A stretch of DNA of 64,000 nt, from assembly GCA_965205505.1 (NCBI GenBank), contig CBDBHB010000008.1:832001-896000 (forward strand), written 5' to 3'. Both the position numbers and the translations under genes were made by a program. Of this stretch, positions 1 through 64,000 are shown piece after piece. The notes beneath the pieces are model-generated. The model searched no databases, had not been told where the DNA came from, and saw only the letters and a list, made by a program, of their open reading frames with translations. Position 1 is the stretch's first letter. Each line of letters begins with the position of its first letter. The stretch is from Acidobacteriota bacterium (lineage in GTDB: Bacteria > Acidobacteriota > UBA890 > WLXD01).

Positions 1-42
1 TTCGCGCACTGTCGTAGGTACCTGTCAGCTTGGACCCTACTG

Positions 43-1079
43 TTGCTAATGGCGTCCATGTCGGCCTCGGTTAAGGTCGCCAATGCTGCTTCGGCCATCG
101 ACATCCATGGGCGCGCGTACTTCGTTGTTGTGGAGGGCGTCGGCGACAATTCGTTTCCGTTATATGTCCGATTCGGGCAGGACGGCGATCGGCTCTACGG
201 CACCATGATCAGAGAGCAGATCTCCGACCCTTTCGATTTCAAGTTCGGCCTGGACAAGATCCTTCTCCGCGACGGTACTGTCAAGGGAAAGAAGATCACG
301 CTGTTCTTCGACGGCGGGCGCCTCGAGGGCAAGGTTAAAAAGGGTGGAGCGCAGATCCAGGCGACGCTGATTCCGGATACCGGCGGACGGAGCGGTTCAC
401 CCTGCAAGCCATCCTGGATGGGGATCTGTTCACCAGCATGTACCTCGGTGATGCCGACTCGGACGTTGCGCGTGTCCGGGCGGGGGCAGCGCCAGACACC
501 ATGCTGGTCGGCTTGGATCCAAGCGGGACCATGTCTATCGTGTTCTGGCTGCCAGTGTTTGAGGGTTTCGACGATGAGTTCCTCAACATCTTCGACGAGG
601 TGGATTTCGATCCCGCCACCGGGCAGTTCTCCCTACCATTTGAGGAGGGCATAGGGCTTGAAGGCGAGATCGATGGCGACGGAAACATGACCGTGGCGCT
701 CATGCTCCAAGATCCGGAAGGGGAGTTGAATAACGGGCAGCTGTTCGAAGTGACCGGCACGCTCCGCTACTTCGGTGCTGCGCGCAACAAGCCGAAGCTC
801 AAGACGCCGAAACCAAAAAAGATCAAGTCGGGAACAACGACTACGGTCAAGATCAAGCACAATTCTGTAGTGTCGGGAGCCTTGGTTACCGAAGAGACGG
901 AGGACGTCGCCATTGTTTCCTACCGCGTCACGTCCGGAGCGCTAGGTCGCGCAGCGGGCGGCACCATCCAGGTCGAGTTGTTGGTTGACGATGCGGCTTC
1001 GGGAAGCACGATTCTGCTGAGCGTGACCAACCCTGACGGCCAGTCCGCTGACGCAAAGAAGGTCATCAAGGTCAAGTAA
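43..1079 (+). pseudogene. Hypothetical, probably secreted beta-rich protein, split by a frameshift near 380-405
   Basis: ORF 43.. looks protein-like up to about DTGG, then continues in the frame of ORF 438..1079. Lys-rich Ig-like C-terminus. May be a sequencing indel. Confidence 0.55.
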
Positions 1080-1190
1080 AGCGGCTCGTGCCGACGGACC
1101 CCTAGCGGCCTCTGCATAGTCTCGGGAGCCACCTAGCAACGTTCGATTCCGCTCGCCCGTAACGGGCCGGCGGCGCTCGAGGCGGCAGGT

Positions 1191-1412
1191 TTGCTTGGTG
1201 CAGACGAGAAGATGGGCAAGGTAGGCCTAGGCCCACATGTGCTCCGACACACCTGGATCACGCACCGGCTACAGGAAGGCGTACCGCTGCCCGATGTCTC
1301 GAAGGCGGCCGGACACAGCTCACCGACCACTACGTTGAGGGTCTACGCGCACGCGATGCCGAGCGAGAACCGAGAGCGTCTAAGGGTGGACCTGGACGCC
1401 TTGCTATCATGA
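1191..1412 (+). pseudogene. C-terminal remnant of a tyrosine recombinase/integrase
   Basis: HVLRH...AGHSSPTTTLRVYAH contains the catalytic H-x-x-R, H and Y residues; the N-terminal part is absent. Confidence 0.8.
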
Positions 1413-1440
1413 CGAAAGGAGGGGTCGCTGAGACGGGCTG

Positions 1441-1458
1441 GGCAACCCACAGGCAACC
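1441..1458. repeat. Direct repeat GGCAACC x2 with 11-bp period, possible integrase arm-type site
   Basis: GGCAACC at 1441 and 1452, just downstream of the integrase remnant. Confidence 0.35.
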
Positions 1459-1745
1459 GAGGCTCATTTCATGGCACCGTCGACGGTGACGTAAGTTGCC
1501 ATGACCGCTCCCGGCTGTTGATCACGCGACCTGGTCTGCTAATGGCGCGTTGGCTCTAGAGCAACAGGGAAAATCAGTACATCGGTTGCATCGACGAGCC
1601 GGAAGGGTGTCCCGGAGAGACTGTAGAATGCTCCCCGAACTACTCAGGACGCTAGCAGGGTGCTGGGGAAACCTCTGTTAGACGTCGTGGTACCGCACTG
1701 TAATGTTGCGGCGATCCGACCCTACAGGCCACGCTCAGCCTCGAA

Positions 1746-2462
1746 ATGACGCTCCGACGAGTATCGACCGCAATCCTGTTCGTCGCCTCTCTCGTCCCGC
1801 AGCCCCTTGGTCAGACCACTGGCTCCGGTTGGACCGAGGCAGTTGCGTTCCCGGCATCGGAGTCACCTGTGGAACTGTTCAACGGTCACGACTTAACCGG
1901 TTGGGAGGGTCAAACCGAGACCTACTGGTCAGTAGAGTCCGGGCTGATCAAAGGCGGAAATCGTCACCCCAGCCCGGTGAGCACGTACCTCTTCACGACC
2001 AAGAGCTTTCGCGATTTCCGACTGCTCTTCGAGGTCTTACAGACCAGGGGACCAAACTTTTCCACGATGCACTCGGCGGTGGCAGTCCTCGGCGAGAGGT
2101 TCGAGGACATTGGGGAGTCGTTCGGCTTCAAGGGGCCCCTGCTGATGTTCTGCAACGACTGGGGTATCTGGGATGCGCATCGTCGTGACCGGATCTACCC
2201 GCCCAACAACGATGGGGGCTGGCGCCATCCGACGGAGAACGTCGGCGATTGGAATCGAATCGAGGTACTCGTGGTCGGCGACCGGATCCGCATGGTCGCC
2301 AACGGCCAACTGGTGATCGATTTCACCGATGCACAGGAGATGCTGAGCACGTCGCCGATCGGGTTGCAGCTGCACAGCAACGAGCGTCCGCAGGAGTTCC
2401 GTTTTCGCGGGCTGATTCTCTCGGAGGACCCCGAGGATCAACTCCTCACCCTCGAGCCGTGA
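1746..2462 (+). CDS. DUF1080 / 3-keto-disaccharide hydrolase family protein
   Basis: Signal peptide, LFNGHDLTGW, GDWNRIEV and IGLQLH motifs. Confidence 0.85.
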   Translation: MTLRRVSTAILFVASLVPQPLGQTTGSGWTEAVAFPASESPVELFNGHDLTGWEGQTETYWSVESGLIKGGNRHPSPVSTYLFTTKSFRDFRLLFEVLQTRGPNFSTMHSAVAVLGERFEDIGESFGFKGPLLMFCNDWGIWDAHRRDRIYPPNNDGGWRHPTENVGDWNRIEVLVVGDRIRMVANGQLVIDFTDAQEMLSTSPIGLQLHSNERPQEFRFRGLILSEDPEDQLLTLEP

Positions 2463-2523
2463 GCGTGTTGCGAATCCCCGTCGCTCCTGGCGATCGGCCA
2501 AGGCCGATCGTTCACAACCAAAC

Positions 2524-3639
2524 ATGAACAACCCGGCGGCTCCGACATCAGAGCGGTTGCATTCGCTCGACCTCTTCCGCGGGCTGACGATGTTCCTGCT
2601 CGTCGCCGAGGGAACGCTCCTGTACTCCTCGTCGCTGCAGCTGGTGACGCCGGGGTCGTTCCGGCATGCGCTGCTGATGCAGTTTCATCATCATCCGTGG
2701 AACGGACTCCGGTTCTGGGATCTGGTGCAGCCCTACTTCATGTTCATCGTCGGTGTGGCGATGACCTTCTCCATCGCCGCTCGCTGCCGGCGGGATGATT
2801 CCTGGAAAGAGATCACCCGGCACATCCTCGTGCGCTGCCTGATTCTGTTCTTTCTCGGTGTCATCCTGCATTGCGGCTACGCGGGCAGGCTCGTCTGGGA
2901 GCTCTGGAACGTCCTCACCCAGCTGTCGTTCACCATCCTGGTGGCGTTCATCGTCTACAGGATGCGGGCGAGAACTCAGATGGCTGTCTCGATCGGCCTG
3001 CTGGTGCTCACCGAGCTGCTCTACCGCACCGTTCTGTTCGAGGGATTCGATCAGCCGTTCGTCGAGGACCGGAACTTCGGCGCCTGGATGGACACCGTGC
3101 TCATGGGGAAGATCAACGGCGACGGGTGGGTAGCAATCAACTGCCTCCCCACCGCCGCCCACACCATCTGGGGCGTGCTGGCGGGCAAGCTGCTGATGAG
3201 CTCGCGCGACGAGCTCGACAAGATCAAAAGGCTGGCAGCCTATGGTGCGATCGGTCTCTTGGTCGGCTACGGGATGGATTGGGCGAGCATCACACCGATC
3301 ATCAAGCGGATCGCCACCAGCTCCTTCACGATCGCTTCCGGCGGCTGGTGCCTGGTCACGCTGGCCGCCTGCTACTGGGCCATCGACCGCCGCGGCTGGC
3401 GTCGCTGGACGGACGTCTTCGCGATCGTCGGGATGAACTCGATCTTCATCTACATGTTCAGCCAGACCCTCGGGAAGCAGTGGTTCAACGGCTTCGTCGG
3501 GATCTTCGCGGTCGGCGTGCTCGAGGGCCTCGGGGTGACGACGGGCGTTGCCGCCCTGGGCAACTCGCTCGTAGTACTCGGTCTCGAGTGGACCCTGTGC
3601 TACTGGCTCTACCGGCGCCGGATCTTCATCAAGATCTGA
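2524..3639 (+). CDS. NagX/HGSNAT-like (DUF5009) membrane acyltransferase
   Basis: RLHSLDLFRG, HHPWNG..DLVQPYFMFIVG, PIIKRIATSSF and GMNSI motifs; multiple TM segments. Confidence 0.85.
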   Translation: MNNPAAPTSERLHSLDLFRGLTMFLLVAEGTLLYSSSLQLVTPGSFRHALLMQFHHHPWNGLRFWDLVQPYFMFIVGVAMTFSIAARCRRDDSWKEITRHILVRCLILFFLGVILHCGYAGRLVWELWNVLTQLSFTILVAFIVYRMRARTQMAVSIGLLVLTELLYRTVLFEGFDQPFVEDRNFGAWMDTVLMGKINGDGWVAINCLPTAAHTIWGVLAGKLLMSSRDELDKIKRLAAYGAIGLLVGYGMDWASITPIIKRIATSSFTIASGGWCLVTLAACYWAIDRRGWRRWTDVFAIVGMNSIFIYMFSQTLGKQWFNGFVGIFAVGVLEGLGVTTGVAALGNSLVVLGLEWTLCYWLYRRRIFIKI

Positions 3640-5730
3640 GATCGACGGCCTCGACCAGCCGGCGGACGGCGGGCACGATCATGATGAGGAGCTCGGCGCG
3701 CGGCGCCTGGCCGCGCTCCAGGACCTCGAGCTGTGCCCGTCGCCAGCCCTCAGTGGCGCTGTCGCCCTCCAGTCGATCGATCGCCTCGAGACCGACTCGG
3801 GTCACCGCCGCCACCTCGGAGACCAGCGGCCAGATCTCCTCGAGCAGGAACGAGCTTCCCAGCTCGGCCTGCAGTCCGGCAGCGGCCTGGTGCCAGCCGG
3901 CAAGCCGTTGTCTGATGGCCGCGCCGCTCGCCCGGCGCTCGTCGGGTTGCTGCGCGTCGGCGTTCAGGTACCGCTCGATCAGCTGGCCGAACCGACGGGC
4001 GGCGCGGCTCTCCGGTCGCACCGCATCGACGAGGCGATTCATGGAGGTGCGGCTGCTGTAGGCGCGTGCCCGGTGTCGGTCGTAGCCCTTGACGGGCTCG
4101 AGCAGGTCGGCGATTGCCTGGAGCGACTCGATGGACCTGTAGCCCGTGAGGCGCTGCAGCATGGGGCGGTAGTTGCTGCGATGGGTCAGGCCGAGCCACT
4201 CGAGCCGCCGGTACATGTCGTCGACATCGCGCACCACCGCGGATGACCAGAGCCGTTCGGCGATGGCCGCCGTCCGCGGCCAGATGCGCGACTCGACGTT
4301 CTCCGCCGTGGCGAGCTCGCCCCACATAGTCGCCTCACCGCCGAGGATCCTCGTGGCCTCGTCGGGCCCCAGCCGGGAGATCGCCGGCCATCGGCTCGAC
4401 GGCGTAGTGGCGAGCGGCCGAATGCATGAGGTCGATGTAGTAGCCATTCGAGAGGATGGCGCGGTAGCCGTCGAGGGCGGCCTCGGCCAGCGACTCGTGG
4501 CCGCGCCAAGACTGCACCACGGTGTCTTTCGGGAGCTCACGGTGGATGATCTCGTCCCACCCCACCATCGTCTTACCGTACTTGGCGAGGATGACGGAGA
4601 CGCGCTGGTTGAAGTAGGCCTGCAGGTCGCGATGGTCGGCCATGCCCTGCTCGGCCATGAAGGTCTCGATCGCCTCGCTGGCGCCCCACTGGACGCCGTT
4701 GACCTCGTCGCCGCCGATGTGGAAATAGGCGTCATCGAACAGCGCTGCCATCTCTCCGAAGAGGACATCGAGGAACTCGTAGACCTCCTCTTTGCTCGGA
4801 TCCATGACCGGTTCCTTGACCCCCCCAGGTGCGCACCAGCCTGTAGGGACCGGGGGCGCTGGCGAGCTCCGGGTAGCCGATCAGCCAGCTGCTCGAGTGT
4901 CCCGGGATATCGAGCTCGGGCATTACCCGGATGCCGCGGTCGCGGGCGTAGGCGATGATCTCGCGCACCTCGTCCTGGGTGTAGTAGCTGCCATCGGACC
5001 CCAGTTGGTGAAGCTTCGGGAAGACCTTGCTCTCGACCCGGAAGCCCTGGTCCTCGGTAAGGTGCCAGTGCAGGACGTTGAGCTTGACCGCCGCCATCCC
5101 GTCCAGCGTTCGCTTCAGCGTCGCCAGCGGCAGAAACATCCGCCCGGTGTCCAGCAGCAGCCCACGCCAGGGAAACCGGGGCGCATCCTGGATTGTCAGC
5201 GCCGGCACGCCGAAGCCGTTTCCCTGTGCCTGGACCAACTGCAGGAAGGTCTCGATGCCCCGGAGCGCGCCGACCGGCGTCAGGGCGCTCAAAAGAGCGG
5301 CATGCTCGGTGACCTCCAGCGCGTATGACTCGTTCGCGTCGACGGACTGAACTTCTTCTCCCGGACCGTCCACCCGGATGCGCAGCGTCGGTGTTGGTTG
5401 ATCGGCAGAGTCGTCGAGGCTCGGGGTCCAAGCTGTGTCGGTGAGCGACCGAGGGAAGCGCAGCCCGGTCTGCGCCCGCAGTCGGGCATAGAGTCGCCCG
5501 ACGGCCCGTTCCAGTCGCGGCTCTCGGAAGCCGGTGAGTGCAACGCGGAACCGGTCTCCGATCTCCAGCGAGCCCGCCCGCAGGATCACCGCCCGTGGCA
5601 TGGGGAGAAGGCTCAGGTCGTTCGACTGGGCTGCGCTCTCTGGGGCGGCGCTGGCCGACGTCGAGGCAACGAGGACCATGAGCGGCAACAGGCTCGAGGG
5701 CGAGAGGAGCGATCGGATGATCGTCATCAC
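3629..5730 (-). pseudogene. GH20 beta-N-acetylhexosaminidase with two frameshifts (about 4825 and 4375)
   Basis: DAPRFPWRGLLLDTGR, LHWHLTEDQGF, PELDIPGH, HIGGDEV and GGEATMWGE...IWPR are spread over three frames. The first shift is in a G7 run, so it may be an assembly error. Confidence 0.85.
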
Positions 5731-5736
5731 GGACGA

Positions 5737-6342
5737 CTACTGCGTCAGCTGCCGGAGCTGATCGATCACGTCCGCGGCCGGTGGACGCAGGCGGTAGTTG
5801 GTCTCGACAAACAGGTACCGGACGATCCCGTCAACGTCGAGGATGACCACGGCCGGGTGCGGGATCAGGCTGTCACTATCAGCTTCGTTGAGCAGGCCCC
5901 ATGCCTTGATAGCCTCGGCATCAGGGTCGAGCAAGAAGGGGAACTCGAAACCCTCCTCCTTACGATAGGCCCGCAGCTTGTCGGTGTCGTCGTTGGCAAT
6001 GGCCCAAAACTCGGCCCCGGTAGCCCGGATGTCGTCCATGGCTTCATGCAGCTGCACGAGCTGCTCGCGGCAGAACGGTCACCAGGTGCCCCGGAAGAAA
6101 AGCAGCATCAGCGGGCGCTCGCCGCGGGCCGCCGCCAGGTCATAGACGTCGCCGTCGGTGGATTCGAGCGAGAACGTCGAGGGCGGCAGCTGGCCGACCT
6201 CGAGCAGCGTCTCGTGCGGCGGCCCTAGCGCCAGTCGATCGGCATCCTGAGCGTGGGCACTGGCTGGCCCCACGAGGGTAAACAATAGCGGCAACGCCAG
6301 ACGCGCCCATGACAACGGTGGCAACGAGAAGCGACCTTTCAC
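5737..6342 (-). CDS. AhpC/TSA (peroxiredoxin-like) selenoprotein with a UxxC motif (TGA at 6079-6081)
   Basis: ORFs 6079..6342 and 5737..6057 are in one frame: FFRGTW-TGA-PFCREQL. TGA sits at the first Cys position of the usual CxxC. Confidence 0.88.
6052..6078 (-). promoter_or_regulatory. Candidate SECIS hairpin
   Basis: After the TGA: CTGC-C-GCGAG-CAG-CTCGT-GCAG. The upper stem starts at +11 and the loop G is at +18. Confidence 0.6.
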
Positions 6343-6472
6343 CGGACCTCCGTGAGGTTGGATGTTACTCGCGCGCGTCGGCCGACCGGGTCGGCGACGG
6401 ACGTTACAGGCAACACCGGAGCAGCGTGCGCCCTGATGCGCTCGAGCCGGGATCGAGATCGTAACACCGAGT

Positions 6473-6501
6473 TTGACAGGGTACAGGGGGGCCGCTAGCT
6501 T
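6473..6501 (+). promoter_or_regulatory. Sigma70-like promoter of the frd operon
   Basis: TTGACA-17 nt-TAGCTT, about 190 nt upstream of frdA. Confidence 0.5.
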
Positions 6502-6693
6502 ACGATCGGAGCCGCCGTACAGCCGCTAACAGCTACCGTGGAGAGCACGATCTCATGTCGACGCCGGCTGGACCGGTAGCTACCGTTGGCTTCGGCACCA
6601 CCTCTCGTCGCGGTAGCTGGTGGCGCCTGTCACTGCTGACCTTCCTGGGCCTCGGCGCGAGAGCCGTTGGCAGTACCGGGAGCAACTAAACCC

Positions 6694-8472
6694 ATGAGCG
6701 TACGGCACGACGTGGTGATCGTCGGTGGAGGTGGTGCGGGGCTGCGGGCGGCGATCGCCATCGCCGAGATTAACCCCTCCCTGAGCGTTGCGGTGGTAAG
6801 CAAAGTCTACCCAATGCGCAGCCACACGGTGGCAGCTGAGGGCGGTGCCGCGGCAGTGATCAAAGACAACGACAGCCTTGAAGATCATTTCCGAGACACC
6901 GTCGGCGGCAGTGACTGGCTGGCCGATCAGGACGCGGTCGAGCTGTTTGTCAACGAAGCGCCGGCCGAAATGATCCAGCTCGAGCACTGGGGCTGTCCGT
7001 GGAGCCGAGAGCCGGACGGCACGGTTGCAGTGCGGCCATTCGGAGGCATGAAGATCGAACGGACATGGTTTGCCTCCGACAAGACCGGCTTCCACATGTT
7101 GCACGCGTTGTATCAGACGTCTCTCAAGTACAGCCCGATTGCCAGTTATGACGAGTCGTTCGCGACAAAGATCTTGGTAGAGAACGGGCGTTGCCAGGGC
7201 GTCAGTGCGCTCGATCTACAGACCGGCAGGGTCGAGACGATTATTGCCAATGCCGTCATCCTTTGCACCGGCGGGGCCGGGAGGGTATTCCCGTTCACAA
7301 CCAACGGGGCGATCAAGACCGGCGACGGGATGGCCATGGCCTACCGCGCCGGAGTCGCCCTCAAGGACATGGAGTTCATCCAATACCACCCCACCGGGCT
7401 GCCCGGAACCGGCATTCTCATCACCGAGGCTTCACGGGGAGAGGGAGGTATCCTCGTCAACAAGGACGGATACCGGTACTTGCAGGACTACGATCTGGGA
7501 ACGCCACTGCAGGTCACCGACCCCGAGCACCCGGTCAAGAAGAGTATGGAGCTGGGTCCTCGCGACCGACTCAGCCAGGCGTTCGTCAAGGAATTGGAAC
7601 AAGGTCGGACGATACCCGGGCCGCACGGAGATGTCGTTCATCTCGACATACGACACCTCGGCGAGAAGAAAATCGACAAGAAGCTGCCTTTCGTGCGCGA
7701 GCTAGCTAGGAACTACGCCCGCATCGACCCGGTATACGAGCCCATTCCCGTGCGCCCCGTCATTCACTACATCATGGGCGGTGTCGACACCGATACCGAC
7801 GGCGCCACATCGCTTCCGGGATTGTTCGCGGCGGGCGAGGTCGCCTGCGTGTCGATCAACGGGGCGAATCGCCTCGGCTCCAACTCTCTGACCGAGCTCC
7901 TCGTCTTCGGCGCGCGTGCCGGACGGGCGGCGGCTATCTTCGCAGCCCAGAACCCGAACCCTGACGTCGAGGCAGTGGAGAAGCAAGGCGGCGACGAGCA
8001 AGAGCGCATCGCCCGGGACTTCATTCGCAAGGAGGGCGGTACGGAGAGGATCGCTACCCTCCGCAGGGAGATGAACGAGACGATGGAAAGCGGCGCCGGC
8101 ATCTACCGTTCCGAACAGGGCCTCAGAGAGACGTGTGACACGCTGATGGAATTGAGGCAACGCTTCTCGAATCTCTTGATCGAAGACCGAAGCCTGACCT
8201 TCAATACCGAGCTCACCTCCGCTCTTGAGCTCGACTTCATGCTCGACGTGGCGCTCGCCATCGGTCGCAGTGCCCTGGCACGAACCGAGAGTCGCGGCTC
8301 GCACCAGCGCACCGATCACCCCGATCGTGACGACGAGAACTTTCTCAAACACTCCCTTGCGTTCCGCACCGACGACGGGCTTCGCATCGACCACAAGGAT
8401 GTCGTCATCACCAAGTGGCCACCCGAGGAACGCATTTACGGTAGACAGACGTTGAGCGCGGACACGCACTGA
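6694..8472 (+). CDS. frdA: Fumarate reductase flavoprotein subunit
   Basis: GGGGAG FAD-binding fold, [10 protein letters not shown] covalent-FAD His motif, [20 protein letters not shown]. Confidence 0.93.
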
Positions 8473-8474
8473 CG

Positions 8475-9227
8475 ATGGGCAAGACGATAGAGCTCGAGAT
8501 CTTCCGGTACCTCCCTGAGCAGGGATCCGAGCCCACTTTCCAGAACTACGAGGTTCCGTTTCACGGAGAGTGGGTCGTTCTCGATGCCATCAACTACATC
8601 AAAGAGGAGATCGACGGCACGCTCTCGTACCGCTGGTCGTGTCGGATGGGCGTGTGCGGAAGCTGTGGAATGATGGTAAACGGCGTGCCGAAGCTCACCT
8701 GCGCGGCCTTTCTGAAGGACTACTATCCCGGCAAGATCCGCGTCGAACCTCTCGACGGGTTCCCGGTCGAGCGGGACCTCATTTCCGACATGGATGACTT
8801 CATCGAGAAGCTGAAGAGCGTCAAGCCGTGGATCATCCGTAAGGAAGGTGAGGAAAAGCCGATCGAGGAAGGCGAATACCTACAAACCCCACGCCAGCTT
8901 GTTGAATACAAGCCGTACTCGATGTGCATCAACTGCATGCTTTGTTACGCGGCGTGCCCCGTCTACGCGATCGACACCACGTTCTTGGGACCGGCGGCGA
9001 TCGCCCTCGGCCAACGCTACAACATGGATTCACGCGATCAGGGGAGAGATCAGCGGCAAGAGGTGATCGCCAGCCACGAAGGGATTTGGCAGTGCACATT
9101 CGTCGGTGAGTGTAGCGCCGTGTGTCCCAAGGATGTCGAGCCGGCAGGCGCGATCCAGCGCGCCAAGGTCGCCAGCACGATCGATTACTTCAAGGAAGTG
9201 CTTTTGCCCTGGGGCAAGAAGAATTGA
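8475..9227 (+). CDS. frdB: Fumarate reductase iron-sulfur subunit
   Basis: [23 protein letters not shown] and [12 protein letters not shown] Fe-S motifs. Confidence 0.93.
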
Positions 9228-9604
9228 GCTATCGGCGACGAGTTCCGAACACCTGGTGGCTCAAGCGGTGGCCCTACTTCCTGTTCATGGTTCGGGAGCT
9301 CACCAGCCTCGGCGTTGCCGGCTACAGCGTGTTCCTTCTGTTTCTGGTTTATCGACTCGGTCAAGGGCGCGAGGCCTACGAGGCCGCGATCGGCCTGATC
9401 ATGTCGCCGACCAGCATCGCGCTGCATTTGGTCGCGCTGGTGCTCGCCGTCTACCACACGGTCACTTGGTTCAACGTAACTCCCAAGGTCATAGTGATTC
9501 ACTTTGGCGAGGAACGTATTCCCGGCTTCATGATCGCCGGCGCTCACTACGCCGGATGGCTCGCGGTGTCGATGATCGTCGCGTGGGCCGTGCTGGGAGC
9601 GTAA
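9224..9604 (+). CDS. frdC: Fumarate reductase membrane anchor subunit C
   Basis: TTG start overlaps the frdB stop; [23 protein letters not shown]...HTVTWF resembles FrdC; three TM segments. Confidence 0.85.
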
Positions 9605-9609
9605 TCACC

Positions 9610-9963
9610 ATGGCCAAGTCCAACGAACCGATTCCCTGGTCACTGTTCTCGGCCGGTGGGATGTTGTCGGCAATGCTGCTGCCTATCCTGGTCGTCATCA
9701 CCGGAATTCTCGTGCCCTTCGGCTTTGCGCCGCTGGAGTCCCTCGGCTTCGACAAGGCGCACGCCGCCGTTTCGGGCAACCTGCTGGTAAAGCTGATTCT
9801 GTTCGGACTGATCTCTCTGTCGCTCTTCCACTGGGCACACCGCTTCAGGTTCGCGCTCGTCGACATGGGCCTGCAGAAGATCAAAGGGCTGATCGGCTTT
9901 GCCTGCTACGGCAGCGCCCTTGCCGGCGCCGTAATCACCGCCGCGCTTCTCTGGCGGATCTAG
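9610..9963 (+). CDS. frdD: Fumarate reductase membrane anchor subunit D
   Basis: KSNEPIPWSLFSAGGM...HWAHR...DMG resembles FrdD. Confidence 0.88.
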   Translation: MAKSNEPIPWSLFSAGGMLSAMLLPILVVITGILVPFGFAPLESLGFDKAHAAVSGNLLVKLILFGLISLSLFHWAHRFRFALVDMGLQKIKGLIGFACYGSALAGAVITAALLWRI

Positions 9964-9977
9964 CTGGGCACGCCGCC

Positions 9978-10664
9978 TTATGCCGCCGCGTGCTCCTTGC
10001 GATGCGCGGCAACATCGAAACCGATCTTCATGAGCACCATCAACACCAGGCCCGCGGTTGGTGAGCCGGTGAGCAAGAGTAGAAATCCGCTGCCGATGAT
10101 CACCAGGTGCAGGAGGATAACGCGCCGGTATGGTCCGGTCATCAATTCCTGCAGCGTCGCAGATCGGTACTCGCCGGCACCGAGATAGTTGACCAGGAAC
10201 GACACGCCGTGGCTGACGATCAGGGTGATCGCGCCGTAGGCGAGCGTACGCTGGCTCAGCGCGTTCACCAGCGTACCCCAGATCAGCACGGGCACCAGCG
10301 TGATGGGCGAGTCGATGTTGGCGCCCAAGAGCAACCCGGGTATCTCCGACCCTTGCCCCCTGAACATCGCCGTCAGCAAGACCCCATGCACTGCGGCGAA
10401 TCCGCCGTAATGAACGGCAAAGAACGGGATCAGCACCAGCTTGCCCAGCCATGCAGCCGGATCTCGGATCCGCACAGCGAGAATGCGCAACACGTTGAAC
10501 ACGCCGACGATGAGGTTCTCGATCCAGTACAAGAGCACCACGTCGCCGACCTCCCAGCCCATCCACAGCACGCCGGCCAGCGGCACCAAGTTGGCCAGGA
10601 TCAAGGCGGCAACCGAAGGCGTTAGCCACGACGGCAGCACAAGTCGGTTCAGTCGAGTGAACAT
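9978..10664 (-). CDS. DUF6498-like membrane protein
   Basis: NLVPLAGV..W...YWIEN, FFAVHYGGF, PYRRVILLH. Confidence 0.75.
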   Translation of the reverse strand: MFTRLNRLVLPSWLTPSVAALILANLVPLAGVLWMGWEVGDVVLLYWIENLIVGVFNVLRILAVRIRDPAAWLGKLVLIPFFAVHYGGFAAVHGVLLTAMFRGQGSEIPGLLLGANIDSPITLVPVLIWGTLVNALSQRTLAYGAITLIVSHGVSFLVNYLGAGEYRSATLQELMTGPYRRVILLHLVIIGSGFLLLLTGSPTAGLVLMVLMKIGFDVAAHRKEHAAA

Positions 10665-10769
10665 CGCCCTCCGCTCCCGAGTCGTTGCGCCGCGAGCGAT
10701 TGTGCCCGCAACGGCGTACCGGCGATACAATGCCGCAGCGAACGTTAGTGAGCCACTGGGAGGTGTGCG

Positions 10770-12044
10770 GTGAATCGATTCGTCGGATGTTTAACGCTAC
10801 TCGTGACGCTCGGATGTAGCCCGTCCGCGCCGCAGCCCATTCCCGGCTACAGGGCGTTCGTCGGCGCCACCCTCATCGACGGAACCGGCGCCGATCCGAC
10901 CCGTAACGCCGTCGTGGTGGCTCGCGACGGTCGCATCGAGGCGGTCGGATCTGCCGAAACGGTCGAGATCCCGGAGCGCGCCGAGATCATCGATCTGTCT
11001 GGTCGCACTGTGATCCCGGGCCTGATCAACGCGCACGGCCACGTCGGGGATACGCTGTGGCTGGAGGGCGGCCATTACTCCGAGGACAACGTACGGGCGC
11101 ATCTCGGCCTGTACGCTCGCTACGGCGTCACGACCGTGCTCAGCTTGGGCGGTGACGGCGCCGAGGGCGTCGACGTACGCGACGCCGAGGGCGTCGACCT
11201 GAGCCACGCGCGGCTTCGAGTTGCCGGCGCCGTGGTTACCGCCGAGTCACCCGATGAGGCCCGGTCGCAAGTACTCGCCAACGCCGAGCTCGGGGTCGAC
11301 TTCATCAAGATCCGCGTCGACGACAACCTCGGCACCAGCGCCAAGATGCCGCCTCAGGTCTACGCCTCGGTCATCGAGGCGGCGCACGCCAACGGGCTTC
11401 CGCTGGCGGCGCACCTTTTCTACCTCGACGACGCCAAGAGCCTGCTCAGGGCCGGGGCCGACTTCATCGCCCACAGTGTGCGCGATGCTGCCGTCGACGA
11501 GGAGCTCATCGGACTGCTGCGTAACACCGGCGTGTGCTACAGCCCGACCCTGACGCGCGAGGTATCGACCTTCGTTTACGAGAGCGAGCCGGAGTTCTTC
11601 ACCGATCCGTTCTTCCTGGCGCACGCCGATACCAGCGTCCTCGATGCGCTACGTACACCCGAACAGCAGCAACGCTATCGCGACAGCTCGACCGCCCCAC
11701 GCTACAAGGAAGCGCTGCGCGTGGCCCAGGCCAACCTCAAGGCACTCGCCGATGCCGGCATCCCGATCGCATTCGGCACCGACAGCGGGCCACCGGCGCG
11801 CTTTCAAGGCTACTTCGAGCACATGGAGACCGAGCTGATGGCCGAGGCGGGGCTGTCGGCGGAGCAGATTCTGCTCTCGGCCACCGGCGTCGCTGCCGCG
11901 TGCGTGGGACTCGACGAAGTAGGCACCATCGAGCCGGGAAAGTGGGCCGATATGGTCGTGCTGACCGGTGATCCGTTGGCAGATATCGCTAACTTGCGCA
12001 CCATCGACTCCGTATGGATCGCGGCGAACCGCGTGGCATCGTAG
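10770..12044 (+). CDS. Amidohydrolase family lipoprotein
   Basis: Lipobox-like TLGC, PGLINAHGH, FGTDSG, GTIEPGKWADMVVL. Confidence 0.88.
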   Translation: MNRFVGCLTLLVTLGCSPSAPQPIPGYRAFVGATLIDGTGADPTRNAVVVARDGRIEAVGSAETVEIPERAEIIDLSGRTVIPGLINAHGHVGDTLWLEGGHYSEDNVRAHLGLYARYGVTTVLSLGGDGAEGVDVRDAEGVDLSHARLRVAGAVVTAESPDEARSQVLANAELGVDFIKIRVDDNLGTSAKMPPQVYASVIEAAHANGLPLAAHLFYLDDAKSLLRAGADFIAHSVRDAAVDEELIGLLRNTGVCYSPTLTREVSTFVYESEPEFFTDPFFLAHADTSVLDALRTPEQQQRYRDSSTAPRYKEALRVAQANLKALADAGIPIAFGTDSGPPARFQGYFEHMETELMAEAGLSAEQILLSATGVAAACVGLDEVGTIEPGKWADMVVLTGDPLADIANLRTIDSVWIAANRVAS

Positions 12045-12147
12045 CGAGTTCGCCGCGAAGCGGAGTTGTATGATCCGAACAAGCTCGTCAACCCGTCTGT
12101 GGGGCCGACTCGGAGAGGAATGATCCTTGCCAAACCTCGGCACAGGA

Positions 12148-13615
12148 ATGCGTTTCGGCGGCGCTTCGACCATCGCGGCCACCGCTGCGTTGCTCGCGGT
12201 GCTGGCCATGGCGCTCCCCGCAAACGCGCGGCAATCCGACGGGGTCCAGCGGATGGCGGGCGCGCGGCTGCGCGCAACGCGGAGCGTCGCTTCGATTCTC
12301 CAGGCCGCGCTTCTTCGCCGGTCGGATCCCGCGGCGGGCGTGGCGTTCCGGGTTGCCCTGCCCGAGCTGCGCCAACCCGCGCTACCCCCGGCCGCGGGTA
12401 AGACCCGCCTCCAGGTGGGGGTTCACCGCGACATCGTAGACACGCGCGCGCGCGCCATCGACGGGGCCGACCTGGAGTGGGAACCAACTGCCGACGGCGG
12501 CTACACAACCACGTTCGCAGTAGCCTCGGCCGGCGCGCGCAGCATCCAGCTGGCGCTGCGCGTCGTCGCCCTACCCGTCGATGCGGAGGTGCGCTTCTTC
12601 AACCCCTCCGATCCAGTGCAGGCGCATGGACCGTTCAAGTCGGATCTCATGGTGCCCTCACCAGAGGCCCGGGCGCGCGCTGACGGCAGCGAGCTGTTCT
12701 GGTCGCCGGTCATCAGCGGCGCCGAGCTGGGGATCGAGATCTTCTTGCCGCGATCGGCACTCCCCGGCGAGTTGCGTTTTGCCATGGTCAAGGTGGCCCA
12801 CCTGATCCACGTCGTCGACACCAAGGATCTATCCGACCTAGGAAATTCCGGCAGCTGTGAGCGCAACATCGCCTGCGACGCCCGCTGGACAACCGCCGCC
12901 GCAAGCGTCGCGAAGATCGTCTTCCAATCCGGTGGCCGCTCGTTCCTGTGTACCGGCCAGCTCATCATCGATAGCGACGTGAACACTGAGCGACTCTGGT
13001 TCCTGACCGCGGCGCATTGCATGGCGAAGGCAACAGAAACCCGGTCGGCGGTGTTGTTCTGGGGGTTCCAACACGCCAGGTGCGCGGGCAACGATATCCC
13101 ATCGGTCGTTCAAACAGCCGGTGGCGGGAAGCTCAAGTTCACCACCAAGGCCAAGGGACGGACGAACGACCACACGCTGATGGAGTTGCGTCAAACGCCG
13201 CCAGACGGAACGACCCTGGCTGGCTGGAGCAGGGAAGACCCCGAAGGAGCTGCTACGTAAGACTGTACAGGGCAGCCACCATCCGTCTGGGGATGCAAAG
13301 AAGAGCAGTATCGGCAAGCTGGCCGGCTTGGACGGCGTGAACTTCACGGCAGAAGGTCTCCTGGTGGTAGAGGGAGACTCACATTTCCGCGTGCGATGGA
13401 AGAACAAGAAGGGCGTGACCGAAGGGGGGAGCAGCGGCTCAGCTCTGTGGTACGGGACAAGATGGCCGCGGCAGTTCGTTATCGGCACGCTCTCCGGTGG
13501 GGCCGCCTCGTGCTTCAACACCGCGGCACCCGATTGGTACGGCAGCTTCGCTCGTACCTACGACGAGTTCGGCAAGTTCCGGCGATTGATCGACCCGGCG
13601 AACAACCGGGAGTGA
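12148..13615 (+). pseudogene. Lysyl-endopeptidase-like (trypsin fold) secreted serine protease, frameshift at about 13240
   Basis: TAAHC in the first frame; HHPSGDAKK and TEGGSSGS in the second. An extra C in a C4 run explains the shift, probably a sequencing indel. Confidence 0.85.
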
Positions 13616-13717
13616 TCCATGGCGGTCTTTTCGAGGGGGGGCTGAAACCGCCCACCGCGCCTCGCCGCTAGACAAGATCCTGCCCCGGTGACGCTCAGGT
13701 AAGCCGACGCAAGGTTG

Positions 13718-13972
13718 CTATGACTGCTCTAGAATCGCCCGCCCGTCGGCGGTCAGGCTGACCGTTTCGCCGAGCTTGCCGTGCTTACCCAACCAGTCCT
13801 CGGTCTGGATCAGGTCCCAGCCCTTCAGGTCCTCGTACCAGCCGACGAGGAAGTCCTGCGAGTGGTGGTCGAAGCCGACGGTGCCGTTCTTGAGGGTGGC
13901 GGTGCACGTGTCGCCGGCCTGGACGACACCAAGCAGAGCGGTATGGCCACGATGGAGTTTTCGTTCAGACAT
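13718..13972 (-). CDS. Small hypothetical protein
   Basis: 84-aa ORF with ATG start and plausible composition, filling an intergenic gap. Confidence 0.5.
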   Translation of the reverse strand: MSERKLHRGHTALLGVVQAGDTCTATLKNGTVGFDHHSQDFLVGWYEDLKGWDLIQTEDWLGKHGKLGETVSLTADGRAILEQS

Positions 13973-14303
13973 TTTCTGCGCCAGAATTCGGGGGATTGTC
14001 TGGGGGCCGGTCCAGCTACCCCGTTATTGGATAGACGCTTGAAACGCCAAGAAGGTTCCCGCAAAAAAAAAACGTTGCGCGAAAGCGAGTTGAGCACCCA
14101 GCTACATCGTAGCAGCAGGCACACTCCGGCGTCTGACTGCTTGGCCTGCTTCCGATAGTGTTGGGTGCGATCTCAGACCCGCAACACGAAGCCGGTTCTG
14201 ACCTGGCTGCCGATCGCGGACCCGCCGCGAGGCCGACAGCCAGTAGCCGGACCAGGCCAGAGGCGCCGCCGTGGCTCATCGGCAGCCGCCAAGGAGAAAC
14301 GCG

Positions 14304-15932
14304 GTGAACGGTTTTGCGCGCATCCCGACCCCAATAAACGAACCCCCCCTCGCCTACTCTCCCGGCTCCGACGAACGAGCTTGCATCAAGACGCGCTTGG
14401 AGCAGATGCTCGGCGAGCGCATCGAGATTCCGGCCATCATCGGCGGAAAGGACGTAACCACGGGCGATACGCTCGATGTCGTGTGTCCTCACGACCACGG
14501 GCACGTGCTGGCAGTCTGTCACCAGGTCGACGAAACCTGCGTCGAACAGGCCATTGAAGCAGCCGCCGACGCTTGGCGAGAATGGTCCGAGATGAGCTGG
14601 GAGTCGCGTGCAGCGGTCTTTCTCAAGGCGGCCGAGCTACTCGCCGGCCCTTGGCGCGACACCATGAATGTCGCCACGATGCTCGGCCAATCGAAGACCG
14701 TTCAGCAAGCAGATATCGAGGCCGCTGCCGAGCTATGCGACTTCTGGCGTTTCAACGCCCACTATCTGGAGAAGATCTACGCAGGGCAGCCTGAGTCGGA
14801 TCGCGGCATGTGGAACTACGTCGAATATCGCCCGCTCGAGGGTTTCGTCTTCGCCGTGTCGCCGTTCAACTTCACCGCCATCGGCGGGAACCTCCCCAGC
14901 GCTCCCGCGCTCATGGGCAACACGGTGCTGTGGAAGCCGGCTTCTAGCTCGTTGCTCTCGAACTACTACACCATGCGCCTGCTGCAGGAAGCTGGGCTGC
15001 CGGACGGCGTAATCAACTTCGTCTCTGGCCGCGGAGCCCGGGTCGGCGACCCGGTCTTCGCGAGCAGCCAGCTGGCTGGTCTGCATTTCACCGGGTCGAC
15101 GGCTACCTTCCAGCGCATGTGGCGGACGATGGCCGACAACCTCGGAACCTACGGCCGCTATCCGCGCATCGTCGGAGAAACGGGCGGCAAGGATTTCGTG
15201 TTCGCCCACCCGTCCGCGGACGTTGCCGCGTTGGTCACCGCGCTGGTGCGTGGCGCGTTCGAGTATCAAGGTCAGAAATGTTCCGCCGCTTCCCGTGCCT
15301 ACATCCCGGCCTCGCTGTGGAGCCAGGTCAAGGAGCTGCTAGTAGACACTGTGGGCGAGCTGCGAATGGGCCCGCCGACAGATTTCAGAAACTTCCTTTG
15401 TGCCGTGATCGACCGCCCAGCATTCGACAGCATCAGCAACTTCATCGACGAGGCCAACGCCAAGCCCGAATACGAAGTCCTGGTCGGTGGGAGCTACGAC
15501 GACTCGCGCGGTTATTTCGTCGAGCCGACAGTGGTCCAGGCGCAAGACGCCGGTGCGCGACTCATGTGCGAGGAGATCTTTGGTCCGGTGCTCACGGTGT
15601 ACGTATACGACGACGCCGACATGGACGAGACCCTCGACCTGTGCGATACGGGTAGTCCCTACGCGTTGACGGGTGCGATCTTCGCGCAGGACCGACGTGA
15701 CATCGTGCGCCTAAGCAAGCGACTCAAGCATGCCGCCGGCAACTTCTATATCAACGACAAGCCAACCGGCGCCGTGGTAGGTCAGCAACCGTTTGGCGGG
15801 GCCCGCGCCTCCGGCACCAACGACAAGGCAGGATCGCCGTCCAACCTCATGCGCTGGGTATCTCAACGCACGGTGAAGGAGACTTTCGTGCCGGCCACTT
15901 CATACGAATACCCGTTCATGGGCGACGACTAG
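14304..15932 (+). CDS. pruA: 1-pyrroline-5-carboxylate (L-glutamate gamma-semialdehyde) dehydrogenase
   Basis: AAGGAG RBS and GTG start; PFNFTAIGGN, GETGGKDF, FEYQGQKCSA, GQQPFGGARASGTNDKAG. Confidence 0.93.
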   Translation: MNGFARIPTPINEPPLAYSPGSDERACIKTRLEQMLGERIEIPAIIGGKDVTTGDTLDVVCPHDHGHVLAVCHQVDETCVEQAIEAAADAWREWSEMSWESRAAVFLKAAELLAGPWRDTMNVATMLGQSKTVQQADIEAAAELCDFWRFNAHYLEKIYAGQPESDRGMWNYVEYRPLEGFVFAVSPFNFTAIGGNLPSAPALMGNTVLWKPASSSLLSNYYTMRLLQEAGLPDGVINFVSGRGARVGDPVFASSQLAGLHFTGSTATFQRMWRTMADNLGTYGRYPRIVGETGGKDFVFAHPSADVAALVTALVRGAFEYQGQKCSAASRAYIPASLWSQVKELLVDTVGELRMGPPTDFRNFLCAVIDRPAFDSISNFIDEANAKPEYEVLVGGSYDDSRGYFVEPTVVQAQDAGARLMCEEIFGPVLTVYVYDDADMDETLDLCDTGSPYALTGAIFAQDRRDIVRLSKRLKHAAGNFYINDKPTGAVVGQQPFGGARASGTNDKAGSPSNLMRWVSQRTVKETFVPATSYEYPFMGDD

Positions 15933-16053
15933 TGGCCTGACTCAGCGCGAATCGGGGCTCGGCGACCAAGCTCGTCCGGGCCGGTCGGGGGCATGCCGCT
16001 AGCCGCAGGGCGATTCCCTGCGGTACGCTATCTGGAGTAGCTTTGCTTATTGT

Positions 16054-17397
16054 TTGCTATCTAAGCACATTCAAATGGTCCGTAAAGTCGGCAACACTCA
16101 TCCAGACCCTTCGTGCCGACGTCGACGTTCTCTGAACGCACGCCGTCTGGGCGTCGCGTTGTCGACGATGCTGTTGATCAGCAGCGCTACGGCGGCGCAA
16201 CCTGAGACTGCCGGGCGCGACGATCGGGACCTGGCGGGGCGCCTGGAGCGCCGGGCAGGCCGCGTGGCACGCGAGCTCAAGCGGCGCCATCTGCCGCATG
16301 GGACCGTCTTCGACCCCGTCTACGCCGGACCCGACTCCAGCGAGATCGTGCGCTACACGCACGCCGGCGACTCGGCGATCTGGACCGGCCATTACCTCGC
16401 CGCGGCCGCTTTCGAGTACGCCGTCACCGGTTCCCGCAAGGCAAAGAGCAAGGTACGTAAGGCCGTCGCCGCGATTCGCGTGCTTCTCGAAGTCACCGGC
16501 AACGAAACTCTGGCGCGAGGGGCCGTTCCATCGGACTCGCCGTGGGTCGAGGCCATCACCGTGGGCGAGGCTCACCAGGGCGTCTTCGAGGGTAGCTACG
16601 ATGGCGTCGACTACCGCTGGGCGGGCACCACGTCACGCGATCAGTACTCCGGGGTGATCTTCGGCCTCGGTTTCGCCTGGGAGCTGGTGCCACTCGACGG
16701 CATCCGCGCTGAGATCCACGAGATCGTCACTCGACTCGTCGACTACCTACGCAACAACGCCTGGACCGTGCAGAACCCGGACGCCAGCATCAGCACGACG
16801 TTCATTGCGCGGCCCGATCAGATGCTGGCGTTCCTCCAGGTGGCGCGCCTAATCCACCCCGAGCGCTTCGAACTGCCCTACGGCGAGGTTCGCGACGCAT
16901 TCGGTAGTTTGGTCGATCTGCCGATCTCTCTCGAGGCCACCGACCTGCACGGCTCGTACTTCAAGTTCAATCTGGATGCCATCAACCTCGCGCACCTGGT
17001 TCGCTTGCAGGAACCGGGCAAATATCTCGATGAGTACCGCGCCGCCTACGACATCCTGCGCGACGCGGTCGGGTCGCACGAGAATGCGCACTTCAACATG
17101 ATCGACCACGTGATCAAGGGCCCCGACACCGCTCGTGACCGCGAAACCAGGCGGCTTCTGAGACAATGGTTGAAGCGCCCACGACGCAACACATCGGTTG
17201 ACCTTGCCGGTACCTACCCGTCGTGCGGAGACAACCTCGCGTGTGGCGTCATCCCGGTAGCCGAGCGTGTGCCCACCGACTTCCTATGGCAACGCGACCC
17301 GTTCTTGCTGTCCGGCGGTGGCGGCGGCGATGTCGGCGCGCCGGGGATCGACCTGCTCTTGCCTTACTGGATGGCGCGCTATTACGGCGTGCTGTGA
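16054..17397 (+). CDS. Hypothetical secreted protein (alpha-helical, glycosidase-like); start uncertain
   Basis: Long ORF with a signal-like segment; DSAIWTGHY, TSRDQYSG, GIDLLLPYWMARY. Confidence 0.7.
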   Translation: MLSKHIQMVRKVGNTHPDPSCRRRRSLNARRLGVALSTMLLISSATAAQPETAGRDDRDLAGRLERRAGRVARELKRRHLPHGTVFDPVYAGPDSSEIVRYTHAGDSAIWTGHYLAAAAFEYAVTGSRKAKSKVRKAVAAIRVLLEVTGNETLARGAVPSDSPWVEAITVGEAHQGVFEGSYDGVDYRWAGTTSRDQYSGVIFGLGFAWELVPLDGIRAEIHEIVTRLVDYLRNNAWTVQNPDASISTTFIARPDQMLAFLQVARLIHPERFELPYGEVRDAFGSLVDLPISLEATDLHGSYFKFNLDAINLAHLVRLQEPGKYLDEYRAAYDILRDAVGSHENAHFNMIDHVIKGPDTARDRETRRLLRQWLKRPRRNTSVDLAGTYPSCGDNLACGVIPVAERVPTDFLWQRDPFLLSGGGGGDVGAPGIDLLLPYWMARYYGVL

Positions 17398-17463
17398 GAC
17401 GCCAGCGCTAAGCGCCTCACTTCCACCGCGGCCTGCTAGCGCCCTGATCACAAGCACGGTGAC

Positions 17464-18042
17464 CTAGTGCTCCTCCGCGGCGAGCGGGTTACCTAGCAAC
17501 AAAGGGTTGCCCAGGAGGAACGTGTCGATATCGATCGGCGCGCCGGACTGCTCGATAAGCCGCCGTTGCAGCCGTGCACGCTTATCGGCGGGCATATCGT
17601 CGGCGTTCTCGTCGGGGAAGAAGGCCTCGCGGATACGGGTCTCGATGATGGCCAGTAGCTGCTGCATGACGATGCCGCTGTAGCGCAACGCTACTCGGCC
17701 GGAGAGGTTGCGGAGCGTCCAGTAACTACGCGCGAAACGCAGGAAAGCTGCCCCCGCCCCAGGATAGGCTCACTCGAGCGATCCACCGAACTCGGCCTCG
17801 AACCGGTCCACCGGAACGAAGGCATGGCCTTCGACGGCAGCGTGAAAGAACCCCTGAAACGCCGAGTCGAGTACCACCGCTATGCGGTGCTCAAGACCCT
17901 CGTCAGCTTCCAGATCGGTGGCGTGTCGCAGCAATAGGTCGTCGTCGCCTTCCTCGCCACGAACCCCTACCCGGGCCAGCAGGCTGAGAATCGCCGCCTC
18001 GCCCTGCTCGAGTTCCCCGATCTTGGTCATCAATACAGACAT
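17464..18042 (-). pseudogene. Hypothetical protein with an in-frame TGA at 17770-17772
   Basis: ORFs 17770..18042 and 17464..17688 share one frame (GGSLE*AYPGAG). No SECIS-like hairpin seen. Confidence 0.55.
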
Positions 18043-18077
18043 CTGTCTGGTATGCTATCGCACTCTGGAGATCAAGT

Positions 18078-18580
18078 ATGGCGCGAACACACTCCGATGG
18101 CGTCGCCTGGGCGACGGGCCCCCGCGGGCGCGGGGTACCGCACAACCCGCCGAACCGCTTCGAGCGCCTGTGGATCGAACCCCTCGAGGCGCCCGCCGAG
18201 CGCGTCGCCACGCTCTACATGCGCGACACCACGCGCAGCATCATCGCGCGCAACAACAGTCCCGACGTGCCGTTCGACGCATCGCTGAAGCCGTATCGCG
18301 GCTGCGAGCACGGTTGCGTGTACTGCTACGCGAGCCCTACCCATGAATACCTCGGTTTCTCGGCCGGACTCGACTTCGAAACCCGTATCCTGGTGAAGGT
18401 CTCGGCGCCCGAGTTGTTGCGCAAGGAACTTGCGTCGGCGCGCTGGCAACCGCAGGTACTGAGTCTCAGCGGCGTCACCGACCCATACCAGCCAATCGAG
18501 CGCCGCCTCGAGCTCACCCGACGCTGCCTCCGGGTGCTGGCAGACTTCCGCAATCCCGTGGCTATCGTCACCAAGAGTCA
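18078..18580 (+). pseudogene. PA0069-family radical SAM protein, N-terminal part
   Basis: GRG..NPPNRFE, PYRGCEHGCVYCYA (CxxxCxxC), GVTDPYQP; similarity ends at IVTKSH. Confidence 0.88.
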
Positions 18581-18993
18581 TCCTCGACAACATCGACCTC
18601 ACGTTCGAGACCTTCGAGATTCCTTCTGAGAAATTCAAGACCGACGCCAATGGATTCGACACCGTTGAGGTCGATCCCTTCGCTTTTGAAGGCGCCGACG
18701 CACTCTTGATCGACCAGGTGTGGCTGGCCTTCGAACAGGGGGATGTCACGGTCTTGATGTCTTCTAGGACGAACCTCGACAACGGGAAGAAGATGGAAGT
18801 TGGCTCGGTTAGCTGCACCAAAGTGCAGGGCTGAGGATGTCTCGGTCCAGATGCCGACGAGGTGGACTATCTGGGTGCTGGGGGTGAGCTTCATGCCAGG
18901 ACGATATCAGTAGGTTGCTCTAGCACGGTGAGCGGGCCCTCTGGCTGCCGGGTTGTGATAGACGCCCTCCAGCGGTACTAAGAGGTCGTGCGA

Positions 18994-19750
18994 TGCGTGA
19001 TCGCCGTGAGTAAGGACGACCTGGCCCGCATCATGGGCGGCAGCGTCAACCCGCAAACAGCGTTCTTGATGGGGCGCATCAAGATCGCCCGCAACTTCAT
19101 GCTGGCAACGAAGCTCGGCGCTCTTGTCTAACGGCGGGTCTGTTCCACCAAGCAGCGCTCAGCTCGCGGCTTCCGTCTTCTCGTCTTGGATCAGCGAAGC
19201 GATCGACTTCCGACCGAACGCCGACGAGATCGAGTCATCGGACTGCTCGGAGTCTTCGTCATCACGATCAGCCGCGGGCAGCCCGTTCACAGCCTCGTCA
19301 TCGTTATTGCCAGAGAACGGCGTGGGCCTCGCCTCGATGATATCGACCGCCTCAGACTCAACAGCTGCCGGCTTGAACGTCGTGGCAACGAGTTCGGGCG
19401 CGACGGCAACAGACTCGGGCCGTGGTGCTCGCAGCGCCTTTGCCAGCGGCGCCACTCCTTCCGCCCGCTGGCCGTTCTTACGGAACGCATCGAGCTCCTC
19501 GACCGCGGCACGCAAGAACGGCAGTACGATGTCCGCCTCATGCTGGGCGAGAATGGCGGACGCGTGGCGGCTTTCCCAGCCTTCGATGGCCTGCTGGAGT
19601 TGCTCCCTTCCTTCGCTCATTTGTCCGTCCCCTCTGGGCACTGATTGAGTGTCCTATGAGTTATCCGTGGCATCCATAAATAAGTATCGCACTGCTAACG
19701 ATAGCCACAAGACTTAAAAGACATTATTAGTCACTATTCATCATAATTGG
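18994..19750. repeat. Diverged direct copy of 30383-31165
   Basis: Colinear match covering the SCP2 3' end, the hypothetical gene and its AT-rich upstream region. Confidence 0.92.
19159..19620 (-). CDS. Hypothetical acidic protein, paralog of 30547..31032
   Basis: Intact ORF MSEGREQLQQAIEGWE...SAFGRKSIASLI. Confidence 0.7.
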   Translation of the reverse strand: MSEGREQLQQAIEGWESRHASAILAQHEADIVLPFLRAAVEELDAFRKNGQRAEGVAPLAKALRAPRPESVAVAPELVATTFKPAAVESEAVDIIEARPTPFSGNNDDEAVNGLPAADRDDEDSEQSDDSISSAFGRKSIASLIQDEKTEAAS

Positions 19751-20153
19751 GCGCTTCTGAAATCCAACGCAGGCCAAAGAAATCGGGGGGCCCTCACACC
19801 TCCCGCGGCGAAACCCCCGCCACCTCAGCAGCCTCCAGCAGAATCGCCAGCTGCTTCTCGTCGATCGCCGTCGGTGTCGTGGCCAGGTTCACCAGCGAGA
19901 GGTCCTGCAGCGTGCGTATGTTGGCGTGCTCAAGAGCCTCTGCAAGCTCCTCAGGCGAACATCCGCTGCGTGAGCGCGTCAGTTTGACGGGCAGGGTAGG
20001 GAAAATGGGGGAACGGGCTTCCCTTGTGCTTTCTGGGAGGACCTCGGAGCGTCTCCGACTTGCCGTCGGTGTAGTAGCGCGTCGACGGCAGCATCTCATC
20101 CGTCGTTGAGTATCTGCCGATCCGCTCCCGGGTCGGAGGCGCTCGGCGGGCAG

Positions 20154-20600
20154 CTATGACACGGTTGCGCAGATGATGTGCAGCGTAAAGGTGATCGTCA
20201 CTGTCGCATCATTGCCGATCAGCATGTGCCACTGGGTGTCGGAGCTAGGTCCGGACGTAACATGAACTTTCTTGTCGTCGGTGCCGATGGCGGGATACGT
20301 GACGCCTCCGCCGAGGGCTTTCTTCCCGGCGCTGCATGCCAGAGTCAACGACCCGGTGCTCTTGTCCGCCAGGACCAAGGCGCTCGTCTTCCGTTCCCAA
20401 CCGGAGACCCCGCCGTCGGCTCCCGCAGCACCCGTGGCACCTGTGGCACCTGTGGCACCCGTAGCTCCTGCCGGGCCCGTAGCTCCTGCGGCTCCCGTGG
20501 CTCCTGCTGGGCCCGTGGCACCCGTGGCACCCGTATCGCCCTGATGGCCCGAAATGGCCGCCAGAAGAGATGGCGGAAGCGCCTGGGAAATCGAACCCAG
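20154..20600 (-). pseudogene. Collagen-like (G-A-T/G-P-A repeat) protein, C-terminal part
   Basis: About 15 consecutive Gly-X-Y triplets, then a C..GKKALGGG...IC head domain; no clear N-terminus. Confidence 0.65.
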
Positions 20601-20985
20601 CTGGGACGCCTCCCGGCGCGCCCCAGCCCACTTGCAGTCCGCGCAGATCGCAGCGGCCTCTGGCGACACGGTGGACCGTTGGGCGGGTCCGTGAGGCCAG
20701 TCGCCGCCGCGGGCCACGAGCCGGCCAACTCGTAGGCGTCACCCTGGACGATCACGCCGACACCCCAAGAACGGCTGCGGCCAATTTGCGGCCAAGCATA
20801 CGCACCCTACGTGAAACCCACGGTGCGTATAGGGTGCAGAATGAGCACCCGGCGCGAGGCCGTTCCCGCAAGCGCTTCACAGCAGCCCAAAAAACGACTG
20901 ATACCGCTTTGATACCGTTTCGCCCCCCTAAAAGGGGTGTTTTGGTGGGTAAATGACCCCGAAAATAGGCCGGTTTTATTGGGAC

Positions 20986-21491
20986 GGGTGTTCGTTTGGT
21001 TCACCACGCTGGACGACGAGCTCTGCGGTGCGATGGAGCCACGCACGTCACTGCCGGCTCGCCGGCTGGAGGTGGTGCACCGCATCGCCACCACCGGCAT
21101 TCCATGCGGAGTCCTGGTCGCGCCGGTGATTCCCGGCCTCACCGACCACGAGATACCGACGATCCTACAAGCGGCGGCCACAGCCGGGGCCACGCAGGCC
21201 GGCTACACGACTCTGCGACTGCCGGGCGCGGTCGCCGATATTTTCGAAACCTGGCTACGGTCGCGGTCTCCTGCCCGGCAAAGGAAAGTTCTGGCCCGCA
21301 TCCGATCGTTGCGCGGTGGCCGCCGGAGCGATTCGCGCTTCGGTGTGCGGATGCAGGGCCAAGGCGCCTTTGCCGAGCAGATCTCGGCGATATTCTCGAC
21401 CGCTTATCGCCGCGTCGGATTGAACCGGGCACGACAATCCCTCTCGATAGCGTCATTTCGACGCTCTGGCCAGCAGAGGCTGCCCCTATAG
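20986..21491 (+). pseudogene. PA0069-family radical SAM protein, C-terminal part
   Basis: TTLDDELCGAMEPRTS...GVLVAPVIPGLTDHEI...LRLPGAV...FGVRMQGQG. Confidence 0.85.
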
Positions 21492-21674
21492 CAGGGTGCT
21501 GAAGAGCTCTGGCGGGTCTCGGATTCCTGAGTCAGGACACTAAACAATGCACTCAGGGCAGTCGGCGCCGTGCAACCCACACCGGCCGCGATGCACAATG
21601 CAGGTTATTCGAGTCTCCTAGTGGCCTGCTCCCCAGAAAACCCTCAGCCAGCCCATCTTTGGTCGGTGATCTTG

Positions 21675-22754
21675 ATGCCAGCGAACCATCTGCCGCGATT
21701 CTCTTTTCCGCCAATTCTGCTCGCGGTGCTCCTCGCCCTGCTCCTGTTAGCAGACTCGGCTCTCGCGCAAGATTCGGAGCGCGGTTTCGATCTCTTTCAG
21801 TCCGTCGAGTGCGCCGCCTGCCACGGCAGCGCCGCTCAGGGGATGATGGGGCCGGCCCTCGCCGGTACACGCCTTTCACTGTCGGAGGTTCGGCGTCAGG
21901 TACGATCTCCGCGCTCGCGCCGCATGCCGGACTTCAGCGTCGAGGAGCTCTCAGAGGAAGACCTGATCGACATCTTCGCCTACATGAAGGGCCTCGAAGC
22001 GCCGACGCTCGCAGACAAGCGCACGTGGTGGGGTATCGATCTGTTGAACCTGCCGACGCCCGCGCTCCCCGAGAAGAAGACCCTCGAGCTGCACTTCACG
22101 CATCGCTTTTCAGAGTCGTTGACCGACGCAGGCCGCGAGGGACTCTACGGACTCGATAGCTTTGCTTTCCCGGGTTTCTGGTTCTCCTACGGCCTCAGCG
22201 ACCGCGTCGCACCCTACGTGGGTCGAACCGCGAACCTGGCTACCTGGGAGTTCGGCGTCAAGATCAAGCTGCTCGATGAACACGATATCTCGTTGCCCAT
22301 ATCGATCGCTGCCAACATCGGTGGCACATTCCTCGACGCCAACGGCATCCCCAACAACAATCGATTCACGGTCGAGTTGCCGATCGGCGTACGTGCCGGC
22401 GAACGGCTAGCGTTCCAGTTCGTTCCTATCTACACCACCGACCCCGATGAACAGGACTTCCCGGACAGCGATAGTCATGCGCTCGCGCTGGGGTTCGGCG
22501 GTAGCCTGCGCCTTTCGACTACCTATAGTCTCGACGCCGAGTACATTGCCAACATCGGAGGCTTCGAGCAATTCGATGCCCTCAACCAGTGGCAGGCCGG
22601 GGTGACCATCCACGTTCGACGCCACCTATTCTCGCTGATGCTGTCGAACAGCATATTGACCACCCCCGATTTCATGGCCGCTGGCTCATTCAGGACCGGA
22701 ATCAAGAGTAACGTTCGCTTTGGCTTCAACCTGGTGAGGGCCTTCTCGTTCTAG
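21675..22754 (+). CDS. Cytochrome c fused to a DUF5777-like beta-barrel domain
   Basis: Signal peptide, CAACH heme motif with a distal Met, then LNLPT...HRF...GLD...HLFSLMLSN...RFGFNLVRAF ending in Phe. Confidence 0.8.
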   Translation: MPANHLPRFSFPPILLAVLLALLLLADSALAQDSERGFDLFQSVECAACHGSAAQGMMGPALAGTRLSLSEVRRQVRSPRSRRMPDFSVEELSEEDLIDIFAYMKGLEAPTLADKRTWWGIDLLNLPTPALPEKKTLELHFTHRFSESLTDAGREGLYGLDSFAFPGFWFSYGLSDRVAPYVGRTANLATWEFGVKIKLLDEHDISLPISIAANIGGTFLDANGIPNNNRFTVELPIGVRAGERLAFQFVPIYTTDPDEQDFPDSDSHALALGFGGSLRLSTTYSLDAEYIANIGGFEQFDALNQWQAGVTIHVRRHLFSLMLSNSILTTPDFMAAGSFRTGIKSNVRFGFNLVRAFSF

Positions 22755-22857
22755 AGTCGTCGACGATGGGCACCGCATCGCCATCCTCGTCGCGCCTTGA
22801 GCTTTGCCCCCATCTCGACCCAGCAATATGCAACGAACCTCTGTTACTGGACACTAG
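22751..22857. mobile_element. Truncated MITE-like repeat bounded by CTAG
   Basis: Its reverse complement matches about 60372-60468; CTAG at both ends. Confidence 0.75.
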
Positions 22858-22914
22858 CTCGGCCAGGGAGCTCCACTGCCGCGACGCCAGCGCAAACGAG
22901 CAGGTACGCCCCCG

Positions 22915-24312
22915 ATGACGATGTCGATCTCGCGCCGAGCACCAGCCGCCGCGGTAGCCGTTGCCGTCGCGCTTACACTGCCCCTGGCGGTCTCCGGATC
23001 GCCACAGAACGAAGAGTTCTTTGAGAGCAGCTTCGACGGAGCATGGGTTGGCAGTATCAAGGTCGGCAACGAGCGCGTGCTCGTACAGCTGAACCTCAAC
23101 GTCGGCAGCAGCGCCGTAGGATTCGCCGTCATACAGAACAACCTCGGCTCGACGCCGAACGGGGTCGACGTGCTGGCTGCCGATTTCACCAAGGTGAGCA
23201 ACAAAAGCATCGTGTTCCGCGCCGACGATGCCGCACCGCTGCGCCGGCGCCGCGACACGACGACGTTCAAGCTCAGCCCCAAATCCGGAACACTGAAGGG
23301 CAAGGCGTCCGGCAAGGTGAAGGGCGCCGTCGTGCTCGTGCCCGTGAGCCCCGATCTTCCTCTCCAGAAGCTATGGGCAGGCTCGGTAAGAGTGGACGGC
23401 AAGATGCTCTTCATGCTGCTCCAGCTCACCGACAATGGCGACGGCACGGTGGGTGGACATGCGGTGGTCGACGGCGAGTCGGGCACCGTCGTTGCCACGG
23501 CCGACCGTCCCGGTGGTCGTCGCGCCGGCGTCAGCGGCACGATCAAACTGAACTCTGGCGACCTCGATATCGATCTATCGTTGCAGAAGGGCAACAACCA
23601 GCTGGGCGGCAAGATCATCGCCGGCGGCAAGAACATCAAGGCCAAGCTGAAGCCTGCGGGCAGCAAGGGTAAGCCAATGAAAGTTACGGGCACGCAGCGT
23701 GCCGCGCTTCGCGACCTAGCCGCCGGGCAAGCGAACACGATCACGGTGCGCGGCAAGAACTTCGTGGCGGGAGCCAACGTCCACGTCGATAACGGAGCAT
23801 TCTCGGTTGACAGTGTCGAGTTCAAATCGTCCAAGCAGCTCGAGGTCGTGATCACACCGGCCGCCTCGGTAGCCAACGGAACCTCAGCGGGCGTGCTCGT
23901 GGTCAACGCCGACGGCCAAACTGGAGAGCGCGCCAACGCGCTGACGGTTACGAGCGACGACGGGGGAGGTGGCGCCACCGTGAGCTTTGCTGCCGACATT
24001 CAACCGATCTTCGACCAGAACTGCGCCCTCGCTGGCTGCCACTCCGCCGCTAGCGCTAGCGCCGGGCTGGTGCTCGCTGCCGGGTCGGCGTTCGATAACC
24101 TCGTCGGCGCGCCAAGCAGCCAACAGCCGGCGACAAGTCGGGTGGCGAGCGGCGACCCCGACAACAGCTACCTCGTACGCAAGATCGAGGGCGCCGCCGG
24201 AATCAGCGGCGGCCGAATGCCACAGAACCGGCCTCCGTTATCGGCGGCGCAGATCGCCAGCATCCGCACTTGGATCACCGAGGGTGCTCAAAACAACCGG
24301 CGACCGCAGTAG
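22915..24312 (+). CDS. Secreted beta-rich protein with an Ig/TIG-like domain and a C-terminal cytochrome-c-like domain (CxxxxCH)
   Basis: Signal peptide; SFAADIQPIFDQNCALAGCH...GDPDNSYL..KI...RMP...WITEGA. Confidence 0.75.
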   Translation: MTMSISRRAPAAAVAVAVALTLPLAVSGSPQNEEFFESSFDGAWVGSIKVGNERVLVQLNLNVGSSAVGFAVIQNNLGSTPNGVDVLAADFTKVSNKSIVFRADDAAPLRRRRDTTTFKLSPKSGTLKGKASGKVKGAVVLVPVSPDLPLQKLWAGSVRVDGKMLFMLLQLTDNGDGTVGGHAVVDGESGTVVATADRPGGRRAGVSGTIKLNSGDLDIDLSLQKGNNQLGGKIIAGGKNIKAKLKPAGSKGKPMKVTGTQRAALRDLAAGQANTITVRGKNFVAGANVHVDNGAFSVDSVEFKSSKQLEVVITPAASVANGTSAGVLVVNADGQTGERANALTVTSDDGGGGATVSFAADIQPIFDQNCALAGCHSAASASAGLVLAAGSAFDNLVGAPSSQQPATSRVASGDPDNSYLVRKIEGAAGISGGRMPQNRPPLSAAQIASIRTWITEGAQNNRRPQ

Positions 24313-24366
24313 CGACTCGAGGCCATCGAGTACGGCGCCCGAGACCTGCCCCAGCCGGCCGTGGTG

Positions 24367-25140
24367 CTAGCGGGCGCAGGTTTGGTGCCGGCCTCCGTCG
24401 ACGCAAATCGTCTCGCCGGTGATCCAATCGGAGGCATCCGACGCCAAGAACAACACCGCCTCCGCGATGTCGCGTGGTTGCCCGACGCGTCCCAGCGGAT
24501 GCGTGGTTTTCGAGTGCTCCAGGAAGGCCTCGTACGCCTCGGCCTCCATGCCGCCGCGCCGATGCAACTGGGTAACGACGACGCCGGGGTTCACAGCGTT
24601 GACGCGCACGCCATCGGGCGCGAGCTCGAGTGCTGCGCACCGCGTCAACTGATCTACGGCCGCCTTGCTGACGTTGTAGGCGAGTACGCCCGGGAAGGCA
24701 CGCTGCCCGTTTACCGACGAGATGTTTACGATGCGCCCGCGCGAGGCACGTAGATGCGGTACCGCGGCACGCATGAGCCGAAATATCGCATCGACGTTGG
24801 TAGCCATCATCGCCGACCAGTCGTCGTCAGACGTACTCTCGAGGGTCCCGGACTTGATGATGCCGGCAGCGTTGACCACGACGTCCAGCTGCCCGTACGC
24901 ATCGATCGCTGCCGCAACGATCTCGTCGGCGGCAGCCTTGGAGGTGAGATCGTGGATTGTCAGCGTTGCAGTTTGAGTGCCAATGCTGGTCGCGACCTCG
25001 CGCAGGGCGCCCTCGCTGCGGCCAACCAGGACGAGCCGTGCCCCTTCAGCGGCGAACAGCTCGGCGGTCATCTGCCCGATACCGCTCGACGCGCCGGTCA
25101 CCACCGCTACCTGATCTCGTAGTCGTGCCATATCGGTCAC
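24367..25140 (-). CDS. Short-chain dehydrogenase/reductase
   Basis: TGASSGIG, NAAG, YNVSK, RVNAVNPG. Confidence 0.92.
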   Translation of the reverse strand: MTDMARLRDQVAVVTGASSGIGQMTAELFAAEGARLVLVGRSEGALREVATSIGTQTATLTIHDLTSKAAADEIVAAAIDAYGQLDVVVNAAGIIKSGTLESTSDDDWSAMMATNVDAIFRLMRAAVPHLRASRGRIVNISSVNGQRAFPGVLAYNVSKAAVDQLTRCAALELAPDGVRVNAVNPGVVVTQLHRRGGMEAEAYEAFLEHSKTTHPLGRVGQPRDIAEAVLFLASDASDWITGETICVDGGRHQTCAR

Positions 25141-26018
25141 CGCGCTGGGTTGAGGGCAGCGCGTTTCATGATGCGTTTCTCACCACGCGTGAGAGCGAAG
25201 TCGAAACCGAGCAGCGCGCCGTCCCATGCGCCGTACTGGGGGTTCGGCAGAACGATCCACCGGCTGCCCCAGTACTCGGCATGCCGCCGTACCATTTCCT
25301 TGCGCTGCGACGCAGCATCTTCGTCGCCCGAAACGAAGTCTCCGAGGGCATCGCCGATGAGCAACAGGATGCGATAGTCGCGCGCTACTTCCTGACGCCT
25401 CGTCCCCTTGTCCGATCCCCAGTCGCCACGCTCGTCGCGCGTGAGAACCGTGTCGACCTGCGGATCGAGGGGGAAGCCGTGGCGCGTGAGGTTGTTGCGC
25501 GTCGCGCCCTCCACCTGGTGGCGCCGGTTGGTGACGTAGAACACTCGTACGCCGCGCTCAGCCGCGGCGCGAGTGAATTCCAACGCGCCGGGAACCACCC
25601 CCGCCTTCTCCTCACGGACCCACTCCTGCCAGCCGGGCGTGGCGAAGTCGCGATCGTCCAGTAGCTGGCGGACCTGATTGGGAGAGTTGTCGAGCACCGT
25701 CTCGTCGACATCGAGTATCACCGCGGGCGGCAGTGCCTCGTAGCCTCCTGTGACCACCTGCTCGAGCGAGGCAGTCCACGAAGTATCCTCGAGGGCGCCG
25801 CCGAGCATCAGCGACGCGATGGCGTATGCCTGGCGTGTCGTCGCCTCGTACTCACCCGCGGTCTGCACCCAGGCCACGGCGTTGAGATTTTCCTCCGCGT
25901 AGCTGAACGGCGAGCTCGACTGTGCAGCCGGATCCGTGGCACGAGTCACTATGAGTCCCAGCGCTGTACCGATCATCACCAGGAGCACCGCGATCAGCGC
26001 GGGAACAATGCGGTTCAT
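25137..26018 (-). CDS. Class C acid phosphatase / 5'-nucleotidase e(P4) family (HAD)
   Basis: DVDETVLDNS, YVTNR, IGDALGDF, LPNPQYG. Confidence 0.88.
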   Translation of the reverse strand: MNRIVPALIAVLLVMIGTALGLIVTRATDPAAQSSSPFSYAEENLNAVAWVQTAGEYEATTRQAYAIASLMLGGALEDTSWTASLEQVVTGGYEALPPAVILDVDETVLDNSPNQVRQLLDDRDFATPGWQEWVREEKAGVVPGALEFTRAAAERGVRVFYVTNRRHQVEGATRNNLTRHGFPLDPQVDTVLTRDERGDWGSDKGTRRQEVARDYRILLLIGDALGDFVSGDEDAASQRKEMVRRHAEYWGSRWIVLPNPQYGAWDGALLGFDFALTRGEKRIMKRAALNPAR

Positions 26019-26192
26019 CTCTGTCTCCTGCTGTCCGCGGCCGCTCCTCACCTGCGGGTGGGGATCGTCGGCGGGCCGGTGTGCGGGGGCCCAGCTGGTT
26101 CACTCGTGGGCGTCCCAGGTGCCACAATCAGGGTCGCCTGACCTCGGCTCGGCATCTTCGTCAGCCGCCGTGTCCCAGCATAAAGGAACCTC

Positions 26193-27533
26193 ATGCGGAT
26201 CGTGATCACCGGCGACGGTGAGATCGCTTATCAGCTGGCCCAGGCGCTGCACCAGCAGCACGACGTCGTGATCATCGAGAACGACCCGCGAGAGACGGAT
26301 CGATTCGGCTCGCTCGACGTCCAGCTTCTACGCGGCGACGCAACACACCCGGAAGTTCTACGAGAGGCCGGCGTGACCTCGAGGGACAGCTTTATCTCCT
26401 GTCGTGCATCCGACGAGCTCAACATCATCGCCTGCCTGACAGCCAAGCGCATCGGCTGCGCGCACACGACCTGCTTTGTGTCGAAAGAGGACTACGTGCG
26501 GTCGTTCGCCGGTATCCCCGAGGGCGACGACGCGTTGGCCATCGATCGGATCATCTGGCCGCAGTACATGCTCGCGGAGGAGATCACGCGCATCGTGCTG
26601 GTGCCGCGAGCCATCGATGTGGAGATCTTCGCCGGCGGCCGCATCTGGCTCATGGAGTTCAAGCTGCGCGAGGACTCACCACTGATCGGGCCGTTGCTAC
26701 ATCTCGAGCTACCGCTCGGCGTTCTCGCCGTCGCAGTACGCAAGGGCGAGGAGCTGTCTATCCCCTCCGGTAAGACTCAGCTCGAGGCCGGTGACCGGGT
26801 AGCGTTCATGGGGAACCGCGGCGGCCTGCGCCAGCTGCAGGAGCGTTTCATACGCGGGTCGGCGGGTGCGCCCGAACCACGCGATCGTGCCGTCGTGATC
26901 GTCGGCGGAGGTACCGTCGGCCTCACGCTGGCAAAGCGCTTGGAGAGGGAGAAAGACATCCGCCTCAAGATCGTCGAACGCGATCGGGCGCGCTGCCAAC
27001 ACCTCGCGGCTGAGCTACCGCGAGCGCTGGTGCTACGGGGCGATGGCACCGACCTGGCGCTGCTCGAGGCAGAACAGGTCGACCAAGCAAGCGTGCTGGT
27101 ATCGGTCACCAGCAACGACCAAAGCAATCTGCTGTGCTCATTGCTGGCCAGCCAGATGCAGGTGCCGAAGATCATCACGCGGGTCAACCGCAAGCGGAAC
27201 ATCCGGCTCTTCGAGCGCGTCGGCATCGACGTGCCTCTCAACCCGATGGTTACGGCGATCAACGTCGTGCTGAACTCCCTCCAAGAGACCGGCGTGCAGC
27301 TGCTCGCTAGCGTCGAGGGCGGCCAGGCGGCCGTGATCGAGATGAACGTATCCGATGACTTCGAGCGTACACGGGTTCGCGAGCTGCCTCGGGTCGATGG
27401 CACGATTATCGTGGCGGTCACCCGAGCCGATCGCACCATGGTTCCGCACGGCGACGACATGATCGAGCCGGGCGATCGGCTGCTCGTCTTCTCCACGGAG
27501 ACGGCGCGCGAAAAGCTTCGCAAGCTTTTCTGA
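26193..27533 (+). CDS. trkA: Trk potassium uptake NAD-binding subunit
   Basis: Two RCK N/C domain pairs with GDGEIA and GGGTVG motifs. Confidence 0.9.
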   Translation: MRIVITGDGEIAYQLAQALHQQHDVVIIENDPRETDRFGSLDVQLLRGDATHPEVLREAGVTSRDSFISCRASDELNIIACLTAKRIGCAHTTCFVSKEDYVRSFAGIPEGDDALAIDRIIWPQYMLAEEITRIVLVPRAIDVEIFAGGRIWLMEFKLREDSPLIGPLLHLELPLGVLAVAVRKGEELSIPSGKTQLEAGDRVAFMGNRGGLRQLQERFIRGSAGAPEPRDRAVVIVGGGTVGLTLAKRLEREKDIRLKIVERDRARCQHLAAELPRALVLRGDGTDLALLEAEQVDQASVLVSVTSNDQSNLLCSLLASQMQVPKIITRVNRKRNIRLFERVGIDVPLNPMVTAINVVLNSLQETGVQLLASVEGGQAAVIEMNVSDDFERTRVRELPRVDGTIIVAVTRADRTMVPHGDDMIEPGDRLLVFSTETAREKLRKLF

Positions 27534-27536
27534 TCG

Positions 27537-29045
27537 ATGCGACTCCGACTCGTCGCTCACGTCGACGGCCTGTTGCTCCGGGCCTTCGGCGTTTTCCTGT
27601 TGGTGCCCATGGTGGTCGATTGGGGCTATGGCAACTGGGCCTCTTCGATCGGGTTCCTGATCGCCGCAGTCAGCGCCGCGGTGTTCGGCGAGCTGGCCAA
27701 ACGGATGTCGCCCAGGGGCGAAGACCTGCACCGGGTCGAGGGAATCATGGTGGTGGCATCAGCATGGTTGGTGGTGTCGTTCTTCAGCGCCATACCCTAT
27801 CTGTGGAACGGCTTGAGCGTGATCGACTCGCTGTTCGAATCGATGTCGGGGCTGACCACCACAGGTGCCACCATCTTCACCGACTTCTCGCGCTACGGTG
27901 AAGGCCTGTACCTGTGGCGCAGCATGACCCAGTGGTTCGGTGGAATGGGGGTCATCGCGTTGTTCATCGCGGTGCTTCCGCGATTGGCGATCGCCGGTCG
28001 GCAAATGTTCTTCGCCGAGGCCCCCGGCCCACAGGAGGAGCGTCTGACACCTCGTATTCGCCACACGGCGATCGCGCTGTGGTCGCTTTATATCGGCCTG
28101 ACAATCGTCCAGGTGATCGCCTTGCTCGCAGTGGGGATGCCGGTATTCGATGCGATCTGTAACTCGCTCACCACCGTCGCCGCTGGCGGCTTCTCACCCC
28201 ATCCGCAGAGCATCGGTGGCTACGCCAACCCGGCGGCAGAGTGGGTCTTCGTGTTCTTCATCTTCCTGGCCGGTGCCAATTACTCGCTGCAGTACCGTGC
28301 CATTCGGGGTCGGCCGCTCGGTTTGTTCCGCGATGAGGAGTTTCGCGTGTACACGCTACTGATCCTCGTCGCGACGTTGCTGCTGACCTACGTGTTACTA
28401 CCGTTCAACGGCGACCCGAGTCCGGAGTACCTCACTGCCAGCACCAGCCTCGGCGTCCTCACGGAGGCACCGCCGCTCACCGTGGTGAGACAGGCGGCCT
28501 TTCAGGTGGTGACGATCGTCACGACAGCCGGGTTCGCCACCGACGACTTCAACCTGTGGAATGACCAGGCGCGCGTGGTGTTGCTGATCCTGATGTTTGT
28601 TGGCGGCTCGGCTGGCTCCGCTGCGGGCGGCCCCAAAGTCGTACGTATATTGCTGATCTTCAAGTATGCTGCCGCCGAGTTGGTTCGAGTGTTGCACCCG
28701 CAGGCGGTCAATCCAGTGCGCTTCAACCGCCGTGTCGTGCCCACGAAGGTGCTCGGCGCGATCGTCACCGTTCTGCTGCTCTACATCCTGGTGTTCATCA
28801 TCAGCGTGCTACTGGTGACGGTGTTCGGCGCCGATCTCCTCACCGCAATCACCGCCTCGATCGCCACGCTCGGCAATATCGGCCCGGGCTTCTCGACGGT
28901 CGGGCCGATGAGCAACTACGCCGCCTTTGCTACGCCCACCAAGGTGGTTCTGTTCCTGAACATGTGGATCGGGCGTCTCGAGGTCATCACTGTACTGGTG
29001 CTGCTGCAGCCAGCGGTCTGGCGGCGCCTACGCTCGGCGAGCTAG
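27537..29045 (+). CDS. trkH: Trk potassium uptake membrane subunit
   Basis: SGLTTTGAT, GGMG, GSAAGGPK, GNIGPG and GRLE pore motifs. Confidence 0.92.
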   Translation: MRLRLVAHVDGLLLRAFGVFLLVPMVVDWGYGNWASSIGFLIAAVSAAVFGELAKRMSPRGEDLHRVEGIMVVASAWLVVSFFSAIPYLWNGLSVIDSLFESMSGLTTTGATIFTDFSRYGEGLYLWRSMTQWFGGMGVIALFIAVLPRLAIAGRQMFFAEAPGPQEERLTPRIRHTAIALWSLYIGLTIVQVIALLAVGMPVFDAICNSLTTVAAGGFSPHPQSIGGYANPAAEWVFVFFIFLAGANYSLQYRAIRGRPLGLFRDEEFRVYTLLILVATLLLTYVLLPFNGDPSPEYLTASTSLGVLTEAPPLTVVRQAAFQVVTIVTTAGFATDDFNLWNDQARVVLLILMFVGGSAGSAAGGPKVVRILLIFKYAAAELVRVLHPQAVNPVRFNRRVVPTKVLGAIVTVLLLYILVFIISVLLVTVFGADLLTAITASIATLGNIGPGFSTVGPMSNYAAFATPTKVVLFLNMWIGRLEVITVLVLLQPAVWRRLRSAS

Positions 29046-29059
29046 ATGAGATGAGAAGG
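29042..29059 (+). repeat. 18-bp copy of the IS1111 left end (CTAGATGAGATGAGAAGG)
   Basis: Identical to 59214-59231. Confidence 0.7.
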
Positions 29060-30142
29060 GAGGCGCCCGGCGCGAAAGAGCGCCGAGTTGATCAAACGCT
29101 CGATGAGCGCCGCGAACGACACTCCCGCCACCGCTGCACCCTGAGGTAGGAGGCTAGTCTTCGTCATCCCGGGAATGGTGTTGAGCTCGAGCATCATCGG
29201 ACCTGCCGCCGACAGGATGAAGTCGCTACGCGACATTCCCTCGCAGCCCAGCGCCTCGTGCGCGATCACCGCGAGCTCCTGCACCCGCGCCGCCAGCTCG
29301 TCATCGACCTCCGCTGGCGTGATCTCCCGGCAGGCGTCGGAAGTGTACTTGGCGCGGAAATCGAAGAATTGCCCGTCCCGCGGTCGGATCTCTGTAAGCG
29401 GAAGTGGTTGAGTCGGCTCCCGCCCGCCTCCCAGAACGCCACAGGTCACCTCCACCCCTTCGAGATAGCTCTCGACCATGACAGGCTGCCCCCCGACGGA
29501 GCCGGCACGCAGCGCCTCCATCAACTCGGTTGGGTCGCGCGCTATGCGGACACCGACGGAGGAACCCGAGGCCACCGGCTTCACTACGCACGGCAGCCCG
29601 ATTTGATCGATAGCGGCTTGCAGTGCCGCGGGTTCGTCCTGTTCGTGCCGCACCAATACATCGTCGGGTACAGGGACCCCAACGCTGCGGAGATGTCGCT
29701 TCGTACGTGCCTTGTCCATCGCCAGTGCCGACGCCAACACCCCGGAGCCGGTGTACGGAACATCCGCCAGGCTAAGCATCCCCTGCACGGTGCCATCCTC
29801 TCCACCGGGCCCATGGAGGGCAACGAAAACAACGTCGAGGTCCGGCGCGCGCAGACGCTCGAAAGCGCCTCGGGTCGGTGGCGGCATGCCGCACGACGAC
29901 CGCAGTGGGGCGGCAGTAGGCGGGGGCGGCGGCTCTCCGGGCGCACGAGCCAGGATCGGCGTGGCGGGGCGATGATCGAAGTGCCATTCGCCGCTACGAT
30001 CTATGTAGATGGGACGCCCGTCGAAACGATCAGAATCGAGCGCATCCAGGACATTCAGACCGCTGCAGACCGACACGTAGTGCTCGACGCTCTCGCCGCC
30101 GAGCAAGACGGCTACGGAGATTCGTTTGCCCACCCCCATCAC
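29042..30142 (-). CDS. ddl: D-alanine--D-alanine ligase
   Basis: GGESVEHYVS, LHGPGGEDG, GSSVG, ELNTIPGMT. Confidence 0.92.
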   Translation of the reverse strand: MMGVGKRISVAVLLGGESVEHYVSVCSGLNVLDALDSDRFDGRPIYIDRSGEWHFDHRPATPILARAPGEPPPPPTAAPLRSSCGMPPPTRGAFERLRAPDLDVVFVALHGPGGEDGTVQGMLSLADVPYTGSGVLASALAMDKARTKRHLRSVGVPVPDDVLVRHEQDEPAALQAAIDQIGLPCVVKPVASGSSVGVRIARDPTELMEALRAGSVGGQPVMVESYLEGVEVTCGVLGGGREPTQPLPLTEIRPRDGQFFDFRAKYTSDACREITPAEVDDELAARVQELAVIAHEALGCEGMSRSDFILSAAGPMMLELNTIPGMTKTSLLPQGAAVAGVSFAALIERLINSALFRAGRLPSHLI

Positions 30143-30202
30143 GGCCGGAGGGTACCATGACGCCTCCGATCGCCCGATCGACAGTGTTTACAGGAGTGAT
30201 CA

Positions 30203-30520
30203 ATGAGCCTCGAGAGTATCTTCGACAAGCTGGCGAGCCGCGTCTCGGAGCGGCCCGAGCTCGTGGACGAAGTAGACGCCGTTTATCAATTTGACGTGGG
30301 CGGCGAACAGGGAGGCTCCTGGGTCGTCGACCTCAAGAACGCACCCGGTGGGATCCGCGCCGGCGCGGACGCCGACGCCGATTGCGTGATCACGCTGAGT
30401 CAAGACGACCTGGCCGGCATCATGGACGGCAGCGTCGACCCGCAAACAGCGTTCTTGATGGGGCGCATCAAGATCACTGGCAACTTCATGCTGGCGACGA
30501 AGCTCGGCGCTCTCGTCTGA
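30203..30520 (+). CDS. SCP2 sterol-binding domain protein
   Basis: YQFDV.G..GGSW.VD...ADC.I...DPQTAFLMGRIKITGN. Confidence 0.88.
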   Translation: MSLESIFDKLASRVSERPELVDEVDAVYQFDVGGEQGGSWVVDLKNAPGGIRAGADADADCVITLSQDDLAGIMDGSVDPQTAFLMGRIKITGNFMLATKLGALV

Positions 30521-30546
30521 CCGCGGATCTGTTGCACAAGCAGCGC

Positions 30547-31032
30547 TCAGCTCGCGGCTCCCTCCTTCTCGGCCTCTTCGATCAGCGAAGCGATCGACTT
30601 CCGACCGAACGCCGACGAGATCGAGTCATCGGACTGCTCGGCGCCTTCGTCACTACCAATAGCCGCGGCCGGCCCGTTCACGGCCTCGTTATCGTTGTCG
30701 CCGGAGAACGGCGTGGGGTTCGTCTCGATGATATTGGCCGGCTCAGGCTCGACAGCTACCGGCTCGGGCTCGACAGCTACCGGCTCGGGCGTCGAGGGAA
30801 CGGGGTCGGGCACGACAGCAACAAACTCGGGCCGTCGTGCTCGCGGCGTCTCTGCTACCGGCGCCACCGCTTCCACTCGCTGGCCGTTCTTGCGGAACGC
30901 ATCGAGCTCCTCGACCGCGGCACGCAAGAATGGCAGCACGATGTCGGCCTCATGCTTGGCAGCAAGGGCAACCGCGCAGCGACTTTCCCAGCCTTCGATG
31001 GCCTTTTGGAGTTGGTCCCTTCCTTCGCTCAT
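30547..31032 (-). CDS. Hypothetical acidic Pro-rich protein
   Basis: GGAG RBS; helical N-terminus, EPVAVEP tandem repeats, C-terminus conserved with the paralog at 19159. Confidence 0.72.
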   Translation of the reverse strand: MSEGRDQLQKAIEGWESRCAVALAAKHEADIVLPFLRAAVEELDAFRKNGQRVEAVAPVAETPRARRPEFVAVVPDPVPSTPEPVAVEPEPVAVEPEPANIIETNPTPFSGDNDNEAVNGPAAAIGSDEGAEQSDDSISSAFGRKSIASLIEEAEKEGAAS

Positions 31033-31258
31033 TTGTCGGTCTCCTCTGTGAGGCACTGAGTGAGTGTCCTGTGAGTGATCTGTGGTCTCCATAAACAGGT
31101 ATCGCACTGTCAAAGATAACTACAAGCCTTAAACAATATTATAAGTTATTATTCATCGCTATTGGATACTTATGGTATCCACCGCCATCCAAAGACCGGA
31201 GCAGGGGCAGGTGTAAAATTAGGCTCGGTAACGCCGCGAAGCTGGCGATACGAGTGCG

Positions 31259-32236
31259 TCAGGACTCGATTGTCGTCCCGAAGCCCTTGCCGCGAGCAGC
31301 GTGCAGTGTCGCGCTGGCGATGGCGGCGTCCTGCACGCCCAAGCCGGTCAGATCCGCAACCGTGATCTGATCTTCGGCCTCGCGGCCAACGGCGAGGCCC
31401 AGTACGACGGCTCCGAGCTCGACGCAGGCGTCGGCCCGTAGCCGGCCAGCATCGACGGCGTGGTGAATCTCGCCGACCTCGAGGCACTGGGACAAGCGGT
31501 CCGCGACCACGAGATCGGCGCGATGCAGCAGCTCGACGTCGAGCTCCTGCTTGTCGGGGCCATCGGACCCGACGGCGGTGATGTGCGTACCTGGCGCGAT
31601 CCACTCGGCACGCACCAAGGGCTCGCGGGCGACGGTCACCGTAAGCACCATATTCGCCCCCTGGACCGCGTCCTCGATCCGTTCCACCGCTTGCACGTCA
31701 ACGTCGAGCTCGTCGGCCATCTCGGCCGCGCATTGCTGCGCTCGTTCCGGGTGCCGGTTCCAAATGGCCACGCTGGGGATGGTGCGTACCTGGGCCAATG
31801 CGCGGAGCTGCATACGGGCCTGAATGCCGGCGCCGATTACGGCCACGCGGCAGAGCTTTTGCGGTGCCAGATACCGCGCGGCGACGGCCCCTGCAGCGCC
31901 GGTTCGTAGGTCACTGAGGTAGCTATTGTCGAACAGCAAGCCAGCAGGCTGGCCGTTGTTGGCGTCAAAGGCGAGCACCAGCCCGCTGGCCATGGGCAAC
32001 CCCATCTGCGGATTGCGGTAGAAGCCGCACGCGATCTTGAACACGAAGTGATCGGCGCCGTGAATGTGCGCCCCCTTCACATGAATCTCCGCGTCGATAT
32101 CAGGTATGTCGAGACCGATCGGCGGTGGCTGCGTGACCTGGTCTCGCGCCAGCGCCTCGAACGCTCTCTCGACAACATCGATGGCGACTGCCATGTCGAC
32201 GCTGTCGCGAATCTCCTGTTCCGTTAGCAGAAGCAT
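31259..32236 (-). CDS. Ornithine cyclodeaminase / mu-crystallin family protein
   Basis: LRTGAAG, GAGIQAR, VGSD...ELD, DLTGLGVQD. Confidence 0.9.
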   Translation of the reverse strand: MLLLTEQEIRDSVDMAVAIDVVERAFEALARDQVTQPPPIGLDIPDIDAEIHVKGAHIHGADHFVFKIACGFYRNPQMGLPMASGLVLAFDANNGQPAGLLFDNSYLSDLRTGAAGAVAARYLAPQKLCRVAVIGAGIQARMQLRALAQVRTIPSVAIWNRHPERAQQCAAEMADELDVDVQAVERIEDAVQGANMVLTVTVAREPLVRAEWIAPGTHITAVGSDGPDKQELDVELLHRADLVVADRLSQCLEVGEIHHAVDAGRLRADACVELGAVVLGLAVGREAEDQITVADLTGLGVQDAAIASATLHAARGKGFGTTIES

Positions 32237-32239
32237 CGG

Positions 32240-33205
32240 CTACGGCTCGTTCGCGACAACGGCAGCGAAACGCGCCGCATCGATGTTGCCGCCCGACACC
32301 ACGAGCGCCACCTTCGTATCGGGCGCCAGGCGGCCAGAGAGGATCGCGGCAAGCGCGACCGACCCACCGCCCTCGACCACCAGTCGGTGTCGCCGAAAAG
32401 CAAAGCGCATGGCGTTCGCTATCTCCTCCTCGCTCACCTCGACGTAATCGTCAACCAACTCGCTAGCCAGTCGCAGGGTGTGATGGTTCTCGGAGCCCAG
32501 GTTACCAGCCAATGCGGTGGCCAACGTTTCTTGCTCGGGCAGGCTCACCAACTTGCCGGCCTCGACGCTGCGAGCCAGCACCGCGGCTCGCTCGGCGGAC
32601 ACGCCGGTAATCCGGATGCTCGGATCGACGCTCTTCAGTCCGACAGCGACCCCGGCAATCAGACCTCCACCCCCCATCGGCACGACAACGTGGTCGACGC
32701 CAGGCTGCTGCTCGAGGATCTCACGACCAATCGTCGCATGCCCGGCGATGACTTCGGGGTGATCGAAGGGGTGCACGTAGGTAAGGCCGCGCTCACGGGC
32801 GAGCCGCAGCGAGATGGCCTCGGCAGCCTCCGCTGTCTCGCCCTCGACGATCGCCTCCGCGCCGAACTCACGAATGGCGCTCAACTTCGCGGGGTCAACC
32901 CACTCGGGAACACAGATCGTCGCACCCAGCCCCTCGCGCTTGGCAACATACGACGTCGCGAGGCCATGGTTGCCGCTCGAGGTGGCGATGATGCCGCGGC
33001 GGCGCTGATCCTCGTCGAGGCTGAGGACTCGGTTGGTGGCACCGCGAAGCTTGAACGAGCCGGTGACCTGCAGGCACTCTAGCTTGAGCCAGATCGGACA
33101 CCCGCTAAGATCCGTGAGCCACGTTGAAGGCAACAACGGGGTTGCGATGACCACGCCCGCGATCCGCGCCCGCGCACCCTCAACGTCGTAGTCACCGAGG
33201 CTCAT
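32240..33205 (-). CDS. Threonine/serine dehydratase family PLP enzyme
   Basis: KLECLQVTGSFKLRGA, SSGNHG, GGGGLI, SGGN. Confidence 0.9.
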   Translation of the reverse strand: MSLGDYDVEGARARIAGVVIATPLLPSTWLTDLSGCPIWLKLECLQVTGSFKLRGATNRVLSLDEDQRRRGIIATSSGNHGLATSYVAKREGLGATICVPEWVDPAKLSAIREFGAEAIVEGETAEAAEAISLRLARERGLTYVHPFDHPEVIAGHATIGREILEQQPGVDHVVVPMGGGGLIAGVAVGLKSVDPSIRITGVSAERAAVLARSVEAGKLVSLPEQETLATALAGNLGSENHHTLRLASELVDDYVEVSEEEIANAMRFAFRRHRLVVEGGGSVALAAILSGRLAPDTKVALVVSGGNIDAARFAAVVANEP

Positions 33206-33349
33206 GGCGTCCGACTATATCCCCTGTCGAACTCATACATGGGCTAGCGCCCGCTCGCCACACGGGACTGCCAGACTCCCTCCCTCCGTGTCGGGGCGGC
33301 AGGCGGTCCGGACTTCTTGGGCAACCGCTAGCAGGCCGTGGTGTCGCTA

Positions 33350-33988
33350 TCAGCGCAAGGTTACGTAGGAGTCGTGATGGTGGATCGCTAGGCCGGCCCA
33401 CCCATCGTACCCGACGAAGGCAGCCAAAACCTGGGCCAGCACGTTCACGCCGTCGACGACGTTGAGCACACGGTCGATCAGCTGGCGTTTCTTCCCGCCA
33501 AGGCTCTTGCTGTCGTACCAGAACGGCACGGTGGCAACAAACGGGATGCTCCCCGCCGCGGCATGACCTCGATCCAAGCCCTTGACGAAACTCTTGAGCA
33601 GCTTCCTGCGCCGCCTGCGATCGTTCCAGTCAGCAAGCTGGTACGGCTCGATGTCGACGATGACACCGTCGAAGAGCCCGGTGGCCGCGATTTCCGCGAC
33701 CCATGCCTCGACGACCGACGGGCTGGTCGCCCACGACGCGTCGCCGTTGAGAGCGTAAACCTCGATTCCCAGCGCGTGCGCGTCGGCGACGAAATCACCG
33801 AACGTGGCCGCAGTGCCGGTGCTGACGTATTGGTAGACGCGACCGACACCTTTGTTCGACGCGAAATCGAGCGCCGCGGCGGACGGCGGTGACCAGATCC
33901 AGATCGCCCGGTCGGTCGCAGACTGCGCCGGGGCGGGCATTGCGGCCACGATCAGGAGAAGCGAAACGACAGATAACAAACGACGCAT
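33350..33988 (-). CDS. Hypothetical secreted TIM-barrel-like protein, possibly internally deleted
   Basis: Signal peptide, AIWIW, FDGVIVDIEPY, VPFWYD, GLAIHH. Confidence 0.6.
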   Translation of the reverse strand: MRRLLSVVSLLLIVAAMPAPAQSATDRAIWIWSPPSAAALDFASNKGVGRVYQYVSTGTAATFGDFVADAHALGIEVYALNGDASWATSPSVVEAWVAEIAATGLFDGVIVDIEPYQLADWNDRRRRRKLLKSFVKGLDRGHAAAGSIPFVATVPFWYDSKSLGGKKRQLIDRVLNVVDGVNVLAQVLAAFVGYDGWAGLAIHHHDSYVTLR

Positions 33989-34112
33989 CGGATGGACACT
34001 AGGTACGCGAGCTCGGGCGTGGGAGCCTGGTGGGGTGCGTCGAGTGGCCTGTAACAGATGATCGTTGCCTATCGTGGTGGCGACCCGCGGCAAAACGTCG
34101 GAACATGGCACT

Positions 34113-35069
34113 ATGCAAGGTCTGTGGATGCACGATGGCGAGATGCGTCTACGCGACGACCTTCCACGCCCCTGCCCGGAACCCGGCGAGGCGCTGATTC
34201 GTGTCCGACGCGCCGGCATCTGCAACACGGACCTCGAGATGATGCGTGGATACGCGCCGTTTCGGGGGGTGCTGGGTCACGAGTTCGTCGGAGAGGTAGT
34301 CGACGGGCCGCCGGGGCTTACGGGTCGGCGTGTGGTGGGTGAGATCAACGTTGATTGTCGCAGCTGCTCACGCTGCGTGGCCAACGACCCGAAGCACTGC
34401 GTACGACGGAGGGTGCTTGGCATCCGGGGCCTTGACGGCGCCTTCGCCGAGTACACGGTGCTGCCGGTTCGCAACCTCCACGCCGTGCCTGACTCGGTCA
34501 GCGATCGCGAAGCAGCGTTCACCGAACCGCTGGCGGCGGCGCAGCACACCGCCGAGCAGGCTGGGATCAAGCAGTCCGACGGTGTGTTGGTGGTAGGCGA
34601 CGGTAAACTCGGCCAGCTCGTGGCTCGCGCACTCGCACCAAGCAGTGCACGTGTCACTGTTCTGGGCCATCATCAGCGCAAGCTGGCGCTGCTGGCGGAC
34701 CTGGGGATCGCGACGTCGACCGACGCAAGCAGCATCGGAGACGAGTTCGACGTTGCTGTCGATTGTAGCGGCGTGCCTGAGGGCTTCGAGGCAGCGCGAT
34801 CGGCGCTGCGGGCAGGAGGCACCCTGGTGCTCAAGAGTACCTACGCCGGTCGGCTGGTTATCGATGCATCATCGTTGGTGGTGGACGAGATCCGCGTCGT
34901 CGGCTCACGATGCGGCGCGTTCGAGCCGGCGATCGAGGCTCTTGCCAGCGGCCGCGTGGCGGTGACGCCGCTACTGGACGCGACCTACCCCCTCGAGCAG
35001 GGTCTCGTCGCACTCGACCACGCGGCGCGCCGCGGCACCCTGAAGATCCAGCTCGAGATTTCCGCATAG
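34113..35069 (+). CDS. Zinc-dependent alcohol dehydrogenase (MDR) family protein
   Basis: GICNTD, GHEFVG, CxxCxxC...C, GDGKLG. Confidence 0.9.
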   Translation: MQGLWMHDGEMRLRDDLPRPCPEPGEALIRVRRAGICNTDLEMMRGYAPFRGVLGHEFVGEVVDGPPGLTGRRVVGEINVDCRSCSRCVANDPKHCVRRRVLGIRGLDGAFAEYTVLPVRNLHAVPDSVSDREAAFTEPLAAAQHTAEQAGIKQSDGVLVVGDGKLGQLVARALAPSSARVTVLGHHQRKLALLADLGIATSTDASSIGDEFDVAVDCSGVPEGFEAARSALRAGGTLVLKSTYAGRLVIDASSLVVDEIRVVGSRCGAFEPAIEALASGRVAVTPLLDATYPLEQGLVALDHAARRGTLKIQLEISA

Positions 35070-35214
35070 GGCGACCCACCCGCCACTCCCGGCACGTCGA
35101 CGTGGCCGCTGCCACCCTCTGGCCCCCGATACGAAGGAATCGGACAGTCGGCCTCGAGCGGTTGCCGGCAGCGGCCGAGGGTGGCCAACTGGGTGCATCG
35201 GATGAAGCCAGAAC

Positions 35215-35330
35215 TCACTAATGATGATATATAACAATTAACATGATTGTTTCAGATGTAACACTGACTATTTATATGTGTGACGGACTAGTGCGTGATG
35301 TTATAACGGTCTCAATCAGTTATCTGACCA
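35215..35330 (+). promoter_or_regulatory. AT-rich promoter region with inverted repeat AACAAT-N7-ATTGTT
   Basis: Sharp drop in GC content; inverted repeat at 35233-35251. Confidence 0.45.
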
Positions 35331-35360
35331 ACCCCCTCCCGCTCCCGAAAGGGAAAGCCC

Positions 35361-36695
35361 ATGAAGTGCACGGCGTCACTCAAGGTCCTCGGAGACGAAG
35401 ACGGCTTCGGCTTGCTCTTCGCGCTCATGGCCATGGCTGCTGTCGGCCTGATCGGGTGGTCGATGATGACCAACGGCATGATCGACATGACCATCTCGGA
35501 CAACTTCCGAAGCAAGTCGGTAGCCTTCTACGCAGCGGACGCCGGCATCGAGCAATCGCTGGTGGATCTCAAGGTAGACGACGCCTGGATCGACGAGATC
35601 GTCAATCCCGCGACGTGGGAGTTGATTCCGCTCAGCTCCTCGAGCCTGACGATCAACGGACACACGCTGACCCTGTCGCTCGACGGTAGCGGCTACATCG
35701 TTCCCGGCTACTACAGCTTCGGCCCGCCCACTTCGATCGGAGCCGGTAGCTACACACGCGACATCTACCTTCCGCCAGTACTCGGCGACTACAGCGGCGA
35801 CTGTGACGACTCCGGCGCTTCCAGCTCCGCTGGCTCCGGCTCCGGTAGCTCCGGCGGATCGAGCTCGGGTGGTTCCAGCTCGAGCGCCGCTCTCTTGCCG
35901 TTGGCGCCTGGCCCGCAGTTCGGGCTCGCCACCATGGCGCTGATCACCGCCGCCAAGGTCGACATATGCCACGTGCCTTCGGGCAGCCCTTCGGACGCCT
36001 ACACGATCAACGTGTCCACTAGCGCGCTGTCTGCTCACCTGGCGCACGGAGACTCGGCCGGAGCCTGCGCCTCCTCGAGCGGTAGCTCGAGCGGTAGCTC
36101 GAGCGGCTCGGGATCGGGATCGGGATCGGGATCGGGATCGGGTACCCCTGAGGACCCCTGCGACCTACTTTCGAGCGGTTCGTCGAGCTCGGGTGGCTCT
36201 GGCTCGGGTGGCTCGAGCTCCAGTGGTTCTGGCTACGCTAGCTCCAGCTCGGGTGGATCGGGATCTGGCGGCTTCTTCGCCAGCATCGGCAGCGCGTTGG
36301 CTCACGCCAGGATGGTCCTGGCGACGCCGCTGTTCGGCGAGCGGAACCCGGGCAACCACAAGGAGGCCGACGGGCTCGCAGCGCATGACTCCAGCGGGTC
36401 GAGCTCGAGCGGATCCAGTTCCGGTGGCTCCAGCTCTAGTGGTTCCAGCTCAGGTGGTTCCAGCTCCAGCGGATCCAGCTCGGGTGGTTCCAGCTCGGCT
36501 TCAGGTTCCGGTGGCTCCAGCTCGGGCAGCGAGCCTGAGCCGGTCGAGGAGCTCGTGTTCACGGTGCGCTCCACTGGCACTGGCGCGCAGGTCGAGATGG
36601 GTTCGCAGGTTCTCTACGCCGACCTCGTCTTCGCTGTCGAACAGGACAGCAATGTGCTCGAGATCTCGGTGCGCAACTGGCGGCAGGACCGCTAA
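35361..36695 (+). CDS. PilX-like minor pilin with long Ser/Gly linkers and a Cys/His module
   Basis: DGFGLLFAL hydrophobic N-terminus, AFYAADAGIE, Ser/Gly tracts, KVDICHVP...SAHLAHGDSAGAC, TVRSTG. Confidence 0.75.
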   Translation: MKCTASLKVLGDEDGFGLLFALMAMAAVGLIGWSMMTNGMIDMTISDNFRSKSVAFYAADAGIEQSLVDLKVDDAWIDEIVNPATWELIPLSSSSLTINGHTLTLSLDGSGYIVPGYYSFGPPTSIGAGSYTRDIYLPPVLGDYSGDCDDSGASSSAGSGSGSSGGSSSGGSSSSAALLPLAPGPQFGLATMALITAAKVDICHVPSGSPSDAYTINVSTSALSAHLAHGDSAGACASSSGSSSGSSSGSGSGSGSGSGSGTPEDPCDLLSSGSSSSGGSGSGGSSSSGSGYASSSSGGSGSGGFFASIGSALAHARMVLATPLFGERNPGNHKEADGLAAHDSSGSSSSGSSSGGSSSSGSSSGGSSSSGSSSGGSSSASGSGGSSSGSEPEPVEELVFTVRSTGTGAQVEMGSQVLYADLVFAVEQDSNVLEISVRNWRQDR

Positions 36696-36712
36696 GACAA
36701 GGATCCGAAGCG

Positions 36713-37114
36713 ATGCGAGATGTCGAAGGCTTCTCGTTGGTCGAAGCGCTAGTGGCAGTGTTCATCCTGACAGTGGTGTCGCTGTCACTAGCGCAGATGA
36801 TCGGGCTGGGGATGCTCTCCGACAAGAGCTCGACCGATCTGACCGGCGCGACCGTCTTGTCCACTGACAAGATCGAGGAGCTGCGCGGCTCTGACTACGT
36901 GTCGCTTTTTCAAGGCGGCTCGCTCGACTCGGACTCTAGCGGCTACTTCGACACGGCCGACGTCGACAACGATGGAACGATCGACTTCACTCGGCGCTGG
37001 AAGATAATCGACCAGGCGGGTGGCAAGACACTCGAGGTTAGGGACATCGCGATGGTCGAAGGTCTGGGGCCGGTTCGCGAGGCAACAATGGCAACGGTGG
37101 TGGCAGAACGATGA
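36713..37114 (+). CDS. Prepilin-type N-terminal cleavage/methylation protein (PilV-like)
   Basis: EG|FSLVEALVAV class III signal peptide. Confidence 0.85.
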   Translation: MRDVEGFSLVEALVAVFILTVVSLSLAQMIGLGMLSDKSSTDLTGATVLSTDKIEELRGSDYVSLFQGGSLDSDSSGYFDTADVDNDGTIDFTRRWKIIDQAGGKTLEVRDIAMVEGLGPVREATMATVVAER

Positions 37115-37779
37115 CGAATCTCCGCAATGCTGCTGGATACTCGCTAATCGAGGTCATGGTCGCCAGCTTGATAATGACGATGATACTCGGCGGCTTGTTC
37201 GGCGCCCTCGACTCCACGCAGACCTTCTATGAGAACTACGCCGACAACTCCGACATGCGGCAGAACGCCCGCGTGGCGATAGACACCATGGCCACCGAGC
37301 TACGCTACGCCGGCTACGACATAGGAGACCTGACCGAAGCACTGTCGCAGGCCGACGACACCACGATTCAGTTCGTTGCCGATATCGACGACGGCGCGGC
37401 GAGCGGTCCCTGTGATGCATCCCAGGAATCAACCACCAACGGCGGTGCCGAGCGCATCACCTACAGCTTGAACACCGGTACTGGCGAGCTAACGCGAACC
37501 GTTGACTGCTACGACGGGTCAGCATGGATTGTCAACGTCCATAGCTCGGTGGTGCTCGACAACTTCGACACCAGCTCGATCGTGTTCGCCTATTATGACT
37601 TCACCGGGACGCGAATCCCATTGGGCGGCGGCACACTGGACGCCGACGGCCGATCGGATGTCCGGTCTGTGGAGATCATCTTCGGTCTGGTCGACGAGAC
37701 CGAGTCGCAGCTCATCGGTGAGACAAACACCAACCTCCAGCTGCGGACCACCGTACGTCTCCACAACCAGGAAATGTAG
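37111..37779 (+). CDS. Prepilin-type protein (PilW-like)
   Basis: AG|YSLIEVMVA; QNARVAID...ELRYAGY. Confidence 0.85.
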   Translation: MTNLRNAAGYSLIEVMVASLIMTMILGGLFGALDSTQTFYENYADNSDMRQNARVAIDTMATELRYAGYDIGDLTEALSQADDTTIQFVADIDDGAASGPCDASQESTTNGGAERITYSLNTGTGELTRTVDCYDGSAWIVNVHSSVVLDNFDTSSIVFAYYDFTGTRIPLGGGTLDADGRSDVRSVEIIFGLVDETESQLIGETNTNLQLRTTVRLHNQEM

Positions 37780-37788
37780 CCGATAGCC

Positions 37789-38688
37789 ATGACGCGCCCC
37801 ACCGATTTACGCATCGACACCACCGCGCTGCTGCGAAATTTGCTCATCTTCTGCGTCAGCATCGAGATGCTGCTCTTCACGTTTGATTACTACTTGAACT
37901 ATGCCGGTGGTAGCCACAGCTCGGCACTCCGACGGCTGTTCAGTACTTCGCGCGAAGACGGTCTCGCCGGATGGGTGGCGGTCCTGCAGACTGCGATGAT
38001 CGCCGTGACGCTGTGGGCAATTTACATGGTGGTCCGCAAGACTGCGACACGCTGGCAGATACTCGGGTGGCAGGCGCTGCTGGTCTTCTTCTGCTATCTG
38101 GCGCTCGACGACGGCGCTCACATTCACGAGCGCCTCGGCACCGCCTACAACGAGGCCGGCGACGGCTTCGCGCTGGGCGCCTGGACGTTGGAGTTGTTTC
38201 CCAGCTACCGCTGGCAGATCGTCTTCATGCCGCTGTTCGCAGCGATGGGGTTCTTCATGTTCGGCTTCCTGCTCAAGCAGCTACGCGGGTGGAAACCGAA
38301 GGCGGCCGTGTTCGTCGCCCTGAGCTGCCTGGCCGGCGCTGTGGTGTTGGACTTCTTCGAAGGGCTGGCGCCGACTCACGCGCTCAACCCCTATACGGCG
38401 ATCACACAGCGCTGGCACCTGGAGTACTGGGCGGCGCGGACATCCGACGTCAGCGCCTATGACATGCTGCTGCACTTCTCCAAGTCGATCGAGGAATGCA
38501 CCGAGATGTTCGGGATGACGCTGCTGTGGGTGGTGTTCCTGCATCACTTCACATGGCTCGCTCGCGACCTGCGCGTGCGGTTCGATCCGCCGCAGCCCCG
38601 ACGAGCGGCAGCGCCGGATCACGGCGTGGCGGCGGTCGCGCAATCCCCCGATCTGATGCCGGCGTCGGAGTTACCCAGAGCGGCCTGA
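37789..38688 (+). CDS. Hypothetical polytopic membrane protein
   Basis: About six TM segments, LDDGAHIHE and EECTEMFG motifs; follows the pilin genes on the same strand. Confidence 0.75.
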   Translation: MTRPTDLRIDTTALLRNLLIFCVSIEMLLFTFDYYLNYAGGSHSSALRRLFSTSREDGLAGWVAVLQTAMIAVTLWAIYMVVRKTATRWQILGWQALLVFFCYLALDDGAHIHERLGTAYNEAGDGFALGAWTLELFPSYRWQIVFMPLFAAMGFFMFGFLLKQLRGWKPKAAVFVALSCLAGAVVLDFFEGLAPTHALNPYTAITQRWHLEYWAARTSDVSAYDMLLHFSKSIEECTEMFGMTLLWVVFLHHFTWLARDLRVRFDPPQPRRAAAPDHGVAAVAQSPDLMPASELPRAA

Positions 38689-38739
38689 CCCGCCGGCCAT
38701 ATCGCTGGCCGCAAGCAACCTTCCTGCTGGGGAATCCCG

Positions 38740-40395
38740 CTACGACGCCTTGGGAAGCTCCCCCAACGCCGCTGGTTGGTGCAGGGACCACCAATCCTCC
38801 GCCTCGCTCGGGCCCCATCGGGCGCCGTCAAGCGGCACCTGGGACAGAGCCTCGGACAACTCGCGCATGCTCTCGAATCGGTCGGCTGGGTTCTTTTCGA
38901 GGCACTTGAGAATCGCTGCATCTAGCGACGCGGGAATCAGCAGCTCGGTACGAGTCGAGGGTGCCGCCGGCTGCGTCTTGACGTGATCGACCACCATCGC
39001 CATGGGTGTGGGCTGATCGAACACCAGCTTGCCCGTTACGAGCCAGTACGCGACACACCCGAGGGCGTAGACGTCGGTGGCGGGACCGATCAGCTCGGCC
39101 TGCATCGCCAGCTCGGGCGGCATGTAGGCGGGGGTGCCAGTGGTCAGCCCGTCGACAGTCAGCTGGGTGTCTCCGTGGGCGTCCTGCTGCTTCACCAGGC
39201 CGAAATCGAGGACCTTGACGAAATCGTGCTCGCCGCCCAGGCGACAAGCGTGGATGTTCGCCGGCTTGATATCGCGATGCACCAGGCCGCGGGTATGAGC
39301 CTCGGCCAACGATGCACACGCCTGCCGCAACAGGTAGATGGCGCGCCCCGGCGGCAACGGCCCGAAGCGCTTGACCAAGGTCTCCAGATCGAGACCCTCC
39401 AGATACTCCATTACGTAGTAGAACACCCCTTCGTTGGTAATGCCGAAGTCGTAGATCTCGACGGTGTTGGGAGATCGAAGCCCTGCCGTCGCCCGCGCCT
39501 CGCGCTCGAAGCGGCGGGTCGCCATCTTCGTCGAGTCCTTGTCGCCGTCGCTCAAGAGCTCGGGACGAATGATCTTGATTGCGGCCGGTCGGGCCAGAGT
39601 CTGATGCTGTGCCAACCACACCTCACCCATGCCGCCCTGGCCGATGCGCTCCTGCAGGTCGTAGGTGTTCGCCGAGCGCGCGTCGATGGCCACCGACCGG
39701 AAGCGATCGATGAGTAGCACGCCCAGAATCGATACGATCACGGCGATCGACAGTAGGAACACAACGTCGGTGATCTTGGAGGCAGTCAGCACCGACTGTG
39801 TCAGCAACCGCACTTCCGGATGCCGAGCGCGCACCAGCACTCCGAGCGCGATCGGCGCCGCCCCCAGCGGCACGATGACGGCGGCGGCGCGAGCCCACGT
39901 GTTGGGAACGAAGATCGCGTAGGTCGCCATCAACAACACGAATGAAAGGGCCGTCAGGTTCCATCGCGACAGCACCAGCCCGGCGTCACCAGCAGCGGCC
40001 TCCCGCAACAACTGACCATGATCGAGCACCAGAATGTGCGCGCTCACGGCCACGAACAACACGATCTCTAGCGCGCGCAAGCGGCCTAGCGAAAGATCAC
40101 TCGCGGCAAACAGCAGGATGGTGCCCACGGCGACCAACGCGATGGTGCCGATACGGACCACCCCCACGCCTGCCTGATTGAGGAAAAGATCACGCAACAG
40201 GAACACCGTTGTCCCGCCCAACATGATCGCTGCGAGAGGCCGCAGCAACATGTGCAGGATCACGCGTGTCGCCGGGTCCCCCGACGCGACTGCATCCAGC
40301 AGTCCGGTCTCTGGTCAGAACTTGTGCTTGCAACGATCCGCAGGCGCACGGCCGGCGAGCGAAGGGGCTGTGGGATTCGTGTGCTGTTCAGTCAT
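38740..40395 (-). CDS. Membrane-bound Hanks-type Ser/Thr kinase; candidate selenoprotein (TGA codon 27 at 40315-40317)
   Basis: GQGGMGEV, AIK, HRDIKPAN, DFG and GTPAYM motifs with about six TM segments. An in-frame ATG at 40395 has a GCAGGT RBS and reads through one TGA. The kinase call is firm; Sec read-through is inferred. Confidence 0.8.
40288..40314 (-). promoter_or_regulatory. Candidate SECIS hairpin of the kinase
   Basis: TGA + 10 nt + GACTGC-TGGAT-GCAGTC; perfect 6-bp stem, loop G at +18. Confidence 0.62.
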
Positions 40396-40522
40396 GATCA
40401 ACCTGCCCGATTGGCGTCGGGGTCATTCTCGCACGGACTAGGTATGCCTCTCGGCACCGTATCTTGCCCGTGTAACGACGAGCGGGCATACAACTCGAAG
40501 TTTGCTGCCGACGAGCACGAGG

Positions 40523-41080
40523 TTACTCGGCGCCTGGTGTCACCGCACCAAGGCGTCCGACGATCGAGCCGTCCTCGCCCAACAATCGCAGCTCCGGCGT
40601 TCCGTCGTCCAAGCCCAGTACGATCCGGAGTCGGCCGGCACGATCGAACAGCTCCAGCCGCGGCCCCGCAGACGGAACACTCAGCATCGCTTCGACATCG
40701 CCGGACCGACCCATCAACGCTACCATCGGACCGAATCGATCGCTCACCGTGATCGCGCCACGTGGGCGACCGGCAGCGTCGTGGACGCGTAGTCGTCGAG
40801 CACTCGTGGCGCTCACCTCGGAGGGCACCGGCCGGAGCGCCGGCAACGGTGCAGTAGAGACCGGCGGCTGTACGCGCTGACGCACTTGCCGCTGCAGATC
40901 GTCGATCATCCGCTGCAGGCGACTGGTCTCGTAGTCGAGGCGGAACCGGAGATTGCCGACCTCCTGTCTCAGCTGCATTGTCGCTGCCGATTCCTGCACA
41001 CGGTTGGCAAGCTCTGCGTACAACACTACGAACGGCAACGAGATCAGGCTGAGGGTAAACAAACGGGATACGGTGACCAT
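40523..41080 (-). CDS. Hypothetical membrane-anchored coiled-coil protein with C-terminal beta repeats
   Basis: N-terminal TM segment, coiled coil, repeated P.L.L.D..G..R units. Confidence 0.65.
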   Translation of the reverse strand: MVTVSRLFTLSLISLPFVVLYAELANRVQESAATMQLRQEVGNLRFRLDYETSRLQRMIDDLQRQVRQRVQPPVSTAPLPALRPVPSEVSATSARRLRVHDAAGRPRGAITVSDRFGPMVALMGRSGDVEAMLSVPSAGPRLELFDRAGRLRIVLGLDDGTPELRLLGEDGSIVGRLGAVTPGAE

Positions 41081-41170
41081 CGGCGCGCTCCGTCGAATCG
41101 GGGATGGCGTGTGTCGTTGAGCGTCGTCGGAGTTTAGCCGCCGACGACAATCAAGCTCTGCAAGGCGACT

Positions 41171-41830
41171 ATGATCGACGACACTGTGGACATTGACTTC
41201 GAACGCGCGCGCCGCCAACTTGTCGACACACTACGGAAACAGGGCATCCAGGATCGCCGCGCCCTCGAGGCGATCGCCCGCGTTCCACGCCACGAGTTCG
41301 TACAGTCGCGCTTCGAGCGCGAGGCGTACGGTAACTTCCCACTGCCGCTCGGGCACGGGCAAACCATCTCGCAGCCATACATCGTTGCGCTGATGACGGA
41401 GCTGCTCGACGCTTCACCTGGCGACCGCATCCTCGAGGTCGGTACCGGCAGCGGCTACCAGACGGCAGTGCTAGCGGAGCTCGGGTGCGAAGTCTACACG
41501 GTCGAGATCATCGAAGAGCTCGCCGATCGAGCGGCTGAAGTTCTGTCGCGGCTCGGTTACCGGAGCGTGCACCAGCTCGTCGGCGACGGAGCCCTCGGAT
41601 GGCCGGAGCACGCGCCCTTCGATGGGCTGATTGTCACCGCAGCTCCCTCCGTAGTACCCGAAGCCCTCATCGAGCAGGTCGGCGCCGGCAACCTGGTGGT
41701 GCCGGTGGGCGCGTCAGGGGCCACACAGAAGCTCGTACGGCTCGAGAAAGACCGCTCGGGGCATCTCATTCGACACGACATCGCCCCGGTGCGCTTCGTG
41801 CCGCTGGTCGGCCGGCCGCCGCATGACTAG
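41171..41830 (+). CDS. pcm: Protein-L-isoaspartate O-methyltransferase
   Basis: VPRHEFV, GQTISQPY, LEVGTGSGY, GWPEHAPFD, VRFVPL. Confidence 0.93.
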   Translation: MIDDTVDIDFERARRQLVDTLRKQGIQDRRALEAIARVPRHEFVQSRFEREAYGNFPLPLGHGQTISQPYIVALMTELLDASPGDRILEVGTGSGYQTAVLAELGCEVYTVEIIEELADRAAEVLSRLGYRSVHQLVGDGALGWPEHAPFDGLIVTAAPSVVPEALIEQVGAGNLVVPVGASGATQKLVRLEKDRSGHLIRHDIAPVRFVPLVGRPPHD

Positions 41831-42105
41831 TACTCCTGATCATAAGTACGGTGACGTTTGCAGGAGCGAGATGCGGGCGAGATCAAGGAAGGGTGAGGAA
41901 GGCGATGCCTTAGCCGTCCTCGACGAGCCCTGACGCCGAGATCGCCTGCATATCGCTCCTGCCCTCCGGGTGGCCGCGGGACCGGCCACCTTCGGCGTCG
42001 CGGCGCCTCGACGATACACCCAGCATCGCCCTCGTCGCCGCTCCTACAATTCGCCCCGGTCGCGCGCGCCACAAACGTCACTGTACTTATGATCAGGAGC
42101 ACTAG
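41827..42105. mobile_element. Complete 279-bp MITE with 34-bp terminal inverted repeats including CTAG
   Basis: CTAGTACTCCTGATCATAAGTACGGTGACGTTTG versus CAAACGTCACTGTACTTATGATCAGGAGCACTAG (two mismatches); internal hairpins; right half recurs at about 60500-60647. Confidence 0.9.
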
Positions 42106-42800
42106 GGGCCTGCCGCGTCGAGCATGGCGCGCGCCATGCGCGGTCCGGCGCCATCGTCTTCGTGCTTGAAGAACACGAAGGTCTCCGTCCAGTGCAAGGC
42201 TCGTATGCGGTCGCGCCACTCGTCCAGGGCGGCAGCGTCGTAATCAGTGCGACGGAGCCTCAGGTATCCCCAGCTCGCGGTAGCCACGAGCGGCACCTCC
42301 ACCTTCCCGCCGTCGGCAACTACGAGTGCCGCGTCAAATTCGCGCAGCGTCGCGTACACCTTGTCGTCGAACCAGGACTCGTTGCGAAACTCGAATGCCA
42401 CGCGGTCACCCTTCGGCACGCGCTCCAGGAAGGCTCGCAGCGCCTCGATGTCCTTCTTGGCGTACGGCGGCATCTGAACGAGGTGTGCACCCAGGCGCTC
42501 ACCGAGCTCCGCGGTGACACCGAAGAGATACTCGAGCAACTCGTCGTCGGCCCGCAGTCTGGAGAAGTGCGAGATCCGACGCGTTGCCTTGAGCACGAAG
42601 CGGAACTCCTCGGGCACAACCTGCAGCCACTTCGTGACCAGCTTCGCCGACGGCATGCGATAGAAGGTGTTGTTGATCTCCACGCTCGGCAGTTGCCCGG
42701 CGTAGTACTCCAACATTCGCGCGTCCGGAAGATCAGCGGGATAGAAGTTCCCCTTCCAAGCCTTGTATGAGAACCCGCTCGTTCCGGCCAGAATCTGCAT
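42102..42800 (-). CDS. DUF72 domain protein
   Basis: GTSGFSY..W...FYP, VEINNTFY, AFEFRNESW, YLRLR, FFKHE. Confidence 0.9.
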   Translation of the reverse strand: MQILAGTSGFSYKAWKGNFYPADLPDARMLEYYAGQLPSVEINNTFYRMPSAKLVTKWLQVVPEEFRFVLKATRRISHFSRLRADDELLEYLFGVTAELGERLGAHLVQMPPYAKKDIEALRAFLERVPKGDRVAFEFRNESWFDDKVYATLREFDAALVVADGGKVEVPLVATASWGYLRLRRTDYDAAALDEWRDRIRALHWTETFVFFKHEDDGAGPRMARAMLDAAGP

Positions 42801-42801
42801 C

Positions 42802-43446
42802 CTACGCCCAAGTGTCTCGTAAGCCATCGAAATCACGGATCGGCCAGCTCCCGCGATACAGCAGCACCATGCCCGCCATTTGAACCACATGGTACAGGTC
42901 GTTGTGATTGAAATGCCGGTGCAGGGCAACGCCGCTAGCCTGGATTGCGGCGGCGGCCAGGGTCACCAGGAGCCCCGCAACCAGCCAACCGGCTCCTGCC
43001 ACGCCCCGGTACATCTGAACCAGCTGCAATGCCAGCACCGCGGCGATCTGTGGAACGTAGTTGGCGATGACCCAGATGAAGTCATCGTGCCGCAACATCC
43101 AAGCCGCATACACGATGAGCTGGACGATTGCCATCACCAACAGAATCCGCCGCGGCCTGGCTCGCAACGACGCATGGGCGCTGGCGGCCAGAAACAGGAA
43201 CACCGTGGCACCGATGGCCAAGACAGTGAGCTTCCAAAGAAAGCTGTGGGCTCCAACTCCCAGATACGCTCCGAAACCGTGCGAAGTGCCTCCAGCGAAC
43301 GCGGCGAGGCCGATGCTCCAGAAGCTGACAGCGAACAATGTCCGCGCCCGCGACGCCGACGATTGCTTTAGCAGCCGTTTCCCCAGCCATACCGCGAGCA
43401 CCGCGAGCAAGTAGTCGGTGAGCGTCGTCATCGGGTCGACGATCAT
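42802..43446 (-). CDS. DUF6962-like membrane protein
   Basis: PMTTLTDYLL, GGTSHG, FNHNDLYHVVQM; about seven TM segments. Confidence 0.72.
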   Translation of the reverse strand: MIVDPMTTLTDYLLAVLAVWLGKRLLKQSSASRARTLFAVSFWSIGLAAFAGGTSHGFGAYLGVGAHSFLWKLTVLAIGATVFLFLAASAHASLRARPRRILLVMAIVQLIVYAAWMLRHDDFIWVIANYVPQIAAVLALQLVQMYRGVAGAGWLVAGLLVTLAAAAIQASGVALHRHFNHNDLYHVVQMAGMVLLYRGSWPIRDFDGLRDTWA

Positions 43447-43462
43447 GCGCCTCTTGTCTCCA

Positions 43463-45646
43463 TCACTCGTCCAGCGAGGCCCGCATGCGATCACCGGGCT
43501 GGGTGAGCTCGATCGCCCGCTGCCCATCGACCACCCGGCCGACCATCGGGAACTCGCCGGTAAGGTGAGGCTGCGCGGCATGGGCGACGAAGAACTGCGA
43601 ACGCGCGCTATCTCGACCTGCGTGTGCCAGCCCGACGCTGCCACGCACATACCCGATGGGCGAGTCTTCGTTGCGTAGCGCCGGCGCCAGTACTCCGTCA
43701 GGCGAGGCGCCACCTTGCGTCACGAACCCCGCGATCACTCGATCAAACCGACTGCCGTCGAAGAACCCGGCCGCCGTCAGATCGATCAGCTGGACGACGC
43801 TCAGCGGAGCCCAATCCGGACGCAGTTCGATTACCACCTCGCCGCGGTCGGTCTGAAGGTGTAGGCGGGTATCCTGCGACTGCAACCCGAGCACACGTTC
43901 CGCCAACTCGACGTAGATGGCGCGGTCGCGGCCGCTAGCATGCGGCGCCAGCAGCGCCTCGATATCCCGCAATACGCTCCGCGTCTCAGGACCACGACCG
44001 AGGTCGTCGAGGGCCGCGAATCGAACGAAACGATCAGGCTCATCGCGAATTAGCGAGAGACGTCGCATCAGCAACTCATGCCCGATCGCCGAGAGGGCAC
44101 GTAGCGCCGCTAACCGCGGCCCGCGCCTCTCAGAGCCCCGCTGATCGAAGTAGCGCCGCCACAGCCGATCGGCCATCTCCGCCTGCAGCTGCGGATCGTC
44201 GTGAAAAAAGGCCGCCTTATGGTGGCGGGCGATCAGGTCGAGCGCTTCTTCCTCGAGGTCTCCGTCGACCAAATCAAACGCCATCCGATAGGCTTCCTCC
44301 GGTGCCCGATCCTCCAGCTCGGCCAAGAGCGCTGCGCGCACTGGCCGCGGGCCGGAGCGCAGCAGGGCCGCAGCGAGCGACTGATCCGCAAGCTCCTCCG
44401 AACGCGACAGGGCCCGCGCGAACCAGACCGCCTCGAGGCGAAACTGATCGAGGTATTCGAGCACCACCGCATCCGTATCGGTTGCGTTCTCAATTCCAAC
44501 GCGGCGACGGGTTCGGGAAACCACCTCCTCGAGGAGCTTGCCAGAGGCCCCCACCAGACCTTGAATCGCCGCCAGTCGAACGCTCTCGGCTCCCTCACCC
44601 AATGCCTCGAGCAAGCGATCGGAAGCAACGCCTCGGCTCGAGACGGTTGCCCCCAGGGCACGGAGGGCACAGCTGCGAACGTGCAGGTCCCGATCGAGCG
44701 AACGTCGCAAGACCGCCACGAACGCATCGTCGCCGGCCGCGCCCGCCTCGCCCTCCCAGGTCGTCTCCAGCCAGGCCAGAGCTTCACACTGCAAGCGGCG
44801 ATCACGCGTGTCCAGCAAGCGGACGGCATTGGACTCCGCCACATGCTGCGGAGCGCCGCGCAGACCGCGCACTGCCATCAAGCGCACCTCGGTGTCGGGA
44901 TCATCGATCAGCGGCATCAACTGCGGCAGCGCGTTGGGATCGGTGAGACGGCGGAGCGCATGCGCTGCCGCCAGACGGACGGTGGCGACCGGCCAGCCCG
45001 TGAAGGGGCGTATGGCATCCGCGGCGGCACCGGCCAAGCGCCACCAGCTGTTGAGCATCGCCGCCAGCACCGCCGGATTCGGGTGCGTCTCCGGCGTGCT
45101 TTGGCCGGCGCGCAGTAGCCAGCCGGCCACCGCTGTCGCAGCATCGCCGTCGACGATGCCCAGCGCCCACGCAGCTTGTTCCGCGACTAGGCTGGCCGGC
45201 TCGTCGAGCAACGGCAGCAGAGCGTCACGCGCGCGCGTACGCTCAGCGTCCTCCGTATCCACGGCGAGGTCGTACTCCAGGCGTCCGAGAGCGAACGCCG
45301 CGGCGGCGCGAACCACCGTTGCAGGATCGCGGGTGAGCTCGATCAGGCGGGACAGTAAGCGTGGCGAACCGACCCGGCCGATAGCGAGAGCCGTCCGCGA
45401 TCGCATCGCGGCATCCGGCGACGCGGCCAAGTCGAGGAGGCCTTCGGCGGCATAGCGTCGGTCCTCGGACTCGAGGATCAACGCAGCCGCTTCCACCGCC
45501 GCTGGCAACGGGGGCGGCCAGGCAACCTCGCCGCCGACCGATTCGTCTCCGGCACCGGGCTGCTGAAGGCCACCCGATCCTGCACCCATGGAAACGGCCA
45601 CCAGCGCGAGCACCCCGAGCAAGCGCATCATTCGGTCGCCGCCCAC
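43463..45646 (-). CDS. HEAT-repeat protein with a C-terminal cyclophilin-like PPIase domain
   Basis: Signal peptide, VR.AAA.ALG repeats, TDRGEVVIEL..DWAP, FDRVIAGFVTQGG, SQFFV...PHL. Confidence 0.82.
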   Translation of the reverse strand: MGGDRMMRLLGVLALVAVSMGAGSGGLQQPGAGDESVGGEVAWPPPLPAAVEAAALILESEDRRYAAEGLLDLAASPDAAMRSRTALAIGRVGSPRLLSRLIELTRDPATVVRAAAAFALGRLEYDLAVDTEDAERTRARDALLPLLDEPASLVAEQAAWALGIVDGDAATAVAGWLLRAGQSTPETHPNPAVLAAMLNSWWRLAGAAADAIRPFTGWPVATVRLAAAHALRRLTDPNALPQLMPLIDDPDTEVRLMAVRGLRGAPQHVAESNAVRLLDTRDRRLQCEALAWLETTWEGEAGAAGDDAFVAVLRRSLDRDLHVRSCALRALGATVSSRGVASDRLLEALGEGAESVRLAAIQGLVGASGKLLEEVVSRTRRRVGIENATDTDAVVLEYLDQFRLEAVWFARALSRSEELADQSLAAALLRSGPRPVRAALLAELEDRAPEEAYRMAFDLVDGDLEEEALDLIARHHKAAFFHDDPQLQAEMADRLWRRYFDQRGSERRGPRLAALRALSAIGHELLMRRLSLIRDEPDRFVRFAALDDLGRGPETRSVLRDIEALLAPHASGRDRAIYVELAERVLGLQSQDTRLHLQTDRGEVVIELRPDWAPLSVVQLIDLTAAGFFDGSRFDRVIAGFVTQGGASPDGVLAPALRNEDSPIGYVRGSVGLAHAGRDSARSQFFVAHAAQPHLTGEFPMVGRVVDGQRAIELTQPGDRMRASLDE

Positions 45647-46449
45647 CCGGAAGCCGACAGCGCGGCGCGAAGTCGCTTTGCGAGCCCTCCGACGGTGCGC
45701 CGTCGTCGTCCGACAGCACCTACCGGCATTGCTCCGATGAGGCTATTCACCAGCATCACCTCGTCGGCTTCCACCAAGTCGGCCTCCCGCAGCCGGCCCT
45801 CGACGACCAGGCCGCTCTCGAGCAGGCGTCGTCGGACGGTGCCCGGCAGACAGCCTTCGTCGAGCGGCGGTGTCAGCACGCGGCCACCCACTCGGGCGAT
45901 CACGTTGCTCCTGCTTCCCTCGGCTACTCCACCTCGCCGATTGAGCAGGATCGCTTCGAACGCGTCCTGTTCGGATGCCATCGCAAGCGCCATCGACTGA
46001 CGCTGCCACGAGATCGACTTCACCTGCCGGAGCGGGTCCCGTTCGTCCACCGTAAACTCCCGAGCGACGACGACTGCCACTCCTGCATCGTATGCGGCGG
46101 CTGCCGGCGGTGAATAGGAAGCAGCCGTCGCCAACCGAGTGGGACCAAGATCGGGACTCCCTCGCGTCACGGTGACTCGCAGCCGCGCGACCGGCTGCGG
46201 CGCCGCCGCCGCCACCGCGTCGATGGCAGCACGCAGCTCATCGCGACTTTCGGGAATCGACAGCCGAATCCGCTCGAGGCCATCGAACAAGCGGTCCAGG
46301 TGTGCCTCAACATCCAGCGGTTGGCGGCAATCGACGCGCAGCGTCTCAAAGAGACCGTCGCCAACCAGGAAACCGGCGTCGTTACACTCGATGCGAGCAT
46401 GCTCGCCGGCGATCAGCGCACCGTTGAGATAGGTGCGGAGCTCAACCAA
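45628..46449 (-). CDS. Class IV aminotransferase family (aminodeoxychorismate lyase-like); start approximate
   Basis: DAGFLVGDGLFETLR, HLDRL, EGSRSN, LPGTVR; lies downstream of the pabA/pabB-like genes. Confidence 0.82.
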   Translation of the reverse strand: MVELRTYLNGALIAGEHARIECNDAGFLVGDGLFETLRVDCRQPLDVEAHLDRLFDGLERIRLSIPESRDELRAAIDAVAAAAPQPVARLRVTVTRGSPDLGPTRLATAASYSPPAAAAYDAGVAVVVAREFTVDERDPLRQVKSISWQRQSMALAMASEQDAFEAILLNRRGGVAEGSRSNVIARVGGRVLTPPLDEGCLPGTVRRRLLESGLVVEGRLREADLVEADEVMLVNSLIGAMPVGAVGRRRRTVGGLAKRLRAALSASGWAATE

Positions 46450-47854
46450 CTCCCAACGCCTGTAGAAAGGCCTGCGCCTTCGCCATCGTCTCCTCGCGCT
46501 CGGCCCGCGGATCGGAGTCCGCCACGATGCCGCCGCCGGCATGGTAGTCGACACGATCTGCAGTCACGACTGCGGTGCGTATCGCCACGGACAGTTCCAT
46601 ATCTCCGTCGGTGTCAATCCAGCCGATCGCCCCCATAGCCGGCCCGCGGCGACGCGGCTCCTCGGCGGCCGATACCTTCATGGCCTGAATCTTCGGGGCC
46701 CCGGTGATCGATCCCGGAGGGAACGTGGCCCGTAGCAGGTCTGTGGGCCCGATGTCAGGTCGCAGCCGAGCCGCCACACGAGCCACCGTGTGAATCACGG
46801 TGGGGAGCACCATCGGGGCAGCGAATTCATGCACGACGACGCTACCCGGCACGCTAACTCGGCCCAGGTCGTTGCGTACCAGATCGACGATCATGGCCAG
46901 CTCAGCGGCGTCTTTCTCGCTGTCTTGCAGAGCTGCGATCACGGCAGCGTCCCGGGTCGGATCAGGGCGTGGTCGCGTCCCTTTGATGGGATGGCTCTCT
47001 ACCGCTCGACCGCGCAGCTTGAGAAAACACTCGGGGCTGACCGACAGCACCGCAGCGTCGGGCAGCTGCAGGTAGGCACCGTACTCCGCCGGACTGGCCG
47101 CTCGAAGCCGCCCGTAGAGTTCCCAAGCATCACCTAGCGACCACGGCGCCGCGAAACGACGGCACAGGTTGGTCTCGAAGATCTCGCCGGCACGAATCCG
47201 CTCCAACGTGCGCCGCACGGCCGCTTCGAAGCCCGGCCCGTCAGGCTCGCTCGACACGCTCGTCGGGGCCGCCGGCCCGCCATCCCGGCTGTCGACCTCG
47301 GCGGCCTCGCAGAGACGCTTCTCGACCCGTGACTGCAACATCTCCATACGCCCACCGACGGCCGCGCCGATCAGGCGCCATTGCTCGCCGCGCCCCTCGA
47401 GCCAGGCGGTGTAAATGCCCAGGTGCATGTCCGGCACTGCAGCATCCGCAGCCGGGAGAGTCGGCAACTCCTCCAGCAGCGCAGCGAGCTCATAGCCGAG
47501 GAAGCCGAACAGGCGCGTTCCCGCGGGAAGCACGCCGAGCAACGCCTCGACAGCACCGAACGCGTCCACTGGCAGGCGCACTTTTTGGGCGTCGTGGCGC
47601 AACGTCGTCGACGAGCCGTGCGCAGACAGGACCGCCACCGGTTCGATGGCGAACAGGGTGCGCCCCGGCCCGGCCCCGTCGAGCCATACGAACCCGGGCT
47701 CATCATGCAACGCATCGGCGAGGCGAACCGCCGAGCACTCGGCGCGCAGCGCAATGCTCGCCACTGTGCCGCGTTGTTCCAAGACCGGCAATCGATCCAG
47801 CAACATCGACCGCGTGGCTGCCAGAGCCTCGGCGGCGGGCTTATCCGACCACAC
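46442..47854 (-). CDS. pabB: Aminodeoxychorismate/anthranilate synthase component I (PabB-like)
   Basis: SPECFL, PIKGTRPR, MIVDLVRNDLG, FPPGSITGAPK, AIRT. Confidence 0.8.
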   Translation of the reverse strand: MWSDKPAAEALAATRSMLLDRLPVLEQRGTVASIALRAECSAVRLADALHDEPGFVWLDGAGPGRTLFAIEPVAVLSAHGSSTTLRHDAQKVRLPVDAFGAVEALLGVLPAGTRLFGFLGYELAALLEELPTLPAADAAVPDMHLGIYTAWLEGRGEQWRLIGAAVGGRMEMLQSRVEKRLCEAAEVDSRDGGPAAPTSVSSEPDGPGFEAAVRRTLERIRAGEIFETNLCRRFAAPWSLGDAWELYGRLRAASPAEYGAYLQLPDAAVLSVSPECFLKLRGRAVESHPIKGTRPRPDPTRDAAVIAALQDSEKDAAELAMIVDLVRNDLGRVSVPGSVVVHEFAAPMVLPTVIHTVARVAARLRPDIGPTDLLRATFPPGSITGAPKIQAMKVSAAEEPRRRGPAMGAIGWIDTDGDMELSVAIRTAVVTADRVDYHAGGGIVADSDPRAEREETMAKAQAFLQALGVG

Positions 47855-48425
47855 CCGCCCCGTCCAGGAAGTTCGCGAGCACGCGGTCGCCCGCGTCCGT
47901 TAGGAACGACTCGGGGTGAAAGAGCACGCCCTCGGCCGGCCGATCAACCATCCGGCATCCCATGATGATATTCTCGCAGTCGCTGGTCGCCGTGACCTCC
48001 AAGCGATGATCGACGCTGCCCGGATCAACAACCAGCGAGTGGTAGAGGCCCACGAGCAACGGGCTCGGCAGCCCGCGTAGCACCCCGGCGCCGCGATGGC
48101 GAACCAAACGTCTCTTGCCGTGCATGGGTACGCCGGAGGGCTCCACACGAGCGCCCGCCGCGACCGCGATGACCTGCATTCCAAGGCATACGCCGAGGGT
48201 GGGCACTCGCCCAGACAGGCCGGCGACCACTTCCGAACAGACGCCGGTCCGGTCCGGGCCGAAAGGACCTGGCGATAACACGATGCGATCCGGCTGTAAG
48301 GCCGCAACTTCATCGAGCGTGACGGCATCCGACCGGCACACAGTGCACTCGGCCCCCTGCGCGGACATCATCTGCACCAGGTTCCAGGTGAAGGAATCGT
48401 AGTTGTCAAGAACCAGTACGTGCAC
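47841..48425 (-). CDS. pabA: Glutamine amidotransferase component II (PabA/TrpG)
   Basis: DNYDSFTWNL, SPGP, GVCLG, FHPES. Confidence 0.85.
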   Translation of the reverse strand: MHVLVLDNYDSFTWNLVQMMSAQGAECTVCRSDAVTLDEVAALQPDRIVLSPGPFGPDRTGVCSEVVAGLSGRVPTLGVCLGMQVIAVAAGARVEPSGVPMHGKRRLVRHRGAGVLRGLPSPLLVGLYHSLVVDPGSVDHRLEVTATSDCENIIMGCRMVDRPAEGVLFHPESFLTDAGDRVLANFLDGAGVVG

Positions 48426-48431
48426 AGGACA

Positions 48432-49763
48432 CTAACCCAGCCAACCAGAGAGTAGCGTCATCAGGACCGCCACCGGGACCACGTAGCGCACCCAGAAGAA
48501 CCACGCGTTGATCCACCTCGGCACCACGCCCGCCTCCTCCAGCTGTCGACGTACCGACGGCAAGCCCAGCCCCCAGGCCAGGGCCACGACGGCGGCCACG
48601 CTGCCCACCGGTTGCATCGTCGAGCCCCACAAGAGGTCGCTCCAGACGATGTAGTCGAGCGACAGCATCGCCGGCAGCCCCGCCACGACGAGCAACGCCG
48701 AGATCGCCCACGCCGAACGGCTGCGGCTCCAGCCACGAGAGTCGGCCAATGATCCGACCAGCACTTCGACCGCGGCTACACCGGACAGGAAGGCGATACA
48801 CAGGAGGCCGAGGAAGAACAGGGCACCGAAGATGGGTCCGGCCGGCATGGCGACGAACGCGGCCGGCATGACCTCGAAGAGCAGCGGCGGACCGGTCGCC
48901 GGTGACAGCCCGTAGGCGAACGCGACCGGTATGACTACCAGCGCCGCCAGGATGCTGGCTGCGACGTCGCCTACCGCGGTGGAGATCACCCGCCGAGGCA
49001 ACGGCGCGTCGGGAGGCAGATAGGAACCGTAGATCACCAAGAACGTTCCACCGAGTCCAAGAGAAAAGTACGCTTGCCCAACCGCGGCCATCACCGCCAA
49101 CGGCGTAAGCGCCCGCCAGTCGAAGGTAAACAGATAGCGGAATCCTTCGGCCGCCCCCGGCAGCGACAGCGACCATGCGACGAGACCGAGGGTAAGCACA
49201 CCGAACACCGGCAGGACAAAGCTACTGATGCGCTCGATACCCTGGCGAACGCCCTTGGATACGACCGCCGCCGCCGCGGCACCAACTACCGCCGAGCACA
49301 GCATCTGTACCGGCCATCGGGCATGCAGGGCGGCAAAGGTCTCGGTCGACAGCTCGTTGAAGCCGACGGCCCAGCCCAATGACATCACGAGGTAGGCCAG
49401 CAACCACCCAAGCACCACGAGGTAGTAGGTCATCGCCATCGCGACGCCAACGAACAATAGGTGCCCGATCGGCCGCCCGGCCGGAATCCCGGCACGAACG
49501 AACGCCTCGACCGGCCCCCGACCTGTAGCTCGCCCCAGCGTGAGCTCGGCGAGCAGCGCCGGAACACCCACCACGACGACGATGAGCAGGTAGATCGCGA
49601 GAAACGCTCCTCCGCCGAACATGCCCATCATGTAAGGGAAGCGCCAGAAGTTGCCGAGGCCAATCGACACCCCCAGCAGGGCGAAGATCATTCCCCAGCC
49701 GGACGAGAAGGTCTCGCGCCCCGCCGCGTCTGCCGGGGCCGGCCCGCTACCGTCGGGAGCCAT
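48432..49763 (-). CDS. Sodium-dependent transporter, NSS/SNF family
   Basis: IGLGNFWRFPY...GGGAF, GQAYFSLGLG..YGSY. Confidence 0.92.
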   Translation of the reverse strand: MAPDGSGPAPADAAGRETFSSGWGMIFALLGVSIGLGNFWRFPYMMGMFGGGAFLAIYLLIVVVVGVPALLAELTLGRATGRGPVEAFVRAGIPAGRPIGHLLFVGVAMAMTYYLVVLGWLLAYLVMSLGWAVGFNELSTETFAALHARWPVQMLCSAVVGAAAAAVVSKGVRQGIERISSFVLPVFGVLTLGLVAWSLSLPGAAEGFRYLFTFDWRALTPLAVMAAVGQAYFSLGLGGTFLVIYGSYLPPDAPLPRRVISTAVGDVAASILAALVVIPVAFAYGLSPATGPPLLFEVMPAAFVAMPAGPIFGALFFLGLLCIAFLSGVAAVEVLVGSLADSRGWSRSRSAWAISALLVVAGLPAMLSLDYIVWSDLLWGSTMQPVGSVAAVVALAWGLGLPSVRRQLEEAGVVPRWINAWFFWVRYVVPVAVLMTLLSGWLG

Positions 49764-50107
49764 TCACTCGTCGCGCCGAACAGCTCCGTCGGTCAATAGC
49801 CGCGTAGCACAGACTCAACACGCTCGATCGGGGCGGCACGTCGCTGTCGGAATACGGGGTGGGCAGGCTCCAGAACCCAGAAGTATCCCATAGCAGGCCG
49901 TGGTGGAAGTGTGGCTGGTCTGGCGACAGGGTTTTGCGGGCGGAGGCAAGGAGAGAGGAGGAAACGATGGTTACCCCATCGTCGACGACGAACGACGTAG
50001 CATACGCGCGCAACCCCCTATCGCCCAAAGGGTTACGGCAACCAGGCCCGCCACACTGCCACCACGGCCTGCTAGGAGCCGCTTTCCATCCGTGCGGCCA
50101 CATGTGG

Positions 50108-50224
50108 TCATGAATATCTTATTACATGGTTAACAGAACAATATTGCTTTATTAGATTTCTTTAATCCATTATAGCAACGTATACTATTTAATAATAATT
50201 GTTAATAGTCAATAGAGTGTTATC
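50108..50224. promoter_or_regulatory. Very AT-rich divergent promoter region
   Basis: Abrupt AT-rich tract upstream of the GGDEF/HD-GYP gene. Confidence 0.5.
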
Positions 50225-52567
50225 TTGAGTCGAAGTGTCGCCACCGAGGGCCGGGCAGCGAAGGCGTCCGCTACCGTCGAAGATCGCCAGCTTGCCGGCG
50301 TCGTCATGACCCGCTGCACCGTGCTGATCGGCGCCGCCTATTTGGTGCTCTATGGCAACGGCGAACCGGTGGCGCCGTGGCAACAGATCGCGATGGTGCT
50401 GGTCTTGATGGCCAGCCTCTCTTGCTACGGCATTGCGGTGCGCTCTGGCCGGTGGGAACGCTTGCGCTGGCCGATCACGCTCGCCGATCTTGTCCTCGTG
50501 ACCGTCGCGGTGGCGTTTACTGGTGAAGCGACGAACGACTTCTTCCTGTTCTTCTTCTTGGTGCTGATCATCGCCGGAATCAGCAGCCAGTTCGGCCACA
50601 CCGTGGTCGCCACCATGCTGGTTTGCTCGGTCTACTTCGGCATGATGTATGCCGATCACGGCAGCCTGCTGTTGCGGCAAACTGATCTGCTCATCCGCCT
50701 GCCCTTCCTATTCGGCGTCGGTCTGTTCTTCGGCACGATCTCCGATGAGGCACGTCGTCGGGAGCAACACCGGTACAACCACATCACCGACGTCAACCGC
50801 AAGATGGTGCATCGCTACCATCAGGTGGCGTCGGAGCGAGACCGCACCAGGGCCCTACTGGAAATCGGCCAGCTGGCGCTGTCATCCGGCGATCCGCAAG
50901 GCGTGCTGCGTTCGGTGAACATGAAGCTACGTGAAACGGTGCGCGCCGAGCGGTGTTCGACGCTGATCTTCAATGAGGGAGATCGACACGCCTACCTCGC
51001 CGCCTGTTCCGAGGACGGGGAACAGAGCGTTCAGCTGCTACTGGCTCTGCGGCACTATCCGGAGCTCGAGGAAACACTCTCCACTGGGGAGATCACTGAG
51101 CTGCACGCCAACCAACCCTCGAAGCTCTGGGAGAAAGTGCGCCACCATCTTCCGGCGGCACACCGGTTCCGCAGTTGGTTCGTGGTTCCAGTGATGCACA
51201 GCGAGGTTGTGGTGGGAGCTTTCTTCCTGCGTGATGCCTGTGAGGACTTCACCTTGCAGGAGGAGGAGAGAACTTTCTGCAAGGCCGCCGCCTTGATGGT
51301 GGCCGGCTACTTGCAGGGTTGTGACCTCGTCGAGGAGATGCGACGGCGGACGCGTCTGGACGGACTCACCGGACTTCTCAACTTCTCCACGTTCCGTCAG
51401 GAGCTCGACGAGGCGTTGATCGAGCACGCCAAGAAGGAACACGCGAAACCGCTCTCGCTCGTGATGGTCGATATCGACAACCTCAAGACAATCAACGATC
51501 GTCACGGGCATATGGTCGGCAATCAGGTCATCGGAGAGGTCGGCCAGCGGCTGGCGCGGGCGTTGCCAATGGCCCACTCGATCTGTCGCTATGGCGGCGA
51601 CGAGTTCTTCGCGCTCGTGCCGCTCGACAAGAAGGCCGCCATCGAGCGCGCCGAGCGAGTGTTGATCCTGCTCGAGGAACTGCCTGAAGAGATGCAGTGT
51701 TCCGTACAGGTGTCGATCGGCATCGCGACATTCCCGGAGGACGGCGAGGTGGCCGATAGCTTCATGGACGCAGCAGATCGCGCCATGTACGTCGCCAAGG
51801 GCGAGGGCGGCAATCAGATCCACTCCGCGGGCGTGGGTGACGAGAGCGACGACCGCGTGTACCAGGCAATGATCGCTGTAAACGCGCGGCGGCTGATACC
51901 GGGGGAGGGCAACGCGCTGCGTCAGGTTCTCGACAGCATGCTCCGCAGGGAGGAGCAGGAGCTTGACAGCGCCGCCGTGCAACAATCGCTGCGGGCGCTG
52001 ATGGAAGCGGTGGAGTCCAAGGACAGCTACACGCGCACGCATTCGCTGGAGGTATCCGATCTGACCCGTCGACTCTGCTCGGCGGTCGACCTTACCGAAC
52101 GCGAGGCCCTCGCTGTAGAGGTGGGTGCGCTTGTACACGACATCGGCAAGGTCGGGATCCCCGACGACATCCTGAAGAAGCCCGGGGCTCTAACGACACG
52201 CGAACGCATGCAGATCGAGCAACACCCGGAGATCGGAGCACAGATCCTCAAACCACTTCCAGCGTTGAAGGCCGTCGTCCCCTTGGTGCTACAGCACCAC
52301 GAACGCTGGGATGGTACCGGGTATCCACACGGGCTGGCGGGCACCGATATTCCGGTCGGCTCCCAGATCATCTCGCTCTGCGACGTATGGCACGCGCTGA
52401 CCTCGGACCGCAGCTATCGCCCGGCCTTCTCCCACGAGGTCGCGCGCGACATGATCGCCGATGGCCGCGGCGCCGAGTGGCCCGAGGATCTGGTCGACGC
52501 GTTCTTCGTGATCATCGAAGAGATGCGTGTCGAAAGCAGGCGGAACCGGCGACGCCGTAGCGCCTGA
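50225..52567 (+). CDS. Membrane GAF + GGDEF + HD-GYP c-di-GMP enzyme
   Basis: N-terminal TM segments, GAF-like region, DGLTGL...RYGGDEF, HDIGK...HHERWDGTGYP. Confidence 0.9.
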   Translation: MSRSVATEGRAAKASATVEDRQLAGVVMTRCTVLIGAAYLVLYGNGEPVAPWQQIAMVLVLMASLSCYGIAVRSGRWERLRWPITLADLVLVTVAVAFTGEATNDFFLFFFLVLIIAGISSQFGHTVVATMLVCSVYFGMMYADHGSLLLRQTDLLIRLPFLFGVGLFFGTISDEARRREQHRYNHITDVNRKMVHRYHQVASERDRTRALLEIGQLALSSGDPQGVLRSVNMKLRETVRAERCSTLIFNEGDRHAYLAACSEDGEQSVQLLLALRHYPELEETLSTGEITELHANQPSKLWEKVRHHLPAAHRFRSWFVVPVMHSEVVVGAFFLRDACEDFTLQEEERTFCKAAALMVAGYLQGCDLVEEMRRRTRLDGLTGLLNFSTFRQELDEALIEHAKKEHAKPLSLVMVDIDNLKTINDRHGHMVGNQVIGEVGQRLARALPMAHSICRYGGDEFFALVPLDKKAAIERAERVLILLEELPEEMQCSVQVSIGIATFPEDGEVADSFMDAADRAMYVAKGEGGNQIHSAGVGDESDDRVYQAMIAVNARRLIPGEGNALRQVLDSMLRREEQELDSAAVQQSLRALMEAVESKDSYTRTHSLEVSDLTRRLCSAVDLTEREALAVEVGALVHDIGKVGIPDDILKKPGALTTRERMQIEQHPEIGAQILKPLPALKAVVPLVLQHHERWDGTGYPHGLAGTDIPVGSQIISLCDVWHALTSDRSYRPAFSHEVARDMIADGRGAEWPEDLVDAFFVIIEEMRVESRRNRRRRSA

Positions 52568-52583
52568 GTCGCGGGCTGCTGCC

Positions 52584-53582
52584 TCAGTCGGCCTTGGCGA
52601 GCAGTGCTGCAATCTCACGTCGCACATCGGCCTCGTCGCCACGCTCGTAGCCATAGTGCCGCCAAACGATGCGTCCGTCTTGATCCAGCAGGTAGTTCGT
52701 CGGCGTTGCGATGACGCCATACGAGCCCGCCGAAATCTCCTGTCCGGGATCGAACGCCGCCGGAATGGAGAAGCCGTTGTCGTCGTAGAACTGCCGCGTC
52801 CGCTCGACATCGTTGGAAACATCGATGGCGATGATCGCCAGTCCCTGAGGCGACAGGTCGCGGTAGATGGCGTCCAGGTGAGGGAACTCCTCACGGCACG
52901 CCAGTCAGGTCGGCGACCAGAAGTTCAGTAGCGTCGCCCCGTGAAGCGCCGAGCGTAACTCAACCTCCGGCTGCTGGAGCCCGGGCAGCGAGAAGTCCGG
53001 CGCGGTCAACGCGACGAGATCGCGCCCTTGCCGGAACCACTCCTCGAAACTCGCCGCGCTTGAAGAATCGATCGAGTACGCCCAGCGCAGCGCCTGGTCG
53101 AGTTGCTCGCTGCGATCAGCAACGCTGGCGCGCAGTAGCATCGTGATGCCACCTGCCAGGTCCCCAGCGCTGGCCATCGCCAGCCCCAACTGCAACGGAA
53201 GGGAGCTCTCGATCGGGATGCCCAGAAGGTCTGTTCGGGTGAGCATCAGCGCCCGTTCGAAGGCACTCGCGGCTTCCTCGTTGTCGCCCACAGCGAGATG
53301 CGCTTCGCCCCTGAGCTCATGGACGCGACTAAACATCCTCGCCTCCGGAAACTCGTCGAGAAAGCCCTCTACCAACTCTAGGCGCTCACGGCCATTCACC
53401 GCGGCAATGCGCTCGAGGCGGCGCAGCGCGACCGCGTTGGTCAGCGGTACCCGACTCGCCGAACCCAGGCGAGTGAAGGCCCTGCCGGCCTCTCCGTCGG
53501 TGTCCAGCGGCCGCATCAGATCCCAGTTCTGACAGGCCGAGACGACGATGGCGGCAAGGGCGAACACAATCAGACGGCGCAC
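52584..53582 (-). CDS. TPR + TlpA/thioredoxin-like lipoprotein selenoprotein with a UxxC motif (TGA at 52905-52907)
   Basis: Lipobox VSAC; APDFSL...LLNFWSPT-TGA-LACREEFPHL...YGVIATPTNYLLDQDGRI continues in frame to the TGA at 52584. Confidence 0.88.
52870..52904 (-). promoter_or_regulatory. Candidate SECIS hairpin of the TlpA-like gene
   Basis: TGA + 10 nt + GTGAGG-AGTTC-CCTCAC; lower stem TGGCGT/ACGCCA; loop G at +18. Confidence 0.72.
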
Positions 53583-53758
53583 TCACGGCCTCCGGTAGGC
53601 TAGTGTCCCGACGCAGGACACCAGCTTCGTATAGGAGGATCCTGTAATGCCGCCGGCCAGGATGCAATGCGGCGACCCCCCAACGGCGCGATGACGAGTG
53701 CAAAGTGAGATCGCAACTATCGCTCTTCGGCGCCCGAGCACGCCCTACCCGCCCTCTA

Positions 53759-54220
53759 ATGCAGCATCGGCGCGCCGACGCGCTCTTGAAGCGCATCGAT
53801 CGATGCCTGCTGCAGTTTCCGGAGCTCGACGATCACGCCGTCACGATCGGTATTACGCGTTGCGCCGATGGGATCGCGGTACTCGAGGACATGATCGTTC
53901 GTTTCGATCTGCGCCGCCGCCTGCCCTCGCACTACACAGTGGCTCACGAGCTCACGCACTTGCTGCAGGGACTGGGGTTGGTGCCGCACGGCGAAGTGCA
54001 GTGCGATATTTGGACACTCGCACGCGACCCGCTCTTTCTCGACGAGGAGCCGTGCTACCTACCGCTTCCGGCGCCTCTACGGCAAGACTGGAGTCGTGTC
54101 CGTGAGCGGGTTGCGCTGTTGTGCCGGCGCGCGATTGACAGACGGCCCCACCATCGGACCTATATTCGGTGGCTGCGATCCGAGCTCGAGACGCTCGCCT
54201 CGCGCGGCGCGCAGTCGTAG
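53759..54220 (+). CDS. Hypothetical protein with an HExxH motif (putative metallopeptidase)
   Basis: TVAHELTHLLQ...GEVQCDIW. Confidence 0.65.
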   Translation: MQHRRADALLKRIDRCLLQFPELDDHAVTIGITRCADGIAVLEDMIVRFDLRRRLPSHYTVAHELTHLLQGLGLVPHGEVQCDIWTLARDPLFLDEEPCYLPLPAPLRQDWSRVRERVALLCRRAIDRRPHHRTYIRWLRSELETLASRGAQS

Positions 54221-54678
54221 CAATAGCCGAATACCTGCACGGTGTAGCGAGTAGCGACGAACCGCTGACGCTCGAGGTTCCTTTCCAGCACCTCGTCTAG
54301 CTGCCGATCGAACCATTCGATGATCTTGCCGCAGCCGACGCAGATCATGTGCTCGTGCTGTCGCGCCCCCAGAACATGCTCGTAGTAGTAATGGTCTGTG
54401 CCGAGCCGGACCTTGCGACCTAGTCCGGCCTGTACCAGCAGGTCGAGCGTGCGGTAGATCGTCGCGCGCGACACTGCCGAGCCCGCGGCGCGTAGCCGGA
54501 GGAGAAGCTCCTCCGCTTCCACGTGCGTATCGAGTTGCAGAAACTCGCTGAGCACCTCCTCGCGCTCATGGGTGAACCGGAGCCCCTGCTGACCGAGGTA
54601 GTCGCGGAACGCATCGACGGCTGTCTGCACGGCGCTCGAACGCCCGGCGCGACCACGTCCTGGCTGAATGCGCGCCAT
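54160..54678 (-). CDS. Fur family transcriptional regulator
   Basis: LRFTHERE, VSRATIYRTL, HEHMICVGCG, GYCYDC. Confidence 0.9.
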   Translation of the reverse strand: MARIQPGRGRAGRSSAVQTAVDAFRDYLGQQGLRFTHEREEVLSEFLQLDTHVEAEELLLRLRAAGSAVSRATIYRTLDLLVQAGLGRKVRLGTDHYYYEHVLGARQHEHMICVGCGKIIEWFDRQLDEVLERNLERQRFVATRYTVQVFGYCYDCAPREASVSSSDRSHRI

Positions 54679-55580
54679 CAAAGGCGACCTTTCGCCATCA
54701 GCTCGGCGTATATGTGGAACGCAGCCAGGCCGCGATAGTTGCCCCAGCCCTCGGCCCATTGATCGGCCTCGAAGGGCTCGAGTGGCGTGCCGGATCCATA
54801 GTTGTTCCCCAGCCACTCAAGCAGCAGGGGATCGGCGGAGGGAAAGCAATCCAGCCGACCGTAACCGATGATGGCGGTGAGTTGGGCCCCCAACAAGCCG
54901 ACGCCGTCGTACATCGCCAGTCGATCGACCAACGTCTCCAACGGGGCTCGCGCCAGCCCGATGATGTCCAACTGGCCGCTCATCGCGGCCTGAGCGATTG
55001 TGTGCAGCTGGCGAGCCTGTGCCAGGCTGAAGTCCACCTGGACCATCTCCTCCGGCGTTACCTTGGCAACCACGCGCGGCGTCGGAAAAGCGAAGAACGT
55101 ATCGCCAGCGTACGCTACGCGGTAGCTCACGGCCTCGGCAACCTTGGAGACGCTGGCGCGGAAAAAATGCAGCCCGGGACGACTCGCGACTGCTAGCGTG
55201 ATGGACTCGAACGGGTGCATCCTCTGGGTGGGGCGTAGGCCGTAAAAGTCGGAGGAAAGCCCGTACAGGCCCTGGTCCTTGCGACAGAGCTTGTAGAACG
55301 GGCCCGGATCGAAGCCCATGCCCATCATCCGCGATAACAGCGCTACTACGCCGGGCTCGTCGCGCTCGGTGCCGTTCATCAGGGTGACGATCAACTCCGG
55401 ACGCTGCCCGGTACCCAAGCTACTGACCAGCACGAGGCGCATGCGACCGCTGACGTCGACGAGACGAGTGAAGCGCTTGCCGTCGAAGACATCGACCACC
55501 TCCCCCGCCCCCGGGGACATGAACATCGCGGTCGTCTCGAATCCGAACGGCGCCGACGGTGTCAGCCGAAACTCGTGCAT
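54678..55580 (-). CDS. AlkA/HhH-GPD DNA glycosylase-like protein
   Basis: AFPTP, DGVG helix-hairpin-helix, FPSAD, W..YRG.A. Confidence 0.75.
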   Translation of the reverse strand: MHEFRLTPSAPFGFETTAMFMSPGAGEVVDVFDGKRFTRLVDVSGRMRLVLVSSLGTGQRPELIVTLMNGTERDEPGVVALLSRMMGMGFDPGPFYKLCRKDQGLYGLSSDFYGLRPTQRMHPFESITLAVASRPGLHFFRASVSKVAEAVSYRVAYAGDTFFAFPTPRVVAKVTPEEMVQVDFSLAQARQLHTIAQAAMSGQLDIIGLARAPLETLVDRLAMYDGVGLLGAQLTAIIGYGRLDCFPSADPLLLEWLGNNYGSGTPLEPFEADQWAEGWGNYRGLAAFHIYAELMAKGRL

Positions 55581-55676
55581 CGCCTGCCCCCGTCTGATGA
55601 GCTTCGGCCAGCCATTCGAACCCGCCCCGCGGCGGCTACCGAGCGAGACCTTGCCAGCGCCGACGGCGTCAAACCT

Positions 55677-56015
55677 CTATTCGAAGCTCGCTACCGCTTC
55701 CGCCTCATCGGTATGGCTCTCGAACACGGATATCAGCTGCGTGAACTGCAACAAGTCGCGAATCTTCGCGGTCAGGTTCAGCAGCTTCATCGCGGCGTCT
55801 TGGCTCTGCGCGGTGGTGAAGCTCGCCACCAACTCCCCCACACCGGCGCTGTCCATGTAGCCGACCTTATCCAGGTTGAGCACGATCTTCTTCTCGCCAC
55901 GATCGAGAAGATCACGGATGATCTGGCGAAGCTGAACATCGCCTGAGCCGAGGGTGAGCTTGCCGCTCAGGTCGATGACGACCACCTCGTCGACGCGGCG
56001 CTCGTTGAACTTCAT
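55677..56015 (-). CDS. STAS domain anti-sigma factor antagonist
   Basis: DLSGKL, YMDSAGVGELV phospho-Ser motif. Confidence 0.92.
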   Translation of the reverse strand: MKFNERRVDEVVVIDLSGKLTLGSGDVQLRQIIRDLLDRGEKKIVLNLDKVGYMDSAGVGELVASFTTAQSQDAAMKLLNLTAKIRDLLQFTQLISVFESHTDEAEAVASFE

Positions 56016-56108
56016 TCGTGGATCCTCCGACGCGTGTGGGTGAAGATCGGCAAGACACTAGCGGCAAGGCTAGCTACGCTATCATCGGGTCGTGCAAGGA
56101 GCAAATAG

Positions 56109-57089
56109 TTGACACTAGCCGACGAGAATGTCGCCAGGCTAGAGCCGGACATCGAGCAGATCGCTCCGATCCTCGTCTGGCACTCTAGGGCAGAGGATTA
56201 TCGCAAGGCGCTCATGCAGCGGCTTCCCGGCGTACCTGTGGAAGTGCGCTCCGGCGCCGTCCGAGCGAAACCTTCGGAGGCGCGAGCCTTGCTCACATGG
56301 TCCCCGCCGCCGGGCGCGCTTGGTCAGCTCCAGGCGCTCGAGTGGATTCACGTCATGGGCGCCGGCGTCGACGGCCTGCTCGGCCGCGACGACCTCTCGG
56401 CGGACGTGCAGCTGACCCGGTCGTTGGGGCGCTTCGGAACTCAGATGGCCGAGTACGTGGTCGGGTACCTGCTGCATCAGCTCATCGCCATCGAGGACTA
56501 CCGGCGCGATCAGGATCGCGGCGTGTGGAACGGTCAACCGCGCCCGCTACTCCAGGATTCCCATATCGGAGTGATAGGGCTCGGATCGATCGGGCAGGTC
56601 GTCGCCGAGCGGCTCGCTGCTTTCGGCGCCGAGATCTCGGGAGTGTGTCGCACCGCCCGGCCGGTACCACATGTCCGTCACGTCTACGACGCGCGAAACT
56701 GGCGGCAAATGGTGCCGGCCTGCGACGCGCTGGTGCTAACCCTACCGCTGACGCAGGAGTCGCGCGGCATGATCGACGCCGATGTTCTGGCTCAGATGCG
56801 CCCGGGCGCCGTGTTGATCAACGTCTCGCGAGGCGAGCTCATCGACGAGGAGGCCCTCATACTGGCGCTGCGCGACGGCGTGCTCGGAGCCGCCGTCTTG
56901 GACGTTTTCGAGCACGAGCCGCTGCCCGACGAGAGCCCCTTGTGGACCGAGCCACGGGCGTGGGTTACGCCGCACATAGCCGGCCCCAGTGAGGTCGACT
57001 CGATCGCCACCGAGTTCGCCGACAACTACCGCCGCTTCGTCGAGGGTACGCCGCTAGCCAATCTGGTCGATCGCCAACGCGGTTACTGA
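56109..57089 (+). CDS. D-2-hydroxyacid dehydrogenase
   Basis: GAGVD, GLGSIG, INVSRG, LDVFEHEPL, TPHIAG. Confidence 0.9.
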   Translation: MTLADENVARLEPDIEQIAPILVWHSRAEDYRKALMQRLPGVPVEVRSGAVRAKPSEARALLTWSPPPGALGQLQALEWIHVMGAGVDGLLGRDDLSADVQLTRSLGRFGTQMAEYVVGYLLHQLIAIEDYRRDQDRGVWNGQPRPLLQDSHIGVIGLGSIGQVVAERLAAFGAEISGVCRTARPVPHVRHVYDARNWRQMVPACDALVLTLPLTQESRGMIDADVLAQMRPGAVLINVSRGELIDEEALILALRDGVLGAAVLDVFEHEPLPDESPLWTEPRAWVTPHIAGPSEVDSIATEFADNYRRFVEGTPLANLVDRQRGY

Positions 57090-58273
57090 CGCGCGAGCTC
57101 GTCGATAGTCGTGAGCGCGTGCTCGATCTCAGCGTCCATGGTGTAAAAATGTGGCGCCATGCGAATACCCGCACCCAGCCGATAGTCGACCATTATGCGA
57201 CGCTGCATCAGTTGCTGCGCCACGCGATCGGCGCCGGGAACATCGACGGTGACGTGCCCGCCACGGCGCTCGGTCGACAATGGCGAGTTGACGCGCCAGC
57301 CGCGCTCGCTGGCCTCCTCGATGATCAACTGCGTTTGGCGGCGCGACTTACGTCGCACGCTCGCAAGATCGAGACGACCGATGATATCCAGTCCGGGCAC
57401 CGCGGCCGACAGCGATGGAATGTGGGTCGTGCCGTTCAGAAACCGCCACGCATCGTCTCGGTAGTTCATGTCGTGCGGATCGAAAGCAAACGGCTCGCGC
57501 CGCGCGAACCACCCTGTGAGCGCAGGCTCGAGCTCGGCCATGCGGTCGGCGCGCGTGTATAGGTAGGCCACCCCGGGGCCTCCACAGAGCCACTTGAGCA
57601 CCCCGCCCACCGCAAAGTCGACGTTCATGCCGATGACGTCGATAGGCATGACACCGGCTGACTGATAGATGTCGAGGGCGACGCTCGCTCCAACTTCGTG
57701 GGCGCGGGCAACGATCGCTTCGACGTCCTGCAAGTAGCTACCGCGGAAGATGACGTGCGAGATTGGCACCAGCGCGGTGCGCTCGTCGATCGCAGCGACC
57801 ATCGCCTCTGTAGGCACCTCGAAACCATCCGGCGACGCGACGAGATGCAGCTGCGCTCCGTGGCGCTCGTGGCCACGATACATCTGCACGATCGACGGAA
57901 AGTTGAGCTCGGAGCAAACGATGCGGTTACGCTCTGATGAAAAGTCAAAGCACGACGCCAGCACGGCTGACGCCAACGTAACGTTCTGATGTGTCGACAC
58001 GGTGCCAGGCGGTGCCCCGATAACGTTGCCGATGGCGTTGCCGACCTCCTCTGGCAAGAGCCACCACTCCTCTTCCCAAGCACCCACACCTCGGGTCGCC
58101 CACGTGTCTGCGTAGCCGGCGAGCGCCGCGGGCACCCCGCGCGGCATCGCGCCGAGCGAGTTCGAGATCAGATAGGACGACGATTCGAGGATCGGGAACT
58201 CTTCGCGCCAGGCGAGGAGATCCCCCTCCTCAGCCGCAGACGCTCTCGATGTAGGGGCTTCGATCGAACTCAT
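57083..58273 (-). CDS. Kynureninase-like class V PLP enzyme
   Basis: YLISNSLGAMP, NFPS, DIYQSAG, KWLCGGPG, RRGG, IRMAPHFY. Confidence 0.85.
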   Translation of the reverse strand: MSSIEAPTSRASAAEEGDLLAWREEFPILESSSYLISNSLGAMPRGVPAALAGYADTWATRGVGAWEEEWWLLPEEVGNAIGNVIGAPPGTVSTHQNVTLASAVLASCFDFSSERNRIVCSELNFPSIVQMYRGHERHGAQLHLVASPDGFEVPTEAMVAAIDERTALVPISHVIFRGSYLQDVEAIVARAHEVGASVALDIYQSAGVMPIDVIGMNVDFAVGGVLKWLCGGPGVAYLYTRADRMAELEPALTGWFARREPFAFDPHDMNYRDDAWRFLNGTTHIPSLSAAVPGLDIIGRLDLASVRRKSRRQTQLIIEEASERGWRVNSPLSTERRGGHVTVDVPGADRVAQQLMQRRIMVDYRLGAGIRMAPHFYTMDAEIEHALTTIDELARQ

Positions 58274-58377
58274 TGGGAATCAGACGGGGTTGGCGGGAGC
58301 AGCTAAACTACAGTGCCCGCGAAACAGTCGCCAGCACCCCGTGCGGACCCGAGCCGGGCATAGGACTTCCGGAAGCG

Positions 58378-59217
58378 ATGTCACAGATCCTCCGAATCGG
58401 GCAAAGCGCCGACCCCGACGACGCGTTCATGGCATGGGGGCTGCGCGCCGAGTTGGAGCGACGCGGTCTCGACGCCGAGTTGGAGTTCGCCGACATCGAG
58501 TCGCTGAATCGAGCTACCGAGGATGGTCGCCTCGATCTCAGCGCGATTTCTGTGGGCGCCTACCCGACGTTCGCCGACCGCTATCGGATGTTGCGCTGCG
58601 GGGCCAGCTTCGGCGACGCGTACGGACCACTCGTGGTCGGTACCCGACCTCCGAGCGCGGGCACCGACACACCACTTTCAGGACTCACGGTGGCCATCCC
58701 CGGAGCCTTGACAACCGCCCGGATGCTTCTGCGCAACTACGCCGGCACGACCTATCAGGAGGTCGAGATGCGATTCGACGCCATCCTCGACGCGGTCGTC
58801 GCCGGTGAGGTGGACGCCGGACTGATCATTCACGAAGGGCAGTTGCTGTACGAGCGTATGGGGTTACACGCGCTCTTCGAACCGGCGATGGAGTGGGCCG
58901 AGCGCGAGCAGCTACCGCTACCGCTCGGAGTGGTAGCTATGCGCCGCGATCTTGCCGCACCGGTTCAGGAGGCGGTCGCCGACGCGTTTGCTCATAGCGT
59001 GCACGCCGCATTCCAGCATCCGGAGGCAGCCCTCGACTTCGCCGCAAGCTACGCGCGCGGTCTGGCCCGCGATGACCTCGAGGAGTATGTCTACCGATAC
59101 GTCAATGCGGCAACCCTCGACATGGGTGTAGCCGGGCAACGGGCCATCGAGCGTCTGTTCGAACACGCTCGAGCTGCCGGGCTTCTGGCCACGGTACCGG
59201 CGGTCGACCTCTACTAG
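58378..59217 (+). CDS. mqnD: 1,4-dihydroxy-6-naphthoate synthase
   Basis: SADPDDAFM, DIESLN, FGDAYGP, PGALTTA, IIHEGQ, PLPLG, YVN. Confidence 0.85.
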   Translation: MSQILRIGQSADPDDAFMAWGLRAELERRGLDAELEFADIESLNRATEDGRLDLSAISVGAYPTFADRYRMLRCGASFGDAYGPLVVGTRPPSAGTDTPLSGLTVAIPGALTTARMLLRNYAGTTYQEVEMRFDAILDAVVAGEVDAGLIIHEGQLLYERMGLHALFEPAMEWAEREQLPLPLGVVAMRRDLAAPVQEAVADAFAHSVHAAFQHPEAALDFAASYARGLARDDLEEYVYRYVNAATLDMGVAGQRAIERLFEHARAAGLLATVPAVDLY

Positions 59218-59321
59218 ATGAGATGAGAAGGCCAACCTCCTGAACGCAGTAGCCTGACGGCTCTGCAAACGTTTCTTCAAACGTAACGGGCTCGAAGCCC
59301 AAGGAGGTTGGCCGAGCAAGT

Positions 59322-60111
59322 GTAACGATTGGACTGGACGTAAGCGACCGGTACAGCCGTATGTGCGTGCTCGACAGTAAGGGCAGGGTGATGGAGGAAG
59401 GGCGGGTGAGGACGAGCCCGGAGGGGCTGGCGAGGCGGTTCGGGTGCGAGGAGCCCGCTCGAGTAGTGCTGGAGGTTGGAACGCGCTCGCCGTGGATGAG
59501 TGAGCAGTTGAAGCAACTGGGTCATGAGGTGCTGGTGGCTAACCCGAGGCGGCTGAAGCTGATCTATGGCGAGCACGACAAGACCGACCGGTTGGATGCC
59601 GAGCACCTGGCACGAGTGGGCAGAATGGACCCAAAGCTGCTTAAGACGGTGCAGCATCGAGGCAGACAAGCGCGAGCGGATCTAGCCGTGATTCGGAGCC
59701 GAGATGCTCTGGTAAAGAGGCACGCAGTTGGTGAGCCATGTGCGTGGTGCGGTCAAGTCGGCCGGTTGTCGTATTCCCAGGTGCTCGACGCCGGCGTTCG
59801 CGCGCACCGCGCCAGAGCACATACCGGAGCGGCTCAAGGGAGCGCTCGAGCCGGTGCTTGAAACGATCGCCATGCTGACGGGCAACATCCAGCAATACGA
59901 GCGTCAGATCGCAACGCCGAGATTGCCCCTATGGCGTATGTCGACGCTCCCAGCCTTCCGGGTGACGGCGGGACCGGCCGCCTCCGGCGTCGCGGCGCCT
60001 CGACGATACACCCAGCATCGCCCTCGTCTCGCCGTTGTGCTGCACCGACTGTGGCTGAGTGGAGACGAGTACGAACCGTTGCGCGCACCTGTAGAGGTTT
60101 CAGCAGCATGA
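59322..60111 (+). pseudogene. IS110 transposase: start lost, frameshifted, C-terminal domain largely replaced
   Basis: TIGLDVS...VLEVG...KTDRLDAE (DEDD RuvC-like domain); tail LAVVLHRLW..G..YEP. Confidence 0.88.
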
Positions 60112-60345
60112 ACTAACCCGCAACCAGGAGGTCGGTAGGGCGACGCGACCCAACGGTTATCGATCTGACCGCCCGGTCCGGGCGACTGCGAAGGTCACTA
60201 CGAGCTTCGAGCTCGGCAGCTAGATTGCAGCGCCTCGAATCGGGACGGACCCCAGAATGCACCGGACGACCTGAATCCTCGTCCACCAGAGTGCGAATAG
60301 GAGCATGGCGTGCAGATCGATTCTTCGCTGGGCACCACATTGCCC
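60112..60345 (+). ncRNA. Candidate bridge/seek RNA of the IS1111-type element
   Basis: Stem 60181-60191/60225-60234 encloses two 9-nt internal-loop strands and a CGAGC/GCTCG hairpin; one strand matches the insertion site. Confidence 0.7.
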
Positions 60346-60371
60346 TTGACCGAACTAGGCCTTCTCTTAGA

Positions 60372-60647
60372 AGTGGCCTGAGTCAGAGGTTCGTTGCATA
60401 TTGCTGGGCCGAGATAGGGGCAAGCTCAAGGCGCGATGAGAATGGCGATCCTCTCCGATCGTCGACGAATCGCAACGCCGAGATTGCCCCTATATCGTCC
60501 CAGCCTTCCGGGTGACGGCGGGACCGGCCGCCTCCGGCGTCGCGGCGCCTCGACGATACACCCAGCATCGCCCTCGTCGCCGCTCCTACAATTCGCCCCG
60601 GTCGCGCGCGCCACAAACGTCACCGTACTTATGATCAGGAGCACTAG
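60372..60647. mobile_element. MITE copy whose left CTAG end was split by the IS
   Basis: Right half nearly identical to about 41960-42105; left part matches 22751-22857 inverted. Confidence 0.85.
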
Positions 60648-61348
60648 GGATCGCGTCGTGCGCTGTCGATCACCAGTGGAACCATCGGCATGTATCCCAA
60701 GGTCGTGCCAGGTTCCGGCGCTGTCGGCACCAGAGTGATCCGATCGACGGCCTCGATCCCTTCGACGACCAGCCCGAACACCGTGTACCCCGGGTGATCG
60801 GTCCCGGCGTGGTCGAGACTCGGGTTGTCGAGGTAGTTGATGAAGAACTGTGAAGTCGCGCTATCGATATCGCTTCCCCGACGGGCAAGCGCCACCGTAC
60901 CGCGCAGGTTCGCAAGGCCGTTGTGAGCCTCGCTGACAACCGGATCGTGCGTCGGCCGTGCATTCAGATCCGCGTCATAGCCACCTGCCTGGATGACGGG
61001 GAGGGCAAACGGCGGCTCGACGCGATGGAAGATTGTGCCGTCGTAGAACCCCTCGTCGACGTAGCGCAGGAAGTTGGCGACGCTCACCGGCGCTCGATCC
61101 TCGTACAAGGCCACCACGATGTCACCCACCGTGGTAGTCAACCGAACTCGCGGCGCATGGGCCGGCAGCGGAGCAGGATCGATCACCGGGCCGCGCTCCG
61201 GCAACGGGTCGTGTAGCCATGCATCGCGTCCACCGCACGCCGCGACGGCGAGCAAGACAGAAACGAGCCCCGCGCACAGCACGGCCGGCGACCTTAGCAC
61301 CGCCGCACGCCGACCGGGCAACCTCGGCTCAGTACGTCTCGACCACAT
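60644..61348 (-). CDS. Cyclophilin-type peptidyl-prolyl isomerase (probable lipoprotein)
   Basis: APVSVANFLRYVDEGFYDGTIFHRV, RGTVALAR, SATSQFFIN, YTVFG. Confidence 0.9.
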   Translation of the reverse strand: MWSRRTEPRLPGRRAAVLRSPAVLCAGLVSVLLAVAACGGRDAWLHDPLPERGPVIDPAPLPAHAPRVRLTTTVGDIVVALYEDRAPVSVANFLRYVDEGFYDGTIFHRVEPPFALPVIQAGGYDADLNARPTHDPVVSEAHNGLANLRGTVALARRGSDIDSATSQFFINYLDNPSLDHAGTDHPGYTVFGLVVEGIEAVDRITLVPTAPEPGTTLGYMPMVPLVIDSARRDP

Positions 61349-62561
61349 CGTAGAGAGGAGTTTTCCGACGCGCCGGTGTGAACCCAGACTCACGGATGAG
61401 CTCGATGGTCTCTTCGGTGGTAGTTCTCACATCGTGCGCCGCTTCGTGCAACACGTTCTCCTCGATCAACGTACCACCGAAGTCGTCTGTCCCGAACTGG
61501 AGCGCCACCTGACCGGCCTTCTTGCCCTCTGAGAACCATGAGGCCTGTATGTGGCGAACGTTGTCGAGGTAGAGGCGCGCCAGAGCCAGGACCCGAAGGT
61601 ACACGGACGGCCCGACGCTATCGGGAAACTGGCGCTCCATCGGCGTGTTGACAGCCTTGTGCGACCACGGAATGAACGCCGTGAACCCCTGCCCGTCAGC
61701 TTCGTCCTGTACGCGGCGCAAACACTCCATGTGTTCGATAACGTCGGCCGGCTGCTCCGCATGCCCATACATCAGCGTGGCAGTCGTTCGCAACCCCTGC
61801 CGATGTGCAGCTCGATGGATTTCGAGCCACTCGAGGCTGCTCTGCTTCTTGGGAGAAATGCGAGCGCGCACCCGGTCAGAGAGCAGCTCGGCGCCGCCAC
61901 CTGGCATCGTCGTAAGGCCAGCGTCGCCCAGCGCACGAAAGATGTCGTCGTAGTCGAGTCCCGACACCTCGCGCATCTTGCCGATCTCCGGCGCCGAGAA
62001 CAGGTGCGGATGGACGTCGGGGAAGCGCTCCCGGAATGTTCTCGTCACGTCGACGTAATACGAAAACGGCAGCTCGTCGTACAACCCACCCTGAAGGAGC
62101 ACGGTCGTCGCGCCAAGCTCGACCGACCTTCCGATCGTATCCATGAGCTCATCGATCGTCTGCGCGTACCCCTCCTTGGCATCGCCGGGCTTACGGTAAA
62201 AGGCGCAGAACAGGCAATCGGCGTCGCAGAAGTTGGTGTAGTTCGGGTTGCTGTCGATCACGAACGTTACGCGGCGCTCTGGGTTGTGGCGATAACGCCA
62301 GACATTGGCCAACTCGCCAAGCTCCGCCAACGGTGCCTGGGTAAGCAACCACAGGCCTTCCTGCGGAGTGATGCGCGCGCCATCGTCGACTTTCTCGCGA
62401 ATCTCCTCGGATCGGACCGAGCGCGTGCCCTGGGTCAGCAGATCACCCAGCACGCAGCCTGGGGCGGCACCGGCGGCCGTGTTGCTGCCCAACTTAGCTG
62501 CCTTCCGACGTGAAGCGCGCATCACGTCCGAGGCCTTGGTAACCAGGCCGGGTGCGGTCAC
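61329..62561 (-). CDS. mqnC: Cyclic dehypoxanthinyl futalosine synthase (radical SAM)
   Basis: NPNYTNFCDADCLFCAFYR, LLQGG, PGGGAE, IQASW, DDFGGTLIEENV. Confidence 0.85.
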   Translation of the reverse strand: MTAPGLVTKASDVMRASRRKAAKLGSNTAAGAAPGCVLGDLLTQGTRSVRSEEIREKVDDGARITPQEGLWLLTQAPLAELGELANVWRYRHNPERRVTFVIDSNPNYTNFCDADCLFCAFYRKPGDAKEGYAQTIDELMDTIGRSVELGATTVLLQGGLYDELPFSYYVDVTRTFRERFPDVHPHLFSAPEIGKMREVSGLDYDDIFRALGDAGLTTMPGGGAELLSDRVRARISPKKQSSLEWLEIHRAAHRQGLRTTATLMYGHAEQPADVIEHMECLRRVQDEADGQGFTAFIPWSHKAVNTPMERQFPDSVGPSVYLRVLALARLYLDNVRHIQASWFSEGKKAGQVALQFGTDDFGGTLIEENVLHEAAHDVRTTTEETIELIRESGFTPARRKTPLYDVVETY

Positions 62562-63416
62562 GTCGTGGTCTCCGAACGGTGCACCGGACGGCGCTCCTCC
62601 CACCAGGGTGATTCCGATAGCAGGACGCGAAAGCGTTCGATCGCTTCGGTCTCCGGCGCGCCGAGCCGATAAGTGAACCCCATCAGGTAGGCATAGGCCG
62701 CGACGGCATCGAGCCCAGCCTGACCGCCGTGTGCGACGGCAAGTGGATGTAGGTCGCGCAGGCTCTGATCGAGCGAGGTGGCCAGGCGATCGAGCAACTC
62801 GGCGCTCGCGGCCGACGTTGCCTCGCGGCGAACCACCCACCTCGCGAACACGAACGGCAGTCCCTGCCACCGTTTCCACGCGGCACTCAGATCAAGCGCC
62901 TGACTCCAGCGCCCACCGGTCAGGCTCATGGACACCGCACCGTAGTCGCGCGCGCCGGGTACGAGTCCTCCGGAGGCCGCCTCCTTGAGTGCTGCATCGC
63001 CAATCAACAGGACCGCTTCGTCGTCGTCGATAGCCTGTTCGCGGCGTACGTAGCGTGCAGCACCCACGTCGTAGCGTCGCTCCAGCAGCAAGTCGCAGCA
63101 GCGGATACGAGGTGCTGGTCTGTCCCGTTACCGCTACGCTCGCGCCGCAGAGTTGATCCGGTGATACGCGCGAGAACAGCAACACAGAATGGGCCGGCCC
63201 ATCGCACGCCACACAGAGGCTGCCCAGCGTCGTGAACTCCGGACTCCTGAAGGAATCGCACAGCGACATGATGCCGGCGTCAATCTCACCGCGGCGCGCT
63301 GCCTTTCCGAGCATACGTGGCGGCAAATCGATGAGATCAAAGGTGCCGTCATCAACGTGCTGATAGAAGGGGACAGAGTTCAGGTACGGGATCCGCGCAA
63401 CCCTCAGTGGGCTCAT
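62558..63416 (-). pseudogene. mqnA: Chorismate dehydratase with a single frameshift at about 63090 (possibly an artefact)
   Basis: IPYLNSVPF...SVLLFS..TSTS, then in the other frame LLIGDAAL...DLSAAW...GLPFVFARW. Confidence 0.82.
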
Positions 63417-64000
63417 GGGGAGCTCGCAACTCTCACTTCGGACTCGCCGGCGAGCGAGACGTCGGCAGGCACCTCCGGCGCGCCTTGGACGGTCGCCGGA
63501 GTCTGGGCCAGGCGTCGTACGTCGCGGGCGCTCTCTCCGAGCAGGTCCCAGGTATGCAGTCCATGGTGCTCGACGTCCACGGCCACCGGCTCGGCAACCT
63601 TGCCGCGCAACGCAATCGGTTCACCGTTGGCTATCTCCATCCGCTGCGACCAGTGGGCGGTGCGGTCCGGTGGCGGGTATACCGCGACGATCCGATACAT
63701 CGCATCGCGTTGCACCGGTAGGCGGCCGGCCTCGCGGATCATCTTCGTAAGCTTCTGCGTGGTCATGCCCGCCGGACTGCTCGCCAACGCCGCGTGAGCA
63801 ATGAGCTCCTCGCCAATTGTGCCGTCGAGGTCGTCAGCACCCCATTGCAGCGCCATCGACGCGGTTTCCGCTCCGAGCATCACCCAGTAGGCCTTGATGT
63901 GCGGGAAGTTATCGAGCAGTAGCCGAGCGGCAGCGATCGTTCTGAGGTCCTCGAGGGCAGACGCCGGACGGTCGACGATGTTGGAGTACCCGAGCTGGAA
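63413..64000 (-). CDS. mqnE: Aminofutalosine synthase, C-terminal part (runs off the window)
   Basis: ARLLLDNFPHIKAYWVMLG...GADDLDGTIGEE.I.H.A...PVQRD. Confidence 0.82.
   Translation of the reverse strand, partial: FQLGYSNIVDRPASALEDLRTIAAARLLLDNFPHIKAYWVMLGAETASMALQWGADDLDGTIGEELIAHAALASSPAGMTTQKLTKMIREAGRLPVQRDAMYRIVAVYPPPDRTAHWSQRMEIANGEPIALRGKVAEPVAVDVEHHGLHTWDLLGESARDVRRLAQTPATVQGAPEVPADVSLAGESEVRVASSP

What the first reader, a model, noticed from the sequence alone, without database searches (positions are those of the whole stretch)
38740..40395. Candidate selenocysteine-containing membrane Ser/Thr kinase (N-terminal C-x4-U)
Seen: the called kinase ORF starts at a GTG just before a TM helix. 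The same frame extends upstream through one TGA to an ATG with a GCAGGT RBS, giving MTEQHTNPTAPSLAGRAPADRCKHKF-U-PETGLLD..., with a Cys five residues before the TGA. The TGA is followed by 10 nt and a perfect 6-bp stem with a 5-nt loop (GACTGC-TGGAT-GCAGTC), the same geometry as after the TGA of the TlpA-like UxxC gene in this window. Known: bacterial SECIS elements lie just 3' of the UGA, and bacterial selenoproteins are mostly oxidoreductases. I know of no Sec-containing Hanks kinase. Inference: a Cys/Sec redox or metal switch on a signalling kinase, or selenium-dependent control of kinase translation.
Basis: partly seen in the sequence, partly recalled or inferred. Interest (0 to 1): 0.92.

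Follow-up and report, generated by a model that had tools for sequence, protein, structure and literature searches.

The report
Selenocysteine-bearing membrane Ser/Thr kinase family
A membrane-bound signalling kinase of an uncultured Acidobacteriota bacterium very probably carries the rare amino acid selenocysteine near its start, as do about thirty related genes, and I could not find this described for this type of kinase.

Summary
The kinase gene lies on the minus strand at 38740-40395. It runs from an ATG through one in-frame TGA (codon 27, 40315-40317) into six membrane helices and an intact Hanks-type kinase domain.

- **Conserved TGA.** I found 32 distinct related genes with a TGA at this same codon, inside a conserved motif [F/L]-U-P-[E/D/Q/S]-x-G. 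They come from 18 of the 26 genomes of the window's class, seven genomes of other Acidobacteriota families, and one further record.
- **Cys counterparts.** Thirteen homologues have Cys at that position. Some of these sit at the same syntenic locus.
- **Hairpin.** 29 of 32 TGA forms, 0 of 13 Cys forms and 9% of random TGAs are followed by a hairpin that meets the published bacterial SECIS constraints. Most have a GGUC(N) loop like the genome's own formate dehydrogenase genes, and the stem shows compensatory changes.
- **Machinery.** The genome has selA, selB, selD and tRNA-Sec, and it uses TGA as its commonest stop.

Selenium incorporation itself has not been shown. The role of the residue is inferred: a cytoplasmic Sec/Cys redox or thiophilic-ligand switch on the kinase. 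The upstream Cys (C-x4-U) is present in only 17 of the 32 genes.

The parts
38740..40395 (-). Full coding sequence of the kinase read through the TGA: 551 codons plus a TAG stop at 38740-38742.
   Evidence: Translation with TGA=U. Orthologues L024 and L025 are co-linear over the whole length at 93% and 80% identity.
40401..40406 (-). GCAGGT, a weak Shine-Dalgarno-like element five bases before the ATG.
   Evidence: Read. Partly kept in orthologues: GGCAGGT in L025, GGCAAGT in L024, GGCAGAA in L026.
40318..40395 (-). Start codon (40393-40395) and N-terminal leader, codons 1-26. It includes Cys22 and the conserved ADRCKH[KR]F.
   Evidence: Conserved in four orthologues, with synonymous changes upstream of the TGA. 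Residues 1-22 have pLDDT below 50 in the AlphaFold model.
40315..40317 (-). In-frame TGA, codon 27, read as selenocysteine.
   Evidence: TGA at the aligned codon in 32 distinct genes and Cys in 13. It is an invariant column in alignments A1 and A5. Contigs of three runs show no difference there.
40288..40304 (-). SECIS-like hairpin GACUGC-UGGAU-GCAGUC. The loop starts 16 nt after the UGA.
   Evidence: Energy -8.6 kcal/mol. It meets the four constraints of the published bacterial SECIS model as quoted. The stem is kept in all four orthologues, and L026 has one A-to-G change that gives a G-U pair.
40261..40263 (-). GTG previously taken as the start codon (codon 45).
   Evidence: It is not conserved: the orthologue L024 has GTA there and L025 has TAC. 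Public protein sets hold only truncated versions of 503 and 465 aa.
39670..40278 (-). Membrane domain of six long helices (residues 40-242), with conserved cytoplasmic-face motifs SLxxLRxxE and AYxxFVPNxWxRA.
   Evidence: AlphaFold2 helices 40-72, 79-97, 103-134, 138-162, 167-199 and 205-242. Conservation. No Pfam or NCBIfam family matches.
38869..39663 (-). Hanks-type Ser/Thr protein kinase domain (residues 245-509).
   Evidence: Pfam PF00069, E 2.3e-38, 132.5 bits against a cut-off of 31.7. Invariant K274, E299, H373-R374-D375, N380, D397-F398-G399 and P427-E428. Best structural match is the PknB kinase domain 5u94, target TM-score 0.88.

Best explanation
The gene encodes a 551-residue inner-membrane Hanks-type Ser/Thr kinase, and its 27th codon, UGA, is decoded as selenocysteine by the SelB/tRNA-Sec system. 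A hairpin placed just downstream of the UGA directs this decoding.

**Shown by comparison.** The UGA lies in a conserved N-terminal motif [F/L]-U-P-[E/D/Q/S]-x-G that has Cys in other homologues. The hairpin is present only in the UGA forms and keeps its pairing through compensatory changes. The genome has the complete Sec machinery.

**Inferred from the model.** The protein has six membrane helices, so the Sec motif and the kinase domain lie on the same (cytoplasmic) side. The motif forms a short beta-hairpin, with Sec at the end of the first strand.

**Inferred, at roughly 40-45%.** The Sec (or Cys) is a highly reactive sensing residue. It could be oxidised, or form a selenenylsulfide or diselenide with the nearby Cys where one is present, or with a second protomer. 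Alternatively it could bind a thiophilic ligand. Either event would change how the N-terminal hairpin sits against the membrane domain or kinase, and so switch kinase output.

Because the UGA is at codon 27, synthesis of the full protein also depends on selenium supply. The confidence given is for Sec decoding and family membership, not for the functional mechanism.
For: **Reading frame and start**
- The frame is open from the ATG through one TGA.
- All 25 TGA-form loci of the first set have at least 26 open codons and an in-frame start upstream of the TGA. For 22 of the 25 the printout shows an ATG 20-42 codons upstream.
- The GTG once taken as the start is not conserved.

**Sec/Cys pair**
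- Of 70 stretches examined, 38 carry the motif: 25 with TGA (24 distinct places) and 13 with Cys.
- Eight more TGA forms were found later, giving 32 in all.
- The Sec/Cys position and Gly31 are the only invariant columns in the N-terminal alignment.
- At the syntenic locus (PCMT, a conserved ORF, the kinase, a 299-aa membrane protein), genera g1 and g2 have TGA while g3 and g4 have Cys.
- In a quick tree, 20 U forms and 2 C forms make up one clade with SH-aLRT support of 98.

**SECIS**
- 29 of 32 TGA forms, 0 of 13 Cys forms and 270 of 3000 random TGAs meet the four published constraints.
- At fixed columns, 7.5 of 8 positions pair in TGA forms (n=18), against 3.4 of 8 in Cys forms (n=13).
- On 21 sequences, 91.8% of cells are paired, against 38-50% when the partner is slid. 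Four of 7 pairs change on both sides, and 0 of 500 shuffles reach the covariation score.
- The GGUC(N) loop matches that of the genome's own Fdh genes.

**Machinery and code**
- tRNA-Sec, selB, selA and selD are present, and FdhA has an in-frame TGA.
- selA and tRNA-Sec are also present in all five further Sec-form genomes tested.
- TGA ends 1267 of 2436 long open frames, so it is an ordinary stop here.

**DNA, kinase and topology**
- Contigs of three runs from three studies agree at the TGA.
- The kinase has all its catalytic residues, and the model shows six membrane helices.
Against: - **No direct evidence.** Nothing shows selenium incorporation or translation through the UGA. The one RNA run laid covers only two short pieces of the kinase body, not the UGA.
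- **The window's own hairpin is minimal.** It has 6 bp, its spacing of 16 nt is the lower limit, and taken alone it falls within a 8-9% background.
- **Little variation in the window's genus.** There are only four orthologues, with no compensatory pair and a single A-to-G change that gives G-U. L026 falls just short of the energy limit at -7.3 kcal/mol.
- **Weak or negative RNA tests.** Rfam gave no match. Whole-region folding energy against synonymous recoding was weak: no single gene below 0.05 and one at 0.05.
- **Exceptions among the Sec forms.** Three of 32 (L038, L026, L097) miss the strict SECIS constraints.
- **Broken family members.** Some are frameshifted or truncated: L026, L075, L043 and L057.
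- **Possible frameshift in the window gene.** Contigs of two of the three DNA runs carry an extra C in a homopolymer at 40160. If real, it would break the frame after about codon 78.
- **No support yet for a mechanism.** No Cys elsewhere in the protein is specific to U/C forms. Only 17 of 32 have a nearby upstream Cys, so no fixed resolving partner is evident. I could not see what the N-terminal hairpin touches in the model, and its pLDDT is only about 74.
- **More distant homologues lack Cys.** Planctomycetota homologues of the membrane-kinase family have no Cys or Sec there.
Confidence: 0.87

Rival explanations
1. The UGA is a true stop. A 26-codon upstream ORF (a leader peptide) ends there, the kinase starts at a downstream GTG or ATG as currently annotated, and the hairpin is a translational or transcriptional control element.
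For: Gene callers start the protein downstream: public versions are 503 and 465 aa. TGA is the commonest stop in this genome. The Shine-Dalgarno-like element before the upstream ATG is weak.
Against: The 17 codons between the TGA and the GTG are conserved in frame (PETGLL..., PDTGLL..., PESGLL...) across paralogues that are only 25-35% identical. They are continuous with Cys-containing ORFs. The downstream GTG is absent in orthologues L024 and L025. The hairpin is absent from all 13 Cys forms, which would need the same control element.
Confidence: 0.04
2. The TGA is an assembly error, or the gene is a decaying pseudogene.
For: Several family members in these metagenome-assembled genomes carry frameshifts or deletions (L026, L075, L043, L057). 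A homopolymer length difference at 40160 appears in contigs of two runs.
Against: There is a TGA at the identical codon in 32 distinct genes from independent assemblies. Contigs of three runs show no difference at that place. Most Sec forms have exactly one in-frame TGA followed by an intact 527-572-codon frame. All kinase catalytic residues are invariant.
Confidence: 0.01
3. Sec is inserted, but its main role is as a soft-metal or metalloid ligand (for example Cu(I), Hg(II), Zn or As(III)), so the kinase reports metal status and not redox state.
For: 17 of 32 Sec forms have a Cys two to four residues upstream (C-x2-U, C-x3-U or C-x4-U), an arrangement suited to chelation. The motif sits in a short beta-hairpin on the cytoplasmic side. 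That Sec has high affinity for metals is stated in the abstract of PMC13640652 (search listing).
Against: 15 of 32 Sec forms have no nearby Cys. No second conserved ligand specific to U/C forms was found. No metal-handling genes lie next to the gene.
Confidence: 0.2
4. Sec is inserted, but what selection acts on is the recoding event itself. An early UGA makes kinase synthesis depend on selenium supply, and the chemistry of the residue is secondary.
For: The UGA lies at codon 27, so failure to decode it yields only a 26-residue peptide. The lineage is rich in selenoprotein genes: two UxxC redoxins in this window and two Fdh genes in the genome.
Against: This does not explain why the aligned residue is Cys in 13 homologues, or why the flanking motif F-x-P-x-x-G is conserved around it. 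One Sec-to-Cys replacement at the syntenic locus kept the motif.
Confidence: 0.1

Closest known systems
Bacterial selenoprotein genes decoded through SelB and an in-ORF SECIS, for example the formate dehydrogenase alpha subunit (present in this genome)
   Same: In-frame UGA, a Cys in homologues at the same column, and a stem-loop just 3' of the UGA with G in the first two loop positions. The GGUCU loop is the same as in the genome's own Fdh genes.
   Different: The host protein is a signalling kinase, not an oxidoreductase. The Sec lies in a short N-terminal motif outside any catalytic domain.
PknB-like Hanks-type Ser/Thr kinases of bacteria
   Same: The kinase domain fold and all catalytic motifs are present. 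The best structural match is the PknB kinase domain.
   Different: NCBIfam PknB_PASTA scores 243 bits against a cut-off of 450 and there are no PASTA repeats. The kinase is C-terminal to a six-helix membrane domain instead of N-terminal to a single helix, and there is a Sec/Cys motif at the N-terminus.
Selenoprotein O (SelO), a selenoprotein with a kinase-like fold
   Same: It is the one reported case I found that links Sec with a protein-kinase-like domain (PMC3281104, title and abstract in the listing). A bacterial SelO-like selenoprotein is listed in deep-Sep (passages).
   Different: That SelO is a different family with its Sec near the C-terminus is recalled, not tested. Here Pfam finds only Pkinase-type families, and the Sec is N-terminal.
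HgcA with an N-terminal CU extension (Haft preprint 10.1101/2022.07.06.499078)
   Same: A Sec motif hidden upstream of the previously predicted start, so database entries are N-terminally truncated (passages read).
   Different: A different protein family (corrinoid methyltransferase), and the motif is CU, not F-U-P.
Cys-based redox modules on bacterial sensor kinases, for example the rubredoxin-like module of mycobacterial PknG
   Same: The concept is the same: a thiol-based sensor attached to a kinase. For PknG I saw only the listing. The mechanism, and examples such as ArcB and RegB, are recalled.
   Different: Those use Cys (metal-bound or disulfide), not Sec. The module here is a roughly 10-residue hairpin, not a domain.

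Membership tests
Bacterial selenoprotein gene (SelB/SECIS-dependent UGA recoding) | In-frame UGA with protein-level conservation on both sides | tested here: met
   Motif conserved on both sides of the TGA in 32 genes. Synonymous changes occur upstream of the TGA in the orthologues.
Bacterial selenoprotein gene (SelB/SECIS-dependent UGA recoding) | Homologues with Cys aligned to the UGA | tested here: met
   13 Cys forms among relatives. 8 of 150 database representatives have F-C-[PR]-x-x-G. Cys is found at the syntenic locus in genera g3 and g4.
Bacterial selenoprotein gene (SelB/SECIS-dependent UGA recoding) | Stem-loop meeting the published bSECIS model: 3-9 nt loop, 4-16 bp stem, G in the first two loop positions, 16-37 nt spacing, energy at most -7.5 kcal/mol | tested here: met
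   The constraints are quoted from PMC13188914. The window hairpin has a 5-nt loop UGGAU, 6 bp, 16 nt spacing and -8.6 kcal/mol. Across the family, 29 of 32 TGA forms meet the constraints, against 0 of 13 Cys forms and 9% of random TGAs.
Bacterial selenoprotein gene (SelB/SECIS-dependent UGA recoding) | Sec machinery in the genome (selA, selB, selC, selD) | tested here: met
   all above the curated cut-offs.
Bacterial selenoprotein gene (SelB/SECIS-dependent UGA recoding) | Selenium actually incorporated at the UGA | not testable with these tools
   Needs 75Se labelling or mass spectrometry.
Hanks-type Ser/Thr protein kinase (Pfam PF00069) | Domain match above the gathering score, plus the catalytic Lys, HRD, DFG and APE motifs | tested here: met
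   132.5 bits against 31.7. Invariant K274, H373-R374-D375, D397-F398-G399 and P427-E428.
Hanks-type Ser/Thr protein kinase (Pfam PF00069) | Phosphotransfer activity | not testable with these tools
   Needs a biochemical assay.
Stk1/PknB PASTA kinase (NCBIfam NF033483) | Whole-protein score above the cut-off, and extracellular PASTA repeats | tested here: not met
   243 bits against a cut-off of 450. Only the kinase part matches.
Rfam SECIS families | Match to a curated covariance model | tested here: not met
   0 matches up to E=10 in window 40100-40500. Bacterial SECIS elements are known to be diverse.
Selenoprotein O | SelO-family domain | tested here: not met
   A Pfam scan at E up to 0.01 returned only Pkinase, PK_Tyr_Ser-Thr and APH.

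The most novel reading that the evidence does not exclude
This would be the first selenium-based sensor kinase. A selenocysteine in a cytoplasmic N-terminal hairpin acts as the sensing atom of a transmembrane Ser/Thr kinase. For example, it could form a selenenylsulfide or an inter-protomer diselenide under oxidant or electrophile stress, and so switch on dimerisation-dependent autophosphorylation. That would extend selenoproteins from redox catalysis into signal transduction, in a lineage where the trait has been kept across several paralogous clades and at least three families.
Probability: 0.4. Interest if true: 0.9.

Novelty: new variant of a known kind. Interest (0 to 1): 0.8.

Why it matters
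Almost all bacterial selenoproteins described so far are oxidoreductases. The reviews and databases I could read list more than 100 families, and their main texts mention no protein kinase apart from PSTK.

A conserved Sec in a non-catalytic motif of a signalling kinase would show that selenium chemistry is also used for sensing or regulation. It would provide a natural Sec/Cys pair at one syntenic locus for testing what Sec adds to a switch.

It would also correct the annotation of a whole family whose database entries lack the N-terminus. And it adds a clear, covarying SECIS variant from a poorly studied phylum to the training material for selenoprotein predictors.

Tried and rejected
- **Rfam.** A scan of 40100-40500 at E up to 10 gave no match.
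- **Folding energy.** I compared the 48 nt after the codon with synonymous recodings. The result is weak: mean z is -0.50 for TGA forms and +0.52 for Cys forms, and no gene falls below 0.05. The Mann-Whitney p of 0.008 is overstated by relatedness. I replaced this with position-specific tests.
- **Loss of the Sec trait in G012.** No selB was found there at E 1e-60, and I wondered whether that explained its deleted Sec-form gene L043. I rejected the idea because G012 has selA and tRNA-Sec.
- **A resolving Cys.** I looked for a Cys specific to U/C forms. None was found: C360, C384, C447 and C498 are not specific.
- **Neighbours.** No redox or metal partner lies nearby. There is PCMT, a conserved 231-codon ORF with no Pfam match, and pilin-like genes.
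- **RNA evidence.** The metatranscriptome run X20 gave only two short contigs on the kinase body and none over the UGA. It says nothing about read-through.
- **Structure search.** Only kinase domains matched. The membrane domain stays unassigned. I have no model coordinates, so contacts of the N-terminal hairpin are unknown.
- **Tree.** Only the quick tree finished. I dropped rows shorter than 420 residues, which was 26 of 70.
- **Literature.** Searches, with passages read, found no Sec-containing Hanks kinase.
Full report
**What is at the coordinates**

The gene is on the minus strand. Table 11 gives an ORF 38740..40263 (507 aa, GTG start). The same frame continues upstream through one TGA (40315-40317) to an ATG at 40393-40395, which is preceded by GCAGGT at 40401-40406. 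Read with TGA=U, the product is 551 residues, starting MTEQHTNPTAPSLAGRAPADRCKHKF-U-PETGLLDAVASGDPATRV.... Ten bases after the TGA lies GACUGC-UGGAU-GCAGUC, with an energy of -8.6 kcal/mol. The TlpA-like UxxC gene of the window (TGA at 52907, minus strand) has the same layout.

Taken alone it is not remarkable. 8.3% of 6000 random TGAs in this genome are followed by a hairpin of at least 6 Watson-Crick pairs in the same range. 270 of 3000 meet the published bacterial SECIS constraints.

**The organism can decode Sec**

The genome is 5.98 Mb, 64% G+C, and 96% complete. It has:
- tRNA-Sec, 68 bits;
- selB, 355 bits;
- selA, two places at 517 bits;
- selD, 323 bits;
- a formate dehydrogenase alpha gene with one in-frame TGA, 1323 bits.

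TGA is nevertheless the commonest terminator of long frames, ending 1267 of 2436, so the codon is not reassigned. Record titles of close relatives place the organism in Acidobacteriota.

**Relatives**

I searched the first 240 residues, six-frame, in 40 related genomes plus the window's own. 22 of the 41 genomes had matches, many with exactly one TGA inside the match.

I read the frames through in 70 stretches: 68 loci plus two paralogues from the window's own genome.
- 38 carry an N-terminal motif [F/L/..]-[U/C]-[P/R]-x-x-G. Of these, 25 have TGA (24 distinct places) and 13 have Cys.
- 27 are paralogues without the motif.
- 5 gave no hit in my script.

Examples with TGA are KHKF-U-PETGLL, HHF-U-PDNGMV, ALF-U-PESGLL, FHL-U-PETGLS, LQL-U-PDTGLL and CWF-U-PETGLL. 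Examples with Cys are HKF-C-PQDGML, QKF-C-PDSGMM and NF-C-PYGGMV.

In the alignment of 34 N-terminal regions, the only invariant columns are the U/C position and Gly31. Pro28 is nearly invariant.

The window's class holds only 26 genomes in the collection, and 18 of them have at least one TGA form. In a sample of 401 genomes of the phylum, 9 of the 375 outside the class had a match. Seven of those matches carry a TGA, and all seven show the motif (RRF-U-P[SEQ]AGEVPG, CKF-U-PEAGII). One more TGA form lies in a record labelled Candidatus Eiseniibacteriota (L100). That gives 32 distinct TGA forms.

Planctomycetota have many homologues of the membrane-kinase architecture, but none of those examined has Cys or Sec at that position.

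**Start codon**

All 25 TGA loci of the first set have at least 26 open codons and an in-frame start upstream of the TGA.
- For 22, the printout shows an ATG 20-42 codons upstream.
- L046 has an ATG at 50 codons and GTGs at 31 and 23.
- For L035 and L047 the printed list was cut, but their read-through translations show a Met about 35 residues upstream.

Within the window's genus, ADRCKH[KR]F-U-PETGLL[DE]AV is conserved, with synonymous differences upstream of the TGA. The GTG formerly taken as the start is GTA in L024 and TAC in L025. Public protein sets hold only truncated versions of this gene, 503 and 465 aa.

**The RNA element**

Most TGA forms encode U-P-x-x-G-[LMVE]-[LSV]-P-G-x-G, and fold into a hairpin whose 5' arm occupies bases 17-24 counted from the U of UGA. 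The loop is GGUC, GGUCN or GGGUC. Examples:
- UGCUGCCC-GGUC-GGGCAGCG
- UGCUUCCC-GGUC-GGGAAGCG
- UGUUGCCC-GGUCU-GGGCGACG
- GGUGUCCG-GGU-CGGACACC
- GGUGCCCG-GUU-CGGGCACC

.

I applied the constraints of the published bacterial SECIS model, quoted from PMC13188914. 29 of 32 TGA forms pass, 0 of 13 Cys forms pass, and 9% of random TGAs pass. At fixed columns, TGA forms outside the window's genus pair at 7.5 of 8 positions (n=18), while Cys forms pair at 3.4 of 8 (n=13). That holds although some Cys forms encode similar residues.

On 21 sequences with the five-base loop register:
- 91.8% of cells are paired, against 38-50% when the partner is slid;
- 4 of 7 pairs change on both sides;
- 0 of 500 shuffles reach the covariation score.

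A 15-sequence subset gave the same picture. The shuffle control does not correct for relatedness.

The genome's own Fdh genes have GGUGGCC-AGUCU-GGCCGCC and GUGGCC-GGUCU-GGUCAC at a similar distance.

The window's genus differs. Its peptide is GLL[DE]AV, and its hairpin starts four to five bases earlier, with a UGGAU, UGGAC or UGGAA loop. This hairpin is kept in all four orthologues with one A-to-G (G-U) change. It passes the constraints in three of four, and L026 reaches only -7.3 kcal/mol.

**History**

In a quick maximum-likelihood tree of 44 rows (I dropped rows shorter than 420 residues), 20 U forms and 2 C forms make up one clade with SH-aLRT support of 98. The two C forms (genus g3) sit next to the window's genus, and the U form L030 lies outside both. 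Seven other C forms and the 15 motif-less paralogues fall elsewhere.

The locus is syntenic across the family: PCMT, a conserved 231-codon ORF, the kinase, then a 299-aa membrane protein. At this locus, genera g1 and g2 have TGA and genera g3 and g4 have Cys. The simplest reading is an old Sec state with one Sec-to-Cys replacement. The root is not established.

**The protein**

Pfam finds a protein kinase domain at residues 245-509. K274, E299, HRD 373-375, N380, DFG 397-399 and PE 427-428 are invariant in 21 full-length sequences.

AlphaFold2 with that alignment gives mean pLDDT 82.5. The model shows:
- six long helices between residues 40 and 242, so the N-terminus and the kinase are on the same side;
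- two short strands, 24-27 and 31-33, with Sec at the end of the first (block pLDDT about 74);
- disordered residues 1-22.

Foldseek finds only kinase domains, with PknB as the best match. The first 240 residues match no Pfam or NCBIfam family. They have only 226 representatives at E up to 0.001 among 1.84 billion proteins, and 8 of the 150 listed carry F-C-[PR]-x-x-G.

No other Cys is specific to U/C forms. Only 17 of 32 Sec forms have a Cys within six residues upstream.

**DNA check**

The stretch is held in 20 runs of 11 studies. Contigs of three runs from three studies cover 40315-40317 with no difference. One of those runs may be the source of the assembly. Two of the three carry an extra C in the homopolymer at 40160, and the third does not. 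The window's five-C version is the one that keeps the frame co-linear with the orthologues. The one RNA run gave only two short pieces on the kinase body.

**Interpretation**

The four standard computational criteria for a bacterial selenoprotein are met: conservation on both sides of the UGA, Cys homologues, a SECIS-like hairpin, and the machinery. In addition, the hairpin is confined to the UGA forms and covaries.

I put about 0.9 on Sec decoding. The function is inferred: a cytoplasmic, highly reactive Sec/Cys in a small hairpin ahead of the membrane domain, acting as a redox, electrophile or thiophilic-ligand switch on the kinase. Selenium supply would also gate synthesis as a side effect of the early UGA. 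I put about 0.4 on the redox-switch version and about 0.2 on metal sensing.

**Comparison with what is known**

The decoding mechanism is the ordinary bacterial one. The kinase domain is an ordinary Hanks kinase, but the protein is not a PASTA kinase (243 bits against a cut-off of 450).

I found no Sec-containing Hanks kinase in searches. Nor did I find one in the passages read from PMC13188914, PMC13326102, PMC12013277, PMC9312934, PMC2398784 and the preprint 10.1101/2022.07.06.499078.

The nearest precedents are:
- SelO, a selenoprotein with a kinase-like fold (PMC3281104, listing only);
- the hidden N-terminal CU extension of HgcA;
- Cys-based redox modules on kinases such as PknG (listing; the mechanism is recalled).

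Noticed in passing
window 5737-6342 (-), TGA at 6079-6081: A secreted AhpC/TSA-Redoxin protein with an in-frame TGA at the active site (FRGTW-U-PFC). Pfam AhpC-TSA scores E 7.8e-25 across the TGA. It is a second candidate selenoprotein in the window.
   Followed up: partly
window 52584-53582 (-), TGA at 52905-52907: A TPR plus thioredoxin-fold lipoprotein-like protein with FWSPT-U-LAC (Pfam AhpC-TSA, E 2.5e-17). Its hairpin GUGAGG-GAGUU-CCUCAC lies 10 nt after the UGA, the same geometry as in the kinase.
   Followed up: partly
window 40160-40165: Contigs of two of the three DNA runs laid carry one extra C in this C-run, and the third does not. The window's five-C version keeps the kinase frame co-linear with its orthologues. 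This could be an assembly error or real strain variation.
   Followed up: partly
window 40523-41218 (-): A 231-codon ORF with no Pfam family lies directly upstream of the kinase on the same strand. It is conserved in that position in genera g1, g2, g3 (G006 only) and g4 (36-84% identity). It may be co-transcribed with the kinase.
   Followed up: partly
G000 C6:10376-11734 (+) and C6:191379-192737 (-): There are two selA matches with identical scores (516.6 bits) in inverted orientation on one contig. This is either a real duplication or an assembly repeat.
   Followed up: no
G000 C9:1541902-1543956 (+): A second molybdopterin-oxidoreductase or Fdh-like gene with an in-frame TGA (CAAT-U-HAPTVAG) and the hairpin GUGGCC-GGUCU-GGUCAC.
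   Followed up: partly
L026 (G002), L075 (G007), L043 (G012), L057 (G020): Sec-form family members that are frameshifted (L026, L075), carry an internal deletion fusing the membrane domain to the DFG region (L043), or stop early (L057). These may be assembly errors or decaying copies.
   Followed up: no
G000 C9:1792040-1792717 (-) and L068: A paralogue with a variant Cys motif, NF-C-RHFGMGG (Arg in place of Pro), and no hairpin.
   Followed up: partly
L112, L113, L115, L119, L120, L122, L128, L130, L139 (records labelled Isosphaeraceae, Planctomycetaceae, Planctomycetota or, for L120, Myxococcota): At the place that seems to correspond to F-[U/C]-P-[DE], these homologues read SF[VLTA]P[DE]xR[VIF][IVM]. 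A similar peptide may therefore exist there without Cys. I judged the alignment by eye only.
   Followed up: no
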